NCBI GenBank assembly: GCA_902553145.1
Contig: CACDKD010000003.1
Span: forward strand, 2,168 to 66,167
DNA from: an uncultured Gammaproteobacteria bacterium
GTDB taxonomy: Bacteria; Pseudomonadota; Gammaproteobacteria; Steroidobacterales; UBA11654
DNA: 64,000 nt
Reading direction: 5' to 3'
Below the pieces are notes generated by a model. That model was not told the DNA's origin. It worked only from the letters and a program-made list of their open reading frames with translations, and did not search any database. Positions 1 to 64,000 of this stretch are shown piece by piece; positions within the stretch are counted from its first letter, which is position 1; each line of letters opens with the position of its first letter. The translations under genes were made by a program, and so were the position numbers.

Positions 1-1
1 C

Positions 2-724
2 ATGGGCGGCAGAGTCAATAACTCGAAAGACGTGGCTCAATTTATCATCAATGCAAGTCATGGAATACCAAAGATCAGTTTTGAGGAACTCTCACAAAAA
101 GGGATTGTTAAAGTTGAAGGCGTTGAGAACACCATGTGGGAAAAAGACGAATCCCCCTATCACAATGAAATCGTAAAAAGTGTGAGGAAAAAATTGCCTT
201 ACGAAACCTTTACGGGAAGGCAACAATTTTACATCGATCATGAGTGGTTCATCGAATTTGGTGAAACTTTGCCGACTTTTAAGGAGCCGCTTAAAATTGA
301 TGAATTTCCATTGAGGATGATGATGGGACATGCAAGGCATGGAATCCATAGTACTTGGAGGGATGATTCCTTTCTACTCAGCTTGCAACGAGGTGAGCCA
401 GATATTTATGTGAATCCTGACGATGCCATAAATAGAGGCGTTGAAGACGGAGACATGATCCGGATTTACAATACAGCAGGCGAATTTTTTGCGATGGCAC
501 ATGTGAGCTCTGGTATCCAGCCTGGAATGTTGTTCATGTATCATGGTTGGGACCCAAAGATGTTTAAGGGTGGAAAGAACTTCAGTGAAGTCATTCCAAC
601 AGGCGGATTAATCAAGCCAACTTCAATGGCCGGAGATTATGGTCATCTTGGCTATCAGCCTTTGGCTTTTGCTCCAAACCAGACGTATAAGGATTTTACC
701 TGTGATTTTGAGAAATCGGCGTAA
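2..724 (+). CDS. Molybdopterin (bis-MGD) oxidoreductase catalytic alpha subunit, C-terminal fragment; type II DMSO reductase family (NarG/DdhA/EbdA-like). 5' end lies outside the window
   Basis: The ORF is open at the window edge. The pattern GRQQFYIDHEWF...MMGHARHGIHSTWRD...GEPDIYVNPDDA...MIRIYN resembles the C-terminal domain of NarG-type subunits. Chaperone and FeS subunit genes follow immediately. Confidence 0.75.
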   Translation: MGGRVNNSKDVAQFIINASHGIPKISFEELSQKGIVKVEGVENTMWEKDESPYHNEIVKSVRKKLPYETFTGRQQFYIDHEWFIEFGETLPTFKEPLKIDEFPLRMMMGHARHGIHSTWRDDSFLLSLQRGEPDIYVNPDDAINRGVEDGDMIRIYNTAGEFFAMAHVSSGIQPGMLFMYHGWDPKMFKGGKNFSEVIPTGGLIKPTSMAGDYGHLGYQPLAFAPNQTYKDFTCDFEKSA

Positions 725-730
725 CTCAAT

Positions 731-1375
731 ATGCAAAGAACAACTATTGAATCACTAAGGCAAGCAGAGATTACCGCATTGCCGCGTGCCACTATATACT
801 CGCTCTTTTCTCAGCTTCTAAGCTCTCCCCATGAATTGAAACCGCTGGGCTTATCTTCAGAGATATCTTATGAGGGTCTCCCGTATGATTTCAATGTTCG
901 AGAAATGATCGATTCATATCTTAATGATGATCCTGAAGCACTAAGGCTCAAATACAGCGGTCTATTTGAGGTTGGGGATGATGGCCCCCCTGTGCCCATA
1001 AGGGAGGATTTATTTTTAGCTCAACCAGCCAAATTAAGAGAAGACCTCGTAAGGTTTTATGATTATTTTGGTTATCAATTGGACGAAGAATTTCAGTGGC
1101 AAATGGATCATTTGTCCATCGAGTTGGAGTTCATGCATTTTTTGATTATTGGCGAGCTTCAATCGGATAACGACAAGCTCTCATTTCAATTGGGCCAGGT
1201 TGATTTCCTAGAAAAGCATCTTATAAATTGGACGCCGCTGTTATCAAAAAAGTTATCAACTCTAGATGAGAGTGATATCTACACCAAAATTGTTATAGAA
1301 TTAGAAGACTTCCTTTTAAAAGACCAACATTGGCAAAAGGAAACCATTTCACATAAAGATGTAGCTGGGGGTTAA
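731..1375 (+). CDS. TorD/NarJ-family redox-enzyme maturation chaperone (delta subunit-like)
   Basis: 214 aa, starting 6 nt after the alpha gene. Family-type motifs are YSGLFEVG, LVRFYDYFGY and QMDHLSIELEFMHFL (the DH..EL.F signature). Confidence 0.7.
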   Translation: MQRTTIESLRQAEITALPRATIYSLFSQLLSSPHELKPLGLSSEISYEGLPYDFNVREMIDSYLNDDPEALRLKYSGLFEVGDDGPPVPIREDLFLAQPAKLREDLVRFYDYFGYQLDEEFQWQMDHLSIELEFMHFLIIGELQSDNDKLSFQLGQVDFLEKHLINWTPLLSKKLSTLDESDIYTKIVIELEDFLLKDQHWQKETISHKDVAGG

Positions 1376-1377
1376 GT

Positions 1378-2367
1378 ATGGGTCAGGTTGCAATGGTGAT
1401 AGATCTAAATAAGTGCATCGGTTGTCAAACATGTACAACTGCTTGCAAATCTCTGTGGACAGACGAACCTGGCCAAGAATACATGTTATGGAATAATGTT
1501 GAGACCAAGCCTGGTCCTGGCTATCCAAGATACTGGGAAGAGGGAGGCGGAGGCTTCGACGAACAAGGAAATCTCCAACGCGATGGCTTAATGCCAAAAA
1601 AGGAAGACCATGGAGAGGAAGTTCCACTCAATCACGATGAAGTCTACTTCAAAGGAGTTGAGGTAAGGCTTCAGCAAGAAAAGCCAATGACCAAAGGCGC
1701 CAACTGGGATGAGGATACCAGCTCCGGGGATTATCCAAATAATTATCATTTTTATTTACCGAGAATGTGCAACCATTGCACTAAGCCCGCTTGTTTAGAA
1801 GCATGTCCAGTGAGAGCTATCTATAAAAGAGAAGAAGATGGCGTAGTGCTTATTGATGAAGATAAATGCCAGGGAATCAGAGAGTGTAATAAAGCATGTC
1901 CTTACGATAAGATTTATTTTAATTACATCACGGGTAAGTCCCAAAAATGTATATTCTGCTTTCCAAGACTGGAAGAAGGTGTTGCGCCAGCATGCGCAAG
2001 GCAGTGCCCAGGAAGATTAAGGTTTGTTGGGTTTCTGGAAGATGAGGATGGTCCAATCAATGAATTGGTTTATCAGTGGAAGGTGGCTTTACCGCTGCAT
2101 CCAGAATATGGAACCGACCCAAATGTATTCTATGTTCCACCGATGTTGCCACCTAATTTTGACGAGGATGGCGATTTCTCTGATGATCCAAGGGTTCCGA
2201 CAGAATACCTAAGAAGTCTGTTTGGAGATGCTGTGGATGAGGCGCTGATAACCCTTCAGTTCGAGATGGAGAAAAAACAGGAAGGAAAGGAATCCAGATT
2301 GATGGATCTTCTGATTGCCAAAGAATGGAAGTCCTTATTCAGTATCCCTGACGTCAAAATTTATTAA
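1378..2367 (+). CDS. Iron-sulfur beta subunit of type II DMSO-reductase-family enzyme (DdhB/SerB/EbdB-like)
   Basis: 329 aa with four Cys clusters: CIGCQTCTTAC, CNHCTKPACLEACP, CQGIRECNKACP and CIFCFPR...ACARQCP. The size fits the roughly 330-aa beta class rather than the roughly 510-aa NarH. Confidence 0.85.
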   Translation: MGQVAMVIDLNKCIGCQTCTTACKSLWTDEPGQEYMLWNNVETKPGPGYPRYWEEGGGGFDEQGNLQRDGLMPKKEDHGEEVPLNHDEVYFKGVEVRLQQEKPMTKGANWDEDTSSGDYPNNYHFYLPRMCNHCTKPACLEACPVRAIYKREEDGVVLIDEDKCQGIRECNKACPYDKIYFNYITGKSQKCIFCFPRLEEGVAPACARQCPGRLRFVGFLEDEDGPINELVYQWKVALPLHPEYGTDPNVFYVPPMLPPNFDEDGDFSDDPRVPTEYLRSLFGDAVDEALITLQFEMEKKQEGKESRLMDLLIAKEWKSLFSIPDVKIY

Positions 2368-2390
2368 TTCATTACAATAAGGCGATTACG

Positions 2391-4343
2391 ATGCAGTTAT
2401 CAAACAGTCGCATTTTTTTAATCATGACATCACTGGTTCTCTCATCCGTGATGGCAAGCCTTGATTCCAGTTTCACCCCAATTGCGATACCTGACATGAT
2501 TGATAAGCTTGACTCAAGCACAAGTGAAATTGTTTGGGTCGCACTTGGATATTTAATCGCAGCCAGTGGCCCGATGCTTTTGGCCGCAAAAATGGCCGAT
2601 GGAATTGGGCACGCTCGTTTTTTTCAAATGGGCACGTTGATATACAGTATTGCAATGATTGCATGCGCCTGGGCACCAGACGCTAACACACTTATTATTA
2701 TTCGATTTGTTCAAGGTTTTGGCATGGCCTTGTTTCTGCCAACAACATTTGCAATTGCAACTGCTATGTATGGTCCTAAAAGGAGAGGCAGTGCGCTTGG
2801 TATTCTTCAGGCAGCAAATGCGGTTGGTTTTGTGATGGGCCCTATTTTTGCAGGGTGGTTACTCGATGCATATGATTGGACAGCAATTTTCTGGTCTAGA
2901 ATTCCATTCGCAATACTGGCCATTTTATTGGCTTTTTTAGCATTGGGCTTTAAGCAGCCATTTCAATTTTCTGAACGTCAAAAATCTTACGACTATTCTG
3001 GAGCAGTATTCCTAACATTAGCTTTGTATGGAATTCTATATGGATGCAATAAGCTCCCTGTGGAAGACAATCATCTAGAACCAATGGTTTGGATTATATT
3101 TCTTTCAGGGTTTCTGTTTTTTGCCTTATTCATTCAACAAGAAAAAAGACATCCAGATCCTCTGATTGATTTATCTCTCTTTTCAAAAAACAATGAATTC
3201 ACAAAAGCTTCGATTGCATTCACATCGGTTTTTGCCAGTTTCCCAGTCTATCTCTTCATTTTGCCAATCATCATGATCAATGGGCTAGAGCTTACTGCAT
3301 GGGATGCAGGTTTGGCATTGGGTGCAGCGGCACTTGCCACGTTATTAATTAGCCCTGTGGCCGGTAACTTATCTGATCGCATTGGACCTGAAAAACTTTG
3401 CATGAGTGGAGCACTCTTAACAGGGTTTGGTTACATGCTATTGTTTTTAGTCAATGCCGATTCGGGCGCATTTGAAATCATCCCAGCCATGATATTTATT
3501 GGCGGTGGAACAGGTTTATTCTTCTCTCCAAACAATAACTTGATGTTATCAAGCGCACCACCCGAGAGAGCTGGTATGGTCTCAGGACTATTTGGTGTCT
3601 ATAGGCAATCAGGTTACGCCTTAGGATTTGCAATAACAGCCAGTTTATTTACAGCAATTCAGAATTGGTTCGATGTCAACTGGGCATACGATTCACTCAG
3701 TGCGACCACTGTTGAGTCAGCGGACACATTGACTGTAATTTACAATCAAGGCAGTCAATGGTCTCCAGAGGTATTGGTCTTTATTTTACATATAGGAATT
3801 CTGCTTTGCTCCAGCATATTGATTATTACTTTTGTAAACTCAATCCCTAGAGTCAAGTTAATGCTTTCAAAGCAAATTACTACCGCACTGATGGCAGTCA
3901 TTGTTTCAATCGTCTCAATGGCTTCCTATAGTTTGAATGCGCCTGGTGTCATTGGTGGCATTCAATTAAAAGCAATTGATAAGCCAGTTGTTTCTGTTCA
4001 AGCCTTTGGAATGGCCTCAAGACAATATGAAATCGAAGATCGAAGTGACTTCATGGTCATTAATATTATGAGTAGTGACTCAATTTCCAATGAGAAATAT
4101 AATGCAAGATGTGGATTCTGTCATGGAGCAGATCTAAACGGCATTGAAGGATTAGGTATTACATTGAAGAACTCAGACTTCCTTAAAAACATGACAACAA
4201 ACGAAATCATAGCTTTTCTTAAAGTGGGAAGGATGCCGAATGCTGATGATTCAATATCAGGTGGGGTGATGCCCGGATTCAGTTGGCTTGAGGAATCTGA
4301 GCTAGAAGAAATTGCTGAATTTATAAAGGTTAACAATGAATGA
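2391..4343 (+). CDS. MFS transporter (14-TM DHA2/EmrB-like core) plus an extra 15th TM helix and a C-terminal mono-heme c-type cytochrome domain
   Basis: 650 aa. I counted 15 hydrophobic segments by eye. The tail carries a single CGFCH heme-binding motif (nt 4110-4124) and a downstream GGVMPGF as candidate Met ligand. The gene starts 23 nt after the beta subunit gene. Confidence 0.7.
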   Translation: MQLSNSRIFLIMTSLVLSSVMASLDSSFTPIAIPDMIDKLDSSTSEIVWVALGYLIAASGPMLLAAKMADGIGHARFFQMGTLIYSIAMIACAWAPDANTLIIIRFVQGFGMALFLPTTFAIATAMYGPKRRGSALGILQAANAVGFVMGPIFAGWLLDAYDWTAIFWSRIPFAILAILLAFLALGFKQPFQFSERQKSYDYSGAVFLTLALYGILYGCNKLPVEDNHLEPMVWIIFLSGFLFFALFIQQEKRHPDPLIDLSLFSKNNEFTKASIAFTSVFASFPVYLFILPIIMINGLELTAWDAGLALGAAALATLLISPVAGNLSDRIGPEKLCMSGALLTGFGYMLLFLVNADSGAFEIIPAMIFIGGGTGLFFSPNNNLMLSSAPPERAGMVSGLFGVYRQSGYALGFAITASLFTAIQNWFDVNWAYDSLSATTVESADTLTVIYNQGSQWSPEVLVFILHIGILLCSSILIITFVNSIPRVKLMLSKQITTALMAVIVSIVSMASYSLNAPGVIGGIQLKAIDKPVVSVQAFGMASRQYEIEDRSDFMVINIMSSDSISNEKYNARCGFCHGADLNGIEGLGITLKNSDFLKNMTTNEIIAFLKVGRMPNADDSISGGVMPGFSWLEESELEEIAEFIKVNNE

Positions 4344-5652
4344 GCTCATAAATACAAAGCAGCAAGACTCCATGGCGGCTTGGTATGCAGTTTTTGTTTT
4401 GTTACTGGCATATATCCTCTCGTTTGTGGACAGAATTATTCTCAGTCTATTGGTGACTCCTATAAAAGAAGATCTTGGAACCACAGATGCACAAATGGGA
4501 TTATTGATGGGGTTTGCATTTGCGATTTTTTATACCATTGCAGGGATACCAATTGCAAAATACTCGGACGTTAAGAGTAGAAAAATGATTATAGCTATTG
4601 GCATCTTTTTGTGGAGCATCATGACCGCTGTCTGCGGTTTAGCTAGAAGTTTTTTCCAACTTTTTCTTGCAAGAGTGGGAGTTGGGGTAGGAGAGGCTGC
4701 GCTTACGCCTGCAGCTTATTCAATGATTTCTGATTACTTCAGCGAAGAAAAGCTCGGTCGAGCGATGGCAGTATATAAATCTGGCGCGATGTTTGGTGGA
4801 GGTTTGGCTTTTATTATCGGAGGAGCAGTTGTTGGGTATGTGGTCAATTCCGACTCCATTATTCTTCCTTTGTTAGGGGAAATGAAACCGTGGCAAATGG
4901 CCTTCATCATTGTGGGACTCCCTGGAGTCTTAATTGGCCTTTTGATGCTGACGGTCAAGGAACCCAGTAGGACAGGAGTAGAAGATACTCTCGATAAAAA
5001 AGTTTCTATTTCTGATGCCATAAAATACATGCAAAAACGCTGGAGGATTTATCTGTTTATTTTCTTAGGCTTTGCTTTTATGGCCGCTCCAATCAGTTCA
5101 GCTTTGACTTGGATACCAGTTTATCTACAAAGAATACATGAGATGAGCATTCCAGAAAGTGGGCGAACACTCGGTATAATAATTTTCTTCTTATCAAGCA
5201 GTGGGGTTCTAGTCAGCGGTTGGCTGATCGATACTTTTAAGAAAAGAGGCTATCAGGATGGTTATTTTAAAGTTGCTCTCATGATCTGTTTGGTGACCAT
5301 ACCAATTGTCTATTATTCAATGAATGATCAAAGTCTGGATAAAACTCTCTGGTGGCTGCATCTATTTGTGTTCGTTGCCAGTATGCCACTGGTAATTTCT
5401 GCTACTGTGTTACAAATTGTTACGCCCAATCAATTGAGGGCACAGGTATCCGCTGTATACATGCTTTTCTTGAATCTGATCACAGCACTTGTTGTCACCA
5501 CAGGCATTGGTTTTATTACTGATTTTTGGTTTAAAGATGAAATGGCTCTAGGCCAATCAATCATGGCGGCTAACCTTTTGTCGATGTCTTTTGCTTTTAT
5601 ATGTCTATATATTGCAATGTCATACTTCAATAAAGAATTCACAAACGCCTAA
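4336..5652 (+). CDS. MFS transporter (12-TM type), paralog of 28328..29677
   Basis: 438 aa and multi-TM. It overlaps the upstream gene by 8 nt. The N-terminal region AWYAV..LAY..SF.DR..LSL aligns with the 28328..29677 product. Confidence 0.8.
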   Translation: MNELINTKQQDSMAAWYAVFVLLLAYILSFVDRIILSLLVTPIKEDLGTTDAQMGLLMGFAFAIFYTIAGIPIAKYSDVKSRKMIIAIGIFLWSIMTAVCGLARSFFQLFLARVGVGVGEAALTPAAYSMISDYFSEEKLGRAMAVYKSGAMFGGGLAFIIGGAVVGYVVNSDSIILPLLGEMKPWQMAFIIVGLPGVLIGLLMLTVKEPSRTGVEDTLDKKVSISDAIKYMQKRWRIYLFIFLGFAFMAAPISSALTWIPVYLQRIHEMSIPESGRTLGIIIFFLSSSGVLVSGWLIDTFKKRGYQDGYFKVALMICLVTIPIVYYSMNDQSLDKTLWWLHLFVFVASMPLVISATVLQIVTPNQLRAQVSAVYMLFLNLITALVVTTGIGFITDFWFKDEMALGQSIMAANLLSMSFAFICLYIAMSYFNKEFTNA

Positions 5653-5727
5653 AAAGTCAGTTAATATTAAAGGTCGTCCTGTAAAAATATAACAGGGTTA
5701 AAAGACAATGTTTTAAGGGAGTTTTTT

Positions 5728-6360
5728 ATGGTTGATCAGTCAACAGAAGATAATTACGCTGGCGTTTGGGACAGCGGTTTGGGGTTTGGTGAAAAGTCAG
5801 CATTAATCGTTATTGATTTGCTTCAAGGTTACACAACTGAAGGTTCAGCACTCTATGCGCCTGGTGTTGTTGAGTGCGTAAAGGAAATGCCAGAAGTACT
5901 TGCATTGGCACGAGAAAAGAATGTGCCTGTCATTCATACGAGAGTCCTATATACGAAACCCAATTATGAAGATGGAGGTGTTTGGGTTAAGAAAGCACCG
6001 GTCCTTCTTGATCTGGTTGAAGGTCATCCTTACGCAGATTTTTGTGAAGGTGTTGAACCGCAAGAAGGCGAGGTTGTCATTATTAAGCAATACGCGAGTG
6101 CGTTCTTTGGAACCTCATTGGTGGCCACATTGAATGGACTTGGCGTGGATACGCTAATCATTACCGGATGCACAACATCTGGATGTATTCGAGCCACAGC
6201 TGTAGATACCGTTCAACACGGTTTCAGGCCAATTTGTGTAAGAGAGTGTATCGGCGATAGAGCCGAAGGACCGCATGAGGCAAATCTCTTTGACATCAAT
6301 GCCAAATATGGCGATGTCATCAGTAAAGACCATGCGATGGATTATTTAAATAATTTGTAA
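5728..6360 (+). CDS. Isochorismatase-family cysteine amidohydrolase (N-carbamoylsarcosine amidase/RutB-like)
   Basis: 210 aa. Motifs are ALIVIDLLQGY, IIKQYASAFFGT and IITGCTTSGCIRATAVD, a layout consistent with the Asp-Lys-Cys triad. Confidence 0.8.
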   Translation: MVDQSTEDNYAGVWDSGLGFGEKSALIVIDLLQGYTTEGSALYAPGVVECVKEMPEVLALAREKNVPVIHTRVLYTKPNYEDGGVWVKKAPVLLDLVEGHPYADFCEGVEPQEGEVVIIKQYASAFFGTSLVATLNGLGVDTLIITGCTTSGCIRATAVDTVQHGFRPICVRECIGDRAEGPHEANLFDINAKYGDVISKDHAMDYLNNL

Positions 6361-6379
6361 AAATTTAGAGGAAAGAATT

Positions 6380-7303
6380 ATGAGTGAGTTAACACAATCA
6401 AGGCACTACGATTATGTGCCAATTATTGACCGAGAACCATTTAAATTACCAGATGGTGCAAGGGTCGCAGTTTTACCGTACATAAACATTGAGCATTTTC
6501 CTGCAGCAATTGCCGGAACCTCATTGATTCCTGGGACTGCAGCTTTCTCTCCTGATCCATTGAATTATGGATGGAGGGATTATGGCAATAGGGTAGGCTT
6601 ATGGAGAATGATGGAATTGATGGATAAGCTTGGCATGAGAGGCACTGTTTGCCTTAATGCAGAGATCATTAGGGAATACCCAAGAATCATTGAAGAATCT
6701 CTGGCAAGAGATTGGGCATTCATCGGACATGGGATCAATAATGCGCCTGCTAATTTCATTGGCAATGCACCTGATGGAGAAGGAGGTCATACACCTCTTC
6801 CAGAAGAGAAAGAAAGAGAAATCATCAGCACTGTTTGTCAGACTATGGAGGAAGCATTGGGTAAGAAAACAAAAGGTTGGTTAAGCCCATTTCTAACTCA
6901 TACGGATAATACTCCAAAAATCCTTGAGGAGAATGGCGTTGAGTATCTTTGTGACTATACTGCGGATGATCATCCATTTAAGTTCAATACTCCAAAAAAT
7001 AATCTCATCGCAGTTCCTTACACTGTTGAGCTTAATGATATTCCTGCATTTTTGGGTCATTCAGGCGTAGGTGTATCATCAGAAGCCTTTGGAGACATGA
7101 TTGTTGATCAATTTGATGTCCTTTATGAGGAAGGCGCAACGAATGCAAGGTGTATGCCTATTTGCTTGCATACATTTCATGTTGGTCAGCCAAATAAATT
7201 TAAGCATCTAAAAAGAGCTTTTGAATATATTGCCGGCCATGACGACGTTATCCTTTCAACAGGCGATGACATCAATGATTGGTATCGAGAGCAATACATG
7301 TAA
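6380..7303 (+). CDS. Polysaccharide deacetylase-fold protein (PuuE allantoinase-like subgroup)
   Basis: 307 aa. The YGNRVG.WR...L, FIGHGINNA and LHTFHVGQP pattern resembles the PuuE-like deacetylase family. The assignment is by eye only. Confidence 0.55.
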   Translation: MSELTQSRHYDYVPIIDREPFKLPDGARVAVLPYINIEHFPAAIAGTSLIPGTAAFSPDPLNYGWRDYGNRVGLWRMMELMDKLGMRGTVCLNAEIIREYPRIIEESLARDWAFIGHGINNAPANFIGNAPDGEGGHTPLPEEKEREIISTVCQTMEEALGKKTKGWLSPFLTHTDNTPKILEENGVEYLCDYTADDHPFKFNTPKNNLIAVPYTVELNDIPAFLGHSGVGVSSEAFGDMIVDQFDVLYEEGATNARCMPICLHTFHVGQPNKFKHLKRAFEYIAGHDDVILSTGDDINDWYREQYM

Positions 7304-7367
7304 ACCATCGGCTATTTAGCCAAGCTTGGTTATAATAATGGGCAGTAAATACTGCCCATTATTGTTT

Positions 7368-8630
7368 ATGAGAATGAATTTTAAAGTTATTAAAACACTG
7401 CTGATGCTTTTTGCAATTGTGCATGCAGATTTATTTGCATCAAAGATACCTGAACCAGGACCAAGTGTGATGAGACTCCCAGTTTTGATTGAAAATGAAA
7501 AATCAGAGCTCAGAGTCGCAGAAGGATTTGAGATTAAAACACTTGTTGACGGATTGGATTCTCCAAGGTGGCCAGTGGTATTGCCCAATGGGAATATACT
7601 GATTTCAGGATCAAAAACAGAAGCATTGCCAAATATGCCAGAGGAAACCATTCGACTCCTCACCAGCATGAATATATTTGGGAAGTCCCCCAACACTATT
7701 ATTGAAATTGACATGAATCAAAACCCTCCTGAGGTGAGAAATCTGATCCAAGGGCTGAATCAACCGTTTGGAATGTTGTTTAAAAATCAAAGCCTTTTCG
7801 TTGCAAACACTGATTCCATAGTCAAATATCCATTCAAGGACTTTATGCTCTCAGGTGCCGCTGAGAAAATTATCGACCTTCCATTCGGTCCACCGAATAA
7901 TCATTGGACGAGGAATATTATTCTGAATGAGCGAGGGGATAAGATTTTGATAGCCGTTGGATCCGGGACCAATGTAAATGCAGAAGGCGCTGATGAAAAA
8001 GACAGGGCAGCAGTCTGGGAAATCAATCTTGATGGGAGTGAAAAAAGAATATATGCATCCGGCCTCAGAAACCCTGTCGGGTTGGATTTCTACACAGAAA
8101 ACGGGAGTTTGTGGACCACTGTCAATGAACGAGATGGCATTGGTGAGTTCACACCGCCTGATTATCTGACCGAAGTGAAAGAAGGCGCTTTTTATGGATG
8201 GCCATATGTTTATTTTAAAGACTATGCTGACCCTACACAGATTGAGCTCAACCCAGAAAAGGTAAAACGGGCAATGCGGACCTCATTAATGCCAGACTTA
8301 CCACTTGATGCTCACTCAGTTCCATTGGGGCTTTTGTTTCATAGCGGAAAAAATATCAGCTCCAAATATAAAAACGGCGCTTTTGTGGTTCGTCGTGGCG
8401 GAGTATCCACATCAAAGCTCACAGGTTACGATGTTCTCTTTATCCCATTCATGAATGGGAAACCAACGGGAACCATTCAAACCTTTGTTTCAGGATTTAT
8501 TGCCAGTGAGGAAAGAGGCGAAATTCACGGAAGGCCTGTTGGGATAGCTGAAGGAGTTAATGGCGAAATATTCATTACTGATGATGTTGGAGGAAGAGTG
8601 TTGGTTGTAACTTCAAAACTAGAGAATTAA
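7368..8630 (+). CDS. PQQ-dependent sugar (glucose/sorbosone) dehydrogenase-like beta-propeller, secreted
   Basis: I started the gene at the internal ATG (7368), which gives a signal peptide MRMNFKVIKTLLMLFAIVHADLFA. Family-like motifs are GLRNPVGLDF, WTTVNERDG and FYGWPY. Confidence 0.7.
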   Translation: MRMNFKVIKTLLMLFAIVHADLFASKIPEPGPSVMRLPVLIENEKSELRVAEGFEIKTLVDGLDSPRWPVVLPNGNILISGSKTEALPNMPEETIRLLTSMNIFGKSPNTIIEIDMNQNPPEVRNLIQGLNQPFGMLFKNQSLFVANTDSIVKYPFKDFMLSGAAEKIIDLPFGPPNNHWTRNIILNERGDKILIAVGSGTNVNAEGADEKDRAAVWEINLDGSEKRIYASGLRNPVGLDFYTENGSLWTTVNERDGIGEFTPPDYLTEVKEGAFYGWPYVYFKDYADPTQIELNPEKVKRAMRTSLMPDLPLDAHSVPLGLLFHSGKNISSKYKNGAFVVRRGGVSTSKLTGYDVLFIPFMNGKPTGTIQTFVSGFIASEERGEIHGRPVGIAEGVNGEIFITDDVGGRVLVVTSKLEN

Positions 8631-8631
8631 T

Positions 8632-9900
8632 CTAGTTCTTTTCTAGTGCTCTACTCATCATGTTAGGCAACACCGAGTCATCCCATGACATTTGAGTCGC
8701 TCCAGTTCTCACTAAAACCAATTCTTTTGAAGGAATAATGTAAACTCGTTGTCCTCCGAATCCATCTAAATAAACAATATCAGGATCATCAAATGGCTCA
8801 GAATGAAAGCCTGTGGCGCTGCTCTTGGGATTATAGATACGATTTTCCTGATGCTCGGTTCCGAGCCAAGTGAGATAGCCATAATTTGCATTGGTTTCTG
8901 CCGGAATTTTCATATTTTGGATCCATGACTTTGGCACAATTTGCTTTTGACCCAATTTGCCTTCATTGAGGATCAGTATGCCTATTCTCAACCAATCTCT
9001 TGCAGTTGCATTTAGGCAACAATATGTTCTGGGCATTTTATATTTCTCTGAATCTAGAATAACTGTGGCATCATCCTCTGCTATCTTCTGCCATAGCTTT
9101 TCAGATAAAAGATCTGCATATCTTTTGCCGTAGGCTCGTTGCAGCAATAGACCGAGATTTTGAGGGTTTACACCATTGTATTCAAACACTTCATTTGGTT
9201 TTCGGTAAACCTTTTGCTGAAGCGTCATTTTTGTCACATCTTCCCCAAGCATCAATTGATTAAAATCACTCAAGGGATGGTAAGAGAATCCTGGGTAGTC
9301 AAGCCCACTCGATTGCTGGAGTAGGTGCTTTATGGTTATGAGTCTCCTGGAATCATTCTTCCATTCATCCAAATAGTTTGAAGCAGGCTCATCTATGCTT
9401 TTGATGACACCCTCATCAAGGGCAATACCAACCAACATTGCGAGCACTGTTTTATGCATTGACTGAGTGTCACTGATTGTTTGAGCATCGAAACCATCAA
9501 AATATTTCTCCAGAATGACTTCACCACCGTGATAGATCAAGAGTGCATGTGATCCCATCTCTTTCGAAAATTGTATCGCTGCATCAAGAGACTCTTCGGA
9601 TATATTTTTTGAGGAACCAATGTTTAATGCAAAAGCTTCATTTGCTTTGACAATCTCAAGTTCTCCCGTCGCTTCACCCATCATCATGGATGCAATCCTT
9701 GATACTACTGTCGGATTTTGAATATAGAGGTATCCGATGTAAAGAGATATCAAAACAAGCACAAAGACAAAAGCATTGAAGATGAATTTGAGTAATTTGA
9801 AGAACATGAAAGTATCATATCTTACTTTTTGGATTCCATCATGATGGAAGAAAGGATTGATGCACTTTTCTTTATAAATAAAAGTAATATAATCCTTCAT
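8632..9900 (-). CDS. Beta-lactamase-family serine hydrolase with N-terminal membrane anchor
   Basis: 422 aa. It has an SxxK motif (SMHKT) in a class C/esterase-like context and an N-terminal TM segment. Confidence 0.75.
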   Translation of the reverse strand: MKDYITFIYKEKCINPFFHHDGIQKVRYDTFMFFKLLKFIFNAFVFVLVLISLYIGYLYIQNPTVVSRIASMMMGEATGELEIVKANEAFALNIGSSKNISEESLDAAIQFSKEMGSHALLIYHGGEVILEKYFDGFDAQTISDTQSMHKTVLAMLVGIALDEGVIKSIDEPASNYLDEWKNDSRRLITIKHLLQQSSGLDYPGFSYHPLSDFNQLMLGEDVTKMTLQQKVYRKPNEVFEYNGVNPQNLGLLLQRAYGKRYADLLSEKLWQKIAEDDATVILDSEKYKMPRTYCCLNATARDWLRIGILILNEGKLGQKQIVPKSWIQNMKIPAETNANYGYLTWLGTEHQENRIYNPKSSATGFHSEPFDDPDIVYLDGFGGQRVYIIPSKELVLVRTGATQMSWDDSVLPNMMSRALEKN

Positions 9901-9928
9901 ATAAATAAATAGTTATATAGTTTCCTGC

Positions 9929-10927
9929 ATGACATTAACGCAACTCAAATATCTCATATCTGTTGTTGATAATAAGCTGAACATTAGTAAGGCTGCTGAA
10001 TTTTCAAACACCAGTCAGCCTGGAATTAGCAAGCAGGTTAAGTTGCTCGAAGATGAGCTTGGCGCCTATCTTTTTATCAGGAAGGGTAAAAAAATTGAAT
10101 CACTCACTCCTCTTGGCGAAAGGGTCACAGCCTATGCAAGGAAGATCCTTCAGGATGTTGAAAATATTAAAGTGATTGGCAGCCAGATATCAAAAGTTGA
10201 CGAGGGCGTCATGACCGTTGCTGCAACATCTGCTCAAGCAAGATACGTGCTGCCCGAAGTTATTAAGGTATTTAAAGAAGATTATCCAAAGATTAAATTT
10301 GAACTAAAACTTGGGTCTTCTGAACAAATTATAGAAATGGTAAAAAACAACGAAGTTGATTTTGCGATTGCAACTGACCTCACTGATCTCATGGATGAGC
10401 TCGTTCTTTTGCCTGCGTATCATTGGTTTAACGCAATCATTGCGCCTTTGGATCATCCTCTCAAGAAGCATATGAAAAATCTAACCATTAAAAGAATTGC
10501 CAAGGAACCTCTCGTCACGTATGCATTCAGTGTTGGTCCCGATACCTCATTCACCGAAACCTTTAAGAAAAATAAACTTGAGCCAAATATCGTTTTTGCA
10601 GCCAGAGACGCCGACATTATTAAGACATATGTCAAGATGGGAATGGGAGTTGGGGTTATATCTGGAATGGCTTATGAGTGTGATGACAATGAAGAATTTA
10701 TCGCTATCAGTGGCGAGAATATTTTTCCAAAATGCACCACTTATTTTGGATTTCGACGTGGCATGGTCCTCAGTCGTTACGCGATGAGTTTCATCAACTT
10801 ATTCTCTGAGCATCTCACTCCAAGCGTGGTGAATAATGCCGCATCTACAAAGACTCAAGTGGAGGTTGATAACTTATTTAAAAAGATTAAGCTTCCTGTA
10901 AAAGGCGGGTGTGATCAAATTAAATAA
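9929..10927 (+). CDS. LysR-family transcriptional regulator (CysB/Cbl-like)
   Basis: N-terminal HTH LNISKAAEFSNTSQPGISKQVKLLEDELG, followed by a substrate-binding domain of typical LysR length. Confidence 0.85.
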   Translation: MTLTQLKYLISVVDNKLNISKAAEFSNTSQPGISKQVKLLEDELGAYLFIRKGKKIESLTPLGERVTAYARKILQDVENIKVIGSQISKVDEGVMTVAATSAQARYVLPEVIKVFKEDYPKIKFELKLGSSEQIIEMVKNNEVDFAIATDLTDLMDELVLLPAYHWFNAIIAPLDHPLKKHMKNLTIKRIAKEPLVTYAFSVGPDTSFTETFKKNKLEPNIVFAARDADIIKTYVKMGMGVGVISGMAYECDDNEEFIAISGENIFPKCTTYFGFRRGMVLSRYAMSFINLFSEHLTPSVVNNAASTKTQVEVDNLFKKIKLPVKGGCDQIK

Positions 10928-10939
10928 AAGCATTCAATC

Positions 10940-11824
10940 TTGAGAAATAAAACGACATTGGAAGCCATTGGCTATTTTCTTTTTGCTGTCTTCTTGATGG
11001 CTGTGCTGGATATAATCGCAAAGATTCTGCTTTATGATTACTCAGTTTTTCAATTGACGTTTCTTCGAGGACTATTCTCACTCATTATTCTGGCAATGAT
11101 TGGATTAAAAATCTCTGGGATTAAAGGTTTCAAGACAAAAATACCCGGCTGGCATTTTCTTAGAACTTGTCTGATGTCTTTGTCTTCTTATACCTTTTTT
11201 GCAGCTCTCGCACTCCTGCCATTAGTCAATATCATGGTCATCGTTTTTATTGCACCGATCATTATCACTGCTTTGTCTGGACCTTTGCTAAAAGAAGAAG
11301 TGGGTGTCTGGCGATGGAGTGCAGTTTTAGTAGGCTTCTTTGGAGCTCTAATCATTCTTCAGCCAAGCGCTGAGTTCAGTTCTATAGGAACAATTTACGC
11401 AGTGATAGGAGTTATCACCTATTCTTTGACTGCTTTAACAGCTAGGAAATTATCGGATAGAGAATCTGTATCCAATCTCAGTTTCTATATATTTATTGGA
11501 CCAACACTGCTTGGTGCAATAGGCAGTTACTACAGCTGGATTCCAATCAATTCTTGGGATTTTTTCTTATTCTTTCTAACTGGATTGACAGGAGGACTGG
11601 CATTTATTTTTTTCAACCTTGCGCTTCAGAAAGCCGAAGCATCTCTTCTGACTTCATTTGAATACACGGGCCTAATATGGGCATCGCTCGCGGGATATTT
11701 CATTTTTAACGAGGTTGTGGATTCAAGAGTATGGCTGGGAGCAATTATAATCATCTTTTGTGGGATTATTATTTTATACAGGGAGTCAAGATCGACTAAA
11801 ACAAACGAGAATTCTCTCAGCTAA
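10940..11824 (+). CDS. DMT/EamA-family transporter
   Basis: 294 aa with about 10 hydrophobic helices in a duplicated EamA-like arrangement. TTG start. Confidence 0.8.
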   Translation: MRNKTTLEAIGYFLFAVFLMAVLDIIAKILLYDYSVFQLTFLRGLFSLIILAMIGLKISGIKGFKTKIPGWHFLRTCLMSLSSYTFFAALALLPLVNIMVIVFIAPIIITALSGPLLKEEVGVWRWSAVLVGFFGALIILQPSAEFSSIGTIYAVIGVITYSLTALTARKLSDRESVSNLSFYIFIGPTLLGAIGSYYSWIPINSWDFFLFFLTGLTGGLAFIFFNLALQKAEASLLTSFEYTGLIWASLAGYFIFNEVVDSRVWLGAIIIIFCGIIILYRESRSTKTNENSLS

Positions 11825-11882
11825 AAAGCTATAATTTATTCTTCAGTTCACTCACTTAAAATTTTTACTTCAGAGAAGAATA

Positions 11883-12875
11883 ATGAATCAAAAAAACAAA
11901 GATAAAGCTCTTGAAACAGCAGTCAGTCAGATAGAAAAACAATTTGGTAAGGGATCTCTTATGAAGTTAGGAGATGATTCTGTTGATCAGTCAATAGAGG
12001 CAATCGGTACTGGTTCAATTGGCCTTGATGCTGCTTTGGGAATAGGAGGGTTGCCAAAAGGTCGAGTGGTAGAGATTTATGGCCCTGAATCATCGGGTAA
12101 AACAACACTGACATTGCAAGTCGTCGCTGAATGCCAGAAGGCCGGAGGCACAGCAGCGTTTATTGATGCAGAACATGCGCTTGATCCAATTTATGCTGAA
12201 AAAATTGGTGTAAATACAGAAGAATTTTTGGTTTCTCAACCCGATACAGGTGAACAAGCACTTGAGATTACCGATATGTTGGTTGCGTCAGGTGCAGTTG
12301 ATATGATTGTTATTGACTCAGTTGCTGCACTAACTCCTAGAGCCGAGATTGAAGGTGAGATGGGAGATTCTCACGTTGGTTTGCAGGCAAGATTAATGTC
12401 GCAAGCACTCAGGAAACTGACTGCCAACATAAAGAAATCAAATACAATGGTTATATTCATTAATCAAATCAGAATGAAAATCGGAGTCATGTTTGGAAGT
12501 CCGGAGACGACTTCTGGAGGAAATGCGCTCAAGTTTTACTCATCGGTTAGGTTAGATATCAGAAGAATCGGCGCCATCAAAAAAGGCGATGAAATTGTTG
12601 GCAATCAGACTCGTGTAAAAGTAGTTAAAAATAAAGTATCGCCTCCATTCAGAATTGCAGAATTTGAAATTCTCTACGGTCATGGAATCTCAACTGAGGG
12701 AGAGATTATAGATATGGGAGTAGAAAACAATCTCATAGAGAAATCCGGATCTTGGTATAGCTATAATGGCGATCGAATCGGTCAGGGCAAAGAAAATGTG
12801 AGAGAATTTCTTATTGAAAACCCTAAAATTGCCAAAGAGTTGACTGAAAAGATCAGGCAGATAATGATCGCATAA
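11883..12875 (+). CDS. recA: Recombinase RecA
   Basis: [23 protein letters not shown], Walker [10 protein letters not shown] and the [28 protein letters not shown] block. Confidence 0.98.
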
Positions 12876-12905
12876 AAATAGTTTTCATTTATATCAAGAT
12901 TAACT

Positions 12906-13388
12906 TTGACAGAAAAGATCACCGATCCAGCAAAAACGAGAAAGAAGGCCATGGATTTTCTTGCTCGAAGAGAGCACTCGCGTCTGGAACTCTATCAAAA
13001 GCTTAAACAAAGACAATTCGAACCCGATGTCATTAACTCTGAATTAAGTAAACTACTAGACGAAGGATTGCAGAGCGATGAAAGATTTGCCCAAGCATTT
13101 TTGAGATCCAGAATTGATAAGGGCAAGGGCCCAAATATAATTCTCTCGGAACTATCACAACGAGGCGTCGATGAACTGCTTGCCTCAAATGTGATAGGCA
13201 GCATATCGGAGGAAGAGTGGAACGATCTGGCATACAAGACAATGAATAAAAAGTTGGGGAATGGAGCAGAACTTGATTATGATAAGCAGTTGAAGTTAAT
13301 GAAGTTTTTAAGCAACAGGGGATTTACTCGCAGTCAGATAGAGAAGGCAAAAAATTTACTGAGACAAAAATTTAACAGGATCAAATGA
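12906..13388 (+). CDS. recX: RecA regulator RecX
   Basis: 160 aa, directly after recA. RecX-type helical-repeat sequence (ALDFLARREHSRLEL, RFAQAFLRSR). Confidence 0.85.
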   Translation: MTEKITDPAKTRKKAMDFLARREHSRLELYQKLKQRQFEPDVINSELSKLLDEGLQSDERFAQAFLRSRIDKGKGPNIILSELSQRGVDELLASNVIGSISEEEWNDLAYKTMNKKLGNGAELDYDKQLKLMKFLSNRGFTRSQIEKAKNLLRQKFNRIK

Positions 13389-15976
13389 AAACAAATGAAA
13401 TAAGACAGGCTTTTATTGAATTCTTTGAGTCAAAGAAGCATCAGAGTGTTACAAGTTCTCCTTTGATTCCTGCCAATGATCCAACGCTCTTGTTTACCAA
13501 TGCTGGAATGGTCCAATTTAAGGACATATTTTTAGGAAAAGAAGATCAAGGCTTCACAAAAGCAGTCAGCGCTCAGAGATGTTTAAGGGCAGGCGGTAAA
13601 CACAATGATCTTGAAAATGTTGGCTATACTTCACGTCATCATACTTTCTTTGAGATGCTAGGAAACTTTAGTTTTGGAGATTATTTCAAAGAGGAGGCAA
13701 TCCTTTTGGCATGGAGCTTTATTACCGATGAGCTAAATCTTGAAAAAGATCGTCTCTGGATAACCATTTTTCAAGACGACGATGAGGCAGCAACAATTTG
13801 GCTTGATAAAGTTGGAATATCTGAGGACAGACTTCTTCGATTGGGAGAAGAGTCTAATTTTTGGTCCATGGGTGATACCGGACCATGCGGGCCTTGCAGT
13901 GAAATCTTTTATGATCATGGAGATCACATTGACGGGGGACCTCCCGGAACTTCCAATGAGGATGGTGATCGCTTTGTAGAAATTTGGAATCTTGTTTTTA
14001 TGCAATACGACCGACAAGCAAGTGGTGAGCTGGTGGATTTGCCGAAACCATCCGTTGATACCGGCATGGGTTTAGAAAGGATAGCAGCTGTGATGCAGGG
14101 GGTAAGCAGCAACTATGACATAGATCTATTTAAGAAGCTCATCAATGCGATAAAGAGTCAATCTGAAAAAGGTGAGGAGAGCCATTATCGAGTTATTGCA
14201 GATCATATTCGATCATCTGCTTTCCTTATCATGGATGGTGTTACGCCCGATAATGAGGGAAGAGGCTATGTCCTAAGGAGGATTATCAGAAGGGCATTGA
14301 GACATGGGTATGATTTGAAAATAAATTCCCCATTCTTTTATAAGCTCGTCGAAGTTTTGACAGAAGAAATGGGGCAAACCTACCCCGAGTTGCTTAATAA
14401 AAAAGATTACATAGAGCGAATCATTTTGATGGAAGAAGAGAGATTCGCTGCAACACTCTCGCAAGGAATGACTTTATTGCAGAAAGAATTTGATCGCACA
14501 AATGCCGAATTGATTTCAGGCGAATTTGCATTCAAGTTATATGACACATACGGTTTTCCATTGGACATGACTATTGATATAGCAAGAAGTGTCTCAAGAA
14601 CTATAGATATTGAGGGCTTTGAGAAAGCGATGGAAAAACAAAGGGAAATGGCTAGAAAGGCCAGCAAATTTAAGATTGATGAGTCTTTCAGCCTTGATCA
14701 TGGCTTGAAAAGTGATTTTTATGGATACCAAGATTTGGATACTGAGAGTGAAGTTATAGGTGTCTTTGGAAAAGACGGATCTGATAAGCTTCAAGAAGGC
14801 GAAATTGGACAGGTCATTCTCGATAAAACGCCATTTTATGCGGAAAGCGGGGGACAAGTAGGCGATCAAGGTTCATTTAGTTCAGAAAGTATTAATTTCG
14901 AAGTCTTGGATACTCAGTTTTCTGGCGATGCCTATTCTCATATTGGAACCGTCTCCACGGGTCAAATCAAGGTTGGAGATAAAATTAAAGCTTCCGTAAA
15001 TCCAGTAAGAAGAAAATCAATCACATTGAATCATACCGGTACGCATATGCTTCACAGAGCTCTAATGATGGTTTTGGGCGAGCACGTTCAACAGAGGGGT
15101 TCATTGGTGGACGATGAAAGAATTAGATTCGACTTCTCACATCACCAGTCATTGACATCAAATGAAATTAGAGAAATAGAAACAATTGTGAATGAGAAAA
15201 TTGAAGAGAATATTGATGTTCAAACCAGTATCATGAAACATGACGAGGCTATTAGCTCAGGAGCAATGGCACTCTTCGGAGAGAAATATGGCGAGGATGT
15301 AAGGGTTCTTGACGTCGGAGATTTCTCAAAAGAGTTGTGTGGAGGGACTCATGTCAGCAACACAAATGAAATTGGAATATTTAAAGTCGTTTCTGAGTCA
15401 AGCATATCCTCAGGAACAAGAAGAATAGAGGCCATCACTGGAGACAAAGCTTTGAAATGGGCAAAAGAAACAGAGTATTTGATTGAATCGCTGACGGATT
15501 TATTGCAAACCAGAAGAGAGGATGTTGCGAGCAAAGTAGAGAATTTAGTTGATACGAATAAAAAACTACAAGCTGAAATAAAACAGCTCAAGTCACGGAT
15601 TGCTTCAGGGCAGACATCCGATGAAGATAGCAGTTCCGAGGAAATCAATGGAATTGCCTACTTATATAAAGAACTGGAAAGTGAAACCGAACCAAGTGTG
15701 ATGCGAGGAGCCATAGATCAGTTTAAAAATAAGCTCGAATCAGGAGTAATTGTTCTTTCATCGATCAATAAAAAAGGAAAGGTGACATTTAGCATCGGTG
15801 TTACAGATGATTTAACATCTAAAGTCGAAGCCAGCTCAATCGCAGACATAATTGCTAAAGCACTCAGCGGAAATGGCGGCGGGAAAGCAAATTTTGCTCA
15901 AGCAGGAGGTTCTGATGCTGAAAAAGTACCTGCTGCTCTAGAATCCGTTAAAGAATTTTTGAAAAAAAACTCTTAG
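13385..15976 (+). CDS. alaS: Alanine--tRNA ligase
   Basis: 863 aa. Motifs FTNAGMVQFKD and FFEMLGNFSFGDYFK, and an editing domain with HTGTHML..CGGTHV. ATGA overlap with recX. Confidence 0.98.
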   Translation: MKTNEIRQAFIEFFESKKHQSVTSSPLIPANDPTLLFTNAGMVQFKDIFLGKEDQGFTKAVSAQRCLRAGGKHNDLENVGYTSRHHTFFEMLGNFSFGDYFKEEAILLAWSFITDELNLEKDRLWITIFQDDDEAATIWLDKVGISEDRLLRLGEESNFWSMGDTGPCGPCSEIFYDHGDHIDGGPPGTSNEDGDRFVEIWNLVFMQYDRQASGELVDLPKPSVDTGMGLERIAAVMQGVSSNYDIDLFKKLINAIKSQSEKGEESHYRVIADHIRSSAFLIMDGVTPDNEGRGYVLRRIIRRALRHGYDLKINSPFFYKLVEVLTEEMGQTYPELLNKKDYIERIILMEEERFAATLSQGMTLLQKEFDRTNAELISGEFAFKLYDTYGFPLDMTIDIARSVSRTIDIEGFEKAMEKQREMARKASKFKIDESFSLDHGLKSDFYGYQDLDTESEVIGVFGKDGSDKLQEGEIGQVILDKTPFYAESGGQVGDQGSFSSESINFEVLDTQFSGDAYSHIGTVSTGQIKVGDKIKASVNPVRRKSITLNHTGTHMLHRALMMVLGEHVQQRGSLVDDERIRFDFSHHQSLTSNEIREIETIVNEKIEENIDVQTSIMKHDEAISSGAMALFGEKYGEDVRVLDVGDFSKELCGGTHVSNTNEIGIFKVVSESSISSGTRRIEAITGDKALKWAKETEYLIESLTDLLQTRREDVASKVENLVDTNKKLQAEIKQLKSRIASGQTSDEDSSSEEINGIAYLYKELESETEPSVMRGAIDQFKNKLESGVIVLSSINKKGKVTFSIGVTDDLTSKVEASSIADIIAKALSGNGGGKANFAQAGGSDAEKVPAALESVKEFLKKNS

Positions 15977-16165
15977 AAAACCGCTCCAATAGTTAGATTT
16001 TTTTGAAGGTTCTTTCTTTTTTATCATTTGTAAATCCAACCATTTTATTCCGACGAAAACACTCATAACTTTAGAGATAATATAGTTATGGATTTAAAAT
16101 TTACAGAGTTCTTATTGATTGTTTACAGTATATTTCTGGTTGGTGAAATCGCTCGTTTTTTCTGA

Positions 16166-16882
16166 TTAAGGAGAAACTACCTTCCCCTCCCAGTCTATAC
16201 ATTTACCTGAACTCTCAACACTTAAGGAGTCAATAACCGATGACAATTTTAATACAGAAAAATCTGCAGAAAATATTTTCGAATCTTCTAGATTCTTTTG
16301 AAAAGGTTGAGTCAAAGGACTATCCACTGTACCGGGATGTAGGCCGATAACCACAAGCTTCTTATTGTATCTTCCCAGCTCAATTGAAAAGTTTTTAACC
16401 ATCATATTTAAAGAGGATTTAGAAGCTCTGTAGGAATACCAACCTCCTGTCCTATTATCAGTAATACTTCCCACTCTTGCTGAAAGAAATACAAGAGTAC
16501 ATTTTTCATTTTTCTTTAATTTTTTATAAAAGTTTTTTGCTATTAGTGTAGGGATGAGAGTATTGCTCTCCATGGTTTTCATGAATTGGTTTTCTGAAAA
16601 GTCCTCAATGCGTTTTTCTGGCATGAAATCTTCGTTGTGAAGCATGCCTATGCATATAATAACTTTATCAAAGAAATCATTCTCATAGGTGCTCGCTGCT
16701 CTGGCAAGAGTTTTATCTTTGTAGTCATCAAGAAGAATCTTATCTAAGTTGGAATCACTGGTCTCAAAATCACTCCGTGAGAAAGCATAAACTTGAGATT
16801 CATTTTGATAATGAGCCAACATTGCACTACCTATGGTTCCATTGGCACCAAAAATCGCAATTTTTTTGTTGTTCTCATCCAT
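16166..16882 (-). CDS. Short-chain dehydrogenase/reductase (CsgA/C-factor-like subgroup)
   Basis: Rossmann motif FGANGTIGSA and catalytic YRASK. Confidence 0.8.
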   Translation of the reverse strand: MDENNKKIAIFGANGTIGSAMLAHYQNESQVYAFSRSDFETSDSNLDKILLDDYKDKTLARAASTYENDFFDKVIICIGMLHNEDFMPEKRIEDFSENQFMKTMESNTLIPTLIAKNFYKKLKKNEKCTLVFLSARVGSITDNRTGGWYSYRASKSSLNMMVKNFSIELGRYNKKLVVIGLHPGTVDSPLTQPFQKNLEDSKIFSADFSVLKLSSVIDSLSVESSGKCIDWEGKVVSP

Positions 16883-16938
16883 AGACCATTTCTTCGTAGA
16901 TAATCCATTGAAAGATTTTGAAGTTAAGGTTTATCTAT

Positions 16939-16967
16939 AAAAAAAGCGCCTTTCGGCGCTTTTTTTT
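16939..16967. terminator. Bidirectional rho-independent terminator
   Basis: A7-GCGCC-TTTC-GGCGC-T8, i.e. a perfect 5-bp GC stem flanked by A and T runs. It lies just downstream of the minus-strand gene 16986..17393. Confidence 0.7.
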
Positions 16968-16985
16968 CAAGCATGGTTCTAGCAC

Positions 16986-17393
16986 TTACTTTTTAATCCA
17001 GATTTGTGCCAGTTGCATTAATATCACCGAGCCTAGAAATACCAACTGAATAAGGTTAATTACGGGCGCATCTTTAGTACCAGCAATTAACTCTTCAGCA
17101 GCTACACCTATTTCTATGCCTGAGGCTTTCATTGCAGCAAACGATCCAGCAATATCAGATAAAAGATCACTAAATTGTGCCATATTACCAAATGTGAACA
17201 TTGCAACCGATATGCAGAATAGGGTGGTAAGAACTTTTCCGATCAACATTGTGTCAGGATTATTATAGATATTATTAGTGAACCTAAAGCCGACCCAAAT
17301 TAAAAAGGCACATGCAGCAAAGTACATTGCGTTAGATATTAAGAACACACCCATCAGGTTCCACATTGCCATTATTGCATCAAAATCTTCCAT
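16986..17393 (-). CDS. Hypothetical small membrane protein
   Basis: 135 aa with 3-4 hydrophobic helices. It has its own terminator. I recognise no family. Confidence 0.5.
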   Translation of the reverse strand: MEDFDAIMAMWNLMGVFLISNAMYFAACAFLIWVGFRFTNNIYNNPDTMLIGKVLTTLFCISVAMFTFGNMAQFSDLLSDIAGSFAAMKASGIEIGVAAEELIAGTKDAPVINLIQLVFLGSVILMQLAQIWIKK

Positions 17394-17539
17394 TGAACTC
17401 TCCTTTATTTTCTAGATTATAAAAAAGGAGGGCCATCTCAGGCCCCCCTCAAGTAATAATTAATATAACATTAAAGGATTTTTTAGTCGAAATAAATGAG
17501 CGTTATAATTAAATCTCAACAAAAGAGAAGAGTGAAACA

Positions 17540-18061
17540 ATGAGAAGAATTATTACAGGACATGATAGGGGAAAATCTGTTGTTATGATCGACGGTCCGC
17601 CCTCTAGATCAATTGGCGAAGACGTAGGCGGACTATATGAGATATGGAATACTGATGGAGGTTCAATCAATAGTTGCGACAGCTCTGATCAAGCAGACAT
17701 TGATATTGTTCTCTCTCCAGCAAAAAATGGAACAAAATTTAGATATTTCAAGATCAATCCTACGCCTGAGGGTGTTCCAGTAGAAATGCTAGAAGAGTTA
17801 GCTGCTGATGCATTTAAGAAGATTGGGGCAGAGCATGAAAGAGTCGATACAACCAAGCATCCAACTATGCATAAAACCAAAACGATTGACTACATTATAT
17901 TGCTAGAGGGAGATGTGACATTGTTATTGGATGAAGATGAGGTCAGGCTTAAACCGTTTGATGTTGTCGTCCAGAGAGGCACTAATCATGCATGGCTTAA
18001 TAATGGGACTGACCCGGCTTTATTTATTGCAGTGCTAATTGATGCAGATATAGATGAATAA
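17540..18061 (+). CDS. Cupin-domain protein
   Basis: The C-terminal DYIILLEGDVTLLLDEDEVRLKPFDVVVQRGTNHAW has a cupin_2-like beta-barrel pattern. Confidence 0.65.
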   Translation: MRRIITGHDRGKSVVMIDGPPSRSIGEDVGGLYEIWNTDGGSINSCDSSDQADIDIVLSPAKNGTKFRYFKINPTPEGVPVEMLEELAADAFKKIGAEHERVDTTKHPTMHKTKTIDYIILLEGDVTLLLDEDEVRLKPFDVVVQRGTNHAWLNNGTDPALFIAVLIDADIDE

Positions 18062-18644
18062 TCCGCTTATTCAAATACCTGAAAAATTTCGGGCAAGTCA
18101 TCCTATTCTTTTACAAAAAATAGGTAAATTCTTCCTCACAATTACAGGATGGAAATTTAAAGGAGATATACCAAGAAGCGATCGAATTATTTTGGTGGCA
18201 GGGCCTCATACCTCTAATTGGGATTTTCTTTTGGCCTTGGCATTTATTTTTGGCTTAAATTTAAATATATTTTGGATTGGTAAGCATACTCTATTTAAGA
18301 ACGGCTTCTCAAAGATTATGAGAAAACTAGGAGGAATACCTGTTGACAGAGCGTCGCCAGAATTATTAATGAATGAAGTATCACATATCGTTAAGAAGCA
18401 ACAAGGAGTGATCATAGCTATATCACCTGAGGGCACCAGAAAAAAGGTTGAAAGATTAAAATCTGGCTTTTTAAGAATTGCTAAAACGACAAATAGTCAA
18501 ATTTTGCTTGCCGGGATTGATTTTGAATCTAAATTAATACACCTAGGTAAATTATTTAAGCCTTCTGGTAACACAGAATCTGATTTACTAAATGTCCATA
18601 ACTATTTCAGGCAATTTAAGGGAAAAAGACCTGAATTTTCATAG
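18054..18644 (+). CDS. PlsC-family acyltransferase (1-acyl-sn-glycerol-3-phosphate acyltransferase-like)
   Basis: H(x)4D motif HTSNWD and a PEGTR block. Overlaps the cupin gene by 8 nt. Confidence 0.7.
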   Translation: MNNPLIQIPEKFRASHPILLQKIGKFFLTITGWKFKGDIPRSDRIILVAGPHTSNWDFLLALAFIFGLNLNIFWIGKHTLFKNGFSKIMRKLGGIPVDRASPELLMNEVSHIVKKQQGVIIAISPEGTRKKVERLKSGFLRIAKTTNSQILLAGIDFESKLIHLGKLFKPSGNTESDLLNVHNYFRQFKGKRPEFS

Positions 18645-18704
18645 GAATATTGACACTTTAAGACTAATTACATCTATTCAGATATAATTTATAATTCAAC
18701 ATAA

Positions 18705-18795
18705 GGAGAGGTGGCTGAGTGGCTGAAAGCGCTCCCCTGCTAAGGGAGTATACGTTAATAGCGTATCGAGGGTTCGAATCCCTCTCTCTCCGCCA
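18705..18795 (+). tRNA. tRNA-Ser (anticodon GCU)
   Basis: I folded the cloverleaf by hand. The acceptor is GGAGAGG/TCTCTCC and the anticodon loop CTGCTAA. It has a long variable arm, the T-loop GGTTCGAATCC and an encoded CCA. Confidence 0.95.
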
Positions 18796-18813
18796 GAAAT
18801 TCTAGGAGCAAAT

Positions 18814-19116
18814 ATGAAAAGTTTAGTAATAGCTACTTTCCCAGCGCAAGAAGGCAAACTCGAAGAATTGAAACAACTATTCAGAGATGCCCTTGGAGAC
18901 ACAAGAGCATTTGATGGTTGCATATCGATCGATGTTCATGTCGAGCAAGAAACAGAAACCATCCATCTCATTGAATATTGGGATTCCTTAGATCACTACG
19001 AAGCATACCTTCAATGGAGGATTGAGAACGGCCTCGCTGAATTACTCAATCCAATTCTTGAGGGCGGTTCAGGTGGCCTTAAGATTATTCGATGTGGCGT
19101 AAAAGAGGATATTTGA
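18814..19116 (+). CDS. ABM (antibiotic biosynthesis monooxygenase-like) domain protein
   Basis: 100 aa with a ferredoxin-like ABM pattern (EYWDSLDHYEAYLQWR). Confidence 0.65.
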   Translation: MKSLVIATFPAQEGKLEELKQLFRDALGDTRAFDGCISIDVHVEQETETIHLIEYWDSLDHYEAYLQWRIENGLAELLNPILEGGSGGLKIIRCGVKEDI

Positions 19117-19151
19117 TTCACTCAAATTCAGGGAAAATATTATCCCATTAA

Positions 19152-20606
19152 TTAAGTACCGCAGAATGTTTGAGTGACTTGTTCATCATCTTTGGCTGGC
19201 ACAGCATAGTCTTCCATATCCTTCTGATCCAGATATGGATCAGCAGTAACTTTCAACATTTCATCCATGATGGAGTGGGTATTTTCTTCCTCGTATTCTC
19301 TGATTGCTCTTTCGATCATGTGATTTCTTGGAATATAAATCGGGTTTATGCAGTTTAGGCTTTCAGCGAGAGTCTCTCCATCCCCCTTTTCTTTATTGAT
19401 CAAATTCTTCCATTCCACAAGCCAACCTTCAGCCTCTTGATTGCCATTAAAGCATTGAAGAAATTGATCATCATTACCTTTAATTGCTGAGGATAAAGAT
19501 CTGAATGTTAATGTAAAATCAGCACCATTCTGATGCATAATCGACAACAAATTCTTGGTAAGCTCATTGCTCTGTCTTGTTTCTTTAAGACCAATCTTTT
19601 TTGTCATTTCTATATTGATTTTTGAATTCAAATCTTTTGAGAAATTTCCAAGCGATTCCCTGATGATCTCTTCTTTTTCATCCTCATTCCCATCAATGAT
19701 TGGAAGCAGGGATCCTGCTAAGCAGGATAGATTCCACAAGGCAATTTTAGGTTGATTGCTGTATTTGTATCTTCCATGCCTATCAATGGAGCTAAATACT
19801 GTGTCAGGATCATATGATTCCATAAAAGCACAAGGCCCGTAGTCTATTGTCTCTCCAGAGATTGAGAAATTGTCAGTGTTCATCACACCATGTATGAAAC
19901 CAATACTCATCCATTTAGATATCAAGATGGATTGCTTTTCTGCGATGGCATTAAAAAGGAGCAAGTACTTATTTTTTTGACCACTAATTGCGGGGTAAAG
20001 TCTATTGATTGAGTAATCAGCCAATATTCTAAGATTATCTAAGTCTTGCCTGGCTCGAAAGAATTCAAAAGTACCAACTCTGATTAAACTGCTGGAGACT
20101 CTGGTTAAAATCCCACCTTTTAATGCCGTTTCTCTAAAAACATCGTCTCCTGTAGAAATTGCTGCGAGCGCCCTAGTCGTGGGTACATTCATGGCATGCA
20201 TGGCTTCACTGAGTATGTATTCTCTAATGACGGGACCTATTGCAGATCTGCCATCTCCCTGTCGAGAGAACGCTGTTGGCCCGGAACCTTTTAATTGAAT
20301 GTCATTGAGCTTTCCTGCTTCATCAATGAGTTCGCCAATCAAGATTGCTCTACCATCGCCCAGTTGTGGAACAAAGTTTCCGAATTGATGTCCGGCATAT
20401 GCCGTGGCTATTGCAGAAGCATTTTCAGGAACTGCATTCCCAGAAAAATATGAAAGTAATTGTGCTTCATCCGAAGTATCAATGGATAAATTATTTGCAA
20501 GTGCATAATTCAGTGAGAGTACCTTTGGTTTGCTGACCGGTGTTGGATTGATTGCTCTGTGGAAATCTTTGGGCAGCTCAGAGTAAGTATTCTTTAGATT
20601 TTGCAT
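19152..20606 (-). CDS. selO: Protein adenylyltransferase SelO (YdiU/UPF0061)
   Basis: AYAGHQFGNFVPQLGDGRAILIGE, GFIHGVMNTDNFSISGETIDYGPCAFM and PIYIPRNH. Confidence 0.9.
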   Translation of the reverse strand: MQNLKNTYSELPKDFHRAINPTPVSKPKVLSLNYALANNLSIDTSDEAQLLSYFSGNAVPENASAIATAYAGHQFGNFVPQLGDGRAILIGELIDEAGKLNDIQLKGSGPTAFSRQGDGRSAIGPVIREYILSEAMHAMNVPTTRALAAISTGDDVFRETALKGGILTRVSSSLIRVGTFEFFRARQDLDNLRILADYSINRLYPAISGQKNKYLLLFNAIAEKQSILISKWMSIGFIHGVMNTDNFSISGETIDYGPCAFMESYDPDTVFSSIDRHGRYKYSNQPKIALWNLSCLAGSLLPIIDGNEDEKEEIIRESLGNFSKDLNSKINIEMTKKIGLKETRQSNELTKNLLSIMHQNGADFTLTFRSLSSAIKGNDDQFLQCFNGNQEAEGWLVEWKNLINKEKGDGETLAESLNCINPIYIPRNHMIERAIREYEEENTHSIMDEMLKVTADPYLDQKDMEDYAVPAKDDEQVTQTFCGT

Positions 20607-20709
20607 TCTATTATTATTTCAATAATTGTTTTAAATTCAGAAGTTTTCGATCAATAGAGTGTATTAATTTATACTAATTGCATAAATAAGCACACTGCGA
20701 AATGACTTC

Positions 20710-21987
20710 GTGATTGAGAATTTTAAAAAAAGAATCTTTGATATCCCCATTCAGGACAGATCTTCATTATTGAGAGCGTTCTTCTTCTTTTATTTTGTTC
20801 TATGTTCTTGGTATACAATTCGTCCAGTTAGAAATGAAATGGCTGTTCAAGCTGGATTAGAGAATCTTCCTGGCTTATTGTCTATCGTCCTATTGGTCAT
20901 GTTGATTGCCAATCCAGTCTACTCCTGGCTCGTCTCACGCATCAACCGCAATAGAATTGTTTTATACTTTTATTTGTTTTTTATCTTAAACTTATTGGCC
21001 TTCTTTTTTTCTTGGATCTTGCTCGATGCCTCATGGAGACCTCTTGTTGCAAAGAGTTTTTATATTTGGTGCAATGTTTTCTCTTTTTTTGTGGTCTCAA
21101 TATTTTGGGTTTCCATGATTAATTATTTCAGTGGATCTCAAGCTAAACTTTACTTTGGAATCATCAGTGCCGGCGGTTCCATAGGTGCATTCTCAGGCTC
21201 CTCCATTGCTCGTTTTTTTTCAACACAGGTTTGTGGATCAGTATCACTCTCGGATTGGGGACCGTTTTCTTTGATATTGATTTCTGTCATTTCATTATCA
21301 ATTGCTTGTTTCTTAAGCATGTCTTTTACGTCTGAAAAAAACGAGAGAGACAAAATATTGGCCAGTGATAATATTTCATCATCTGCAATTGAGCCGATTA
21401 CAGATATTGCCACATCACCCGTGCTTAAGAATCTTAGTCTATATATGGTCCTTTGGACTTGTTTGATGACATTTGGATGGATGATTGCTTTGGGAATAGT
21501 TCAAGAGTGGTCTACAGATCCATGCGAGAGAACCGCATTTTTTGCTAGGATTGAACAAATTGTTACTCCTTTGACACTCATTTGTCAGTTCCTGTTGACG
21601 TCATTTATTTTGCGAACGATCGGCATCAGGAAAGTTTTAATTATTTATGGATTTATTCTTTTTGCAGCAATCTATTTCTATGAAATATATCCCCAGATCA
21701 TGACTGTCTTGATCGTAGTTTCAATCCTAAGGACATTTGAGTACGGCTTATCAAAACCGGCTAGAGAGAGCCTCTTTACAAAACTCGAAATTGAGCAACG
21801 TTATAAATCAACGGTTTTTATGGATACTTTCTTTACAAGAGGCGGTGAGGTCATTGGCAGTTGGTTTGCCGCAAAAGGGGTTCTAATATTGGGCTTATCC
21901 TCAATGGGAGCAACGTTATTCATGATCCCATTCGCTGCCTTATTATCTTGGACTGGATACCGGTCATCAAAACTGTTAGACGAGTAA
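20710..21987 (+). CDS. Multi-TM transporter-like membrane protein (possibly MFS/NTP-translocase-like)
   Basis: 425 aa with about 11-12 hydrophobic segments. The N-terminal FFFFYFVLCSWYTIRPVRNEMAV resembles Npt/TLC-like MFS proteins. GTG start. The family call is tentative. Confidence 0.5.
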   Translation: MIENFKKRIFDIPIQDRSSLLRAFFFFYFVLCSWYTIRPVRNEMAVQAGLENLPGLLSIVLLVMLIANPVYSWLVSRINRNRIVLYFYLFFILNLLAFFFSWILLDASWRPLVAKSFYIWCNVFSFFVVSIFWVSMINYFSGSQAKLYFGIISAGGSIGAFSGSSIARFFSTQVCGSVSLSDWGPFSLILISVISLSIACFLSMSFTSEKNERDKILASDNISSSAIEPITDIATSPVLKNLSLYMVLWTCLMTFGWMIALGIVQEWSTDPCERTAFFARIEQIVTPLTLICQFLLTSFILRTIGIRKVLIIYGFILFAAIYFYEIYPQIMTVLIVVSILRTFEYGLSKPARESLFTKLEIEQRYKSTVFMDTFFTRGGEVIGSWFAAKGVLILGLSSMGATLFMIPFAALLSWTGYRSSKLLDE

Positions 21988-21992
21988 CGGGC

Positions 21993-22024
21993 AAAAAAAA
22001 ACAGAGCGTATGCTCTGTTTCTTT
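21993..22024. terminator. Bidirectional rho-independent terminator, stronger on the minus strand
   Basis: A9-CAGAGC-GTAT-GCTCTG-TTTCTTT. On the minus strand the hairpin is followed by nine consecutive U (eight beyond the 7-bp stem, whose last pair is A22001-T22018). Confidence 0.7.
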
Positions 22025-22220
22025 AGTCGAGTCCTTGGGGTGTCTGAAGCGAGATTCTTTCTTCAGCGCCTCGCCCGGTATCTCTTTCCGAACTTGGTGG
22101 GAATCAGTTCTCTTTTGCTGCTAGCTTATCTTCCCTGATTCGCTTTCACCCTTTAGGTCTCTTTCTCTTTTCGACTCTCCCTTCTGCGTCTTAAGTTACT
22201 TCCAGGTCGATCTCAAGAGA
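21993..22220 (-). ncRNA. Candidate stand-alone small RNA (about 230 nt), purine-rich with several GGA motifs; family unassigned
   Basis: A GC-enriched island sits inside a very AT-rich 550-bp intergenic region. A sigma70-like promoter lies upstream and a strong terminator downstream on the minus strand. Internal hairpins are at 22101-22141 and 22044-22066. No convincing ORF is present. Confidence 0.45.
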
Positions 22221-22227
22221 TGAGTTA

Positions 22228-22255
22228 ATATTACGACTTACTTAATTTTTTTCAA
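22228..22255 (-). promoter_or_regulatory. Sigma70-like promoter for the candidate sRNA
   Basis: On the minus strand this reads TTGAAA (22255-22250), a 16-nt spacer, then TAATAT (22233-22228). Confidence 0.4.
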
Positions 22256-22540
22256 ATAGATTCACGGGAATAATCAAAGTTTTTTTTGCTAATTTTTTTT
22301 ATGTCCTATAAAAAATAATATCCAGTATTAAGAGTATTTTATAACTTACTGATTTTCCTAAAAATCCAAAAAAATCATCAAAAAAAATGTGTCCTATAAG
22401 TTTTTTTCTAAAAAATTTAAAAAAATGAAATAAAAAAATAAATTTGCGCAAATGCACTTCTTAGAGGTTTATTATTAATGAGAAAACTATCGAATAAATT
22501 TGAATTTTCTTATGAAAATGATCACCTTTAATAAGATTAA

Positions 22541-23311
22541 ATGAAAAATAATAAAACAATAGATTTAAATGCTGATTTAGGTGAGTACAGCAATGAAGAC
22601 GAATTAAACAATGAGATTTCACTGATTCACCACATCACATCTGCAAATATAGCTTGTGGAGGTCATGCCGGTGATCAAGTTTCTATTAGAAACATTATCA
22701 ATCATTGCATCAATCATGATGTCCTGGTCGGCCCCCATCCTTCATACCCAGATAGGAAAGGATTTGGCAGGTCGGACTTTACAGTTAATGATGACGCGTT
22801 GAAGCAGTCTATTATTGAGCAAATCGAATGTTTCATGGAAACAGCCACTGAGCTGGATATAGTTCCGACGCACATAAAATTTCATGGCCAACTTTACAAC
22901 GATTGTTTTTCTGATGAGAACCTTAGCAATCTGTGTTTGTCTCTTATGATCTCAACATGCCCAAATTTAGCATTGGTCTGCCAGCCATATTCAGTTATTA
23001 GCAAGCTTGCTCATAAAACTGGCATCAAAGTCATTCACGAGGCATTCATAGATAGAAAATATAAATCCAGTGGATCTTTGATTCCGAGGGAGAGTGAAGA
23101 TTCAATGATCTCTTCTATTGAAGAGAGGGTCAGACAAGCGGTAACAATTGCATCCGAAAAAAGAGTTTTAACAAAGGACTCCAACTATTTAGAGATTGAA
23201 GCTGCCACTTTATGCATTCACAGCGATCATGATGACTCGGCATCAACAGCAATTGCAGTCAAGAAGAAGCTCCTCGAGAATCATATTCACATATCGAGTT
23301 ATGAAATCTAA
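22541..23311 (+). CDS. pxpA: 5-oxoprolinase subunit A (LamB/YcsF family)
   Basis: IDLNADLGE, ANIACGGHAGD and a pxpABC-type gene neighbourhood. Confidence 0.9.
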   Translation: MKNNKTIDLNADLGEYSNEDELNNEISLIHHITSANIACGGHAGDQVSIRNIINHCINHDVLVGPHPSYPDRKGFGRSDFTVNDDALKQSIIEQIECFMETATELDIVPTHIKFHGQLYNDCFSDENLSNLCLSLMISTCPNLALVCQPYSVISKLAHKTGIKVIHEAFIDRKYKSSGSLIPRESEDSMISSIEERVRQAVTIASEKRVLTKDSNYLEIEAATLCIHSDHDDSASTAIAVKKKLLENHIHISSYEI

Positions 23312-23984
23312 CTTCAAAAAAGAAATTTCAGTCATATCTGAGGACATCCTTGAGATAAAGATTGATCTCGAAAAATCAGCAATCAAAGGATCAGAATTAT
23401 ATTGGCATCTCGCAGAACATTTATTGACCAATCACAATGATATAGAGGTTGTTGCATCTGAGGAGATGGTATCAGTTAGATCAAAACTTATTCCGATAGA
23501 TGCAAATAGAATTGAGAATTCCATCTCCTCTTTCGACTTGAAATCTATCATTCAAACCGACGATGTATTGGAGATCCCAGTATGCTATGAACCAATATCC
23601 ACAAGCGATATCGAAGAAGTCTCAAAACAGCTAAAACTCTCGGTGGATGAAATCATTGCCATTCATTCTTCCGCTGTGTATGAAGTTAAAGCAATCGGAT
23701 TCACACCTGGATTTTCGTACCTGGGTGACCTTGACGAAAGAATTTCTGTTCCTCGACTTGTTAAGCCTCGGATCGATACCCCAGTTGGTTCTGTTGGGAT
23801 TGCGAATAATCGGACTGGCATTTATTCTTTAGGAGGGCCGGGAGGTTGGCCCATTATAGGTATAACTCCAATTAATTTTTTCAATCTAAACGACAATGAT
23901 TCTCTCAAGCTGAAACCTGGGATAAAAATAAAGTTTAAAGAAATTGGAAAGGATGCGTTTAGAAGCATCCAAAACGAAAAGTAG
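23301..23984 (+). CDS. pxpB: 5-oxoprolinase subunit B (KipI/allophanate hydrolase subunit 1 family)
   Basis: I took the start at ATG 23301, which overlaps the pxpA stop. The FTPGFSYLG and GIYSLGGPGGWPIIG motifs are present. Confidence 0.85.
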   Translation: MKSNFKKEISVISEDILEIKIDLEKSAIKGSELYWHLAEHLLTNHNDIEVVASEEMVSVRSKLIPIDANRIENSISSFDLKSIIQTDDVLEIPVCYEPISTSDIEEVSKQLKLSVDEIIAIHSSAVYEVKAIGFTPGFSYLGDLDERISVPRLVKPRIDTPVGSVGIANNRTGIYSLGGPGGWPIIGITPINFFNLNDNDSLKLKPGIKIKFKEIGKDAFRSIQNEK

Positions 23985-23985
23985 G

Positions 23986-24915
23986 ATGGCTATTCAATTT
24001 CTCAAAACGGGATTGCAGACCACTGTTCAAGACCTTGGTAGAGCCGGGAGTCGGCATATTGGAATTCCTCTGTCCGGTTGTTTTGATTATTTATCATCAA
24101 TGAAGGCAAATGCAATATTGGGAAAAGAAATGAATTCTCCAGTTTTAGAGTGCGCCATGACTGGCCCTCAATTTAAAGCACTCAAAGACATCGAGGTATG
24201 CATCAGTGGAGCAAGAATAAATCAAATTACAATAGATGGAGTCGAAGTTGAACAAAATAAAGTTCTAAGCTTGAAAGCAGGAAATATATTTACAGCCGAT
24301 GTTGCTCAAAAAAACTTCAGATTTTATATTGCCTTCTCAAAAAATATTCGAGCAACCCAATTTATGAATAGTGTTTCAACATACTTGCCCGCAGGATTGG
24401 GAGGCATCAATGGATCCAAAATTGAAAATGATCAGATTATTGACTTCGTAGAAGTCGGACCAAAAAATTCTTCGTATCATTTTTCAGACAAACATTATGA
24501 TGATCTCTCAACATCAATCATTCGGGTCGTAAAAGGGCCCGAGTTTCAATTACTGGATGATGGATCTATGTCGCTTGAGGAGCATAATTTCATTGTTAGT
24601 AATGAATCAAATAGAATGGGCATCAGGACGGATGGCGATCGTTTTTCCATTGATGATCAGGGATTGATGAAGAGTAAGCCCATTTACCCAGGAACAATCC
24701 AATGCTCAAGTGGAGGTCAGCCAATTATCATGGGAGCCGATGCTCAAACTTTGGGTGGCTACCCGAGAATATTGCAAGTCATTAAAGCCGATCGCCATTT
24801 GCTTGGTCAACTGAGACCTAATGACAACTTTGCATTTAAATTGGTCAGTATCGAAGAAGCAATAGATGCTTGGAGAGCCCTGAAAAAAGCTAATCCATTC
24901 ATTTGTGAGTTATAA
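23986..24915 (+). CDS. pxpC: 5-oxoprolinase subunit C (KipA/allophanate hydrolase subunit 2 family)
   Basis: I took the start at ATG 23986, one nt after the pxpB stop. Motifs are GLQTTVQDLGR, SNRMGIR and ADAQTLGGYP. Confidence 0.85.
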   Translation: MAIQFLKTGLQTTVQDLGRAGSRHIGIPLSGCFDYLSSMKANAILGKEMNSPVLECAMTGPQFKALKDIEVCISGARINQITIDGVEVEQNKVLSLKAGNIFTADVAQKNFRFYIAFSKNIRATQFMNSVSTYLPAGLGGINGSKIENDQIIDFVEVGPKNSSYHFSDKHYDDLSTSIIRVVKGPEFQLLDDGSMSLEEHNFIVSNESNRMGIRTDGDRFSIDDQGLMKSKPIYPGTIQCSSGGQPIIMGADAQTLGGYPRILQVIKADRHLLGQLRPNDNFAFKLVSIEEAIDAWRALKKANPFICEL

Positions 24916-24924
24916 TAGGACCAC

Positions 24925-25001
24925 GCGCCTGTAGCTCAGCTGGATAGAGTACCTGGCTTCGAACCAGGTGGTCGGGGGTTCGAATCCCTCCGGGCGCGCC
25001 A
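24925..25001 (+). tRNA. tRNA-Arg (anticodon UCG)
   Basis: Hand-folded cloverleaf with acceptor GCGCCTG/CGGGCGC. The D-arm AGCTGGATA resembles E. coli Arg tRNAs. The anticodon stem CCTGG/CCAGG has loop CTTCGAA. T-loop GGTTCGAATCC and an encoded CCA. Confidence 0.93.
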
Positions 25002-25019
25002 TATAAAATGGGGGAAAAA

Positions 25020-25583
25020 ATGAGTAATGCACACCCTTGGTTAGATGAGATACCTTGGACAACAAAGAAGCTTCCTAGAGAGATGCTTGAGCATAGAATT
25101 CAGCGTGCTCTGACATTAACCAATCTTGGCATGCTTGGGACCTTAGGACTCAACGGACCGATTGTCAGCCCATTGGAATTTTACGCCGACAAATTTACAA
25201 TTTATGTCTTACCTCAACCTGGAAGCCCTAAACTCAAGGCAATGCAACGTGATCCTAGAGTGTCCTTTGCAGTAGCGAATCCAATGGCAGGTTGGGTAAC
25301 TGCACAAGGAGCTCAATTATTCGGTAAAGCCGAGATACTTGAGCCAGGGACTTCTGAATGGGACTATGGCATGACTATTTTTAGATGGCAGGCTTCAGCG
25401 GCTGAAATAAATACAGGATTTGAAAATCCTCCTCAGTATCAGCTTATGCGTTTAGACCCCGATAGAATTGTTTACACAGAACATTTTTTAAGAAAAGATG
25501 ATTACGGTCCAAGGCAGATATGGCGGCGTGATGAAAAACATGAGCAAGCTTCAGACGGATTTTCTGAATCAAAAAAAACTTAA
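25020..25583 (+). CDS. Pyridoxamine 5'-phosphate oxidase-like (FMN/F420-binding split beta-barrel) family protein
   Basis: PNPOx-like pattern (GMLGTLGLNGPIVSPLEF, MQRDPRVSFAV). I preferred the 25020 start because ATG 25008 lies only 6 nt after the tRNA. Confidence 0.55.
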   Translation: MSNAHPWLDEIPWTTKKLPREMLEHRIQRALTLTNLGMLGTLGLNGPIVSPLEFYADKFTIYVLPQPGSPKLKAMQRDPRVSFAVANPMAGWVTAQGAQLFGKAEILEPGTSEWDYGMTIFRWQASAAEINTGFENPPQYQLMRLDPDRIVYTEHFLRKDDYGPRQIWRRDEKHEQASDGFSESKKT

Positions 25584-26789
25584 CTAGTTTTCTTTGCCAA
25601 CTTTAACAAACTGGAAATACACTCCCAAAATAATTGCTCCCAATCCTCCGTAATAAAATGGAAAGGTTGGATCAAGATTGTATAACAATGTACCAATCGT
25701 AGGCCCAAAGATCATGCCAACAACGGGTGCACCAGCTAAGAATCCAGCAACTTCTCCTTGCTCAGAAGGCTGAACACTCAATGTTGCAGCTGCATTTAGG
25801 CTCGGTGTGATCATGCTAAAAGCAATCCCCATTCCTGCGTAAGCTAAGAAAAATTCTGTTAATGAATCCACAACGCTTATTGATATCAAGACCATTCCAA
25901 AAATCAAAAAACAGATCCTCAACAATATTTGTGTCGATATATTAATGATCTGTAAAACCACAGCTTGCATAAAAGTTGATGTTAAAGCCATTGATAGCAA
26001 TGCGATACTGGTGAACTTAATTACTTGATCGGGATCTGATATTCCCAATTGATCCTGTATAAAGAATGCAGAAATAATTTGCACTGATGTAAATACCATA
26101 AAGGCAACAGACCAGCCAATAAGAAATGGAAAAACTCTAGGATCATAGAATTTAAGCGATGTATTTTGATTTACTTCAGAAATTTCCGGCACCGAGTGAA
26201 TGAGATACTTTTGAGCTAAGATTGCACCAATTAAAGCAATCCCAGCACCGCAGTACATTGGAAATAAAGGATGGATGAAAGAAAGCGATCCTCCCATCAC
26301 AGGCCCGATCATTGTTCCAATTCCTGAAGCCATCCCAATCAAAGCCATAGCTTTTGTCCGATTGCTTGAATCAGTGCTGTCTGACATGTAAGCGACCGCA
26401 GCAGGTTGAATGCCTCCAATTAAGATTCCATAGATTATCCTGATGACTAAAAGAACCATAAAGAGGCTTAGGGGATTGAGTATGCCCCAAAGCCCTACTT
26501 GAATACCGAATGTAAATATAAGGAATGCAAAACCATAGGAGAGTAAGCCAATTACAAATACCTTCTTTCTCCCAATCTTTTGACTTTTTTTGCCCCAATA
26601 GTAAGAAGAGAAGACCAGAGCCACATTTGATATTGCAATCAAAATACCAAATTGATTAATGCTCAGGCCAATCTCTCTTGATAATGGAGCAAATATTACA
26701 TAAAGAAGCGAAAAACCAGTTCCGTAGATGACTAGACCAACGATCAGTATGGCCTTATCAAGGCCAAGTGTTTGTTTATTTTCCATCAC
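25584..26789 (-). CDS. MFS transporter
   Basis: 401 aa with 12 hydrophobic helices and the MFS loop motif WGKKSQKIGRKKV. Confidence 0.8.
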   Translation of the reverse strand: MMENKQTLGLDKAILIVGLVIYGTGFSLLYVIFAPLSREIGLSINQFGILIAISNVALVFSSYYWGKKSQKIGRKKVFVIGLLSYGFAFLIFTFGIQVGLWGILNPLSLFMVLLVIRIIYGILIGGIQPAAVAYMSDSTDSSNRTKAMALIGMASGIGTMIGPVMGGSLSFIHPLFPMYCGAGIALIGAILAQKYLIHSVPEISEVNQNTSLKFYDPRVFPFLIGWSVAFMVFTSVQIISAFFIQDQLGISDPDQVIKFTSIALLSMALTSTFMQAVVLQIINISTQILLRICFLIFGMVLISISVVDSLTEFFLAYAGMGIAFSMITPSLNAAATLSVQPSEQGEVAGFLAGAPVVGMIFGPTIGTLLYNLDPTFPFYYGGLGAIILGVYFQFVKVGKEN

Positions 26790-27073
26790 TTATTTTTTCG
26801 GGCATTCATTTGATCTAGTTGTTCCTGAGTGGCAGGTTTTTGATGTTTTTCCTTCCATTCTTGATATGGCATGCCATAAACAATATTTCTTGCTTCATCA
26901 GGATTGATCTCTTCGCCCATTTTTTCGGCTTCTTCTTGATACCATCGGCTCAAGCAGTTCCTGCAAAATCCTGACAGTATCATCATGTCGATATTTTGAA
27001 CGCTTGATTCTTTTTGAAGATGACTGATGAGTCTTTCGAAGACTGCAGATTGAATCTCTGTTTTCTTATCCAT
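26786..27073 (-). CDS. Small conserved protein, DUF1244-like
   Basis: SGFCRNCLSRWY...YGMPYQEWKEKHQ pattern. I trimmed the start to ATG 27073 to remove a non-coding-looking N-terminal extension. 4-nt overlap with the downstream MFS gene. Confidence 0.55.
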   Translation of the reverse strand: MDKKTEIQSAVFERLISHLQKESSVQNIDMMILSGFCRNCLSRWYQEEAEKMGEEINPDEARNIVYGMPYQEWKEKHQKPATQEQLDQMNARKNK

Positions 27074-27143
27074 AATTAGTGTGATATCTAAACACATTAT
27101 CATTAGAATAGTAATATAATCTTCCTTGAATCTATCGGAGTGT

Positions 27144-28331
27144 ATGGATACCTCAAATAAACCTCTATCGGGAATAAAGGTCATCGAAATGACTCACATG
27201 GTCATGGGCCCTGCAGTGGGAGCAATACTTGGTGATTTAGGCGCAGATGTCATAAAGATTGAACCGATATCAGGAGACAAGACAAGGGTATTAAAGAAGT
27301 CTGGGTCGGGTTATTTTCTCACCTATAATCGCAACAAACGAAGTCTAGCAATGGACATCAAAAAGGAAGAGGGGAAAAAGATAATTAAATCCTTGATTCG
27401 CAAATCAGATGTTTTCATTGAGAATTTCAGACCGGGCGCCATGGATAAGCTTGGGTTCAGTTACGAAAATTTTTCCAAATTAAATCCAGAAATTATTTAT
27501 TGTTCCGCCAAAGGATTCCTTAAAGGACCTTACGAAAACAGGACAGCATTAGATGAGGTTGCTCAGATGATGGGCGGTCTTGCATACATGACCGGACCTC
27601 CAGGAAGGCCGCTTCGAGCCGGTTCATCGGTCATTGATATTATGGGGGGCATGTTTGGTGCCATCGCTATTTTGGCTGCATTGCAAGAGAGGCGATCCAC
27701 TAAAAAAGGCCAAAAAGTCACAAGCGCACTATACGAAAATGTTGTTTATTTGATGGGCCAACACATGGCTCAAACTGCAACCACTGGATCACCGCCACCT
27801 CCAATGTCTGTCAGGGTAGCTGCATGGGCTGTTTACGACATATTCGAAACCAAAGACGAGCAACAGATCTTTATTGGCGTTGTGAGTGATACACAGTGGA
27901 AATTATTCTGTGAATCATTTGGTTTGGAGGAGTATGCAAGCGATGAATCAATGGATTTGAATAAGGGCAGGGTGGAGCAAAGAGACGTCATCATTCCCCG
28001 ATTGCAAGAGCTTTTTAAGGCATATACAAAAACCGATTTAATGAAAAAGCTTGATGAAACCGGACTTCCTTTTGCTCCAATCAGCAAGCCTGAAGATTTA
28101 TTTGACGATCCTCATCTCAATGAATCGGGAGGATTATTGGATATCGAGATACCCGCTGGGGGCAGTACCAAACTTCCTGCAATGCCAATCAACATGGATG
28201 GCCGAAGATTTGATGTGCATACACCTGTTCCAAAAGTGGGTGAGCACTCAGACCAAATTCTCAAAGAGCTTGGATTGGATGATGAGGAGATTAAAGACTT
28301 ATTTGACCTAGAGGTTATTTCTAAGAATTAA
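27144..28331 (+). CDS. Family III CoA-transferase (CaiB/BaiF/formyl-CoA transferase-like)
   Basis: LSGIKVIEMTHMVMGPAVGAILGDLGADVIKIEP, NRNKRS and ENFRPG. Confidence 0.85.
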   Translation: MDTSNKPLSGIKVIEMTHMVMGPAVGAILGDLGADVIKIEPISGDKTRVLKKSGSGYFLTYNRNKRSLAMDIKKEEGKKIIKSLIRKSDVFIENFRPGAMDKLGFSYENFSKLNPEIIYCSAKGFLKGPYENRTALDEVAQMMGGLAYMTGPPGRPLRAGSSVIDIMGGMFGAIAILAALQERRSTKKGQKVTSALYENVVYLMGQHMAQTATTGSPPPPMSVRVAAWAVYDIFETKDEQQIFIGVVSDTQWKLFCESFGLEEYASDESMDLNKGRVEQRDVIIPRLQELFKAYTKTDLMKKLDETGLPFAPISKPEDLFDDPHLNESGGLLDIEIPAGGSTKLPAMPINMDGRRFDVHTPVPKVGEHSDQILKELGLDDEEIKDLFDLEVISKN

Positions 28332-29677
28332 GCCTCTTGGCCTTCTTCAATATATTTTCGATACGGTCTCACGCCCATAAAACCGGCAAACACACCTATC
28401 AAGCCTACAATCAGAGACACCACAGCCATTGAATAAGAAATCAAGGACTCGTCCTTAAAGACATAATCTGTAAGTAGTGCAACACTCGTAGGCCCCAATG
28501 TATATCCGGTCATACTAATGACAAAGAAGTAGATTGCTGTGACTTGTCCTCTCAGCTGGTTTGGTGTGATATTGAGAATTGCCAACGGTGCCAATGCGGT
28601 TTGACCAGCAGCCATTATTGCTTGAGGCACAAACATCAAAGTTGCCAACTGATATGTTGGCATCAGAGGAACCAAGGCTGCTGCGATGGTCAAAACGATC
28701 ATCGTGTATGCAAATAGTTTTATATGAGCACTGCCTCCGTATTTTTTGAATACGTGGTCTCCTAACCAGCCTGTCCCTATTGCACCTATGGGACCCGAGA
28801 CCAAAAAAGCAATACCCAACCACATCGTTATGGTTTTAAAATCAACCCCGTATGTCCTGTCATACATTGTGGGCATCCATGACAGGAATGCATAGCCAAT
28901 CAAAACCGAGCAAGCCATGGATAGAAAAAGCCATCCGTAGGCACTTTTTCTTTCAAGGATAAAATTGACAGTTTCTTTGATTGAAAGCTCATCCGTAGTG
29001 TCTCCAAGATCATTGTTAAGGACAATTTTCTCACTTCGTTCAGGTTCTTTTACCGTCATCATTAATGCAGCAACGATCAGACCTGGGAGTCCAACCATGA
29101 TGAATAAGGCTTGCCATGGATAGATTTCTCCGATGATAGGAAGAACAATATTATCTCTTGTTGCAACATAAGCCATAATTTGCCCACCCACGATGAATGC
29201 GATACCGGATCCAACAGAGACACCAATATTAAACAAACCCAGAGCTTTACCTCTTTTTTCTTTTGGGAAATAGTCCCCAATCATCGATAAGCTGCTTGGG
29301 CTCAGTGTGGCTTCACCTACACCGACACCAACTCGGGCTAAGAATAGTTGCATGTAGTTTTTAGCCAATCCGCATGCGGCTGTCATTAAACACCAGAAGG
29401 ATATGCCTACGGCGATTATGGTTCTTCGACTTTTCTTATCGGCCAGTCTCCCAATCGGAATTCCCATAGTTGTATAGAAAAGTGCAAATGCTAAGCCAAG
29501 CAGGAGACTCATTTGAGTATCGGTCAACAATAGGTCTCTTTTAACAAGCGGAACAACCAGTGAAAGAAGCTGTCTATCGAGAAAAGATACCACGTAGGCA
29601 ATGGTCAAGATAATAACTGCATACCATGCTGAGGCACTTGAAGGATAGCGATGATCCATTGGAGGCTTTTGATTCAT
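28328..29677 (-). CDS. MFS transporter, paralog of 4336..5652
   Basis: 449 aa. By my manual count, 79 of 133 aligned N-terminal positions are identical to the 4336..5652 product. Confidence 0.8.
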   Translation of the reverse strand: MNQKPPMDHRYPSSASAWYAVIILTIAYVVSFLDRQLLSLVVPLVKRDLLLTDTQMSLLLGLAFALFYTTMGIPIGRLADKKSRRTIIAVGISFWCLMTAACGLAKNYMQLFLARVGVGVGEATLSPSSLSMIGDYFPKEKRGKALGLFNIGVSVGSGIAFIVGGQIMAYVATRDNIVLPIIGEIYPWQALFIMVGLPGLIVAALMMTVKEPERSEKIVLNNDLGDTTDELSIKETVNFILERKSAYGWLFLSMACSVLIGYAFLSWMPTMYDRTYGVDFKTITMWLGIAFLVSGPIGAIGTGWLGDHVFKKYGGSAHIKLFAYTMIVLTIAAALVPLMPTYQLATLMFVPQAIMAAGQTALAPLAILNITPNQLRGQVTAIYFFVISMTGYTLGPTSVALLTDYVFKDESLISYSMAVVSLIVGLIGVFAGFMGVRPYRKYIEEGQEA

Positions 29678-29681
29678 TAAT

Positions 29682-30542
29682 CTACTTTGCAGGGGCAGGT
29701 GTTTGTTGCCTTGCGTAATATTCTAGACTAGAAATACTTGGGCCATAGTCCTCAGTTGGAGCCGATAACATTCCTGGATATCTTTCTTCAGAAAAGTCAC
29801 GGACGTGTTCTGGAATGATTTCAATGTTATCTGATTTCAACATAGTGCTCATGTACAAACAGTGTCCAGGAGTATCTCCCATCAACATCCACGGTAGCCA
29901 CGGCGTGATTCTATTCCAGGTTCCTGTGTAATTTACAGATGTCAGCTCAGGGTTCTCAAGATCTTTGGCTGAAACAAAGTATCGCATCATTTCCGATACA
30001 CGAGCCATCTTACCCGATGATTCCCTAACCCACTTATCTGGTTGCAATGGGTTTGGATAGTACAAGTGCATATCTGTACTCAGGGTGATTACATCACCAG
30101 ATCTTTTCCAAGGGAAAATAAGAGGTATTTTCCTTGGTTCCGCCTTTTCGCCCGTTTTAAAATCTTCAGGCGCCAGAATCAGCCACTCAGAAATTGTGTA
30201 ATTAAAAGGATCATTTGCAACATGAACCACATCAACCACTTCTTCTGTATAAGGATTCGTCCATTGATCTATCATTTGCCCAGTCCTCGGATCCGTATAG
30301 AAAATTACTTCTTTGTTTAATCGGCGAATGCTTCCATCTTCAGCAGCCGGCATCAGCCTGGTGCACAAGAAGGTCTCAAAGCCACATAATTCTTTAACGG
30401 CTTGCCCTGGTGTAACCCCAAGAATTGTTCCTGTGGTATAGCAAATGGATTCTTTTTCTGAATTGAGGTCAGCTTGAATTCTTGCCCAAGCATCCCGATT
30501 CCATGTATTGGATTGAAAGTTAATTTCTGTTTCAAATTTCAT
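29682..30542 (-). CDS. Hypothetical soluble protein (unassigned; possibly a DUF family)
   Basis: 286 aa with no TM segment. It is tightly packed, with 4-nt gaps on both sides, inside the cytochrome/hydrolase operon. Confidence 0.6.
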   Translation of the reverse strand: MKFETEINFQSNTWNRDAWARIQADLNSEKESICYTTGTILGVTPGQAVKELCGFETFLCTRLMPAAEDGSIRRLNKEVIFYTDPRTGQMIDQWTNPYTEEVVDVVHVANDPFNYTISEWLILAPEDFKTGEKAEPRKIPLIFPWKRSGDVITLSTDMHLYYPNPLQPDKWVRESSGKMARVSEMMRYFVSAKDLENPELTSVNYTGTWNRITPWLPWMLMGDTPGHCLYMSTMLKSDNIEIIPEHVRDFSEERYPGMLSAPTEDYGPSISSLEYYARQQTPAPAK

Positions 30543-30546
30543 TTTC

Positions 30547-31119
30547 TTACTCCCCTTTAATTGGTTTACTTTCTCTCATTAAATAGTTCACGATTAATTT
30601 TCTTATTTCTGGATCTTCAATGCCTTCTACTCTCATTCTGTTTCCAGGTATATAGTTTGATGGATTCAATATGAATGCATCAAGTGTTTCAGGCGTCCAA
30701 ATTAGCCCATTACCCTTCATATTGATCAATGCATCTGAATAAGTATAGTTATTTCCGACCCCAGCTGGTCTACCAAAGATCCCATAAAGAGTCGGCGCCA
30801 TCCTGTCTCTGTCGTCTTTTTTTACGGCATGACAGAATCTGCATTTTCCTCCTTCCCAGGTCTCAAAAGCATCAATTTCCTTCTGAATCTCTTCTGAAGA
30901 TTTAGGCAAATATTGATTCATGGCATAAAAGTCAACTGCTTCAATTCCATCGAGAAGTTTTTCCATTTCGACGGGGTTTGTATTGGTTTTGGTGTTATAC
31001 GGAAACGCTCCAAAAATAAGAAAGGGAAGATAAAAAGCAATTCCTATGATCAAGACGATGAATAACCAGTGCATTCCCCTTGCGTTATTTACATACTTCC
31101 TCATATCAAGCGAAAACAT
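30547..31119 (-). CDS. Membrane-anchored class I cytochrome c (c2/mitochondrial-type fold)
   Basis: N-terminal TM helix, then GGKCRFCH...APTLYGIFGRPAG...YSDAL...W....L.AFILNPSNYIPGNRM..., which is the cytochrome c2 signature. Confidence 0.8.
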   Translation of the reverse strand: MFSLDMRKYVNNARGMHWLFIVLIIGIAFYLPFLIFGAFPYNTKTNTNPVEMEKLLDGIEAVDFYAMNQYLPKSSEEIQKEIDAFETWEGGKCRFCHAVKKDDRDRMAPTLYGIFGRPAGVGNNYTYSDALINMKGNGLIWTPETLDAFILNPSNYIPGNRMRVEGIEDPEIRKLIVNYLMRESKPIKGE

Positions 31120-31615
31120 TCAAGCTGAACACACGAAACCGCAACATATGATACAGCCTTAAAATCAAGATAATTAGAATGAGCATAATGTACAGAAAGC
31201 CGAATGCACTGTGGAGATATCCCGAAATAGTCCATAAGCCATGGTCAATGGTATCAATGCCTTGCATGAATCTGATGGCACCGTCAGACCATGCCATTAG
31301 AAAGCCACTGATGCCTTGTGCAATGAATGAGCAGTATAGAAAAAATTGCAGAAAATGAATGAATGTATAATCTTGTTCGGGCAATAAGCGATGATTCTTC
31401 TGAGGGGGGAAATGTATCCATAGATACACCCTAAACATGCTAATTGCCATTAAGAAAGTGCCTGCAAAAATATGAAAATTCCTCATTATTTCTCGCTCTT
31501 CCGAACCGATGGTGATTCTGGGAGCTTGGACCATGTTGATAAAGACGATCAAAAATAGTGAAAAACCCAACCAGCTTAGGATTTGTCCTGCTTTCTTTGC
31601 CAATTGATTTTCCAT
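31106..31615 (-). CDS. Cytochrome b561 (CybB)-like 4-TM membrane protein
   Basis: 169 aa with four TM helices. His residues sit in helices 2-4 at positions comparable to E. coli CybB. The helix-1 position reads SW instead of HW. Overlaps the cytochrome c gene by 14 nt. Confidence 0.55.
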   Translation of the reverse strand: MENQLAKKAGQILSWLGFSLFLIVFINMVQAPRITIGSEEREIMRNFHIFAGTFLMAISMFRVYLWIHFPPQKNHRLLPEQDYTFIHFLQFFLYCSFIAQGISGFLMAWSDGAIRFMQGIDTIDHGLWTISGYLHSAFGFLYIMLILIILILRLYHMLRFRVFSLNVFA

Positions 31616-31616
31616 A

Positions 31617-32399
31617 TTAAATTTTTTCTAAAAACTCCATTAGAAGAACCGAAATATTTTTTGCATCCAAGTCAGGTTCTAGATTCTTGCCTTTAATGAT
31701 CTCGACAATTGCATCCGGCCTGCAAACTTTAACCTTATTAAGGAAAGGATACATTACATCATCTTCGGAACAGAGTATCAAACATGGAGACTCTGCTTTT
31801 CTCAAGGCTTCAATTTCATTAAAATCCCATACCGCTTCATGCATTTGTTTTGCAGATGCCTCTGCTCGAATGGCATCCAAGGTCTCTCGCTGTCTTAAAT
31901 GCAAATTCTCTCCAGCGCCCAAAATATCTCCTGCCAATTTCCAGGCATTCATGAGATGTGTTCCATCTTCTTTAGGAGACCAATCAAGGCCGGTTTGATT
32001 CTTCATCAGCTCTTTTTCTTCTTTGGTGGCGAGAAAAGCTCCAATGAGTGTGAGTGAGACGACTAAATTTTTGTATTTGTTTTCCAAATGGAGTGCTATT
32101 GAAGCCCCAGAATGATGACCTATTAGGTGGAATTCTTTAACATCTAAACTTTCCAAAGCCTCCACAATGCAGTTTCCGTAATCTTCGATACTTGGATTCC
32201 CAGAAATGTCATCGCTCATTCCAAATCCAGGGGTATCAATTGCAATACAGGTATTTTGAGGTAATAGTGACATGAGCTTTTCATACATTAATGAAGAGCT
32301 TGGTGTTTGATGAAGAAATACTATTGGTATTCCTTGGCCTGATTGATGCCTATAGTGGCATTGGCCTATTGAGGTTTCTGTATATGCTTTTTCGATCAT
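31617..32399 (-). CDS. Alpha/beta-hydrolase-fold protein (epoxide hydrolase/dehalogenase-like branch) with an atypical GHHSG elbow
   Basis: 260 aa. VFLHQTPSSS...IDTPGFGMSD...FHLIGHHSGASIAL aligns by eye to the HG.P...G.G.S...GHDWGG pattern. Confidence 0.75.
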   Translation of the reverse strand: MIEKAYTETSIGQCHYRHQSGQGIPIVFLHQTPSSSLMYEKLMSLLPQNTCIAIDTPGFGMSDDISGNPSIEDYGNCIVEALESLDVKEFHLIGHHSGASIALHLENKYKNLVVSLTLIGAFLATKEEKELMKNQTGLDWSPKEDGTHLMNAWKLAGDILGAGENLHLRQRETLDAIRAEASAKQMHEAVWDFNEIEALRKAESPCLILCSEDDVMYPFLNKVKVCRPDAIVEIIKGKNLEPDLDAKNISVLLMEFLEKI

Positions 32400-33709
32400 T
32401 CAGAAAGGCTGCTTTTTTCATCAACTTCATTTGATGATTTGATAGCGATAAAAATCGATGCAATGAATAAAACGGCATTGATACTGGCTATCAATAGGAA
32501 TGGTCCCATGGGAGATAAATCGAATAATCTGCCTCCAATGGCTGTTGCCACCAAAATACCTATTGCTCCGAAAAAAGAGCTGAAACCAATTACAGTTCCT
32601 CGCTGTCTAAGAGGCGCCTCCTGACCAATCAAACTTGCAGTGGCTATTACGGTTCCAATGGCACTGCATGAGATTAAAATAAATATTGGAAGATTGGAAT
32701 AATTCAAAGGAGAGTCAACAAAGAAAACTAAACCATATGCAACCAACCCCATGCCCATGGCGATAACCATTGCATTGACCCTGTCAATTCGATCGATTAT
32801 GACACCAAACAAATAAGCCCAAAACATACTAATTAGATTTGTTGCCACAATTACTGGAACGACTTTGCCTATAGATTCGGATGGAGATAGACCCATTGCA
32901 TATCCACTGGTAATGGCCCACTGAGATATAAAAAGACCATTGATGGATACATCAGCTCGAGCAAGAAATGTCGCCGCATAGGCTAAGGCTATCTTTGGGT
33001 TTACAATGGATCTAAGGCCCACAGAAATGAGTTCTTTTGTCCCAGGCTTGGACTGTTTGACCTCTTCAGAATCTTCCGGTACACCACCTTTTAAGCCCAA
33101 ATAAAAAATAAAAGCCGATATCAATCCTATGATGGCAGCAATAAGCATGGTCATCTTAGCCGCATCAATCGCTTCATACCCATTGCTCTCTAATATCGAA
33201 GGCAATCTTCCAAGCACAATCGCAAAGCCCAAGACTCCAAACGCATTCAAAATCGAATGAACACTCACAAATTTTCCTCTGGACTGTTCGGCAGGATAAT
33301 CACCAACTACAATTGCAAGAACACATGATAGGCACGCAGCACCAATTGCAAATATTGATCTAAAGATAAATAGTTCGGTTAAGTTTGATGCATAAGGGTA
33401 AATCGCAAGACCCAAAGAGATCAATAGGGTGCCCATAACGAAGACAGGTTTTCTTCCGATTCGATCACATAAGATACCAAAGGGACCTATCAAAAGGATT
33501 GCAATAATTTCTTGAAGAAATGCCAGATTGCCAGTAACTGTTCCTTGACCGCCCATGGGTATACTAAGGACCACGGTCAAAATATAGCCTTGAACAAAGT
33601 TCATTCCCGCCAAAATCCCTATGCAAATAAAGCAAGCATAGAAGTAAGTTAAAGCATTGTTTTTGCTTATCCCTTTGGCAAGAAAAATTGGACCAATTTT
33701 CTCTGTCAT
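32396..33709 (-). CDS. MFS transporter
   Basis: 437 aa with 12 hydrophobic helices and the CDRIGRKPV loop motif. 4-nt overlap with the downstream hydrolase gene. Confidence 0.8.
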   Translation of the reverse strand: MTEKIGPIFLAKGISKNNALTYFYACFICIGILAGMNFVQGYILTVVLSIPMGGQGTVTGNLAFLQEIIAILLIGPFGILCDRIGRKPVFVMGTLLISLGLAIYPYASNLTELFIFRSIFAIGAACLSCVLAIVVGDYPAEQSRGKFVSVHSILNAFGVLGFAIVLGRLPSILESNGYEAIDAAKMTMLIAAIIGLISAFIFYLGLKGGVPEDSEEVKQSKPGTKELISVGLRSIVNPKIALAYAATFLARADVSINGLFISQWAITSGYAMGLSPSESIGKVVPVIVATNLISMFWAYLFGVIIDRIDRVNAMVIAMGMGLVAYGLVFFVDSPLNYSNLPIFILISCSAIGTVIATASLIGQEAPLRQRGTVIGFSSFFGAIGILVATAIGGRLFDLSPMGPFLLIASINAVLFIASIFIAIKSSNEVDEKSSLSE

Positions 33710-33785
33710 TTGATTTCTTCGATTCTGAACATGAAAAAAGTTTACAAAATAATGCTCTATAAAGAGTAACTAAATGTAACCAATA

Positions 33786-35441
33786 TTAAACTATGGTTTT
33801 CAGGTTCTTAGACCAGTTTTTAATTTCATCATCAAGCTGCAGCTCAGAAAAATTATTTTTTTGATTTGCCGATTGAGACAATGGATGATTTTTTCTGTAA
33901 CAAACGGTTGTTTTAACATCAATTTCCATGTTCGTGGAAGCATTGAGTGAGCCTGTCATTGCAGATATCCAGTTCGATTCAGATCGGATTAATTCTGTCA
34001 CCTCGTCCTGAAGCTGAGTTTCATCCAGTTGAGGCCTTAGATCCATTATTCCATCGATAACTGAGTTATACCAAGGCCAAAAAAGTTTTGAGTCTCTAAC
34101 GATATACCAATATTGATTCAAGTGCCCGCCGTGCCATTCTTTCTTAATATCAGGCAATCCTTTTTCTTTGTATTCTTCAATGAAGGCTTTATCCACAAAC
34201 CATGGCTCGATAAGAATAAGATGATCTATGCAGTCATTGTTTTCATTGATGAACTGAGAAAGGCTTCCATGATGATTGATGATCGCGAGGGTAAATTGCT
34301 CAACGTTTTGATGATTTATTACATTTGAGACAGCCTGATTGAAAGCATCAAGGATTGGTGCTTCTATATCTTTTACTGATTCTCCATGCCCCGGAAGATC
34401 AATCACCATCAATTCTTTTTCTTTTGAGAGCTCATTTGATAAATATTCAATGGTTTTTGAAGAGCCACCGATTGGTGGAATAATCACCAAAGGATTTTCA
34501 TCTGCACGATCAAAATTTTTCTGTATACAGATATCACCAACAGCAGTTTCAATCACCGATTTAGTCAATCCATTATGCTTTAGTGCGCACTCTGAGAGAT
34601 TAATCGATGTGTTTTTTGAATGCTTGAGAAGATGTATTCTTGATTTTTCCAGCGCTTGGTCTTGGTCTTTGGATGATTCAATCAAGGTAGATTCTGATGG
34701 AGTCAAGTCTTCTAGGCATTTGCACAAAGGATCCCATTCGCCCGCAGTGATCAATGCCGGGACCTTTAATTCAGGAACAAAGTTTTCAAGACGATACTCA
34801 AATGCAGCTCCATATGCAGATCTATAATTATCCCCCGCTCGCATTACATCGACGGCATTCTCATGCAATATCAGTGGATCAGAAATACTGAATTGCATTC
34901 TGGCATCCTGTGTCCTTTCATGCCAAGGAAAGAAAACCAATTGTTCTCTCATTCTTGACCACAACCAACTTAAATGACTTCCATCCCATTTAGGTAAGAA
35001 TGGAGGCAAGTATTCTGCCCTTATTTTTTCAAGTTCATCGTCAGTCAGGACCAAAACACCATTGCATGATATGGCTTCGATCCTGTTTGAAAATTTATGT
35101 GCCAGAGCAATTGATATGATTGCACCGGTATGAAATCCATAAAGGCCGAATCGATCAATACCCAGTGCATCAGCGAACTCAATCGTTGCCTCAGCTATCT
35201 CCTCTATGGTGACTTTTTTGCTTTTTAATGGATCCGAAGATCCAAACCCAGGTGTATCGGGAGCAATCATGCAAAAATCATTTGCCCACATCTCCATCAA
35301 TGGTTTATATTCATCGGCGGATTTCGGCGATTGATGCAATAAAAAGATAACGGGTCCAGATCCAGAGGTTAAATATCGAACCTGTCTCTCACCAAACTTA
35401 CCCGTGATGGTTTGGAATTTTGTTTTGATTTTGCTGCTCAT
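33786..35441 (-). CDS. Tandem double alpha/beta-hydrolase-fold protein with atypical elbows (GFHTG and NHHGS)
   Basis: 551 aa. The N-terminal half is paralogous to the 31617..32399 product (IFLLHQSPKSA...PDTPGFGSSD...LYGFHTGAIIS). The C-terminal half repeats the layout (VIIPPIGGSS...DLPGHGESV...IINHHGSLS). Confidence 0.7.
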   Translation of the reverse strand: MSSKIKTKFQTITGKFGERQVRYLTSGSGPVIFLLHQSPKSADEYKPLMEMWANDFCMIAPDTPGFGSSDPLKSKKVTIEEIAEATIEFADALGIDRFGLYGFHTGAIISIALAHKFSNRIEAISCNGVLVLTDDELEKIRAEYLPPFLPKWDGSHLSWLWSRMREQLVFFPWHERTQDARMQFSISDPLILHENAVDVMRAGDNYRSAYGAAFEYRLENFVPELKVPALITAGEWDPLCKCLEDLTPSESTLIESSKDQDQALEKSRIHLLKHSKNTSINLSECALKHNGLTKSVIETAVGDICIQKNFDRADENPLVIIPPIGGSSKTIEYLSNELSKEKELMVIDLPGHGESVKDIEAPILDAFNQAVSNVINHQNVEQFTLAIINHHGSLSQFINENNDCIDHLILIEPWFVDKAFIEEYKEKGLPDIKKEWHGGHLNQYWYIVRDSKLFWPWYNSVIDGIMDLRPQLDETQLQDEVTELIRSESNWISAMTGSLNASTNMEIDVKTTVCYRKNHPLSQSANQKNNFSELQLDDEIKNWSKNLKTIV

Positions 35442-35518
35442 CGGTTTTGGTTATCTTCAGTATTTTTTAATTAGGAAGTTATAATGTGGCATCAATTTTA
35501 ACAAATATAATTTTCATT

Positions 35519-36271
35519 ATGACTAAAAGGTTAAGTAAAAAAGTAGCATTGGTAACTGGCGGAGCTTCTGGCTTTGGAAAAGCGACAGCAGAGTTATTCA
35601 AGAGAGAGGGCGCTGAGGTTTATATTTCAGATATCAATGAGCAAAATGGCAAAAAAGTCTCTAAAGAGCTGGGGGTAGTTTTTATATCCCACGACGTTAC
35701 CAAAACGGAAGATTGGATAAGTGTCATTGATGAAATAAAAGAACAATCTTCGGGATTAAATGTACTTGTTAACAATGCCGGCATAGGTTTCATGGCTGAT
35801 GTAGAAGCAACCACGGAGGAAGAGTGGGAATTGGTACACAAAGTTGATCTCGATTCCGTATTTCTTGGATGCAAATATGCCATTCCGCTCATGAGAGAGT
35901 CTGGCAATGGCTCAATCATCAATATTTCGTCAATTTCTGGCATTGTTGCTGGACATAATTTTGCAGCCTATAACAGTGCAAAAGCTGCGGTGAGACACTT
36001 AACCAAGTCGGTGGCACTTCATTGTGCTAGAAGCACTGATTTAGTCAGATGCAATAGCGTGCATCCAGTATTTGCTCAAACCGAGATGATGAAAGCATTT
36101 TTTGAAAATCCAAATGAGGAGCTTGTCTCCAAAATAGAGAGACAAATTCCCGTCAGAAAATTAGTGACCGTTGAAGATGTAGCAAACTCAATCCTATTCC
36201 TTGCGAGCGATGAATCAAAAATGATCACTGGATCAGAGCTGGTGATTGATGGCGGTTTGTCTGCCCAATAG
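35519..36271 (+). CDS. Short-chain dehydrogenase/reductase (FabG/hydroxysteroid dehydrogenase-like)
   Basis: TGGASGFGKA, NNAG and YNSAKAAV. I preferred ATG 35519 over the upstream GTG 35486. Confidence 0.85.
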   Translation: MTKRLSKKVALVTGGASGFGKATAELFKREGAEVYISDINEQNGKKVSKELGVVFISHDVTKTEDWISVIDEIKEQSSGLNVLVNNAGIGFMADVEATTEEEWELVHKVDLDSVFLGCKYAIPLMRESGNGSIINISSISGIVAGHNFAAYNSAKAAVRHLTKSVALHCARSTDLVRCNSVHPVFAQTEMMKAFFENPNEELVSKIERQIPVRKLVTVEDVANSILFLASDESKMITGSELVIDGGLSAQ

Positions 36272-37393
36272 TTATTTTGATTTTACTAGAGGCACTGAAT
36301 CTAAAACCCAGCTTTTTTCTTTTCTCCTAGCAGGAGAGGGAATTGCATAAGCGGTTTGATGTTGGGTGTCTTTCATTTTTTGAACATCGATTTTGAAGCC
36401 TTTTTTTGTGAATTCTTCCAATGAGTTTCTGTATTCACCAATGATTAAATCTGCAGGCACAAAAATTTCCTTCGTGAGTGTGGGCGGAGTAATGGCTGGT
36501 TTTAATTCATTTAACAAGGCAATGTCTTGATTAGCAACGGCCATATTTCTTTCCATAATCATGTCATCCATGTTCTCTTCGAGTAACCAGTTTCGCATGC
36601 TTATGAAGAAGATTTTGGTTTTGAACTCATTTATTGGCTGCTCGAAAAAGTACTGGTGAAACCAATTTGTTTCTTTTTTTGTATGAATCAGTGTGATGAG
36701 CGTATTGGGACCTCTATAGCCTCCCCAGACCGTCAATTCTCCGTCACTTTTTCTAGCAGTTTCACCGTATGTTTCTTCATCTAATGGCGGCGCAGCATCA
36801 AAAAGTTGTTCGAAATCTGCACCTCGATCAACTTTGGTAATTTTTGTTGGATTAACTTTATAATCGTTTTTGGCGCCCGAGAAACCATGGGTGGGATGAA
36901 CAAATTCATTGTGTGCAGGATCTAACCCATTTTCAATTGATCGCTCATAATTGTATTCAACATCAATGATTTTTGGATAATTTGACCTCCAACCATCTGC
37001 TTCAAACTCTTCAATCTCATAAAGCTCAGGCCTTTCTTTCTCTGGTTGATCCCCGAGAAAAGCAAAGACAATGCCGTATTTTTCTTGAACTGGATAACTG
37101 TCTACCTTTGCTCTTTTTGGCACTTTGCTTCCTGGGCCAAGCGAAGGTATTTTTTGACATTTTCCTGACCCATCAAATCGCCAACCATGATATGGACAAG
37201 CAATGGTTCCGTCGTCATGACAAATGCCATGAGCCAATGATCCACCTCTATGCACACAAACATTACTTAGGCAGTGCGCATTTCCCTTGTGATCTCTAAA
37301 TGCGACAAACTCTAAACCGAGTATGGTTGCTTTTTTGGGCCCTTCATTGATTTCATCGCTGAGACAGACCGGATACCAAAAATTAATATACAT
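36272..37393 (-). CDS. Rieske [2Fe-2S] non-heme-iron oxygenase, alpha/oxygenase component (VanA/KshA-like class)
   Basis: Rieske motif CVHRGGSL...CPYHGWRF and the mononuclear iron motif DPAHNEFVH. Confidence 0.85.
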   Translation of the reverse strand: MYINFWYPVCLSDEINEGPKKATILGLEFVAFRDHKGNAHCLSNVCVHRGGSLAHGICHDDGTIACPYHGWRFDGSGKCQKIPSLGPGSKVPKRAKVDSYPVQEKYGIVFAFLGDQPEKERPELYEIEEFEADGWRSNYPKIIDVEYNYERSIENGLDPAHNEFVHPTHGFSGAKNDYKVNPTKITKVDRGADFEQLFDAAPPLDEETYGETARKSDGELTVWGGYRGPNTLITLIHTKKETNWFHQYFFEQPINEFKTKIFFISMRNWLLEENMDDMIMERNMAVANQDIALLNELKPAITPPTLTKEIFVPADLIIGEYRNSLEEFTKKGFKIDVQKMKDTQHQTAYAIPSPARRKEKSWVLDSVPLVKSK

Positions 37394-37493
37394 ATTCTTT
37401 CCCTTTAGAAAGATTATATGTATTTACATTCTCGCCAAGAAAATTACTTTGTAACGAAGTGTAACTGTATCGGCCTATTTATTTGGATTCTGA

Positions 37494-38666
37494 TCAGATT
37501 TCAACAGTGCTCGGATCATAGTAAAACAAGCCCAGCTCTTCTTCGTTTTTATGATCCTCTTTGGAATAATCATCCGGCGTTTTGCCGGTGAATCGCATGC
37601 CTGCTTTTTTTGAATTTTCAGTCACGAAATGAGCCCTTTCTATTCTCGCTTTTTGATAACGATCAACTATTTCCTTTTGACTCCCAGAGTCGGCTATTAT
37701 TCTCGAGATAACCACACCGTCTTCAATGGCCATACTGGCGCCTTGTCCCATGAATGGCTCAAGGGGATGTGCAGCGTCTCCTAAAAGTGTCGAATACTCT
37801 GATGACCAGTTATCCGATGGTGCTCGTGCAAAAATTCCCCACTTAAATAACTCATCCTTAGGGGTGGCAGCGATGATATTTTTTACCTGATTGTTGTAGT
37901 CAGAGAAAATTTCACTCACGATTTCAATATCAGATGGGATTGCCCATCCTTCCTCAGCCCATTCATCGGTCACGAGAAATGCTGCATAATTATAAAGTTC
38001 ACCATTTCTGACAAGATATCTTGCGAACACTCTTCCTGGAGCAATAAAGGCAGACGAACCGCATTCGTCAAAATCCTCTTCTGAAAGCTCTGCTGTAGGA
38101 ACAAGTCCGCGCCAAGCTACGTATCCGGCAAATTCCGGATCATCGTCTCCGATGATAATGCTTCTGACCGTTGATCGGTTTCCGTCTGCCCCGATGACAA
38201 AATCGAATTCATATGCGTCCTTATCATTAAACGTCAGCTCAACATGTCCATTTCTTTCAACAAGCCCTGTGAGTTTATGATTTACATACACTTGACTGTC
38301 TGGATAAGCATTCATGGCGCCAATGAATAAATTGTGAACATCGGCGCGATGAGCCTGAAACTGATATGCACCGTATTTTTGCATCATCTTCTCGCCCCTT
38401 TCCAATGGCACTATTACCTCACCAGTCTCGTAATGCCTAACGCCTTGATTGGTGTGAGCCATTCCAACAGACTTGATGCCTTCACCAAGATTCAAATAGT
38501 TCAAACCTTTTGTAGCATTGGGAGTGATTGTCAAACCTGCACCGACTTCAGATAATTCTGGAGCTTGTTCAAATACACTTACTTTGAAGCCGCTCTGAGC
38601 GAGACCCAGTGCAGCACTCATGCCTCCAATTCCGGCTCCTATGATTGCAATATTTAACTTGGACAT
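37494..38666 (-). CDS. FAD-dependent aromatic monooxygenase (salicylate / 3-hydroxybenzoate hydroxylase-like)
   Basis: IAIIGAGIGGMSAALGL (GxGxxG), the DG motif GADGNRS, and GDAAHPLEPFMGQGASMAIEDG. Confidence 0.85.
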   Translation of the reverse strand: MSKLNIAIIGAGIGGMSAALGLAQSGFKVSVFEQAPELSEVGAGLTITPNATKGLNYLNLGEGIKSVGMAHTNQGVRHYETGEVIVPLERGEKMMQKYGAYQFQAHRADVHNLFIGAMNAYPDSQVYVNHKLTGLVERNGHVELTFNDKDAYEFDFVIGADGNRSTVRSIIIGDDDPEFAGYVAWRGLVPTAELSEEDFDECGSSAFIAPGRVFARYLVRNGELYNYAAFLVTDEWAEEGWAIPSDIEIVSEIFSDYNNQVKNIIAATPKDELFKWGIFARAPSDNWSSEYSTLLGDAAHPLEPFMGQGASMAIEDGVVISRIIADSGSQKEIVDRYQKARIERAHFVTENSKKAGMRFTGKTPDDYSKEDHKNEEELGLFYYDPSTVEI

Positions 38667-38828
38667 CTTATAAATTCCTTCTTTCTAGAGATTGATCTTA
38701 CTATTGATGCCGAAAAGATAACAACTGTCTGTAAAATGATCTCCACAATTAAATCATTGTTTTTAGAATTGATTGCTTCATAATTACAAAAAAAATTCAC
38801 ATAGCACAACAAATAGGGGAGTTTCAGA

Positions 38829-39800
38829 GTGGCCAATGTGATGTTTATATTTCCTGGTCAAGGATCGCAATATAAAGGCATGGGCAAAGATTTGGTTGAG
38901 AAATCAAAGAGTGCTCAAGAAGTATATGAAAGAGCCTCTTCGGTTTTGGGTTATGACATCTCTGAATTGTCATTCAACGACAAGCATAATGAAATCAATC
39001 TCACAAAGTTCACTCAACCTGTTTTGATGACACATCAAATTGCTTGCTATGAATATTTCTCAGAATTATCTGATAATGATCCAAACCCAATGCTCCTTGC
39101 AGGCCATAGCCTTGGTGAATATACTGCCCTAGTTATTTCTGGAAGCATCAGTTTTGAAGAAGGTTTAGAGTTGGTGAGCGAGAGAGGCAGGCTGATGAGT
39201 GAGCACGGCTCTGGATCGATGTTGGCAATGCCTTTTATGAAAGAGGAAACAGAGAATATCATTAACCAATCTAATTGCGAGGTAGCCACAGTCAATCAAA
39301 TGAAACAAACCGTGGTTGGAGGAAGCGATGAGGATATTGCGGAGTTAGAAAACAAGCTCTTAAAAGATTATCCCAGAAAAAAGTCAATCAAGCTCAAAAC
39401 CGAGGGTGCATTTCACACGAGCTTGATGATGAAGGCAGCTGACGAGTTTAAGGAGTGTCTCGTTGAAACTGAATTTAAAGAAATGAATGCGCCAGTGCTA
39501 TCTAATTTTTCATCGGAGCCTCATAATATTGATGGAAGCAAAAGCCAAGAATTGCTTTATAATCAATTATTTAAACCAGTAAATTGGTTGGGATGCATGC
39601 AGACTGCTTCAAGAATGGAAATCGAGATAATCATTGAATTTGGAGGAGGAATAGGTGAAGGAACTTCTCCCAATGAAAAAAGACCTAATCTCGAGGGCAT
39701 AACAAAAAAGAATTTTAGGAATTTAAAAAGTGAAGTCATTTATTTACCCGCAATTAATGCATCTACAATAGAGGAATCCTCGAAATCAAATTATCAATGA
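38829..39800 (+). CDS. Malonyl-CoA:ACP transacylase-like acyltransferase (FabD family), outside a fab cluster
   Basis: FPGQGSQYKGMG and GHSLGEY. The GTG start has AGGGGAG 7 nt upstream. The C-terminal roughly 60 aa look divergent from canonical FabD. Confidence 0.8.
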   Translation: MANVMFIFPGQGSQYKGMGKDLVEKSKSAQEVYERASSVLGYDISELSFNDKHNEINLTKFTQPVLMTHQIACYEYFSELSDNDPNPMLLAGHSLGEYTALVISGSISFEEGLELVSERGRLMSEHGSGSMLAMPFMKEETENIINQSNCEVATVNQMKQTVVGGSDEDIAELENKLLKDYPRKKSIKLKTEGAFHTSLMMKAADEFKECLVETEFKEMNAPVLSNFSSEPHNIDGSKSQELLYNQLFKPVNWLGCMQTASRMEIEIIIEFGGGIGEGTSPNEKRPNLEGITKKNFRNLKSEVIYLPAINASTIEESSKSNYQ

Positions 39801-42112
39801 AACAGTCTATAAAAATATTCTTACTGGCTTTGGCTTTTTGTCCAATCATTTTGAGTGCTGAAATTCTCATAGATGGAAAATTAGATGAAGAAGAGTGGAA
39901 AGTTGCACAAAACATTGATGAATTCGTTGTCATTAATCCATTCAGTTTAGACACTCCTGATCTGGATACTAGGGTTTTGATTCATTCCGATGAGAAAGGC
40001 ATTTACTTTGGTTTTATTAACTCTCAAACCCCTGAAACAAGAGACCGAAGAAGGCACGCTAGAGATGGCCTTAGGGAGACCCATGACAGAAATTTTGTCG
40101 TTGTTGATCTGGATAATACCGGCAATACTGCATACATGTTAGGGGTTGCTCTTGGCGGATCTGTTCTCGATTACACCATTACTAATGAGAAGCAACTCGA
40201 CGGAGATTGGGATGGCGAGTGGTTTGCTGCAATATCTGAAAATGAAGAAAACTGGTATTCAGAATTCTTTATTCCCTGGAATATGGCACCGATGAATAAA
40301 CAAGAGGGCGACTCACGAACCATTGGGGTAAGTGTCGCAAGAATGATTCAGCACCTAGGAATAACGATTGGATTCCCTGGAATTTCTTATTCGAGATCTG
40401 AGTTTCTCTCGGTTCTTAATAAAGTTGAAGTTGTACAAGCCAATCCTAAAAGCCTTGATTTCTTCCCATATACAGTTGCAAACAATGATTTCATTAACGA
40501 TGAATCAACATTTGATGCTGGAACTGAGGTTATATATAACACTGGAGCAGGAGGGGAACTAGTTGCAACGATTAATCCAGATTTTGGTCAAGTTGAGAGC
40601 GATAATGTTGTCATTAACTATTCACCGAGAGAGACTTTTTATTCTGACAAGCGGCCATTTTTTACTCAGAGTCAGTCTATTTTCGATATTGAGCTTGATT
40701 GGTATCCAGGTTTTGAGCTGTATTCAATTCTTCACACAAGAAGAATAGGAGCAAGGCCACTGTATGATTGCAGCCAATATTCTGAATCAGAAGGCGGAAG
40801 CGATGATTTAGAAGATCAATGCAATGCGAGCAAGGTAAATACAAACGACATCGACATGGCATTTAAATTTACTCAAAGAGGTGAGTCGACTGATTTTGGA
40901 GCATTTGCAACGTTTGAAAAAGATGAGGATTTTAGTGAAGGCAGTAATTTTTATGCTTTTAGGACCATTCATAATGTTGGAAAACACAGAATAGGACACA
41001 TGGCAACCCACGCAGATAAGGCATTCATTGATAGACAAGCAACTGTAAATACAATCGATTATCAGTATTTATCTGACAACGGTCTGAAAATAGAACACAT
41101 CAATATGTTTTCGAATATTTCAGACGAAGACAGTGGTTTTGGCTCAAGGACAATGGCCATGCATAGGCCAAATAAAGAATGGAGATATGGCGCAGAGATT
41201 TACTATTTCAGTGATGATTTGAATATCAATGACATGGGATATTTGTGGAGAAATGATCTGATGGCTTATGGCGCAACACTCGGCTATACAAGGACAGATT
41301 TTGAAGATCAATCGATTTCAAAAAGCAGAAGTTACAATATTGATTATTGGGATCAGAACAATGCAGAACATGAAAACTTAGAACAATTTTATAGCTTTAG
41401 TTTTTCACAACGCTTTAAAAGCACATCTAACATCTTCATTCAGTCAAATATCAGCTCAAAAGGAAAGGACGATGAAATCACACAAGGCAGCCAGATTTCA
41501 CCTTTTTTAAGAACAGGAAACGGTGGAAATATAGATTTTGATTACAGGAGTCCACAATACGGACCTTGGAAATACTCAATTGGATTTGGAGTCGAGAGAA
41601 AAAACTATTATGCCTTCACGGATAGGAGGCGAAGTGCTTCTATTGGCATTGGATATAATCCAAGAGACAACGTTAGAACTTGGCTCAGAATGAATCATAG
41701 GAATCGATCAAACTGGACGATCAGAACCGGCGAAGACCTGTATGGGACTTTTTCACAAAAAAGACTTGGCTTAAATACAGGGGTTACTTGGTATCGCACC
41801 GAGAAGGAAGAGTTCACTATTAAAATTGAATTGGTTTCATTCAGAAATCAACAAGGACAATCTTGGCAGATTGATGACAATGGTTATTTCAAAAAATCTG
41901 ACTTACCCGCAGACAGCATCAACCTCGGAAGCCTCGCATTTCAGGTGAGATACAGGTATGAAATTGCACCTCTATCAAATATTTACTTTGTATACACAAG
42001 AGGCGGAAGCGTTTTCTTTGATGACGAAGCCACAGACTCAACCATATTCACTGATACTTGGGATGAGCCACAAGGCAATAGGTTTGCTGCCAAAATAAGG
42101 TACAGATTCTAG
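39797..42112 (+). CDS. Large secreted outer-membrane beta-barrel-like protein (CBM9-like N-terminus plus DUF5916-like body)
   Basis: Signal peptide MKQSIKIFLLALAFCPIILSAE, and an N-terminal IDGKLDEEEW..A. The body has alternating beta-strand-like sequence rich in Y/G/N/D and ends in ...IRYRF, a C-terminal aromatic. ATGA overlap with the FabD-like gene. Confidence 0.55.
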   Translation: MKQSIKIFLLALAFCPIILSAEILIDGKLDEEEWKVAQNIDEFVVINPFSLDTPDLDTRVLIHSDEKGIYFGFINSQTPETRDRRRHARDGLRETHDRNFVVVDLDNTGNTAYMLGVALGGSVLDYTITNEKQLDGDWDGEWFAAISENEENWYSEFFIPWNMAPMNKQEGDSRTIGVSVARMIQHLGITIGFPGISYSRSEFLSVLNKVEVVQANPKSLDFFPYTVANNDFINDESTFDAGTEVIYNTGAGGELVATINPDFGQVESDNVVINYSPRETFYSDKRPFFTQSQSIFDIELDWYPGFELYSILHTRRIGARPLYDCSQYSESEGGSDDLEDQCNASKVNTNDIDMAFKFTQRGESTDFGAFATFEKDEDFSEGSNFYAFRTIHNVGKHRIGHMATHADKAFIDRQATVNTIDYQYLSDNGLKIEHINMFSNISDEDSGFGSRTMAMHRPNKEWRYGAEIYYFSDDLNINDMGYLWRNDLMAYGATLGYTRTDFEDQSISKSRSYNIDYWDQNNAEHENLEQFYSFSFSQRFKSTSNIFIQSNISSKGKDDEITQGSQISPFLRTGNGGNIDFDYRSPQYGPWKYSIGFGVERKNYYAFTDRRRSASIGIGYNPRDNVRTWLRMNHRNRSNWTIRTGEDLYGTFSQKRLGLNTGVTWYRTEKEEFTIKIELVSFRNQQGQSWQIDDNGYFKKSDLPADSINLGSLAFQVRYRYEIAPLSNIYFVYTRGGSVFFDDEATDSTIFTDTWDEPQGNRFAAKIRYRF

Positions 42113-42517
42113 TTACTTTTGTTCTATTTCAATTAGCGTCCCGCAGAAATCCTTGGGATGAAGAAATAAAACAGGCTTATCATGAGCTCCAATCGATGGC
42201 TCACCGCTACCCAAAATTGTCGCACCGTCGGCAATTAATTTATCCCTCGATGCATAGATATCGTCAACTTCATAGCAAATATGATGCATGCCTCCTTTGG
42301 GATTTTTTAATAGATAGTTTTGAATGGGCGAATCGTCTCCAAGAGGTTCCAATAGCTCAATCTTCGTATTGGGCAATTCAATAAACACAGTTGTGACTCC
42401 ATGCTCTGGCATTGGCACTGGCTCAGAGACATTGGCACCGAGGGTGTCCCTATAGATTTTACTTGCAGACTCTAGATCCGGAACCGCGATGGCTATGTGA
42501 TTGAGTTTTCCTATCAT
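42113..42517 (-). CDS. mce: Methylmalonyl-CoA epimerase (VOC/glyoxalase fold)
   Basis: 134 aa. LNHIAIAVPDLE...HHICYEV...G.R..FLHPKDF.G.L.E. It is the last gene of the methylmalonyl pathway operon. Confidence 0.85.
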   Translation of the reverse strand: MIGKLNHIAIAVPDLESASKIYRDTLGANVSEPVPMPEHGVTTVFIELPNTKIELLEPLGDDSPIQNYLLKNPKGGMHHICYEVDDIYASRDKLIADGATILGSGEPSIGAHDKPVLFLHPKDFCGTLIEIEQK

Positions 42518-43494
42518 GATGTTTTTTTAAAATTAAAAATAGATTTTATCCAAAGAGAAAATTTTTTCAGCAGTTGTTTATCACTTTCCATGATATTTCT
42601 TTCAATCTCATCCAAGATTTCATCCTTTGAGTCTAGCAACGAGAGGATTTGATTCTTTTTCTTTCTTTTGACCCACTTCTCATCTTGCGACGATCTATTT
42701 TCTTCGAATATTTTGAGCTCATGTAAGTGATTTTTGAGTTTCATAATTTCATTCCAGACCTCTTCAATACCCTTGGATTCAAGAGCAGAAATAGATAACA
42801 CGGGCACAGACCAATCTTGATGCCTTGCCTTTTGCAGTTTCAAGGCGTTCTTATAATCCAAAACTGTACTTCTGGCAGTGGCTTCTAAACTCCCATCTGC
42901 TTTATTAACTATAAGAATATCTGCAAGTTCAATGATGCCTCTTTTTATTCCTTGCAATTCATCTCCTCCTCCAGGACTTAGGAGTACCAAATATATGTCT
43001 GTCATATCAAGGACATCTATTTCTGCCTGACCCACTCCAAGCGTTTCTATTAAGATCACGGAATATCCCGCCGCTTCCAGGATTTGAATAGAATCTTTTG
43101 TTGCATGACCAACCCCGCCAAGATTTCCGCCCGATGGAGAAGGGCGGATAAATGTCTGATCGCTTTTGCTCAAAAAATCCATCCTTGTTTTGTCCCCTAA
43201 AATAGAACCGCCAGTGATGGACGAACTCGGGTCAACGGCAAGTATAGCCAAATGCTCACTTTGAGAGATGATTGTTTGGCCGATGGTTTCGATGAATGTC
43301 GATTTTCCTACACCTGGTGGTCCAGATATCCCGATTCTGAGCGATGTTTTTTTGGTTTCTGGAAGCGAACCAAGTAATTGATCGGCAAGTTTTTGGTCTT
43401 CGGGTTTTGTTGACTCAACGAGTGTTATGGCTTTCGCTATCGATTTTCTATCGCGTTTTTTTATTTGCGAGAGCAACTCACTGATTGAATCCAT
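42514..43494 (-). CDS. meaB: Methylmalonyl-CoA mutase-associated GTPase MeaB/ArgK
   Basis: P-loop GPPGVGKST, ETLGVGQ and the NKADG (NKxD) motif. Confidence 0.9.
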   Translation of the reverse strand: MDSISELLSQIKKRDRKSIAKAITLVESTKPEDQKLADQLLGSLPETKKTSLRIGISGPPGVGKSTFIETIGQTIISQSEHLAILAVDPSSSITGGSILGDKTRMDFLSKSDQTFIRPSPSGGNLGGVGHATKDSIQILEAAGYSVILIETLGVGQAEIDVLDMTDIYLVLLSPGGGDELQGIKRGIIELADILIVNKADGSLEATARSTVLDYKNALKLQKARHQDWSVPVLSISALESKGIEEVWNEIMKLKNHLHELKIFEENRSSQDEKWVKRKKKNQILSLLDSKDEILDEIERNIMESDKQLLKKFSLWIKSIFNFKKTS

Positions 43495-43500
43495 TTTAAC

Positions 43501-45465
43501 TTAGTCCTCAAACTCCAGAATTTTTTGGTCCACCGATAGATTATCGCCTTCTGAACCCAATATCGATTTAATTTTAAGATCTTTAGAAGCTCTGAGACTG
43601 TTTTCCATCTTCATGGCTTCAACCACCGCAAGCTCTTCTCCTGCTTTTACTTCTTGCCCCTCGTTCACGCAGACTTTTATCAATAGTCCTGGCATTGGAG
43701 AGAGTAAAAATTTAGACATGTCTTGTGGAATCTTCTTTGGCATTAATTCATTAAGATCCGCCAATCTCTGTTCGGATATCAATGCCAATGCAACCTTGCC
43801 TTTATGGACTAGTTCGTATCTGGGCAATCTTTTTCTGATCTGCAAGACCATTTTCTGGTCATCGATCGAACAGATAACTCTTGGATCATTTGATTGCATG
43901 CTCAGGGACAAATGGTATTGATTGTTGTTTATCTGAACCAAGAAACCATCCCCATCTTTTTGTATGATGTTGTCGATGCGCTTATCTTCAAATTTAATGA
44001 CATACTTTTTTTCATTCTCATAAAAAGGATCTAGCTTCATTTGGTCCAACATATAACAGCCGCTCAATATCGATGCATAAATCTCATATTCTTTCTCATT
44101 GATGGCCTCTCCTTGGAATCCATCCGAGTATTCTTGTTCGATAAAATCTGTGGTCGTATACCCAGAACGAAATGTCTTATTTTGCATGATTGAGCTTAGA
44201 AAATTTAGGTTGTGAGACAAGCCATCGATGACGTATTGGTCTATTGCATTAGTCATATTCTCAATCGCTGAGTCTCTGTTTTCTCCATGAGTGATTAATT
44301 TTGCAATCATCGGATCATAAAACATTGATACTTCGCTGCCTTCTCTGATTCCAGTGTCTACTCTGACCGTTTTCGTATGTTCAGGAGTTAGATATTTCGA
44401 TAATCTTCCAATGGAAGGCATGAAGTCACGATAAGGATCCTCGGCATATACTCGTGATTCAATTGCCCAGCCGTTGGTTGTTATGTCACTCTGCTTGATT
44501 TCAAGCTCTTCACCAAAGGCTATTTTTATCATTTGTTCTACCAAATCAATTCCCGTAACCATCTCTGTTACTGGATGCTCAACCTGCAATCTTGTATTCA
44601 TCTCTAAGAAATAAAAATTTTGATCTTTATCCACGATGAACTCAACGGTTCCTGCAGACTCATAATCCACTGCTTTGGCAAGTGCGATGGCCTGTCTGCC
44701 CATTTCTTGTCTTGTTTGATCATTGATAAATGGAGAAGGAGCTTCTTCAATAACTTTTTGATGCCTTCTTTGGATTGAGCATTCCCTTTCTCCCAAAAAG
44801 ATGGCGTTGCTCTTTTTATCTGCAAGAATTTGTATCTCAATGTGATGAGGTTCTGTTATAAATTTTTCAGCAAAGATTCTGTCATCACCAAAGCTTGCTT
44901 GGCTCTCATTTTTTGCTCTTGTAAAACCATCGATGCATTCATCGTCGTTTCGAACTACTCTCATTCCTTTCCCGCCACCGCCAGCGCTAGCTTTGAGCAT
45001 CACTGGATAGCCGATTTCTTTTGCTATTTCTACGGCTTCTTTTTCATCTTTGATGGCCTTGGTGTACCCAGGAATTACATTCACATTTGCTTCTTCAGCA
45101 ATCTTTTTTGATTTAATTTTATCGCCCATGCTCACAATTGCTTTGCGATTGGGGCCAATGAAAGCAATTTTATTTTTTTCCAATGCTTTTGCAAATTCCT
45201 CATTTTCAGAAAGAAAGCCATAACCTGGATGAACTGCATCGGCTTTGGATTCCTTGCAAGCAGCAATGATTTTTTCTATGACGAGATAGCTTTCTGAGGA
45301 GCTAGATCCACCGATGGAGATGGCTTCATCAGCAAGATCAGCATGCAAGGCGCTTTCGTCTGCATCAGAGTAAATTGCGACAGTTTTGATGCCCATTTTT
45401 TTGCAGGTATGAATAACTCTACAAGCTATTTCTCCGCGATTTGCGATCAAGATTTTCTTAAACAT
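43501..45465 (-). CDS. pccA: Propionyl-CoA carboxylase alpha subunit (biotin carboxylase plus biotinyl carrier domain)
   Basis: MFKKILIANRGEIACRVI, an ATP-grasp region, and the C-terminal EAMKMEN biotinylation motif. Confidence 0.9.
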   Translation of the reverse strand: MFKKILIANRGEIACRVIHTCKKMGIKTVAIYSDADESALHADLADEAISIGGSSSSESYLVIEKIIAACKESKADAVHPGYGFLSENEEFAKALEKNKIAFIGPNRKAIVSMGDKIKSKKIAEEANVNVIPGYTKAIKDEKEAVEIAKEIGYPVMLKASAGGGGKGMRVVRNDDECIDGFTRAKNESQASFGDDRIFAEKFITEPHHIEIQILADKKSNAIFLGERECSIQRRHQKVIEEAPSPFINDQTRQEMGRQAIALAKAVDYESAGTVEFIVDKDQNFYFLEMNTRLQVEHPVTEMVTGIDLVEQMIKIAFGEELEIKQSDITTNGWAIESRVYAEDPYRDFMPSIGRLSKYLTPEHTKTVRVDTGIREGSEVSMFYDPMIAKLITHGENRDSAIENMTNAIDQYVIDGLSHNLNFLSSIMQNKTFRSGYTTTDFIEQEYSDGFQGEAINEKEYEIYASILSGCYMLDQMKLDPFYENEKKYVIKFEDKRIDNIIQKDGDGFLVQINNNQYHLSLSMQSNDPRVICSIDDQKMVLQIRKRLPRYELVHKGKVALALISEQRLADLNELMPKKIPQDMSKFLLSPMPGLLIKVCVNEGQEVKAGEELAVVEAMKMENSLRASKDLKIKSILGSEGDNLSVDQKILEFED

Positions 45466-45473
45466 AGGTCTTC

Positions 45474-47006
45474 CTAGAGTGGGATATTGTCGTGCTTACG
45501 CCAGGGGTTTTCCTGTTGCTTATTCTTAAGCATTTCGAATGACTCGATTAATTTTTTCCTAGAATTGTTCGGCATGATTACATCATCGATGTATCCTCTG
45601 CTTGCCGCTATAAACGGATTGGCAAATTTTTCAGTATATTCTTGTGTTCGTTTTTCAATCTTTTTGTCGTCTCCAATATCCTGTCTGAAAATAATTTCAA
45701 CCGCGCCTTTAGGTCCCATCACTGCTATTTCTGCCGAAGGCCATGCAAAATTGATATCGCCTCCAATGTGTTTTGAACTCATGACATCATAAGCCCCTCC
45801 GTATGCTTTTCGGGTAATCAAAGTCACTTTAGGAACGGTTGCTTCAGCATATGCAAAGAGGAGTTTTGCTCCATGCTTAATGATTCCTCCATATTCCTGG
45901 GAAGTTCCTGGCATAAAGCCTGGAACATCAACCAAGGTTAAGATTGGAATGTTAAAGGCGTCACAGAACCTGACAAAACGTGCAGCCTTGATGGAGGAAT
46001 TGATATCAAGACAACCTGCCAGCACCAAAGGTTGATTCGCTACCACTCCGATGCTTGACCCATTGAGCCGAATAAAACCAGTCACAATATTTTGTGCATA
46101 CTTCGGTTGGAGTTCAAAGAAATCACCATCGTCGGCCACCTTATGAATAACTTCCTTAATATCGTATGGTTTGGAAGGATCTTGAGGCACCAATGTATCG
46201 AGTGCTGATTCTTCTCGGTCTATCGAATCATTGCATTCAATAGTCTCTGGATATTCCTGATTGCTTTGTGGAAGATAGCTCATGAATTCTCTTGTCATTA
46301 GGAGTGCATCTCTGTCGTTCTCAAATGTTAAATCTGCAACTCCAGATTTTTGACTGTGTGTCGATGCTCCCCCGAGTTCCTCAGCCGTGACTTCCTCATG
46401 CGTGACCGTTTTTACAACGTCTGGTCCTGTAACAAACATGTACGAGCTGTCTTCGATCATGAATATGAAGTCAGTCATTGAAGGCGAATAGACCGCGCCT
46501 CCTGCACATGGACCCATAACAAGTGAAATCTGTGGAATGACTCCGGATGCAAGCACATTTCTTTTGAAGACTTCAGCGTAACCGCCGAGAGAAACAACTC
46601 CTTCTTGAATCCTTGCTCCACCAGAATCATTTAGTCCGATCAAGGGCGCACCATTCCTGACTGCGTGATCCATGATCTTGCAGATCTTCTCGGCATGGGT
46701 TTCGGAAAGCGAACCACCGAAGACGGTAAAGTCTTGACTGAAAACATAAACCAGTTTGCCATTGATCTTCCCATACCCGGTTACGACTCCATCACCTGGG
46801 ATCTTTTGTTTGTCCATGTCAAAGTCAACTGCCCTATGCTCAACAAACATGTCGAGTTCTTGAAACGATCCTTCATCCAAGAGAATTTCAAGTCTCTCTC
46901 TGGCAGTCAGCTTGCCTTTGGCATGCTGTTTCTTTATTCGTTCTTCACCGCCACCTAATTTGGCAGCAGCTTTTTTTCTTTCAAGTTCTTTAATATTTTC
47001 TTTCAT
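45474..47006 (-). CDS. pccB: Propionyl-CoA carboxylase beta subunit (carboxyltransferase)
   Basis: 510 aa. [22 protein letters not shown] and a duplicated crotonase-like carboxyltransferase pattern ([17 protein letters not shown]). Confidence 0.92.
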
Positions 47007-47011
47007 ATTTT

Positions 47012-49132
47012 CTATTGAATCATATCAATTACTTCTAAAGCTGCTTTTGTGATATTCGTTCCTGGGCCAAAAACTGTTGCAACACCACAATCCTTAAGTG
47101 CTTCAATGTCTTGTTCAGGAATAATTCCACCGCAAACGACAAGTATATTTTCTGAACCTTGTTCTGCAAGAGAATTCATGAGTATCGGAACCAATGTTTT
47201 GTGTCCGGCTGCTTGAGAGGAGACACCAATGATATGAACGTCATTTTCAATGGCATCCCTTGCGGCTTCTTCAGGAGTTTGAAACAGGGGGCCTATATCA
47301 ACATCAAAACCCATATCTGCAAAGGCTGTTGCAATCACCTTCGCACCGCGATCGTGTCCATCCTGGCCTAACTTGACCACTAATATTCTAGGCCTTCTGC
47401 CATGCGATTCTTCAAACTCTTTTACTTTGCTTTCAACATTCATAAAGTCTTCATCGCCCTCATACTCTTTTCGGTAAACTCCACTGATTGATTGTGAAAC
47501 GGCTTTGTGTCTTCCGAAAACATTTTCCATTGCCAATGAGATCTCCCCAACGGTTGCTCGATGTTTTGCAGCCTCAATCGCCAATGCCATTAGGTTACCA
47601 TCTTCAGCGGCACATTTTTCAAGTTCAGCCAATGCATTTTGACATGCTTCCTCATTTCTTTCTTTTCTTATTGATTCTAATTTTTTAATCTGTTGATCCC
47701 TGACTCCTTCGTTGTCAATTGACAGTATGTCGACTTCTTTTTGATCCTTGTTTTTATAAGCATTCACACCAACAATGACGTCTTCTTTTTTATCCACTCT
47801 TGCTTGTCTGATGGCAGCAGATTCCTCTACTCTTAGTTTCGGCACTCCGGCTTGAATTGCCTTTGTCATGCCGCCAAGATCTTCAACTTCATCTATAAGC
47901 TTTTTCGTTTCACGAATCATTGAGTCGGTTAATGATTCAAGGTAATAAGACCCAGCTAGTGGATCGACAACTTTTGTCAATCCCGATTCTTCTCTGAGAA
48001 TCAACTGTGTATTTCTTGCAATTTGGGCAGAAAAAGGTGTTGGCAGTGCCAATGCCTCATCAAAAGAATTTGTATGCAGCGACTGAGTGCCACCCAAAAC
48101 TGCAGCCATGGCCTCAATCGTGGTTCTGACTATATTGTTGTAAGGGTCTTGACTGGTAAGACTGACACCCGACGTTTGACAATGAGTTCTTAACATCAAA
48201 GATTTAGGATTCTTTGGCGAAAATTCTTCTTTGATCATCTCAGACCAGAGGAATCGTGCCGCTCTGAGTTTTGCAATTTCCATGAAGAAGTTCATGCCTA
48301 TTCCAAAGAAAAATGACAGTCTCGGAGCAAAATCGTCAATATCCAGACCTTTCTTCATAGCAGACCTGACATACTCTAGACCATCTGCAAGTGTATAGGC
48401 GAGTTCCTGTGTGCATGTAGCTCCAGCCTCAAGCATGTGATAGCCAGAGATAGAGACGGTATTGAATTGAGGTAGATTATGAGAGCAGTACTCAATGATA
48501 TCAGCAACTATTCTCATTGAATGTTTGGGAGGATATATATATGTATTTCTCACCATGAATTCTTTGAGAATATCATTCTGCAATGTCCCGTTTAGATTTG
48601 ACTGATCAACACCTTGTTCTTCAGCAGCGACAACAAACATTGCCATAATAGGGATTACTGCACCATTCATGGTCATCGAGACTGACATTTTCTCGAGAGG
48701 GATCTGGTCAAAAAGCATTTTCATGTCTTCAACGGTATCAATTGCTACACCAGCCTTACCAACATCACCAGCAACTCTAGGATGGTCTGAGTCATAACCT
48801 CGATGAGTGGCTAAATCAAACGCCACAGAAAGACCAGTCTGTCCAGCTGATATGTTTTCTCTATAAAATGCATTTGATTCTTCAGCAGTTGAAAAACCAG
48901 AATATTGTCTGACAGTCCAAGGTCTTTTGGTATACATCGTAGCTCTGGGACCCCTCAGGAATGGCTCAATTCCCGGCATGGTATCGAGATGCTCTAATTC
49001 CATTAGATCCTCAGAGGAATAGACTGGTTTGACCTCTATCCCTTCGAGTGTATGCCAATCAAGACTTTCAATTTCATCTGTTTTAAGTTCAGATTGGGCT
49101 CTTTTTTTCCATTTTTCTTTAAGTTCAGACAT
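47012..49132 (-). CDS. scpA: Methylmalonyl-CoA mutase, single-chain (substrate barrel plus B12-binding domain)
   Basis: 706 aa. [18 protein letters not shown], and the C-terminal B12 domain motif DGHDRG (DxHxxG). Confidence 0.95.
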
Positions 49133-49292
49133 TAATAGATATCTACTAATTTAAAGTTAGGAAATCATTCTACAGGTCAGCCAGTTGATATTGAAAAGAA
49201 ATTTCACGAAAATTCAAAGAGTTCAGGCACTTTCTTGGCATTACAAACGCATCATTCTATAATGATTCTAATTTTTAACATTAATAAGGATT

Positions 49293-50339
49293 TTGAAAAT
49301 GAAGCTAGGTATTGGTCTTGGATATTCTCCAAGAAAACTGAAAATCCCCATGGAAGATATACTCTTTGCTGAAAAGATGGGTTTTGATTCGGTATGGGCT
49401 GCAGAGTCTTATGGCTCGGATGCAGTTTCTGTTGCATCTTATGTTCTTGCACAAACCTCTAAGATTAAAGTTGGGACAGCAATTATGCAGATGCAAGCCA
49501 GAACACCGGCTATGACTGCGATGACGGCATTGTCGCTCAATGCGCTCTCCAATAATCGATTTTTACTTGGTTTGGGTCCATCAGGCCCTCAAGTTGTTGA
49601 AGGATGGTATGGGCAGGCATATGGACGACCTCTTACCAGAACAAAGGAATACATCACAATAATTCGAAAAATCATTGACAGAGAAGAGGCGCTTGAGTTT
49701 GATGGTCATCATTATCAGATTCCTTTCAAAGGAGAGGGCTCATCGGGTTTAGGAAAGCCCTTAAAGAGTATTCTTCATAGCACTGGAGATCTCAAAATCT
49801 ATACTGCATCGATTACTCCAGCAGGATTAAGATGCGCTGGGGAGGTTTCGGATGGCGTTTTTCCCATTTGGATGAATCCGGAAAAATTTGACATTATCGG
49901 CGAGCATGTCGAAGAGGGGTTTGCAAAATCTTCAGAAGACAAATCCTTTGATAATTTCGATGTCGCACCCTTTGTGCCAGTTGCAATGGGGGATAACATC
50001 GATTTTTGTTATATGGCTATGAAACCAATGTTTGCATTATACATTGGTGGAATGGGAGCAAAATCTAAGAATTTTTATAATGACTATGCAAAGCGCCTAG
50101 GTTATGAGGAAGCTGCAGAAAAAATTCAAGACCTATATTTAGAAGGCAAAAAAGATGAAGCAGCAATGGCTGTTCCCAATGAATTGGTGGATGAGTGCAC
50201 ACTCATTGGACCAAAAGAACGCATCATTGAGCAACTTTCTCATTGGAAAGAGCTAGATAAGACTGGAAAAATTGGGACTTTGGTCTTAGGAAATGTAGGC
50301 CAGAAAGCAATTGAAGTGATTGCGAACGAGGTATTATAG
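49293..50339 (+). CDS. Luciferase-like monooxygenase (LLM) class oxidoreductase, probably F420-dependent subgroup
   Basis: The N-terminus MKLGIGLGY....L.......AEKMGFDSVWAAESYGSDA.S..SY.LAQTSKIKVGTAIMQ...RTPAMTAM is typical of the LLM F420-dependent subfamily. An F420 biosynthesis operon lies in the same window. Confidence 0.7.
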   Translation: MKMKLGIGLGYSPRKLKIPMEDILFAEKMGFDSVWAAESYGSDAVSVASYVLAQTSKIKVGTAIMQMQARTPAMTAMTALSLNALSNNRFLLGLGPSGPQVVEGWYGQAYGRPLTRTKEYITIIRKIIDREEALEFDGHHYQIPFKGEGSSGLGKPLKSILHSTGDLKIYTASITPAGLRCAGEVSDGVFPIWMNPEKFDIIGEHVEEGFAKSSEDKSFDNFDVAPFVPVAMGDNIDFCYMAMKPMFALYIGGMGAKSKNFYNDYAKRLGYEEAAEKIQDLYLEGKKDEAAMAVPNELVDECTLIGPKERIIEQLSHWKELDKTGKIGTLVLGNVGQKAIEVIANEVL

Positions 50340-50345
50340 TTTTAC

Positions 50346-50738
50346 ATGAACTATTCCACTTATTTCAGGTTATTAATCATCGGTCCAATCGTACTTGTTT
50401 TGGGGGGATATCTAATGGATTTGTCCTATCCCTTTCCTGAATCAATCAATGGCTATTATGGGCAGCTTGCTTTGGATGGGTTCAGCGATTGGTTTTACAT
50501 TCAGCTAGTACTGATACTGTCGGCATTTATCGCCGACGTATTGATGTATTTTTATGTCAAGAATTCAAGAGAGCTTTGGATACTCTCAACATCGGGTGTA
50601 TTGATCACTGGCATGATGATGCCAGAAATTAATATTTCCTCTTCATTGAATCAGGAGATGTTACAGCTTGCAGCGATTATTTCAGGCGTGAAAATAGCTT
50701 CGGCTTATTTATCTCCCCAGATCAGAGATCTATTTTGA
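50346..50738 (+). CDS. Hypothetical membrane protein
   Basis: 130 aa with about 4 hydrophobic helices. I recognise no family. Confidence 0.45.
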   Translation: MNYSTYFRLLIIGPIVLVLGGYLMDLSYPFPESINGYYGQLALDGFSDWFYIQLVLILSAFIADVLMYFYVKNSRELWILSTSGVLITGMMMPEINISSSLNQEMLQLAAIISGVKIASAYLSPQIRDLF

Positions 50739-50749
50739 ATGAATGCAAA

Positions 50750-50770
50750 GGGGAGGCGATTGACCTCCCC
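50750..50770. terminator. GC-rich hairpin between convergent genes (probable terminator)
   Basis: GGGGAGG-CGATTGA-CCTCCCC, a 7-bp stem. On the minus strand a short TTTG follows. Confidence 0.45.
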
Positions 50771-50779
50771 AAAGCCTTC

Positions 50780-51229
50780 TTATCCCAATAATTTTTTCTT
50801 AGTCGTTAAACTTATTTTTTTGGGCTTACGATGTTCAGGGATAAGTCTTTCCATGCCAATGTAGAGCATGCCATTCGAGAGGGCAGCACCTTTGACTTCC
50901 ACATCATCAGAAATTACAAATTTTCTGACGAAATTTCTAGAAGCCAAACCTTGATGAACTAGACCTTCTGATGCTTCGTTTGATCTGTTACCAGAAATAG
51001 TGAGAGTTTCTCCTTGGACTTCCAAATCAAGATCATCCTCTTCAAATCCTGCTATTGCTAATTCAATCGTATATTTTTCATCGCTGACCTTCCGGATATT
51101 GTATGGAGGGTAGTTAATGCTTTGTGATTTTGAATTTGCCATGATTGACAGCGCATCAAATGTTCTATCAAAACCAACAGCAAATGGAGAGATGTCTCTC
51201 CAGACTGTATCAAATAATGTATTTACCAT
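50780..51229 (-). CDS. ibpA: Small heat-shock protein (IbpA/Hsp20, alpha-crystallin domain)
   Basis: PPYNIRKVSDEKYTIELAIAGF......L.....L.I.G and GMLYIGMER.IPE. Confidence 0.9.
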   Translation of the reverse strand: MVNTLFDTVWRDISPFAVGFDRTFDALSIMANSKSQSINYPPYNIRKVSDEKYTIELAIAGFEEDDLDLEVQGETLTISGNRSNEASEGLVHQGLASRNFVRKFVISDDVEVKGAALSNGMLYIGMERLIPEHRKPKKISLTTKKKLLG

Positions 51230-51294
51230 AATGTTCTCCTTATTTAAGCAAGTTAATTATTTATGTGGACCCAATTTAGGCATCCACAAAGGAG

Positions 51295-51322
51295 ATATAT
51301 GGTTGATTAAATAATATTCAAG
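51295..51322 (-). promoter_or_regulatory. Sigma32 (heat-shock)-type promoter upstream of ibpA
   Basis: On the minus strand this reads CTTGAAT (51322-51316), a 13-nt spacer, then CCATATAT (51302-51295). The consensus is CTTGAAA-N13-15-CCCCATNT. Confidence 0.45.
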
Positions 51323-51334
51323 GCTTGAATTTCT

Positions 51335-52234
51335 TCAGAAATAGAATTTTCTCCAAAGCTTGAGTCCAAGAACTAAGGACAGAATCCAAAAAATGAACTC
51401 AACCCAATTCGGATTGCTGTTGTAGCCTAAAAATCCTTTCAAAAAAACACCAACCCGACCTTTGTCATGGAGTAGGTGAGTGTATTTTTCTTTTCCATTT
51501 AGATTATATGAATACAAAAATGCACTATCATTTTCATCGAGAGTCGTTTTTGGTTGGAGTATATCCCACACTCGATTAATTTCTGATTTATCTTGCAGGC
51601 CGACCACCTCTAAACGATCACCTTTGACTAGGAATTCCTCCATTTCATGCGTTCCATAAGCGACCATTCCTGATGCAAAAAGCACTAATAAGAATGTTGT
51701 TGCCCTGAAAAATGATCTCAGATTTATTTTTCTGCCTTGAATGACAATAAAATAGCCAATCATGATTGCAATTAACATGCCTAGAATAAAGCCGACATAA
51801 GAGAAAGAGCCTGTCATTGAGAGACTGCCCATTAAAAAGATTGCTGTTTCAAAGCCTTCTCTGAGAATTGCAAAAAAGACCACAAGAAAGACTCCCCAAC
51901 CTGAAGCTTGCATTGCATTTTTAGTTTCATTCTCAAGCCCTGTTCTGTCACTAACATGTTTAGATAACCAAAAAATCACATACCAAAGTAAACCCGCAGT
52001 GATATACATGAAAACACCTTCGAAGAGAGCAGTATAGGATTCATTTCCTATAGATTCTTTAATATTATTAAGTGCTAAAGCTACAAAAATACTGGCAATG
52101 ATTGCAGCGGCAACACCTGCCCATAGCTGTCTGATTTCCTTTATTAAATTATTCTTTTCAAGAAGTGTGTATATGATTCCTACGATAAGGCAGGCCTCTA
52201 GGCTTTCTCTAAAAACAATTATAAATTCATTCAT
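51335..52234 (-). CDS. FTR1/EfeU-family high-affinity iron permease
   Basis: Two REXXE motifs (FRESLEA and LREGFETA) in TM helices. About 7 TM helices. Confidence 0.85.
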   Translation of the reverse strand: MNEFIIVFRESLEACLIVGIIYTLLEKNNLIKEIRQLWAGVAAAIIASIFVALALNNIKESIGNESYTALFEGVFMYITAGLLWYVIFWLSKHVSDRTGLENETKNAMQASGWGVFLVVFFAILREGFETAIFLMGSLSMTGSFSYVGFILGMLIAIMIGYFIVIQGRKINLRSFFRATTFLLVLFASGMVAYGTHEMEEFLVKGDRLEVVGLQDKSEINRVWDILQPKTTLDENDSAFLYSYNLNGKEKYTHLLHDKGRVGVFLKGFLGYNSNPNWVEFIFWILSLVLGLKLWRKFYF

Positions 52235-52312
52235 TCTGGTTCCTTGTAAAAAAGAAAAGCAAGCCAGGTAAAGGTTAAGGTATGAGTGTTACTCCAGCTT
52301 GCTCTTCTAAAT

Positions 52313-52331
52313 TTAAATGATAATCATTTTC
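52313..52331. promoter_or_regulatory. Fur box upstream of the FTR1 permease gene
   Basis: TTAAATGATAATCATTTTC matches 15/19 positions of GATAATGATAATCATTATC by hand count. Confidence 0.55.
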
Positions 52332-52524
52332 ATTTAAATTAATTTTAATCAGATCTTAATTTTTATCAAATAATTTCGGACTAAAGATTTATTCAAATAA
52401 CAATGGAGCCCATGGTAGTTAGAGGGAATGATTTTTTAGATCATTGAGCTCCACTGTTAAATCGTTACTCAGATAAAAGCGGGGGGTGGTGATTGCCGTT
52501 ATCATTTGTAACCTATTAAATGTT

Positions 52525-54612
52525 TTAGAATCTTCTTCTAATAGAGAGACGAGCATTTATCCCTTCACCAACCGACGCTTGGTGCGTGCTGTGTGAGTGA
52601 GGGAAATATAGGTCATCCCCTAGATTCTCTACATTTAATGTGACTGTAAGGTCTTCTGATACATCATAGTTTAGAGCAAAGTCTATTCTTGAGTAATCAG
52701 GAAGTATTAATCCTGGCTTATCATTACTGATGTTAGATTCACCTTGGCGAGTTATCCCCAGACCCCAGCTGAGTTGATCACTAACTTGATACATTGCCCA
52801 TACTGAAAAAGTACTATTCGGGATCTCACGTGGTTCCCCACCAGATTTAGTCTTACCATCCATATTGCTATAACCCAGCGCCATGAAGAGACTGTCATTA
52901 ATTTGGCCTTTTAGTTGTAGCTCAAAGCCATCAACTTGGAGACCTATGATTTCAGCTCCCTCACCAGTATCATCGGGTGTAGCCAGAACCTGATCGCTGT
53001 CAAAGTAACTTGCAGTAAAGCTCAGCTCATCTGAGATATCATACTTCACGCCTACTTCTGTGCTTTCGTATACATCTGGATCCAATTTAGCACTGCTAGA
53101 CGATAGCTTCTTGAATTGTTCACCTGACCTTGGAAGGAAGCTTTCGCTGTAGCTGACATAGAAAGATACATTATCCTGAGGCTTGTAAATAATTCCTGCA
53201 CGTGGCGAGAACTCTTCATCTTTTCTTGATTCTGCGGATCCACCTTTTATGTCTGTGACAGTGATATCAAAACTATCAAATCGACCACCAAGGAGAAGTT
53301 TTAAGTTCTCTGATACATCAATCTGATCTTGTATAAACAATGACTTAACTTTGATGTCAGATTCTGTTTGGCTCTTCAACTTGGTGACAAAGTCAACAGC
53401 AGTTGCAACACCAGCTGAATTGACTGAAATATCCAAAGGCCTTGTTATTTGAAAGGTTTCTTTATCATTGCCAGTGGTAGACCAGTATGTGTCATAGCGA
53501 AGATTTTTGTTATCGGTATCAATGATCTCTGCGCCAACCAAAAGAGTATGAGTGGTTGCACCTATTTCAATTTCACTGACGATATTACCTGAGACGATTA
53601 AATTATCTCTCTCAGTTGGATCATCGTATCCATCGAGCGTAACCAATGTGCCGTCGTATCCAGATGCATAAAGGTTTGTATATCTTTTTTCAAAATCACT
53701 GGACTGAATTGTGAGGTTTCCTTTCCTAGAATCAGAAAACTCATGACTTACATTCGCACGTAAAATATGAGCCTCAAGTGTAGTGAGATTTATATCCGAA
53801 GTACCAAAAGTTATTTTTTCTAAAGATTCGACAGGTCTGCCATTCTCAGTTGGAATTCCTCTATCAATGACTCTTTCATGGTCAGCGTACTCATATGAAA
53901 GATCAACAGTTGTTTGATCGCTCATCTCTATCCTCATCGTAGGATTGAACCCAGTTCGATCGCCATCATAGAGATCTCTGTGATTATCCAGTGAGTCAAC
54001 ATGAACATTAACTCTAAGGGCAGTATTATCCGCTGTTTGCCAGTTGTAGTCGGCTGCGACATCAAATGCACCAAAAGTATCTGCACCAAAATCAACTAAT
54101 CCAAATTCTTCACCTATTACTGCTTTTTTGGTAACACGATTAATCATGCCGCCAGTTCCACCGCGTCCAAATAAAAGTGCGTTTGGACCCCTAAGAATTT
54201 CGACTTGCTCAAGGTTATATAAAGAACGATAGTATTGAACATCGTCTCTCACGCCATCAAGGTAAAAGTCAGCTGTCGATCGAACACCCCTAAATACTAC
54301 TGAATCACGGTGTCCTTCGCCTTGAGAAGTATTTACACCTGGTGTGTATCTTACGATATCACCAAGTTCTCTAAAGCCTTGGTTTTTTATATCGTCGTCG
54401 GTGACAATTGATAGTGTTTGTGGAACATCCAAAATGCGAACAGGAGTCTTTAGTGCATTAACCTGGTCGGAATAGAGGACTTTACCTTTAACTACAATTT
54501 CCTCTACATCATCATCAGAATCCTGAGCTAATAAAGGCATAAAACTTGAAACACTGAATGCAAAAAGGACTGCATTCAAAAAGTATCTGTTTATCTTCAT
54601 AATATTTTCCAA
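52525..54612 (-). CDS. TonB-dependent outer-membrane receptor (siderophore/iron-complex type)
   Basis: Signal peptide, a plug domain (LDVPQTLSIVT, RGVRSTADFYLDGVRD, VEILRGPNALLFGRGGTGG), a long barrel, and the C-terminal ...LSIRRRF. Confidence 0.92.
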   Translation of the reverse strand: MENIMKINRYFLNAVLFAFSVSSFMPLLAQDSDDDVEEIVVKGKVLYSDQVNALKTPVRILDVPQTLSIVTDDDIKNQGFRELGDIVRYTPGVNTSQGEGHRDSVVFRGVRSTADFYLDGVRDDVQYYRSLYNLEQVEILRGPNALLFGRGGTGGMINRVTKKAVIGEEFGLVDFGADTFGAFDVAADYNWQTADNTALRVNVHVDSLDNHRDLYDGDRTGFNPTMRIEMSDQTTVDLSYEYADHERVIDRGIPTENGRPVESLEKITFGTSDINLTTLEAHILRANVSHEFSDSRKGNLTIQSSDFEKRYTNLYASGYDGTLVTLDGYDDPTERDNLIVSGNIVSEIEIGATTHTLLVGAEIIDTDNKNLRYDTYWSTTGNDKETFQITRPLDISVNSAGVATAVDFVTKLKSQTESDIKVKSLFIQDQIDVSENLKLLLGGRFDSFDITVTDIKGGSAESRKDEEFSPRAGIIYKPQDNVSFYVSYSESFLPRSGEQFKKLSSSSAKLDPDVYESTEVGVKYDISDELSFTASYFDSDQVLATPDDTGEGAEIIGLQVDGFELQLKGQINDSLFMALGYSNMDGKTKSGGEPREIPNSTFSVWAMYQVSDQLSWGLGITRQGESNISNDKPGLILPDYSRIDFALNYDVSEDLTVTLNVENLGDDLYFPHSHSTHQASVGEGINARLSIRRRF

Positions 54613-54628
54613 ATCTATTATTATTAAT

Positions 54629-54647
54629 GATAACGATTATCATTATC
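54629..54647. promoter_or_regulatory. Fur box 1 upstream of the TonB-dependent receptor
   Basis: GATAACGATTATCATTATC matches 17/19 positions of the Fur consensus by hand count. Confidence 0.65.
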
Positions 54648-54651
54648 AAAT

Positions 54652-54670
54652 GTAGATGATAATCATTATC
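54652..54670. promoter_or_regulatory. Fur box 2 upstream of the TonB-dependent receptor
   Basis: GTAGATGATAATCATTATC matches 16/19 positions of the Fur consensus, and the last 13 nt are exact. Confidence 0.6.
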
Positions 54671-54802
54671 AATAACAATGCAAGTATTTTTTTAAAAATC
54701 ATAGATGCTTAAAAAACCTCGAATGGAATCAATCTAAATCTATGATAGGTCCGAAATCCTTGTATAATCACGTCACATAAAGACGTTTAAAAAGGAGTAA
54801 AT

Positions 54803-55084
54803 GTGCATTTTGAAGGACTCGCAATGGGCGTAATCGTCTTCTTAATAATAGGAATATTTCATCCTGTCGTTATCAAAGTTGAATACTATTTTGGCAAAAA
54901 AGTATGGCCTGTTTTCTTTGTCATTGGGTGGAGCTTTGTCATTTGGTCACTTTTTACTGAGAATCTCTTCTTCTCAATTTTCCTAGGCGTGTTTGGTTTC
55001 TCTTGTCTATGGAGTATCGGTGAATTAATTGAACAAGAGGGCAGGGTAAAGAAAGGATGGTTCCCTAAAAACCCAAATCGCTAA
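54803..55084 (+). CDS. Hypothetical small membrane protein
   Basis: 93 aa with three hydrophobic helices. GTG start. I could not assign a family. Confidence 0.45.
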   Translation: MHFEGLAMGVIVFLIIGIFHPVVIKVEYYFGKKVWPVFFVIGWSFVIWSLFTENLFFSIFLGVFGFSCLWSIGELIEQEGRVKKGWFPKNPNR

Positions 55085-57466
55085 TCACACAACCGGGTGT
55101 GCACTATCCAAAAACGTCTGCATATAAGTCATACTCAAATCATAGGATATTTCTGAATTTATCCCAGATTGAATTGGTTCATAGATAGTATTTCTCAATT
55201 GAGGTCTTCTCTCAGAGTTTATAATGAATTCTTCCATCCTATTTGCTTCAAATTCTTGTCCATGAATGCTGCCTGCGGCTCTTGATATGGATTCATTCAT
55301 TAATGTACCGCCCATGTCATTGACTCCTGCATTGAGACAACTCAATGCCCCTTCCTTCCCAAGCTTTACCCAGCTTGCTTGAATATTCTTAATATGAGGA
55401 TTCAAAGCTATTCTCGATACCGCATGCATCAGCAAAACCTCATTGAATGTCGGACCTGGTCTTGAATTCCCTCTCTTATACATGGGCGATTCCATGCTCA
55501 CATACGGGAGTGGTATAAATTCCGTAATGCCACCGGTTTCTTTTTGAAGGTCTCTTAGTTTTATCAGGTGAGTTGACCAGTCAGCGGGTTGTTCGGTATG
55601 TCCAAACATAATCGTAGACGTTGTTTTTATTCCAACTCTGTGTGCGGTTTTAATGACATTAATCCACTCCTCAGAAGTCAATTTATCAGGACAAATATTT
55701 TCTCTGACAGCGTCATCCAAAATTTCTGCGGCAGTCCCAGGCATTGTGCTCAATCCTGCCTCTTTGAGTTTTTGAAGATATTCACCAATCGGCAGACCCA
55801 ATGAGCTCGCCCCATGCGTTACTTCCAAGGGAGAAAATGCGTGTATGTGGATTTCCGGAACGCGTTCTTTTATTGCTTTGCAAATATCGATGTATGTATA
55901 GCCATCGTAATGAGGGTGTATTCCACCTTGAAGGCATACTTCATGCGCTCCTTTAGACCATGCCTCTAATGCTCTATCTGCAACCTCATCATTGTTGATC
56001 AGATAAGGCTTTCCTCTTAAATTCTCTTTCGTTTTCCCTTTTGAGAATGCACAAAAATGACACGAGTATTTACAGATATTTGTGTAATTGATATTCCTGG
56101 TGATCACATAAGTGACCTCGTCGCCATTTATTTTCTGCCTGAGTCGGTCTGCGTGATTTAGGACGAGATGATAATCGTCTCCTCTGGTATGAAAGAGTTT
56201 GGTGATTTCATCATGATCCAAATCTAATCCATGAATGGATTTATCAAGTATCTTCTTGATTTCATGTGAAACATCGCCACTTTTTTTGTTCACCCATAGG
56301 TCGTGTTTTCCTGACGCAGGAATGCTCAGTGATTCACCACAGCGCCATTGATCATGTCTTCCATATCGAGATGAGTCGGAAAGCTCCAAGATTCCTGAAT
56401 GCAAGTTTTTGTCATACCAGGATTGATCTTCTATGTATTCCGGATAAATTGCTAAACGCTCAACAAGTTCCATTCCCTTGTTGTTTGTAATTTTTTCTAA
56501 TTGCTCTATCTGCGGCCACGGCGACTCCGGATTCACATGATCGATGGTAATTGGTGAAACACCGCCCCAGTCATTGATTCCACTGTCTAAAATTTGGTCA
56601 AGGTAATCAGAATTGAGATTGGGCGGGCATTGTATATTCATGTCTTTGCCAAAAATGATTCTTGCTGCCGAAAGCGTCCAAAGAAGATCCTCTTTGGATG
56701 CGGGAGAATGTTTTTTCATTCTTGTGTTTTCTTTTGGAATAAAGTTCTGGATGATTACTTCTTGGATATGACCGTATTCTTTATGCAGATTTTTTATATC
56801 AAGAAGACTCTGAATACGCTCTTCAATGGTTTCACCGATGCCGATGAGTATGCCAGTGGTGATTGGTATCCTCAGTTTCCCCGCATTCTTCATTGTTTTC
56901 AGTCGCGTTGCTGGTTGTTTGTCTGGCGATCCAAAATGCGGACCTCCCTTGTCGCAAAGCCGCTCTGAACTTGATTCCAGCATGATGCCCATGGAGACTG
57001 AATATTCCCTTAGTTTTTCCATTTCCAGGAGCGTCATGTTTCCAGGATTTAAGTGCGGCAGTAGACCGGTTTCTTCATAAACCAGTTTCGACATTGAGCC
57101 AAGATATTCAATTGTTGTCTCAAAGCCTAATTTTTGGAGATGATCTTTCGCAACCTGATACCTCATTTCCGGTTTCTCGCCGAGGGTAAACAAAGCCTCT
57201 TTGACGAATTGCGCCTTGCCTTGTTCTGCAATTGCAAGGACTTGATCTGGCTCAAGGTAGGGAGCATAGAGCTTTTTCGGTGCCTTCGCAAAAGTACAGT
57301 AATGACAGACATCTCGACAAAGTTCCGTCAAAGGAATGAAAACTTTTTTAGAGTAGGTGATGACCTTTTTATCATCTCCTCTGACCTCTTTGGCTTTTTG
57401 CATTAGATCATCTAACTCATGGGAGTTAAATAAAGATATGTAATGATCTAGTTCTTGCTTTGACAT
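55085..57466 (-). CDS. fbiC: FO synthase, fused CofG/CofH (FbiC); 7,8-didemethyl-8-hydroxy-5-deazariboflavin synthase
   Basis: 793 aa with two radical-SAM CxxxCxxC motifs: CRDVCHYCTF in the N-terminal half and CKYSCHFCAF in the C-terminal half. It sits in an operon with cofC/D/E. Confidence 0.93.
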   Translation of the reverse strand: MSKQELDHYISLFNSHELDDLMQKAKEVRGDDKKVITYSKKVFIPLTELCRDVCHYCTFAKAPKKLYAPYLEPDQVLAIAEQGKAQFVKEALFTLGEKPEMRYQVAKDHLQKLGFETTIEYLGSMSKLVYEETGLLPHLNPGNMTLLEMEKLREYSVSMGIMLESSSERLCDKGGPHFGSPDKQPATRLKTMKNAGKLRIPITTGILIGIGETIEERIQSLLDIKNLHKEYGHIQEVIIQNFIPKENTRMKKHSPASKEDLLWTLSAARIIFGKDMNIQCPPNLNSDYLDQILDSGINDWGGVSPITIDHVNPESPWPQIEQLEKITNNKGMELVERLAIYPEYIEDQSWYDKNLHSGILELSDSSRYGRHDQWRCGESLSIPASGKHDLWVNKKSGDVSHEIKKILDKSIHGLDLDHDEITKLFHTRGDDYHLVLNHADRLRQKINGDEVTYVITRNINYTNICKYSCHFCAFSKGKTKENLRGKPYLINNDEVADRALEAWSKGAHEVCLQGGIHPHYDGYTYIDICKAIKERVPEIHIHAFSPLEVTHGASSLGLPIGEYLQKLKEAGLSTMPGTAAEILDDAVRENICPDKLTSEEWINVIKTAHRVGIKTTSTIMFGHTEQPADWSTHLIKLRDLQKETGGITEFIPLPYVSMESPMYKRGNSRPGPTFNEVLLMHAVSRIALNPHIKNIQASWVKLGKEGALSCLNAGVNDMGGTLMNESISRAAGSIHGQEFEANRMEEFIINSERRPQLRNTIYEPIQSGINSEISYDLSMTYMQTFLDSAHPVV

Positions 57467-57509
57467 CAGTCTTTTATAGCCTTTTCATGCGCCTAAGACA
57501 ATCCTAAAT

Positions 57510-58121
57510 TCAAATCTTCAACGGGTTTTTTTCTGGTTGGTAGTATTTGATTAAGAATTCCCAGTCATCGTGATCATCAAGATCAAAGCTCAAACCCTCC
57601 GCCGATTGAATGTTTGTCTTTAATTTTTCTAATTTCGCGGCTTCTAAATGCTTCCGAAAACTATCAGAGCCGAATTGAAAATTAATTTTTCTAGGAAGAT
57701 CAGTGATCAACGCATTGGTGCCCCCATCTTTTTTTGCTTGAACAAGGGTTAACCCATGTTTGTGTGAGTCAATGATTTGCGTGATGTCTTTTTTTTCCAC
57801 AAGGGGAAGATCAATGGATAAATACATCATTTTTTTTGCACCCAATCCGTACGCCCAATCTGCAACAGAATCAATTTTCTGTTTTAAAGGTTTTTTATCC
57901 TCATCTTTTCTGAGCACTAATTTTGAGTGCTGCATTTCACCTGGCCAATTTTTTTCACATGTGAACAAGACGATTTTTTCAACCTCATCCACTGCAAGCA
58001 GTATCTGAATCAATCGACTCGATAAATTTTTGGCCAATTCCATTCTTTGCTCGAGATCCAGTACCGATGAGAGCCTAGTGAATGATCCCGAAAATTCATT
58101 GATGGGAATGATTGCCCACAT
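57510..58121 (-). CDS. cofC: F420 side-chain guanylyltransferase CofC/FbiD
   Basis: 203 aa. N-terminus MWAIIPIN....FTRLS..L and GTNAL, in a nucleotidyltransferase fold context. It lies between cofD and fbiC. Confidence 0.75.
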   Translation of the reverse strand: MWAIIPINEFSGSFTRLSSVLDLEQRMELAKNLSSRLIQILLAVDEVEKIVLFTCEKNWPGEMQHSKLVLRKDEDKKPLKQKIDSVADWAYGLGAKKMMYLSIDLPLVEKKDITQIIDSHKHGLTLVQAKKDGGTNALITDLPRKINFQFGSDSFRKHLEAAKLEKLKTNIQSAEGLSFDLDDHDDWEFLIKYYQPEKNPLKI

Positions 58122-59078
58122 TTATGATCCAATCTCTTTGATGAACTCGAGACTCTCCTTTGCCAACGTCATTTTTTCTTCTAGAGTCTCTACAATGATT
58201 TTGGAGAGTTTGACTTCAATGCCCATTTCTCTGATTTTCTGTGCTTCTTTTTCATCCTCATGATCAATGACGATCCCGTCAATTAATCCTTTATAGTGTT
58301 TTGCAATGGATAAAGAGGAAACCTCAATCCCCATTTCCTTCATTAATTTAGACGTCGGGCCTTTCACGGAATCGTGACCAACAATTGGGGAAATGGCTAT
58401 CCTTGGCTTTTTTTGATTCTCAATTAACTTTCTGATTCTATCGATTGAAAGTATGGGATCGATGCTCAGATAAGGATTTGAGGGACAGAATACAATCCCA
58501 TCTAAATTTTTGTCCATGAGCGATCTTTTCACTGCATCGGTTGCCACTGGTTTCTTGGATTTGAATAGAATATTTTTGACCTTTGGCTTGCATTTATTTC
58601 TGACAAAGTAATCTTGAAAGGACATTTCTCCGTCTTCTGTTTCTAAAAACGTTTGAACGGGGTGATTGCTCATTGGCAGGACATTGGTTTTCAGACCAAA
58701 TTTATTTGTGATCTTTCTGGTTATCGTGGTTAAGAGCTCACCATTTCTTTTTTCTTTCGATCTAAAAAGATGAAGGGCTAGATCCTTGTCTCCGAGTTGA
58801 AACCAAGTGTCTGCACCCAGTTCTTTTAGAACATCGAGCGTCTTCCATGTTTCATCCTCTCTTCCCCATCCTGTTTCAGTATTATTCACCCCTGCGAGTG
58901 TATAAGTGACTGTATCGATATCGGGACATATGTAGAAACCGAGATATAGGAAATCATCTCCGGTGTTGGTGATGATGCTGAGATTTTTTTGATCGAGTAC
59001 ACTATTCAATCCAAGCGCAAGTTTTGAACCTCCAATGCCTCCGCACAATGTGACAATTTTTGTATCAGGGTATTTCAT
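58122..59078 (-). CDS. cofD: 2-phospho-L-lactate (or analogue) transferase CofD/FbiA
   Basis: VTLCGGIGGSKLALGL, TNTGDDF and CPSNPYLSIDPIL. Confidence 0.9.
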   Translation of the reverse strand: MKYPDTKIVTLCGGIGGSKLALGLNSVLDQKNLSIITNTGDDFLYLGFYICPDIDTVTYTLAGVNNTETGWGREDETWKTLDVLKELGADTWFQLGDKDLALHLFRSKEKRNGELLTTITRKITNKFGLKTNVLPMSNHPVQTFLETEDGEMSFQDYFVRNKCKPKVKNILFKSKKPVATDAVKRSLMDKNLDGIVFCPSNPYLSIDPILSIDRIRKLIENQKKPRIAISPIVGHDSVKGPTSKLMKEMGIEVSSLSIAKHYKGLIDGIVIDHEDEKEAQKIREMGIEVKLSKIIVETLEEKMTLAKESLEFIKEIGS

Positions 59079-59854
59079 CGAAATAAATCTTCCTCAGCCG
59101 GTCTGATCAGATCGTTCACACTATCAGACTCATCAAGCAAGTCCAAACCTCTAATGATAACTGCAGGCATTCCCTCGGAGCTCTCACCCATCAATAGTGT
59201 TGCCGCAGATGCAATTTGATCAGCAAGTCCGATAACCGTCGTTTGCAATAACCTTCCATCCCTATCAAATTCTTCTCCTCTCATATCAATTAGAGTTTTA
59301 ATTCCAGAGGAACCCAATGCATGCCCGGTTGTGCCCAATCTCCATGCTCTTCCTATGCTGTCAGTGATCAAGACGCCAAGTTTAATTTGATAGCGATCTT
59401 CAAAAGATTTTTTTATTTTTGTTGCTGAGTCACTAGGGTCTTTGGGCAGCAGAAGGACGTGATCTTTTCTCTTTCCAATATTGGATTGGTCAATGCCAGC
59501 ATTTGCCAGAATGTGCCCGAGCTTATGCTCAACTATGATCGTGCCTTTCTCAGCGCGAATTATCCGATTTGATTCTCGAAGGATTAATTCTGCTAATCTT
59601 GGGTCTTTATCCGTCTCTTTAGCTAATTTTATTGCTTCCTCTGAGGGCTCGATTGTTTTTAGATCGATGAATCTATTTTCTGACTTGGAAATGATTTTTT
59701 GCGCAACGACTATCGCATCATTGTTTCTAAGACGGCATCCTTGTTCTGATAGGCACTGGCTGATAATGCTTGAGACATCATCGCCCGGATTGATTTCTGG
59801 AATATTCTGAATCGCAGTCAGAGTGATCTCAGAGCACGCTTCTTTTTTATCCAT
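59075..59854 (-). CDS. cofE: F420-0:gamma-glutamyl ligase CofE, single-domain form
   Basis: 259 aa. VVAQKIISKSE, ANAGIDQSN and ITDS.GR.WR.G. There is no room for an FbiB-type C-terminal nitroreductase-like domain. Confidence 0.88.
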   Translation of the reverse strand: MDKKEACSEITLTAIQNIPEINPGDDVSSIISQCLSEQGCRLRNNDAIVVAQKIISKSENRFIDLKTIEPSEEAIKLAKETDKDPRLAELILRESNRIIRAEKGTIIVEHKLGHILANAGIDQSNIGKRKDHVLLLPKDPSDSATKIKKSFEDRYQIKLGVLITDSIGRAWRLGTTGHALGSSGIKTLIDMRGEEFDRDGRLLQTTVIGLADQIASAATLLMGESSEGMPAVIIRGLDLLDESDSVNDLIRPAEEDLFR

Positions 59855-59875
59855 TTAAATTATTGAGCTTCTGTA

Positions 59876-60532
59876 TCAACGGCTGGTAATTTTTATGCCT
59901 GATGACTTCAATTTGTGCTTTTGATTGATCGAAATAAGCACTGAGGTTAATGCTTCAGCCGCAGCTGAGTTTTCAATTGAGCCTGCATGCCAACATTGCA
60001 GGCCAAGGTCGCCAATAAGAGTAATTACTTCATCAACTGCGTCATTTGAATTGCCACATACCAATACTTCGGCATCAATCTTTTCCTCGGATCCAACCAA
60101 ATGGGATCCAATATTTTGCAAAGCAGATACAACATGCACCTCTTCACCAAGAAGCATTTGCGCCTCCAATGCTGCGGAACCATGTTTTGGAAGATTTACT
60201 TTTGTCACAGGTTTGGAGAGTGGGACAGTCGTATCGACCAAAATTTTTCCACTGAGAAATGGTTTTATTTGATTCAGTGTTTCTGAATGACTGAAGTAGG
60301 GCACAGCGAGGACTGCAATCCCGCAATTCTTTGCCGTTTCCATTAAGTCACTTCCAGTGACATTGTCGTTTTCAATTTCAGCATTGATCTCTTGAGCAAC
60401 CGAAATAGCTTTATCAGCATTTCTTGAGCCGATAATGATTTGGTGTCCGGCTTTTGACCATTTTTTTGATAATGCGGACCCCAGCGCGCCTGTTCCACCG
60501 AATATACCTATTACTCTTGATTTACTCGTCAT
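59876..60532 (-). CDS. npdG: NADPH-dependent F420 reductase (Fno/NpdG)
   Basis: Rossmann motif [32 protein letters not shown] preferred ATG 60532; the track start at 60538 is a TTG. Confidence 0.85.
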
Positions 60533-62375
60533 CACCAATTCCTTCTATTTGTCTGACGGCCCCATCTGATGCAGACGATGCCAATAATGCATATGCCTGT
60601 AGAGCCAAGCTAACCGTCCTGTCTCTGTTTCGAGGTTTCCAAGCTTTTTTCCCAAAGGAGGACATTTCTTTTCTTCTAAGCTCTAGCTCTTCATCCAAGA
60701 GATCAACATTGATCGATCTATTTGGAATATCAATGTTTATGATGTCTCCGTCTTTAATTAATGCAATATATCCTTTTGATGCTGCCTCTGGAGAAATATG
60801 CCCAATGGATAAACCAGATGTTCCACCTGAGAATCGCCCGTCTGTGATTAAGGCACATTTTTCACCAAGCCCTTTTGACTTTAGATAACTAGTTGGATAG
60901 AGCATTTCTTGCATGCCTGGCCCGCCCTTAGGCCCTTCATAACGAATAACTACAACATCACCCGCAAGAATCTCGTCTCCAAGAATTGCATCAACCGCAT
61001 CGTCTTGACTCTCAAAAACCTTTGCAGGACCACTAAAGGTTAGAATCTTTTCATCAACACCGGCCGTCTTTAGAATGCATCCATCCGTTGCAATATTGCC
61101 TTTTAACACAGCTAATCCACCGTCTTGGCTATGCGCATTATCAGAACCTCTAATGCATCCCTTTTCGCGATCCAAATCCAGTTCTGGATATCTTTTATTT
61201 TGCGAGAAAGGCTGAGTTGTTGGAATCATTCCCGGAGCAGCAGAATAGAATTCTTTAACTTCTTCGGACGGTTTTCTATTGATATCCCATTCATTAATTG
61301 CATCAAGCATTGTTTCTGTATGGACTGTTTTACTCTCAGAATTGAGTAATTTTGCTTTCTCGAGCTCCCCAAGAATAGCCATTATTCCACCGGCTCTGTG
61401 AACATCTTCCATATGAAAGTTACTGCTTGGAGCAACTTTGCATAGGTTGGGAACTCTTCTGGACAGTCGATCTATATCGTCCATTCCAAAATCAAGCTCA
61501 CCCTCTTTTGCAGCAGCGAGAATGTGAAGTACAGTATTGGTAGAGCCTCCCATGGCAATATCCAAGGTCATGGCGTTCTCAAATGATTTTAAATTTGCGA
61601 TGTTTCTAGGAAGAACACTCTCATCGTCTTTCTCATAGTATTGTTTTGTGAGTTCTACAATAATTCTTCCAGCTTTTAAGAAAAGTTCTTTGCGATCAAT
61701 ATGAGTTGCCAGTACGCTTCCATTGCCAGGCAGAGCAAGCCCAAGAGCTTCAACCAAACAATTCATGGAATTTGCAGTGAACATCCCGGAACAAGAACCG
61801 CAAGTTGGGCAAGCAGATCTTTCAATTTTTTCAACCTCTTCATCTGAAACACTTGGATCCCCGGCTAAAACCATCGCATCAATTAAATCTAGGCTCGCTT
61901 CTTGACCTTTTATCAAACCTTTGCCTGCCTCCATTGGGCCTCCGGATACAAAAATGGTTGGTATATTCAGACGCATTGTTGCCATCAACATCCCGGGTGT
62001 AATTTTGTCGCAATTCGAAAGGCACACAAGTGCATCTGCACAGTGAGCATTTGCCATATATTCAACCGCATCCGCTATTAACTCTCGTGAGGGTAAGCTA
62101 TAAAGCATTCCCGAGTGGCCCATCGCGATTCCATCATCAACGGCAATAGTGCTGAATTCTTTTGCAACCCCGCCTGATTTTTCAATCTCTCTGGCAACCA
62201 TTTGACCAAGATCCTTGAGATGGACATGGCCTGGAACAAACTGAGTGAAAGAATTTGCTATGGCGATGATAGGTTTACCAAAATCATCATCGCCCATGCC
62301 AGTTGCTCGCCAGAGAGCTCTCGCTCCTGCCATGTTTCTTCCATGCGTCGATGTTTTAGATCTGTAGTCAGGCAT
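60522..62375 (-). CDS. ilvD: Dihydroxy-acid dehydratase
   Basis: [39 protein letters not shown] and [15 protein letters not shown]. Confidence 0.97.
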
Positions 62376-62496
62376 ACTTAATCCAGTAATTTAGGAAATA
62401 ATATTATCTCATTTCCTGATCATAAATATAATTCTCATGGTAAAGTATCTTTTTTTATAGCGAGAAGCGAATAATCAACAAACTGTTTGATGACGA

Positions 62497-64000
62497 ATGG
62501 CTGAATCTAAAAAAAATACTCAAGTTGCATCGATAGATCAGAACGATAGTGATGAGTTCCAAAGCCAGTGGAGAATGGAGATCCATGAATGGGTTGAATC
62601 CTTAGAAGCAGTTAAGGAAAGCTATTCGGATAGAGAGGTCAAGGAGCTTCTTAGGGAATTGCAGAATTACGCATTGAGTCATGGCATCTCTTTATCAGAG
62701 GCCACATTGAACACACCTTATAGGAACACCATTCCACTCTCGGAGCAACCCAGTTATCCGGGTGATATTGAAATGGAAACAAAAATAGAAAATATCATTA
62801 GATGGAACGCAATGGCCATGGTCCTTCAAGCGTATGATTTAGGAGAGGGTCTTGGAGGACATATTGCAACCTATGCATCGACCGCAACAATGACTGAGGT
62901 CGCTCTTAACCATTTCATAAAATCACGATCTGACAAATACCAGGGAGATATGTTCAATATACAAGCGCACTCATCTCCGGGCATTTACTCGAGAGCTTTT
63001 TTAGAAGGTCGATTATCAATTGAAGAAATCGGAAATTTCAGAAGAGAGTTGCAAAAAGACGGTGGCCTCCCATCATATCCACACCCAAGGAGGAGGCCAG
63101 AGTTATGGCCAAGCCCAACGGCTTCAATGGGACTAAATGGAGTTTCTTCCATCTATTATGCTCGTTTCAGCAAATATTTAGAAAACAGAGGCTTGCTTTC
63201 AAAGGAAGGAGGAAAGGTTTGGGCATTTCTTGGGGATGGTGAAATGGATGAGCCCGAAACAATAGGAACAATCAATATTGCTTCAAGAGAAAAGCTGGAT
63301 AACTTAATTTTTGTTGTCAATTGCAATCTGCAAAGATTAGACGGACCCGTAAGAGGCAATGGAAAAATCATTCAGGAACTGGAAGCAGTTTTCAGGGGTT
63401 CAGGATGGGATGTAATTAAAGTGATTTGGGGATCTGAGTGGGACCCACTTTTTGCAATTGACCACAATGATGTCATGCAACGAAGAATGGACGAAGTGCT
63501 CGATGGCGAGTATCAAATGTACTCTGTTTCGAGTGGAGCTGATCAGAGAACTCATTGGGTAAAAGACAATAAAGAGCTTGAGTCGATTATGACAAATTTA
63601 AGTGATGATGAACTCAAAGCAATCAAGCGAGGTGGATTTGACCACAAGAAACTATATGCGGCATTTGATTCGGCTACAAAATCATCTGGAAAGCCTACTG
63701 TTATTCTTGTTAAAACCTTAAAAGGCTATGGCTTAGGGGAAGGATCTGAGGGCAGGAATATAGCTCATCAAAAGAAGACTATGTCGGATGATGAGAGAAT
63801 TGAAATTGCCAAAAGGCTTGATATACCTCTTTCAGATGAGGATTGTATTGCAGCAAAGTTTTATGTCCCAGATCAAGATTCAGATGAAATGAAATATATG
63901 CACAAAATGAGAGAAGATCTCGGGGGTTACCAGCCTATCAGGTTTGATGATTGCAAAAGCTTACAGGCACCGGATATGGATCAATTTTCTGACTTCACAG
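62497..64000 (+). CDS. aceE: Pyruvate dehydrogenase E1 component, 5' partial (runs off the window end)
   Basis: This ORF is not in the supplied track. I translated it by hand from ATG 62497 and found no stop before the window end. Motifs are LNTPYRNTIP, IIRWNAMAMV, GGHIATYAS, FLGDGEMDEPE (ThDP GDG motif) and NCNLQRLDGPVRGNGKIIQELE. Confidence 0.92.
   Translation, partial: MAESKKNTQVASIDQNDSDEFQSQWRMEIHEWVESLEAVKESYSDREVKELLRELQNYALSHGISLSEATLNTPYRNTIPLSEQPSYPGDIEMETKIENIIRWNAMAMVLQAYDLGEGLGGHIATYASTATMTEVALNHFIKSRSDKYQGDMFNIQAHSSPGIYSRAFLEGRLSIEEIGNFRRELQKDGGLPSYPHPRRRPELWPSPTASMGLNGVSSIYYARFSKYLENRGLLSKEGGKVWAFLGDGEMDEPETIGTINIASREKLDNLIFVVNCNLQRLDGPVRGNGKIIQELEAVFRGSGWDVIKVIWGSEWDPLFAIDHNDVMQRRMDEVLDGEYQMYSVSSGADQRTHWVKDNKELESIMTNLSDDELKAIKRGGFDHKKLYAAFDSATKSSGKPTVILVKTLKGYGLGEGSEGRNIAHQKKTMSDDERIEIAKRLDIPLSDEDCIAAKFYVPDQDSDEMKYMHKMREDLGGYQPIRFDDCKSLQAPDMDQFSDFT

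Follow-up and report, generated by a model that had tools for sequence, protein, structure and literature searches.

Type II molybdoenzymes, which include nitrate, chlorate, perchlorate and selenate reductases, DMS and ethylbenzene dehydrogenases and nitrite oxidoreductase, are described as alpha-beta enzymes with a heme-b gamma subunit. At the start of a 64,000-nucleotide stretch of DNA from an uncultured Gammaproteobacteria bacterium (the window), the genes for such an alpha-beta pair lead into a single gene whose 650-residue product appears to join an MFS transporter to a C-terminal c-type cytochrome. This arrangement raises the question of what a transporter with a tethered cytochrome does in the position of a gamma subunit, and whether the fused protein serves the enzyme encoded beside it. 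The genes concerned are laid out as follows.

1..724 (coding 2..724), + strand: alpha subunit, type II DMSO-reductase family, C-terminal 240 aa (Pfam Molydop_binding, E 2e-17)
731..1375, + strand: delta, NarJ/TorD-type assembly chaperone, between alpha and beta (Pfam Nitrate_red_del, E 8e-15)
1378..2367, + strand: beta, four-cluster FeS subunit without signal peptide (TIGR03478 DMSO_red_II_bet, 511 bits vs cutoff 480.7; Pfam Fer4_11, E 2e-32)
2391..4343, + strand: MFS::cytochrome c fusion gene, 650 aa plus stop, ATG start
4336..5652, + strand: second MFS, 12 TM, anion:cation-symporter-like (Pfam MFS_1, E 4e-46; TIGR00893, E 7e-35)

The putative molybdoenzyme partner

The window begins within the alpha gene, and the N-terminus of alpha lies outside it. 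Full-length relatives with 92-93% identity (913 aa) carry the Tat signal RRNFLK, the FS0 motif HGTNCAGTC and the Asp ligand within GVGDLP. Among full-length alpha relatives, the twin-arginine motif is present in 37/39, HGTNCxGxC (FS0, H-x3-C-x3-C) in 38/39 and GVGDLP in 38/39. From these sequence motifs alpha is predicted to be Tat-exported, which would make the enzyme periplasmic, and beta is presumably exported together with it.

The best PDB match of alpha is PcrA (4ydd, E 1e-172), at an identity of ~35%; identity to ClrA and to periplasmic NarG is likewise ~34-35%, and alpha scores 889 bits against the TIGR03479 alpha model, below its cutoff of 984.75. Delta also falls under the cutoff of its model, TIGR03482 (95.5 vs 152.3 bits). 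We rejected transfer of function from ClrA or periplasmic NarG because the identity is too low. An identity as perchlorate reductase was rejected as well, since the aromatic gate residues of PcrA, which we take to be F164, Y165 and W461, are not conserved in alpha: in an alignment to 4ydd/5e7o, TFYDWYGD of PcrA aligns to EFFSGVGD, and the W461 position is N/S. Pathway assignment from neighboring genes was rejected because flanking genes differ between lineages.

Much of the surrounding machinery is shared with the ClrABDC, SerABDC, DdhABDC, PcrABCD and EbdABCD enzymes: a Tat-exported alpha with an H-x3-C-x3-C FS0 motif and an Asp ligand to Mo, a four-cluster FeS beta (TIGR03478), a NarJ-type chaperone, a periplasmic site, a link to c-type cytochromes and Mo-cofactor genes (mobB and others) nearby. 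In the characterized clr operon, clrC is followed by a gene for a small c-type cytochrome. The differences lie in alpha itself, which shares only 34-35% identity with ClrA and periplasmic NarG, scores under the TIGR03479 cutoff and lacks the PcrA gate; in gene order, which is alpha-beta-delta-gamma or alpha-beta-gamma-delta in the known operons but alpha-delta-beta followed by the fusion here; and in the last component, where the known enzymes have a heme-b gamma (EB_dh) and this locus encodes a 15-TM MFS::cytochrome c protein.

A conserved fusion of transporter and cytochrome

The fusion gene begins 23 nt after beta (beta ends at 2367, the ATG is at 2391), with a weak AAGG ~9 nt upstream of the start codon, and at its 3' end it shares 8 nt with the next MFS gene, stop and ATG overlapping within ATGAATGA. 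On re-reading, the ORF, spacer, overlap and motifs that had been reported from the sequence alone all proved correct. Its parts are given below.

2391..3836, + strand: DHA2-type MFS core, residues 1-482, TM1-TM14 (TIGR00711, Foldseek, invariant motifs)
3870..3938, + strand: 15th TM helix, residues 494-516 (AF2 helix 492-514), predicted to return the chain to the periplasm
3939..4082, + strand: flexible linker of ~48 aa, residues 517-564 (pLDDT <50 at residues 528-564)
4005-4022, + strand: FG-x3-R motif in the linker, F539, G540 and R544 (from conservation)
4083..4340, + strand: predicted class I c-type cytochrome domain, residues 565-650 (family-tail profile vs PDB)
4110-4124, + strand: CGFCH, residues 574-578 (C574-x2-C577-H578), heme c attachment motif
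4269-4274, + strand: candidate axial Met627-Pro628 within GGVMPGF, a conserved MP

A protein of this kind could be spurious, with a transporter gene and a distinct cytochrome gene run together by faulty assembly or annotation, and a few loci with interrupted ORFs (L052, L059, L063 and L139) are all that speaks for this. Against it, the fusion is a single uninterrupted ORF at ~120 independent loci, nearly all of the complete ones, and an uninterrupted ORF of 640-680 aa recurs, down to 44% identity, in >100 independent assemblies comprising single-cell genomes, metagenome-assembled genomes and metagenomes from different projects. Exactly one CxxCH, together with the MP, is present in 115/115 homologues longer than 600 aa, down to 46% identity. 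Searching the tail profile against a representative library of 1.8 billion proteins returned mostly multi-heme proteins and no naturally split pair of transporter and cytochrome genes; short "stand-alone" matches to the full profile all start inside MFS helices and were set aside as truncated ORFs, which further counts against an artefact. The comparative data refute this explanation, and we regard its probability as negligible.

The transporter half is clearly of the DHA2 type. Pfam MFS_1 matches residues 15-412 (E 1e-53), and the protein narrowly passes the cutoff of TIGR00711 efflux_EmrB (233 vs 230.2 bits). An AF2 model of the fusion (pLDDT 81.7) has 15 TM helices, and its best fold matches in the PDB by Foldseek are the 14-TM DHA2 pumps QacA (7y58), EmrB (8zal) and EfpA, with E 1e-15 to 1e-13 and TM-scores of 0.76-0.82 normalized to target. 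TIGR00711 and the modeled helices bear out the initial description of 14 DHA2/EmrB-like segments followed by a 15th and a soluble tail. DHA2 transporters are marked by motif B in TM4 (R-x2-QG) and motif C in TM5 (G-x3-GP-x2-GG), the antiporter motif. In an alignment of 32 sequences, R105, Q108, G109 and G111 of motif B and G146, G150, P151, A154 and G155 of motif C are invariant, and the TM2-3 loop retains part of motif A, with G73 invariant and an acidic residue that is D or E.

The MFS core is the best-conserved portion of the protein: 31% of positions in TM1-14 are invariant (93 positions), compared to 13% in the cytochrome domain and 0% in TM15. Among the loops, invariance reaches 24% on the periplasmic side (DAYDW, LPVEDNH, WSPE) and 11% on the cytoplasmic side. 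This pattern suggests a conserved periplasmic interface and indicates that the transporter half is under selection, although DHA2 motifs alone are no proof of transport.

The 15th hydrophobic segment, ITTALMAVIVSIVSMASY (residues 496-513), is preceded by the K/R-rich loop NSIPRVKLMLS. It holds no invariant residues, as expected of a plain anchor helix. In the linker that follows, the FG..R motif is invariant in alignment A1 and shared by most loci, with degenerate forms in the Marinimicrobia and Rhodospirillaceae lineages. Because the predicted loops carry 15 K+R inside (cytoplasmic) and 1 outside (periplasmic), we place the tail in the periplasm, where heme c attachment happens. This predicted topology, backed by the 15 helices of the AF2 model, agrees with what had been proposed for the tail at the outset.

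The tail comprises 134 aa (residues 517-650), and C574, C577 and H578 of the CxxCH as well as M627-P628 are invariant in the alignment. A single CGFCH with a downstream candidate axial Met in a tail of ~135 aa, as noted before comparison, thus holds across the family (115/115). Results from profile models differ between the single sequence and the family. The window's own tail scores below the Pfam cutoffs for Cytochrome_CBB3 (PF13442, 21.6 vs 27 bits) and Cytochrom_C (PF00034, 19.4 vs 21.3 bits), but many relatives have precomputed PF13442 or PF00034 matches, and a profile built from 18 tails of the family finds the CcoP structure 6xkx with E 5e-18, with CxxCH and Met-Pro aligned, and further CcoP chains with E 2e-15 to 4e-12. 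The best NCBIfam match of the tail is TIGR00782 ccoP (E 2e-6). Neither Pfam nor NCBIfam searches of the fusion gave a match to the EB_dh / TIGR03477 gamma model, and hhalign of the tail profile to the ClrC gamma gave E 0.65 with a probability of 0.08%, which we read as unrelated. We conclude that the tail is a real, conserved c-type cytochrome domain that is predicted to bind heme. The sequence-only reading had named a stop codon between the two halves in homologous loci, a cytoplasmic tail and a failure of cytochrome c models as grounds for abandoning it; we found no split genes, a tail predicted not to be cytoplasmic and cytochrome c models that fit at the family level.

A four-gene cassette across phyla

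The cassette runs alpha, delta, beta, MFS::cytochrome c, with the fusion as its terminal gene and the position of delta between alpha and beta conserved. The operon position first ascribed to the fusion was right in that it comes last, in a gamma-like slot, but the order is alpha-delta-beta-fusion and not alpha-beta-delta-gamma. The fusion follows beta in 47/65 family loci in genomes, and in a metagenome search anchored on alpha it lies immediately after beta in 61/65 informative loci. Within 10 kb at the four cassette loci with Pfam-annotated gene lists (L001/L002, L003, L088 and L089), which define the scope of this search, we found no heme-b gamma (EB_dh) gene; the same four loci hold no other heme protein or candidate carrier. 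Together these counts support assigning the fusion to the gamma-subunit position.

Cassettes are found in Gamma- and Alphaproteobacteria, Marinimicrobia and Acidobacteria, with Steroidobacteraceae and Vicinamibacteria among the lineages. Pairwise distances of alpha and fusion correlate closely (r = 0.97); the correlation for beta and fusion is weak (r = 0.38), probably from crude ORF trimming, and was left out of account. Flanking genes vary by lineage, except for the Mo-cofactor genes MobA, MobB and MoeA, and the cassette is compact and appears to be horizontally mobile. The second MFS gene occurs only in marine Gamma/Woeseia-like loci and lies outside the conserved cassette.

The family is common in ocean metagenomes, where single clusters at 90% identity hold hundreds of sequences. 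Relatives are also seen in surface-ocean single-cell genomes and in Tara assemblies.

Fusions without the enzyme and enzymes without the fusion

Sixteen gammaproteobacterial loci, which we term class B, keep the fusion with no alpha-delta-beta within 10 kb. These proteins retain CxxCH, MP and FG..R. A neighbor-joining tree shows the cassette as the ancestral arrangement and class B as a single monophyletic derived clade. The class B fusion lies in a two-gene operon with a 220-aa, six-helix membrane protein, X220, for which we found no Pfam match (E up to 10) and no NCBIfam match (E up to 1). Its AF2 model has six helices and a pLDDT of 91.4, and a comparison of the fold to the PDB gave no match (best E 0.5). 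X220 homologues recur beside MFS genes and beside other molybdoenzymes. We considered whether X220 is a NarI-like diheme b protein, which is unlikely as it has one invariant His only. Since class B has no adjacent enzyme, either the gene for the fusion can lie away from those for the enzyme, or the fusion can function independently.

The reverse case also exists. In rare loci of this alpha clade that lack the fusion (L085 and L158), a free diheme cytochrome c with a signal peptide adjoins beta, so alpha-beta occurs without a strict need for the MFS. The presence of a free cytochrome at this place fits a c-type cytochrome being the redox partner of the enzyme, as does the small c-type cytochrome gene of the clr operon.

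A model for the fusion

We consider it probable, with moderate confidence, that the fusion is the membrane-bound third subunit, a gamma-equivalent electron carrier, of a Tat-exported alpha-beta enzyme that has no heme-b gamma, and that its transporter half still works. The 14-helix DHA2 core would sit in the inner membrane, the 15th helix would carry the chain back to the periplasm, and the flexible linker of ~48 residues would bear a CcoP-related class I cytochrome c domain with His/Met ligands. The fused heme would take electrons from, or give electrons to, the FeS chain of beta, linking the enzyme to a high-potential c-type chain (bc1, soluble cytochrome c, cbb3 or aa3 oxidase), and the tethered cytochrome would hold alpha-beta at the membrane. 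As the antiporter motif C is kept, the transporter half would most likely be an H+ antiporter, moving a substrate or product of the enzyme beside its active site. Docking of the cytochrome on alpha-beta, its loading with heme and transport activity are all steps that we infer.

The cytochrome had initially been read as a tethered electron partner coupled to transport. Much of that reading stands: the c-type domain is real and predicted to be periplasmic, the gene is last in the cassette, and alpha is predicted to be Tat-exported. Against its strict form speak the 16 class B loci with no alpha-delta-beta within 10 kb and a second MFS that lies outside the conserved cassette.

A different arrangement would make the fusion an autonomous redox-linked transporter whose cytochrome reduces, oxidizes or senses a solute or the periplasmic redox state, with the molybdoenzyme only a frequent neighbor in the same pathway that has its own carrier. 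Class B, in which an intact fusion is paired with X220 and lacks an adjacent alpha-delta-beta, is what one would expect in that case, as are the recurrence of X220 homologues beside MFS genes and other molybdoenzymes and the MFS core being the most conserved part; MamZ, whose proposed role this would resemble, shows that an MFS can be joined to a redox domain. However, the tree has the cassette as ancestral and class B as derived, the fusion comes right after beta in 61/65 alpha-anchored loci with no other carrier or gamma at the four annotated loci, and a free cytochrome c stands beside beta where the fusion is missing. We therefore think autonomy unlikely. Still less probable, in our estimate, is that the MFS half does not transport at all and only gives the cytochrome and alpha-beta a large anchor in the membrane or a platform to dock on. 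The conserved periplasmic loops (24% invariant) could be such a docking surface, and motif A is just partly kept (G73 invariant, D/E varying), yet one helix suffices to anchor a cytochrome, as in CcoP and in TM15 itself. Moreover, 14 helices, invariant motifs B and C and 93 invariant TM positions across phyla are hard to explain without a transport-type function, and the DHA2 subfamily model cutoff is passed.

Returning to the fusion as third subunit, an extension that we hold only tentatively is that the cassette forms a self-contained transport-redox unit. A proton-coupled MFS would deliver or remove a small solute at the mouth of an enzyme held by the MFS's cytochrome c arm, so that membrane crossing and redox chemistry would occur in one complex, with the heme redox state possibly controlling transport. 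The enzyme may act on an oxyanion or sulfur compound of biogeochemical relevance for which these organisms have no assigned enzyme, and iodate, DMS/DMSO, nitrite, selenate and chlorate can be named as guesses.

Related architectures

Individual elements of this design have counterparts. Co-encoding of an MFS transporter with a molybdoenzyme is familiar from NarK and NarGHJI, where nitrate/nitrite transport matches the traffic of substrate and product to catalysis. NarK is a 12-TM protein of the NNP family with no redox domain and serves an enzyme that faces the cytoplasm. The likeness to the present locus is an MFS co-encoded with a Nar-type molybdoenzyme; the difference is that here the enzyme is predicted to be periplasmic and the MFS is of the DHA2 type and bears a putative heme domain.

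The cytochrome arm resembles those of CcoP in cbb3 oxidase and of cytochrome cy, in which a helix and flexible linker tether a class I cytochrome c of the same family on the periplasmic side, but these have a single N-terminal anchor helix, whereas the fusion has a 14-TM transporter plus one helix and a C-terminal, single-heme cytochrome. Cytochrome c-fused copper nitrite reductases (3ziy, 2zoo) share the covalent tether, which delivers electrons without diffusion, and domains of this type are among the PDB matches of the tail profile (E ~1e-5). Their cytochrome is on the catalytic subunit, in contrast to the fusion, where it is on a transporter encoded beside the enzyme.

A partial precedent is MamZ of magnetotactic bacteria, an MFS protein with a C-terminal YedZ-like ferric-reductase TM domain, for which an "oxidoreductase and transport complex" with redox partners has been suggested (PMC3905215). 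Both proteins are MFS transporters with a C-terminal heme-containing redox module. MamZ combines a 12-TM MFS with membrane-embedded heme b and has magnetochrome proteins as partners, whereas the fusion combines a 14-TM DHA2 core with a tethered, soluble, predicted periplasmic heme-c domain and has a molybdoenzyme beside it, and there is no sequence relationship past the MFS fold. MamZ aside, the full-text literature that we searched holds no description of an MFS/cytochrome c fusion or of this clade, and a review of the DMSO-reductase superfamily does not mention MFS or cytochrome c. The initial statement that no characterized MFS::cytochrome c fusion was known agrees with this literature, with MamZ as the partial precedent.

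Implications

Our results describe a whole clade of type II enzymes in which gamma appears to be replaced by a transporter with a tethered cytochrome c. Because alpha is equally distant (~35%) from every characterized relative, a new substrate specificity of biogeochemical weight is plausible. If the transport-redox unit proves true, it would be a previously unrecognized wiring of a molybdoenzyme into aerobic respiratory chains, at work both in abundant marine Gammaproteobacteria and Marinimicrobia that are uncultured and in Proteobacteria and Acidobacteria from soil and wastewater. The fusion thus offers a testable handle on how periplasmic redox enzymes may be coupled to membrane transport and how they may enter the aerobic chain.

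A transporter-cytochrome fusion in a molybdoenzyme cassette

The ORF that the sequence-only reading placed at 2391-4343 is real, and all of the landmarks it described were recovered: the 23-nt gap after the preceding gene, which ends at 2367, with a weak AAGG 5' of the ATG; the CGFCH heme c motif at nt 4110-4124; the downstream GGVMPGF, which includes M627-P628; the 15th hydrophobic segment (residues 496-513, ITTALMAVIVSIVSMASY); and the 8-nt overlap with the next gene (ATGAATGA). The canonical gene order is alpha-beta-delta-gamma, gamma being the heme-b third subunit (EB_dh) of type II DMSO-reductase-family enzymes; the coordinates here give alpha-delta-beta-fusion:

2..724, alpha, molybdopterin subunit, last 240 aa, truncated by the window start
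731..1375, delta, NarJ/TorD-type chaperone
1378..2367, beta, four-cluster FeS subunit
2391..4343, + strand, MFS::cytochrome c fusion, 650-aa translation

The chaperone between alpha and beta (window 731-2367) is an arrangement kept through most of this enzyme clade, whereas the clrABDC operon (locus L170, annotation checked) runs alpha-beta-delta-gamma. The ser, ddh and nar operons also have the alpha-beta-delta-gamma order.

The window has a G+C content of 39.9%, and its nearest relatives are uncultured marine Gammaproteobacteria (single-cell genome AG-447-O13, MAG UBA11654 and Tara MAGs). Downstream of the fusion (window 4336-8630 and 9929-10927) lie genes for a second MFS, an isochorismatase-family hydrolase, a PuuE-like polysaccharide deacetylase, a GSDH-type dehydrogenase and a LysR regulator, a set confined to the marine gammaproteobacterial clade. 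In the closest relatives the isochorismatase-family and PuuE-like proteins are 93-98% identical to those of the window and the second MFS 83-91%; the chaperone is just 67-86% identical in the same relatives. This set probably forms a catabolic operon of its own, under tight constraint, that may act on an N-heterocycle or ureide.

The fusion is a conserved protein family

We searched 5.8 billion proteins and obtained over 100 full-length relatives (635-682 aa, identity down to 46%) from Tara, JGI, ENA and NCBI, among other sources, with certain 90%-identity clusters holding hundreds of sequences (481, 516). Exactly one CxxCH, in the same place and followed by a conserved MP, is present in 115/115 relatives longer than 600 aa. 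The sequence-only reading had considered that homologous loci might carry a stop codon between transporter and cytochrome; almost every complete locus has an unbroken ORF. No split genes were found, and the short tail-only matches in the representative library all begin within MFS helices and are therefore truncated ORFs. An assembly or annotation artefact joining two genes is excluded.

By fold, model score and motifs, the N-terminal part is a DHA2 MFS. It matches Pfam MFS_1 (E 1e-53) and clears the cutoff of the DHA2 subfamily model TIGR00711 by a small margin (233 bits, cutoff 230.2). An AF2 model built from an alignment of 32 homologues (pLDDT 81.7, pTM 0.75) contains 15 transmembrane helices and a linker (528-564) with pLDDT below 50, and among PDB folds it is closest to those of the 14-TM pumps QacA, EmrB and EfpA. 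With loops delimited by the helix boundaries, those predicted to be cytoplasmic carry 15 K+R over 99 residues, and those predicted to be periplasmic 1 K+R and 15 D+E over 90 residues. These charges, together with the basic loop NSIPRVKLMLS preceding TM15, predict an N-terminus inside and a cytochrome outside, as the sequence-only reading had proposed, on the side where heme c is attached.

The tail had been called a c-type cytochrome, and by family-level homology it is assigned to class I cytochrome c: when 18 family tails are combined into a profile, its match to the CcoP c-type domains reaches E 5e-18, and CxxCH and Met-Pro align. The best NCBIfam match is ccoP; the window's own tail alone falls below the Pfam cutoffs for both Cytochrome_CBB3 and Cytochrom_C. 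We also compared the tail with gamma and rejected homology (hhalign against ClrC, E 0.65, unrelated); the fusion falls outside the gamma-subunit family.

Invariant positions by region of the fusion
Region; invariant positions; invariant elements
TM1-14; 31%; motifs B and C wholly invariant
Periplasmic loops; 24%; DAYDW, LPVEDNH, WSPE
Cytochrome c domain; 13%
Cytoplasmic loops; 11%
Linker; 6%; F539, G540, R544 only
TM15; 0%

Constraint is thus strongest in the core of the transporter and on its periplasmic side, and TM15 behaves simply as a connecting helix.

The proposed partner, a periplasmic type II molybdoenzyme

Among full-length alpha relatives, 37/39 carry a twin-arginine signal and 38/39 both the FS0 motif HGTNCxGxC and the Asp ligand GVGDLP. 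The window's alpha lacks its N-terminus, and we infer its Tat signal from relatives whose alpha is 92-93% identical. Perchlorate reductase PcrA is the best solved relative (E 1e-172); its aromatic gate is not kept, and alpha is 34-35% identical to ClrA and haloarchaeal periplasmic NarG. Against curated type II subfamily cutoffs, alpha scores below and beta above. Together these features indicate a type II molybdoenzyme in a separate, uncharacterised clade, with alpha predicted to be exported to the periplasm.

Using the fusion as query, we retrieved 65 family loci from the genome collection, and 47 of them have alpha-delta-beta directly upstream. Their hosts are marine and Woeseia-like Gammaproteobacteria, Steroidobacteraceae, Alphaproteobacteria and Rhodospirillaceae, Marinimicrobia, and Vicinamibacteria (Acidobacteria). 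In Pfam-annotated gene lists from four different lineages, the same four-gene cassette sits amid otherwise unrelated genes; the only recurrent neighbours are the Mo-cofactor genes MoeA, MobA and MobB, and no gamma (EB_dh) gene or other heme protein is near the cassette. Two MAG labels, 'Klebsiella pneumoniae' (CAMCBU010000005.1, in the Steroidobacteraceae-like clade of the fusion tree) and 'Bacteroidetes bacterium' (JADHTG010000045.1, in the Marinimicrobia clade), are probably binning or naming errors.

To remove the bias of the fusion as query, we searched metagenome contigs with an alpha-subunit alignment and retrieved 80 loci.

Outcome for the 80 alpha-anchored loci
Complete fusion directly after beta; 49
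Fusion cut by contig end; 10
Fusion tail divergent or frameshifted; 2
Downstream sequence too short to judge; 15
Truly without fusion; 4

These counts place the fusion directly after beta, the gamma-subunit position claimed for it, in 61/65 informative loci, a near-obligate synteny.

Variant loci

In class B, a monophyletic gammaproteobacterial clade whose 16 loci come mostly from MAGs of soil and wastewater, no alpha-delta-beta lies within 10 kb of the fusion. Directly 5' of the fusion, often overlapping its start codon, is X220, a six-helix, 220-aa membrane protein of unknown family:

L081:9345-10004, L083:9329-9991 and 14 further loci, X220 in class B
L139:953-1618, L156:6476-6835, L050:12995-13810 (-), L085:10001-10672, L087:10001-10648, X220 homologues in other loci
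L085:1-4790, L158:7001-12083, variants of the same alpha-delta-beta clade that lack the fusion (identity to the window's relatives: alpha 64-65%, beta 77%)
L150:6983-11711, L162:563-5397, alpha-beta followed by an FGE-sulfatase (SUMF1-like) domain protein replacing the fusion

X220 is not present in the window. Its homologues are repeatedly found directly before MFS genes and next to molybdoenzyme genes: in L139 and L156 the neighbour is alpha, L050 has one close to the cassette, and in L085 one precedes a different MFS, 6 kb away. X220 has no match in Pfam or NCBIfam; AF2 models it with confidence (pLDDT 91), but no PDB fold matches the model. H12 and FAYWLGADLGV are among its invariant residues. 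X220 may be a further accessory subunit of the fusion/molybdoenzyme system. L139:953-6414, on a 7.6-kb metagenome contig, holds, in this order, X220, alpha and a frameshifted MFS::cytochrome c with chaperone and beta absent in between; the locus is rearranged or decaying, or else misassembled.

In L085 and L158 a free signal-peptide diheme cytochrome c4-like gene adjoins beta on the opposite strand, so that in rare variants a free cytochrome c takes the place of the fusion. In L150 and L162, a further variant within the alpha clade, beta comes directly after alpha, with no chaperone in between; an FGE-sulfatase gene also occurs in L085 (17095-17979).

A candidate third subunit

We propose that the fusion is a functional equivalent of gamma, a membrane-bound electron-transfer subunit that would tether Tat-exported alpha-beta and connect its FeS chain to the high-potential c-type respiratory segment. 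The cytochrome would dock on beta, perhaps via the FG..R motif and conserved periplasmic loops; heme loading of the tail and the direction of electron flow are further steps that we infer. The transporter half is probably still an H+-coupled carrier of the enzyme's substrate or product. Across phyla, its signature motifs and nearly one third of its membrane residues do not vary, and one helix suffices as an anchor, which argues for a working transporter and leaves a transport-dead membrane anchor improbable.

The fusion might instead be an autonomous redox-linked transporter resembling MamZ, in which a ferric-reductase-like heme-b domain is joined to an MFS (PMC3905215). This reading, which we consider unlikely, though less so than the dead anchor, draws mainly on class B, where the fusion stands without adjacent alpha-delta-beta. 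A neighbour-joining tree nests class B as a derived clade, with the cassette arrangement ancestral; class B fusions retain CxxCH, MP and FG..R.

MamZ is the nearest precedent as an MFS-redox fusion, although its domain is heme-b and the tail here is a cytochrome c; CcoP is a precedent as an anchored cytochrome, and copper nitrite reductases with a tethered cytochrome c for tethering. The sequence-only reading knew of no characterised MFS::cytochrome c fusion, and searches of open-access full texts found no description of such a protein or cassette. We regard the fusion-bearing enzyme as a type II molybdoenzyme whose third subunit would be new. The self-contained four-gene cassette and its changing neighbours suggest as substrate a small solute that is worth oxidising or reducing for its own sake.

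Follow-up and report, generated by a model that had tools for sequence, protein, structure and literature searches.

Genomic locus and identity of the RNA gene

The window, defined here as the entire stretch of 64,000 nucleotides analysed, contains a gap of 553 nt between an ORF at 20710..21987, which encodes an MFS transporter, and pxpA (22541..). As described in the first-pass annotation, this gap is AT-rich and holds an island, with a GC fraction of 0.44-0.51 at 22000-22199 against 0.18-0.27 at 22200-22549. Features assigned to the island and its flanks, all located on the minus strand, are listed in Table 1.

Table 1. Coordinates of the IMES-1 gene and of its predicted elements in the window
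Feature	Position	Strand	Remarks
-35 hexamer TTGAAA	22250..22255	(-)	TTGACA in SAR86 copies; position conserved in 63 aligned loci
-10 hexamer TAATAT	22228..22233	(-)	16-nt spacer from -35; conserved as GTAATAT in relatives
Predicted IMES-1 transcript, ~229 nt	21993..22221	(-)	Ends predicted
5′ hairpin domain	22164..22220	(-)	P1 = UCUCUU (22220-22215) with AAGAGA (22169-22164); MFE fold
Self-complementary hexamer CUUAAG, 5′-domain apical loop	22190..22195	(-)	Candidate symmetric kissing loop
Long-range stem closing the core, 5′ strand	22150..22156	(-)	Pairs with 22034-22040
Conserved junction GGGUGAAAGC	22142..22151	(-)	Invariance partly forced by search pattern
Hairpin P3, GAAUCAG/CUGAUUC	22101..22141	(-)	Double changes at every stem pair across the family
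Self-complementary hexamer GCUAGC, P3 loop	22120..22125	(-)	Candidate second symmetric kissing loop
Conserved junction CCACCAAG	22093..22100	(-)	Motif is part of search pattern
Hairpin P4, GUUCGG/CCGGGC	22073..22093	(-)	100% standard pairs; double changes at 5/6 pairs
P4-loop GAGAU	22084-22080	(-)	Complementary to P5-loop AUCUC
Hairpin P5, CUGAAG/CUUCAG	22044..22066	(-)	Covariation
P5-loop AUCUC	22055-22051	(-)	Partner of P4-loop GAGAU in proposed pseudoknot
Long-range stem, 3′ strand	22034..22040	(-)	Pairs with 22150-22156
Intrinsic terminator ACAGAGC-AUAC-GCUCUGU + U8	21993..22018	(-)	7-bp stem

A search with Infernal cmscan, which the first-pass annotation had suggested, revealed that window positions 22218..22018 (-) match Rfam family RF02034 (IMES-1) with 111.5 bits (E = 4.6e-23; gathering score of RF02034, 81 bits) over the full length of the model (positions 1-191 of 191). 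IMES-1 was the only significant Rfam family in the region, and no plus-strand element such as a leader of pxpA was assigned. The candidate, initially put forward as a novel sRNA, is thus a divergent copy of a catalogued marine RNA family and was already known. IMES-1 is a structured non-coding RNA of ~200-230 nt from uncultivated marine Gammaproteobacteria (the SAR86 cluster and relatives). It has been in Rfam since about 2010, was attributed in the original reports to marine bacterioplankton, and has been reported among the most abundant RNAs of the surface ocean, with very high levels in marine metatranscriptomes. The motif was reportedly described from marine metagenomes by Weinberg and colleagues in Nature in 2009. 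Within the searchable full-text library, a search for IMES-1 and IMES-2/3/4 returned nothing relevant and no paper naming IMES-1 as an RNA.

An independent transcription unit

The promoter proposed earlier, TTGAAA-16 nt-TAATAT, is present, and its two hexamers stand at equal distance in all 63 aligned relatives. An A/T-rich tract precedes the -35 hexamer, and the tract, -35 and -10 are kept at fixed spacing in relatives. As a scan gave nine promoter-like sites where 4.9 were expected, the promoter alone constitutes weak evidence. The transcript start is placed near A22221, 7 nt past the -10 hexamer, and the 3′ end in the U-run 22000-21993. The terminator hairpin with its eight further U residues is likewise present, and its stem sequence is invariant in 58 genome-derived copies and nearly invariant once metagenome copies are added. 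A consensus terminator scan did not pick up the window terminator at 22018-21993, probably through upstream A residues able to pair into the U-run, as they do in the MFE fold. Because the convergent MFS ORF stops at 21987, the terminator probably works in both directions. No minus-strand ORF of at least 40 aa overlaps the RNA, in agreement with the earlier view that it holds no credible reading frame, and where IMES-1 copies occur in tandem each has a promoter and a terminator of its own. Comparison of the aligned sequences strongly supports an autonomous IMES-1 transcript, which starts at a conserved promoter of the sigma-70 type and stops at an intrinsic terminator that is nearly invariant. 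The proposal of a discrete non-coding RNA gene on the minus strand is upheld: the RNA is predicted to be a structured sRNA of ~229 nt forming a separate transcription unit, and with its own minus-strand promoter and terminator it does not represent a plus-strand leader of pxpA.

Distribution, subfamily and gene neighbourhood

Genomes of the SAR86 cluster and of related marine Gammaproteobacteria, together with metagenomes, yielded 73 distinct relatives of the window copy. A scan with the core motif (one genome per species) gave 63 loci, nearly all in SAR86 single-cell or metagenome-assembled genomes or in marine Gammaproteobacteria, and a subfamily-specific scan gave 32 metagenome loci; every relative is of marine origin, be it a single-cell genome, a metagenome-assembled genome or a metagenome. 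Two of the loci (L041 and L049) lie on one SAR86 chromosome, OX044367.1. When the alignment was used as an nhmmer profile, one extra copy only came up in the DNA of the loci already collected. Common to the relatives are the -35/-10 promoter, a terminator that hardly varies and three core hairpins rich in compensatory changes.

Scores against the IMES-1 model range from 91 to 111 bits in the subfamily of the window copy (window copy, 111) versus 180-200 bits for SAR86 copies. The closest relative (L039, the metagenome-assembled genome ‘Gammaproteobacteria bacterium MED641’) displays 86% identity over 6.5 kb, whereas exact look-ups of three proteins of the window (PxpA, SelO and MFS) matched no record. 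The divergent subfamily always lies between pxpA (divergent) and the MFS transporter gene (convergent), and membership of the window copy in this subfamily, with its fixed position, is strongly supported. SAR86 copies stand beside genes of the pyruvate/PEP node, adjoining those for pyruvate kinase, pyruvate dehydrogenase E1, oxaloacetate decarboxylase and malate synthase.

These neighbourhoods bear on the possibility that IMES-1 is a cis-acting leader or attenuator, whose terminator would be a regulated stop before the pyruvate kinase, aceE or symporter gene. In 28 SAR86 copies the next gene does lie on the same strand, starting 29-84 nt past the predicted 3′ end and encoding pyruvate kinase, pyruvate dehydrogenase E1 or an SSF symporter. 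However, the 32 loci of the window clade and a further 21 SAR86 copies have a convergent gene downstream, encoding the MFS transporter, oxaloacetate decarboxylase beta or other proteins, so that nothing is there to attenuate, the window copy included. The near-invariance of the terminator stem, the lack of any visible conserved anti-terminator pairing and the existence of tandem copies also argue against a leader. In addition, a promoter-like TTGCAA-16/17-TAATAT, read from the alignment, overlaps the terminator end in pyk loci, so pyk can be transcribed alone. A cis-acting role is considered highly unlikely.

Secondary structure of IMES-1

The 229-nt RNA folds at -69 kcal/mol, compared with -51.8 +/- 3.95 kcal/mol for shuffled sequences (z = -4.36). 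The predicted fold, strongly supported by the comparative analysis, comprises a 5′ hairpin domain followed by a P3-P4-P5 core that is closed by a long-range stem and carries the near-invariant junctions GGGUGAAAGC and CCACCAAG; as relatives were collected by fixed search patterns, the invariance of both junctions and, in the genome set, of AAGAGA is partly forced. Inside P1, the 5′ domain contains inner pairs and a large apical loop, a nested architecture that is kept in all clades with differing helix sequences. Several non-standard pairs are marked by cmscan in the window 5′ domain because the helices are shifted in the window clade. The long-range stem has standard pairs at four of seven positions in the window copy, and at its second pair the C-G of SAR86 copies is replaced by U-A in the window clade (19 double changes). 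Hairpins P3 (22141-22101) and P5 (22066-22044), both noticed in the first-pass annotation, are real and have covariation support.

Over the alignment, standard pairs occupy 93.7% of cells; shuffles reach 81.4%, and sliding the partners lowers the value to 25-53%. Double changes occur at 19 of 34 pairs, including 9/9 in P3, and the observed covariation score was reached by none of 500 shuffles, a result reproduced on 72 distinct sequences. Conservation and covariation among relatives, which had been suggested as a check on the candidate, are thus both found. Pairing of the 5′ end (UCGACCUGG) with the 3′ end (CCAAGGACUCGA), visible in the single sequence, is not part of the family fold, in which the 5′ end closes only the 5′ hairpin domain.

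Three further pairings were considered and not adopted. RNAalifold on the MAFFT alignment proposed GGUG (of GGGUGAAAGC) with CACC (of CCACCAAG), which was set aside because these bases are invariant (partly through ascertainment) and because the variant junction of one relative (L058), which reads GGGCGAAAGC, is uncompensated. The helix GGGUG/CACCC of the window MFE fold is possible in the window clade only. An extended closing stem, GAG.CCU/AGG.CUC, involves a C that is absent in 10 of the 58 genome copies, the other positions being invariant.

Considering jointly its identity, its independent transcription unit and its secondary structure, the assignment of window 22221..21993 (-) as an IMES-1 gene is given a probability of roughly 85%.

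GGA motifs and the Csr/Rsm and 6S analogies

The first-pass annotation had likened the RNA to the CsrB/RsmY/RsmZ sponges, which would sequester CsrA/RsmA through GGA motifs displayed in loops. Like these, IMES-1 is a stand-alone, probably abundant and purine-rich sRNA (66% purine in the window copy) with a strong intrinsic terminator. Five GGA motifs exist as stated, one of them at the edge of the P3 loop, and carbon-metabolism genes lie near the SAR86 copies. However, the five motifs do not represent an enrichment, as dinucleotide shuffles contain 6.6 +/- 1.5, and GGA is similarly not enriched in three relatives. Across the family, conservation of GGA is limited to two positions, neither of which lies inside a hairpin loop: one is in the single-stranded P4-P5 junction (AAGGAGC) and the other shares nucleotides with the 3′ strand of the long-range stem. 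The window copy lacks the first of these, its P4-P5 junction reading GAGGCGC, and the motifs that are invariant in hairpin loops are others, AAGAGA and AAUCUC. In contrast with CsrB/RsmY/RsmZ, IMES-1 thus displays neither an excess of GGA nor GGA in repeated hairpin loops.

Models of CsrB, CsrC, RsmX/Y/Z and 6S gave no match at E<=10 in a cmscan of 21800-22600, and no CsrA was found by tblastn at E<=1 in the 64-kb window or in loci L001-L064 (~0.5 Mb). In Gammaproteobacteria, csrA usually lies in the alaS...tRNA-Ser(GCU) neighbourhood, and it is absent from this neighbourhood in the window. The sponge analogy therefore fails, given that GGA is neither enriched nor conserved in hairpin loops and no Csr/Rsm model matches, and a function of this type is regarded as very improbable.

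A 6S-like RNA, binding the RNA polymerase holoenzyme, had been evoked from the impression of an end-to-end closing stem, and IMES-1 does resemble 6S RNA in size class and presumed abundance. Besides the missing model match, the 5′-3′ end pairing is not a conserved fold, and the predicted architecture of a 5′ hairpin and a three-hairpin junction differs from the 6S design, in which a central bubble resembling an open promoter interrupts a long irregular helix. The probability of this reading is negligible.

A proposed loop-loop pseudoknot between P4 and P5

The apical loops of the adjacent hairpins P4 and P5 are complementary (GAGAU:AUCUC) and, on balance, probably pair with each other. Four pairs of this putative pseudoknot are invariant apart from one G-C to A-U double change, in L066/L069, which is the only compensatory event behind it; the fifth pair is U-A, A-U or G-U in three lineages.

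The P5 loop is also where an Hfq-dependent base-pairing sRNA could carry its seed, the C/U-rich AAUCUC being an example of a single-stranded element through which central-carbon mRNAs might be regulated. The gene stands alone and ends in an intrinsic terminator (7-bp stem) with a long U tail (U8), a trait unspecific to the class, and A/G-rich, ARN-like stretches such as AAGAGAAAGAGA (22169-22158) lie between the 5′ domain and the core. The SAR86 gene is found beside the central-carbon genes named above, and Dupont et al. interpret the SAR86 ncRNA in this sense, as ‘RNA-based regulation of carbon assimilation’ (PMC3358033). Against this, AAUCUC is complementary to the P4 loop of the same molecule and covaries with it. 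In addition, several junctions and loops together contain ~60 invariant unpaired nucleotides, and a fold built around a multi-helix junction exceeds in complexity what seed-pairing sRNAs usually show. SAR86 copies do not keep the ARN-like tract as ARN (for example GACGGAGAG), and the neighbours in the window clade, pxpA and the MFS transporter gene, are wholly different. Neither Hfq nor ProQ was found by tblastn in the window or in the loci collected around IMES-1, which at 8 kb per genome cover a small part of each genome. Regulation by seed pairing is considered unlikely.

Palindromic loops and possible self-association

Two loops of IMES-1 contain self-complementary hexamers whose sequence switches between lineages. 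In the apical loop of the 5′ domain, the CUUAAG of the window copy is replaced by CUGCAG in SAR86 copies and by CUAUAG in the L013 clade. In the P3 loop, GCUAGC is replaced by GUUAAC or GCGCGC in clade relatives of the window copy and by GUCGAC, GUCGAU, GUCGGC, GUAUAC or GUGCAU in SAR86 copies, and GUGCAU occurs in two separate subclades (L003 and L016). Among all six-column windows of the alignment, self-complementarity in 80% or more of sequences is confined to these two hexamers (mean 0.02-0.04). Paired cells amount to 94.8% and 91.3% in the two loops, values reached by 0/500 shuffles, although this statistic is inflated by the relatedness of the sequences. In a loop of 20-27 nt, a chance palindrome of 6 nt (G-U allowed) is no rarity, and the argument therefore rests on the approximately six independent double changes that keep the symmetry (GC/UA/AU; CG/AU/GC; CG/UA).

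A 3-bp mini-hairpin, joining hexamer positions 1-3 to the next three bases, fits some variants only. It is broken in the GUAUAC, GUGCAU, L066 and L086 variants, in which the palindrome is kept, and it was rejected because hexamer position 3 covaries with position 4 and not with position 7. Palindrome switching of this kind marks symmetric intermolecular kissing loops in OLE (L9.3) and GOLLD (L21a), RNAs for which the palindrome-covariation argument was confirmed by cryo-EM (PMC12286853), and it is read as the same signature in IMES-1. Judged from sequence, IMES-1 may be a self-assembling RNA, each palindromic loop kissing the same loop of a second molecule to give dimers, chains or rings; this proposal is tentative and is held at somewhat less than even odds.

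Expression and proposed mode of action

Indirect evidence for expression comes from a 140-nt IMES-1 fragment fused to a picorna-like RNA-virus contig (L064). Such a contig can only derive from sequenced RNA, and IMES-1 was therefore present in sequenced RNA. An interpretation of L064 as the insertion site of a mobile element was rejected, the contig being a chimeric assembly with IMES-1 at the end of the RNA-virus sequence. An abundant metatranscriptomic ncRNA was placed by Dupont et al. in the carbon-metabolism region where the SAR86 gene lies (PMC3358033).

In the mode of action proposed here, IMES-1 would be an abundant RNA particle that acts in trans by virtue of its three-dimensional structure; it would be neither a GGA-motif sponge nor a leader for the gene next to it. 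A pseudoknot between the P4 and P5 loops would hold the core in place, and the palindromic loops of the 5′ domain and P3 would join molecules into dimers or chains.

The locus carries no weight as the discovery of a new sRNA, the family being already catalogued. The analysis anchors IMES-1 in genomes, namely in dozens from SAR86, and places a divergent subfamily in a second lineage of marine Gammaproteobacteria, where the neighbourhood is another one but equally fixed within the subfamily. It also removes the Csr-type explanation and provides two structural hypotheses, the loop-loop pseudoknot and the two symmetric kissing loops implying self-association, which are open to in vitro tests that need no culture of the host and which link IMES-1 to newly described RNA-only complexes. 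If IMES-1 does self-assemble, the natural RNA-only assemblies recognised recently would gain a member that is small, marine and very abundant.

Comparison with known RNAs

The window copy and the SAR86 copies of IMES-1 have in common the 5′ hairpin domain, a core of three hairpins, the conserved junctions and an intrinsic terminator, and the hosts are alike in being marine uncultivated Gammaproteobacteria. Differences involve P3, which has a 7-bp stem and a 27-nt loop in the window copy versus 9 bp and 19 nt in SAR86, and the 5′ loop, which reads CUUAAGACGCAGAA in the window copy and CUGCAGACGGGAGA in SAR86 copies. The SAR86 junction AAGGAGC is changed to GAGGCGC, and the long-range stem is weak in the window copy. 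The gene is flanked by pxpA and the MFS transporter gene in the window clade, whereas in SAR86 it is found by IDO with pyk, aceE or oadB, and the record labels of the window clade read ‘Gammaproteobacteria bacterium’ or ‘Woeseia sp.’ rather than SAR86. Besides the ‘Woeseia sp.’ MAGs, genomes of this clade include MED641, MED656, SP335 and AG-435-A22.

The proposed P4-P5 contact recalls L2-L3 of the purine riboswitch aptamer, as in both RNAs complementary and nearly invariant loops cap adjacent hairpins of a junction. IMES-1 differs in being free-standing, with its own terminator and without an expression platform, and it has no sequence or model similarity to the aptamer.

OLE, GOLLD and ROOL (PMC12286853) are, like IMES-1, bacterial ncRNAs without an assigned function that were found by comparative genomics, and the palindromes of OLE L9.3 and GOLLD L21a switch, as those of the IMES-1 loops do, with adjacent nucleotides covarying. 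These RNAs are much longer (~600-800 nt versus ~200-230 nt for IMES-1) and display no homology to it. They form homo-oligomers, whereas oligomerisation of IMES-1 is suggested from its sequence. With two symmetric loops per monomer, IMES-1 would be expected to form dimers, chains or rings and not the cages known from such RNAs.

Identity and distribution of the RNA gene

Searched with cmscan against Rfam 15 at the gathering-score cut-off, the whole window gave three matches, two tRNAs and RF02034, "IMES-1 RNA motif". The latter aligned over model positions 1-191 of 191 with 111.5 bits (gathering score 81; E = 4.6e-23). Because this score exceeds the gathering score, the RNA belongs to a family already described, and the feature that the first-pass annotation proposed as a candidate novel, unassigned small RNA is an IMES-1 RNA gene belonging to a divergent subfamily. 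IMES-1 is reported to have been identified by Weinberg et al. (Nature 2009) in marine metagenomes, its host not being known, and to stand out as very abundant in the Shi et al. (Nature 2009) metatranscriptomes. The feature itself is real, and its position and orientation had been read correctly, with promoter, purine-rich body and terminator all present on the minus strand (21993-22255). The composition island was likewise recovered (GC 0.44-0.51 at 22000-22199 versus 0.18-0.27 at 22200-22549), and zero minus-strand ORFs of at least 40 aa overlap the region, in line with the claim of no credible ORF. The RNA folds at -69 kcal/mol, compared with -51.8 +/- 3.95 for 200 dinucleotide shuffles (z = -4.36). 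Between the IMES-1 promoter and the pxpA start lies a 285-nt spacer of ~20% G+C with A and T runs, in which the pxpA promoter presumably sits.

Positions of IMES-1 features and neighbouring genes in the window and in retrieved loci (L numbers)
Feature	Position or length	Strand	Remark
-35 TTGAAA	22255-22250	minus	sequence
Spacer, -35 to -10	16 nt	minus	sequence
-10 TAATAT	22233-22228	minus	sequence
RNA body	~229 nt	minus	sequence; G+C-enriched, 66% purine
RF02034 match	22218..22018	minus	cmscan
5'-domain apical-loop hexamer CUUAAG	22195-22190		window clade
P3-loop hexamer GCUAGC	22125-22120		window clade
Terminator hairpin ACAGAGC-AUAC-GCUCUGU	22018-22001	minus	sequence
U-run, eight more U after the stem	22000-21993	minus	sequence
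AT-rich spacer	22256-22540		
alaS	13385-15976		
tRNA-Ser(GCU)	18705-18795		within 2.7 kb after alaS
tRNA-Arg(TCG)	24925-25001		after pxpC
Methylmalonyl-CoA pathway cluster	43501-49132		
Fused CofGH FO synthase	55085-57466		
Tandem IMES-1 pair	L017 1612-2142		SAR86 genome, ~300 nt apart
Tandem IMES-1 pair	L026 2206-2758		SAR86 genome, ~300 nt apart
Tandem IMES-1 pair	L051 6478-7020		SAR86 genome, ~300 nt apart
Tandem IMES-1 pair	L056 2961-3491		SAR86 genome, ~300 nt apart
Two IMES-1 copies	L058 5839-6057 and 7010-7237		~1.2 kb apart
Three glutamine riboswitch aptamers (RF01739)	L015 3102-3277		SAR86 genome
IMES-1/virus stretch	L064 1-720		IMES-1 at 1-140

An exact pattern of core motifs, GGGTGAAAGC...CCACCAAG...AAGAGA, searched in one genome per bacterial species, identified 63 loci, whose hosts are nearly all SAR86-cluster genomes (single-cell or metagenome-assembled) or unnamed marine Gammaproteobacteria; 32 further loci came from metagenome contigs scanned with a subfamily-specific pattern. 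The closest relative of the window by blastn is L039, from the MAG "Gammaproteobacteria bacterium MED641" (86% over 6.5 kb), followed by L034, L062, L008, L013 and three MAGs labelled "Woeseia sp."; none of these nearest records carries a SAR86 label. Window-type copies score 91-111 bits and SAR86 copies 180-200 bits, so that the window copy falls in a divergent subfamily whose scores nonetheless exceed the family threshold. Several loci hold tandem copies, and several genomes contain two separate loci (L019/L029, L041/L049, L023/L055, L020/L050). Records L022 and L002 carry the labels Candidatus Neomarinimicrobiota and Pseudohongiella sp., respectively; their IMES-1 copies are SAR86-type, and IMES-1 and the downstream PDH E1 gene of L022 closely match SAR86 loci L021 and L047; these labels probably reflect mis-binning or mis-assignment rather than IMES-1 in other phyla. 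In L015, three tandem riboswitch aptamers lie ~2 kb from the IMES-1 gene.

Transcription unit and genomic context

A promoter scan of the window lists the TTGAAA/TAATAT pair, a match that alone means little since 9 sites were found against 4.9 +/- 2.1 in shuffles. Aligning 63 copies together with their flanking sequence (MAFFT) revealed conservation, at fixed spacing, of an upstream A/T tract, a -35 element (TTGACA; TTGAAA in the window clade) and a -10 element GTAATAT, together with an almost invariant terminator, ACAGAGC-loop-GCUCUGUUUUUUUU, and no conservation beyond these limits. Each tandem copy has its own promoter and terminator. Conserved at fixed spacing and present in every tandem copy, both elements are thus properties of the family and not chance matches, and we infer from them the transcript ends in the window. 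The terminator scan did not pick up the hairpin, likely because the U-run can base-pair with the A-run that precedes the stem, as the predicted MFE fold shows. In 58 distinct copies, six of the seven terminator pairs are invariant and the seventh varies on one side only (A-U or G-U), with zero covariation; the stem is nearly invariant also in 72 distinct copies including metagenome sequences, where the loop alone varies, despite coding DNA only ~70% identical between the lineages compared. Such invariance is unusual for a terminator and suggests that the stem sequence itself may be recognised.

Evidence of the RNA came from L064, an IMG/VR contig (IMGVR_UViG_3300016740_000053) whose first 140 nt are IMES-1 sequence spanning the 5'-domain loop to the P5 loop and which continues without a gap into a picorna-like RNA virus genome with a 1634-aa ORF (RNA helicase and RdRP domains) and an 892-aa ORF (capsid domains Rhv and dicistrovirus VP4). 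Most likely the contig is a chimera of metatranscriptome assembly rather than a phage or an integration site. Because a contig of this kind must derive from sequenced RNA, the sample contained IMES-1 RNA.

In the window clade (32-36 loci), the gene always lies between divergent pxpA, which sits beyond an AT-rich spacer of ~320 nt and is followed by pxpB and pxpC, and a convergent MFS-type transporter gene, whose stop codon is 6 nt from the terminator and beyond which SelO is found. Elsewhere in the window, biotin carboxylase, carboxyltransferase and methylmalonyl-CoA mutase genes form one cluster, and the window also encodes numerous MFS transporters and a TonB-dependent receptor, a content ordinary for a marine heterotroph. 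In SAR86, a divergent gene resembling indoleamine-2,3-dioxygenase usually lies upstream, followed by malate synthase G. Downstream, the SAR86 copies are followed on the same strand by pyruvate kinase (18 copies, an SSF symporter gene next), pyruvate dehydrogenase E1 (6 copies) or an SSF symporter (4 copies), an arrangement in which IMES-1 could be read as a leader or attenuator. This role cannot be general, because many copies face a convergent gene, among them 11 in which it encodes the oxaloacetate decarboxylase beta subunit. At the pyruvate kinase (pyk) loci (e.g. L028, L042), 30-40 nt separate the IMES-1 terminator from the pyk start codon. As read from the alignment only, this gap holds a promoter-like TTGCAA/TTGCAT, a 16-17-nt spacer and TAATAT/TAACAT overlapping the end of the U-run, the -10 lying only ~9 nt before the ATG, which suggests that pyk mRNA may be leaderless or nearly so. 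According to Dupont et al., an ncRNA abundant in the metatranscriptomes of Shi et al. lies in the glycolysis and glucose-uptake region of SAR86A/B, and they inferred RNA-based control of carbon assimilation (PMC3358033). The SAR86 IMES-1 context agrees with this placement (L014 is from the SAR86A scaffold), and we infer that their ncRNA is IMES-1.

Conserved fold and comparison with Csr and 6S RNAs

Three core hairpins, P3, P4 and P5, are enclosed by a long-range stem. Over 58 distinct copies, core pairs following the Rfam structure are standard in 93.7% of cells, versus 81.4% in column shuffles and 25-53% with partners slid by 1-3 columns. Changes on both sides occur in 19 of 34 pairs (P3 9/9, P4 4/5, P5 3/6, long-range stem 3/7), and the same pairing result was obtained on 72 distinct sequences including metagenome copies. 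The two hairpins named in the first-pass annotation are the family helices P3 and P5, whereas the pairing it drew between the extreme 5' and 3' ends is absent from the conserved fold. The 5' domain aligned poorly with MAFFT; single-sequence folds recovered, for each clade, an outer and an inner helix nested in the same way, although their sequences differ (CAGC/GCUG, UGGC/GCCA, CUUGAU/GUCAAG; UCUCUU/AAGAGA in the window).

The likening to CsrB/Rsm and 6S RNAs is not supported. A permissive scan of both strands at 21800-22600 (E<=10) gave no CsrB, Rsm or 6S match and nothing else of note. Dinucleotide shuffles of the window RNA give 6.6 +/- 1.5 GGA where 5 are observed, and GGA is similarly unenriched in three relatives. 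Only two GGA positions are conserved family-wide, neither in a hairpin loop: AAGGAGC at the single-stranded P4-P5 junction (GAGGCGC in the window copy) and AAGGAA/AAGGAC overlapping the 3' strand of the long-range stem; the hairpin loops display other invariant motifs. Searches by tblastn with CsrA of E. coli, RsmA of P. aeruginosa, Hfq and ProQ had no hits in the window or in loci L001-L064 (~0.5 Mb). In many Gammaproteobacteria csrA lies between alaS and tRNA-Ser, in the order alaS-csrA-tRNA-Ser-tRNA-Arg. The window shows a similar order but lacks csrA in the alaS-tRNA-Ser(GCU) stretch, and its two tRNA genes are separated by SelO, the MFS transporter gene, IMES-1 and pxpABC.

Loop-loop contacts and self-association

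The GAGAU within the P4 loop (GAGAA in SAR86) and the AUCUC within the P5 loop are otherwise invariant, except that metagenome copies L066 and L069 combine GAAAU with AUUUC, whereby the third pair undergoes a double change from G-C to A-U. At the fifth pair, the window clade has U-A, most SAR86 copies have A.A, both L058 copies A-U and one L056 copy G-U. This pattern supports a putative P4-P5 loop-loop contact, within one molecule or between molecules, with one compensatory event in a set where AAGAGA in the search pattern means that P4-loop variants in SAR86 genomes would be missed.

Two further loops carry hexamers that are all self-complementary, G-U allowed: the 5'-domain apical loop (CUGCAG for SAR86, CUUAAG for the window clade and CUAUAG for the L013 clade) and the P3 loop (GUCGAC, GUCGAU, GUCGGC, GUAUAC and GUGCAU in SAR86 copies; GCUAGC, GUUAAC and GCGCGC in the window clade). 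Long loops often contain short palindromes by chance; when all six-column windows of the two alignments were scanned, these two positions alone proved self-complementary in 80% or more of sequences (mean over all windows 0.02-0.04). Pairs 1-6, 2-5 and 3-4 form in 94.8% and 91.3% of cells, with double changes GC/UA/AU, CG/AU/GC and CG/UA, and the observed pairing or covariation score was reached in 0/500 shuffles, a test that overstates significance for related sequences. At least six symmetric double changes are independent, GUGCAU occurs in two different subclades (L003, L016), and no symmetry-breaking variant was observed, the L013 clade keeping only GCGC. A 3-bp mini-hairpin of the hexamer's first half with the next three bases fits some variants but is broken in GUAUAC, GUGCAU, L066 and L086. 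As adjacent bases of one chain cannot pair together, the hexamer covariation points to pairing between two molecules.

The best-supported account is that IMES-1 is an independently transcribed, highly structured RNA acting in trans through its fold; its P4 and P5 loops probably contact each other, and it may associate with itself via two symmetric kissing loops. As a new small RNA the gene is of little interest, the family being known, and these structural leads raise its interest somewhat. The same covariation reasoning was applied to OLE L9.3 and GOLLD L21a and confirmed by cryo-EM (PMC12286853). IMES-1 resembles both in its covarying palindromic loops, which are predicted to pair between molecules.
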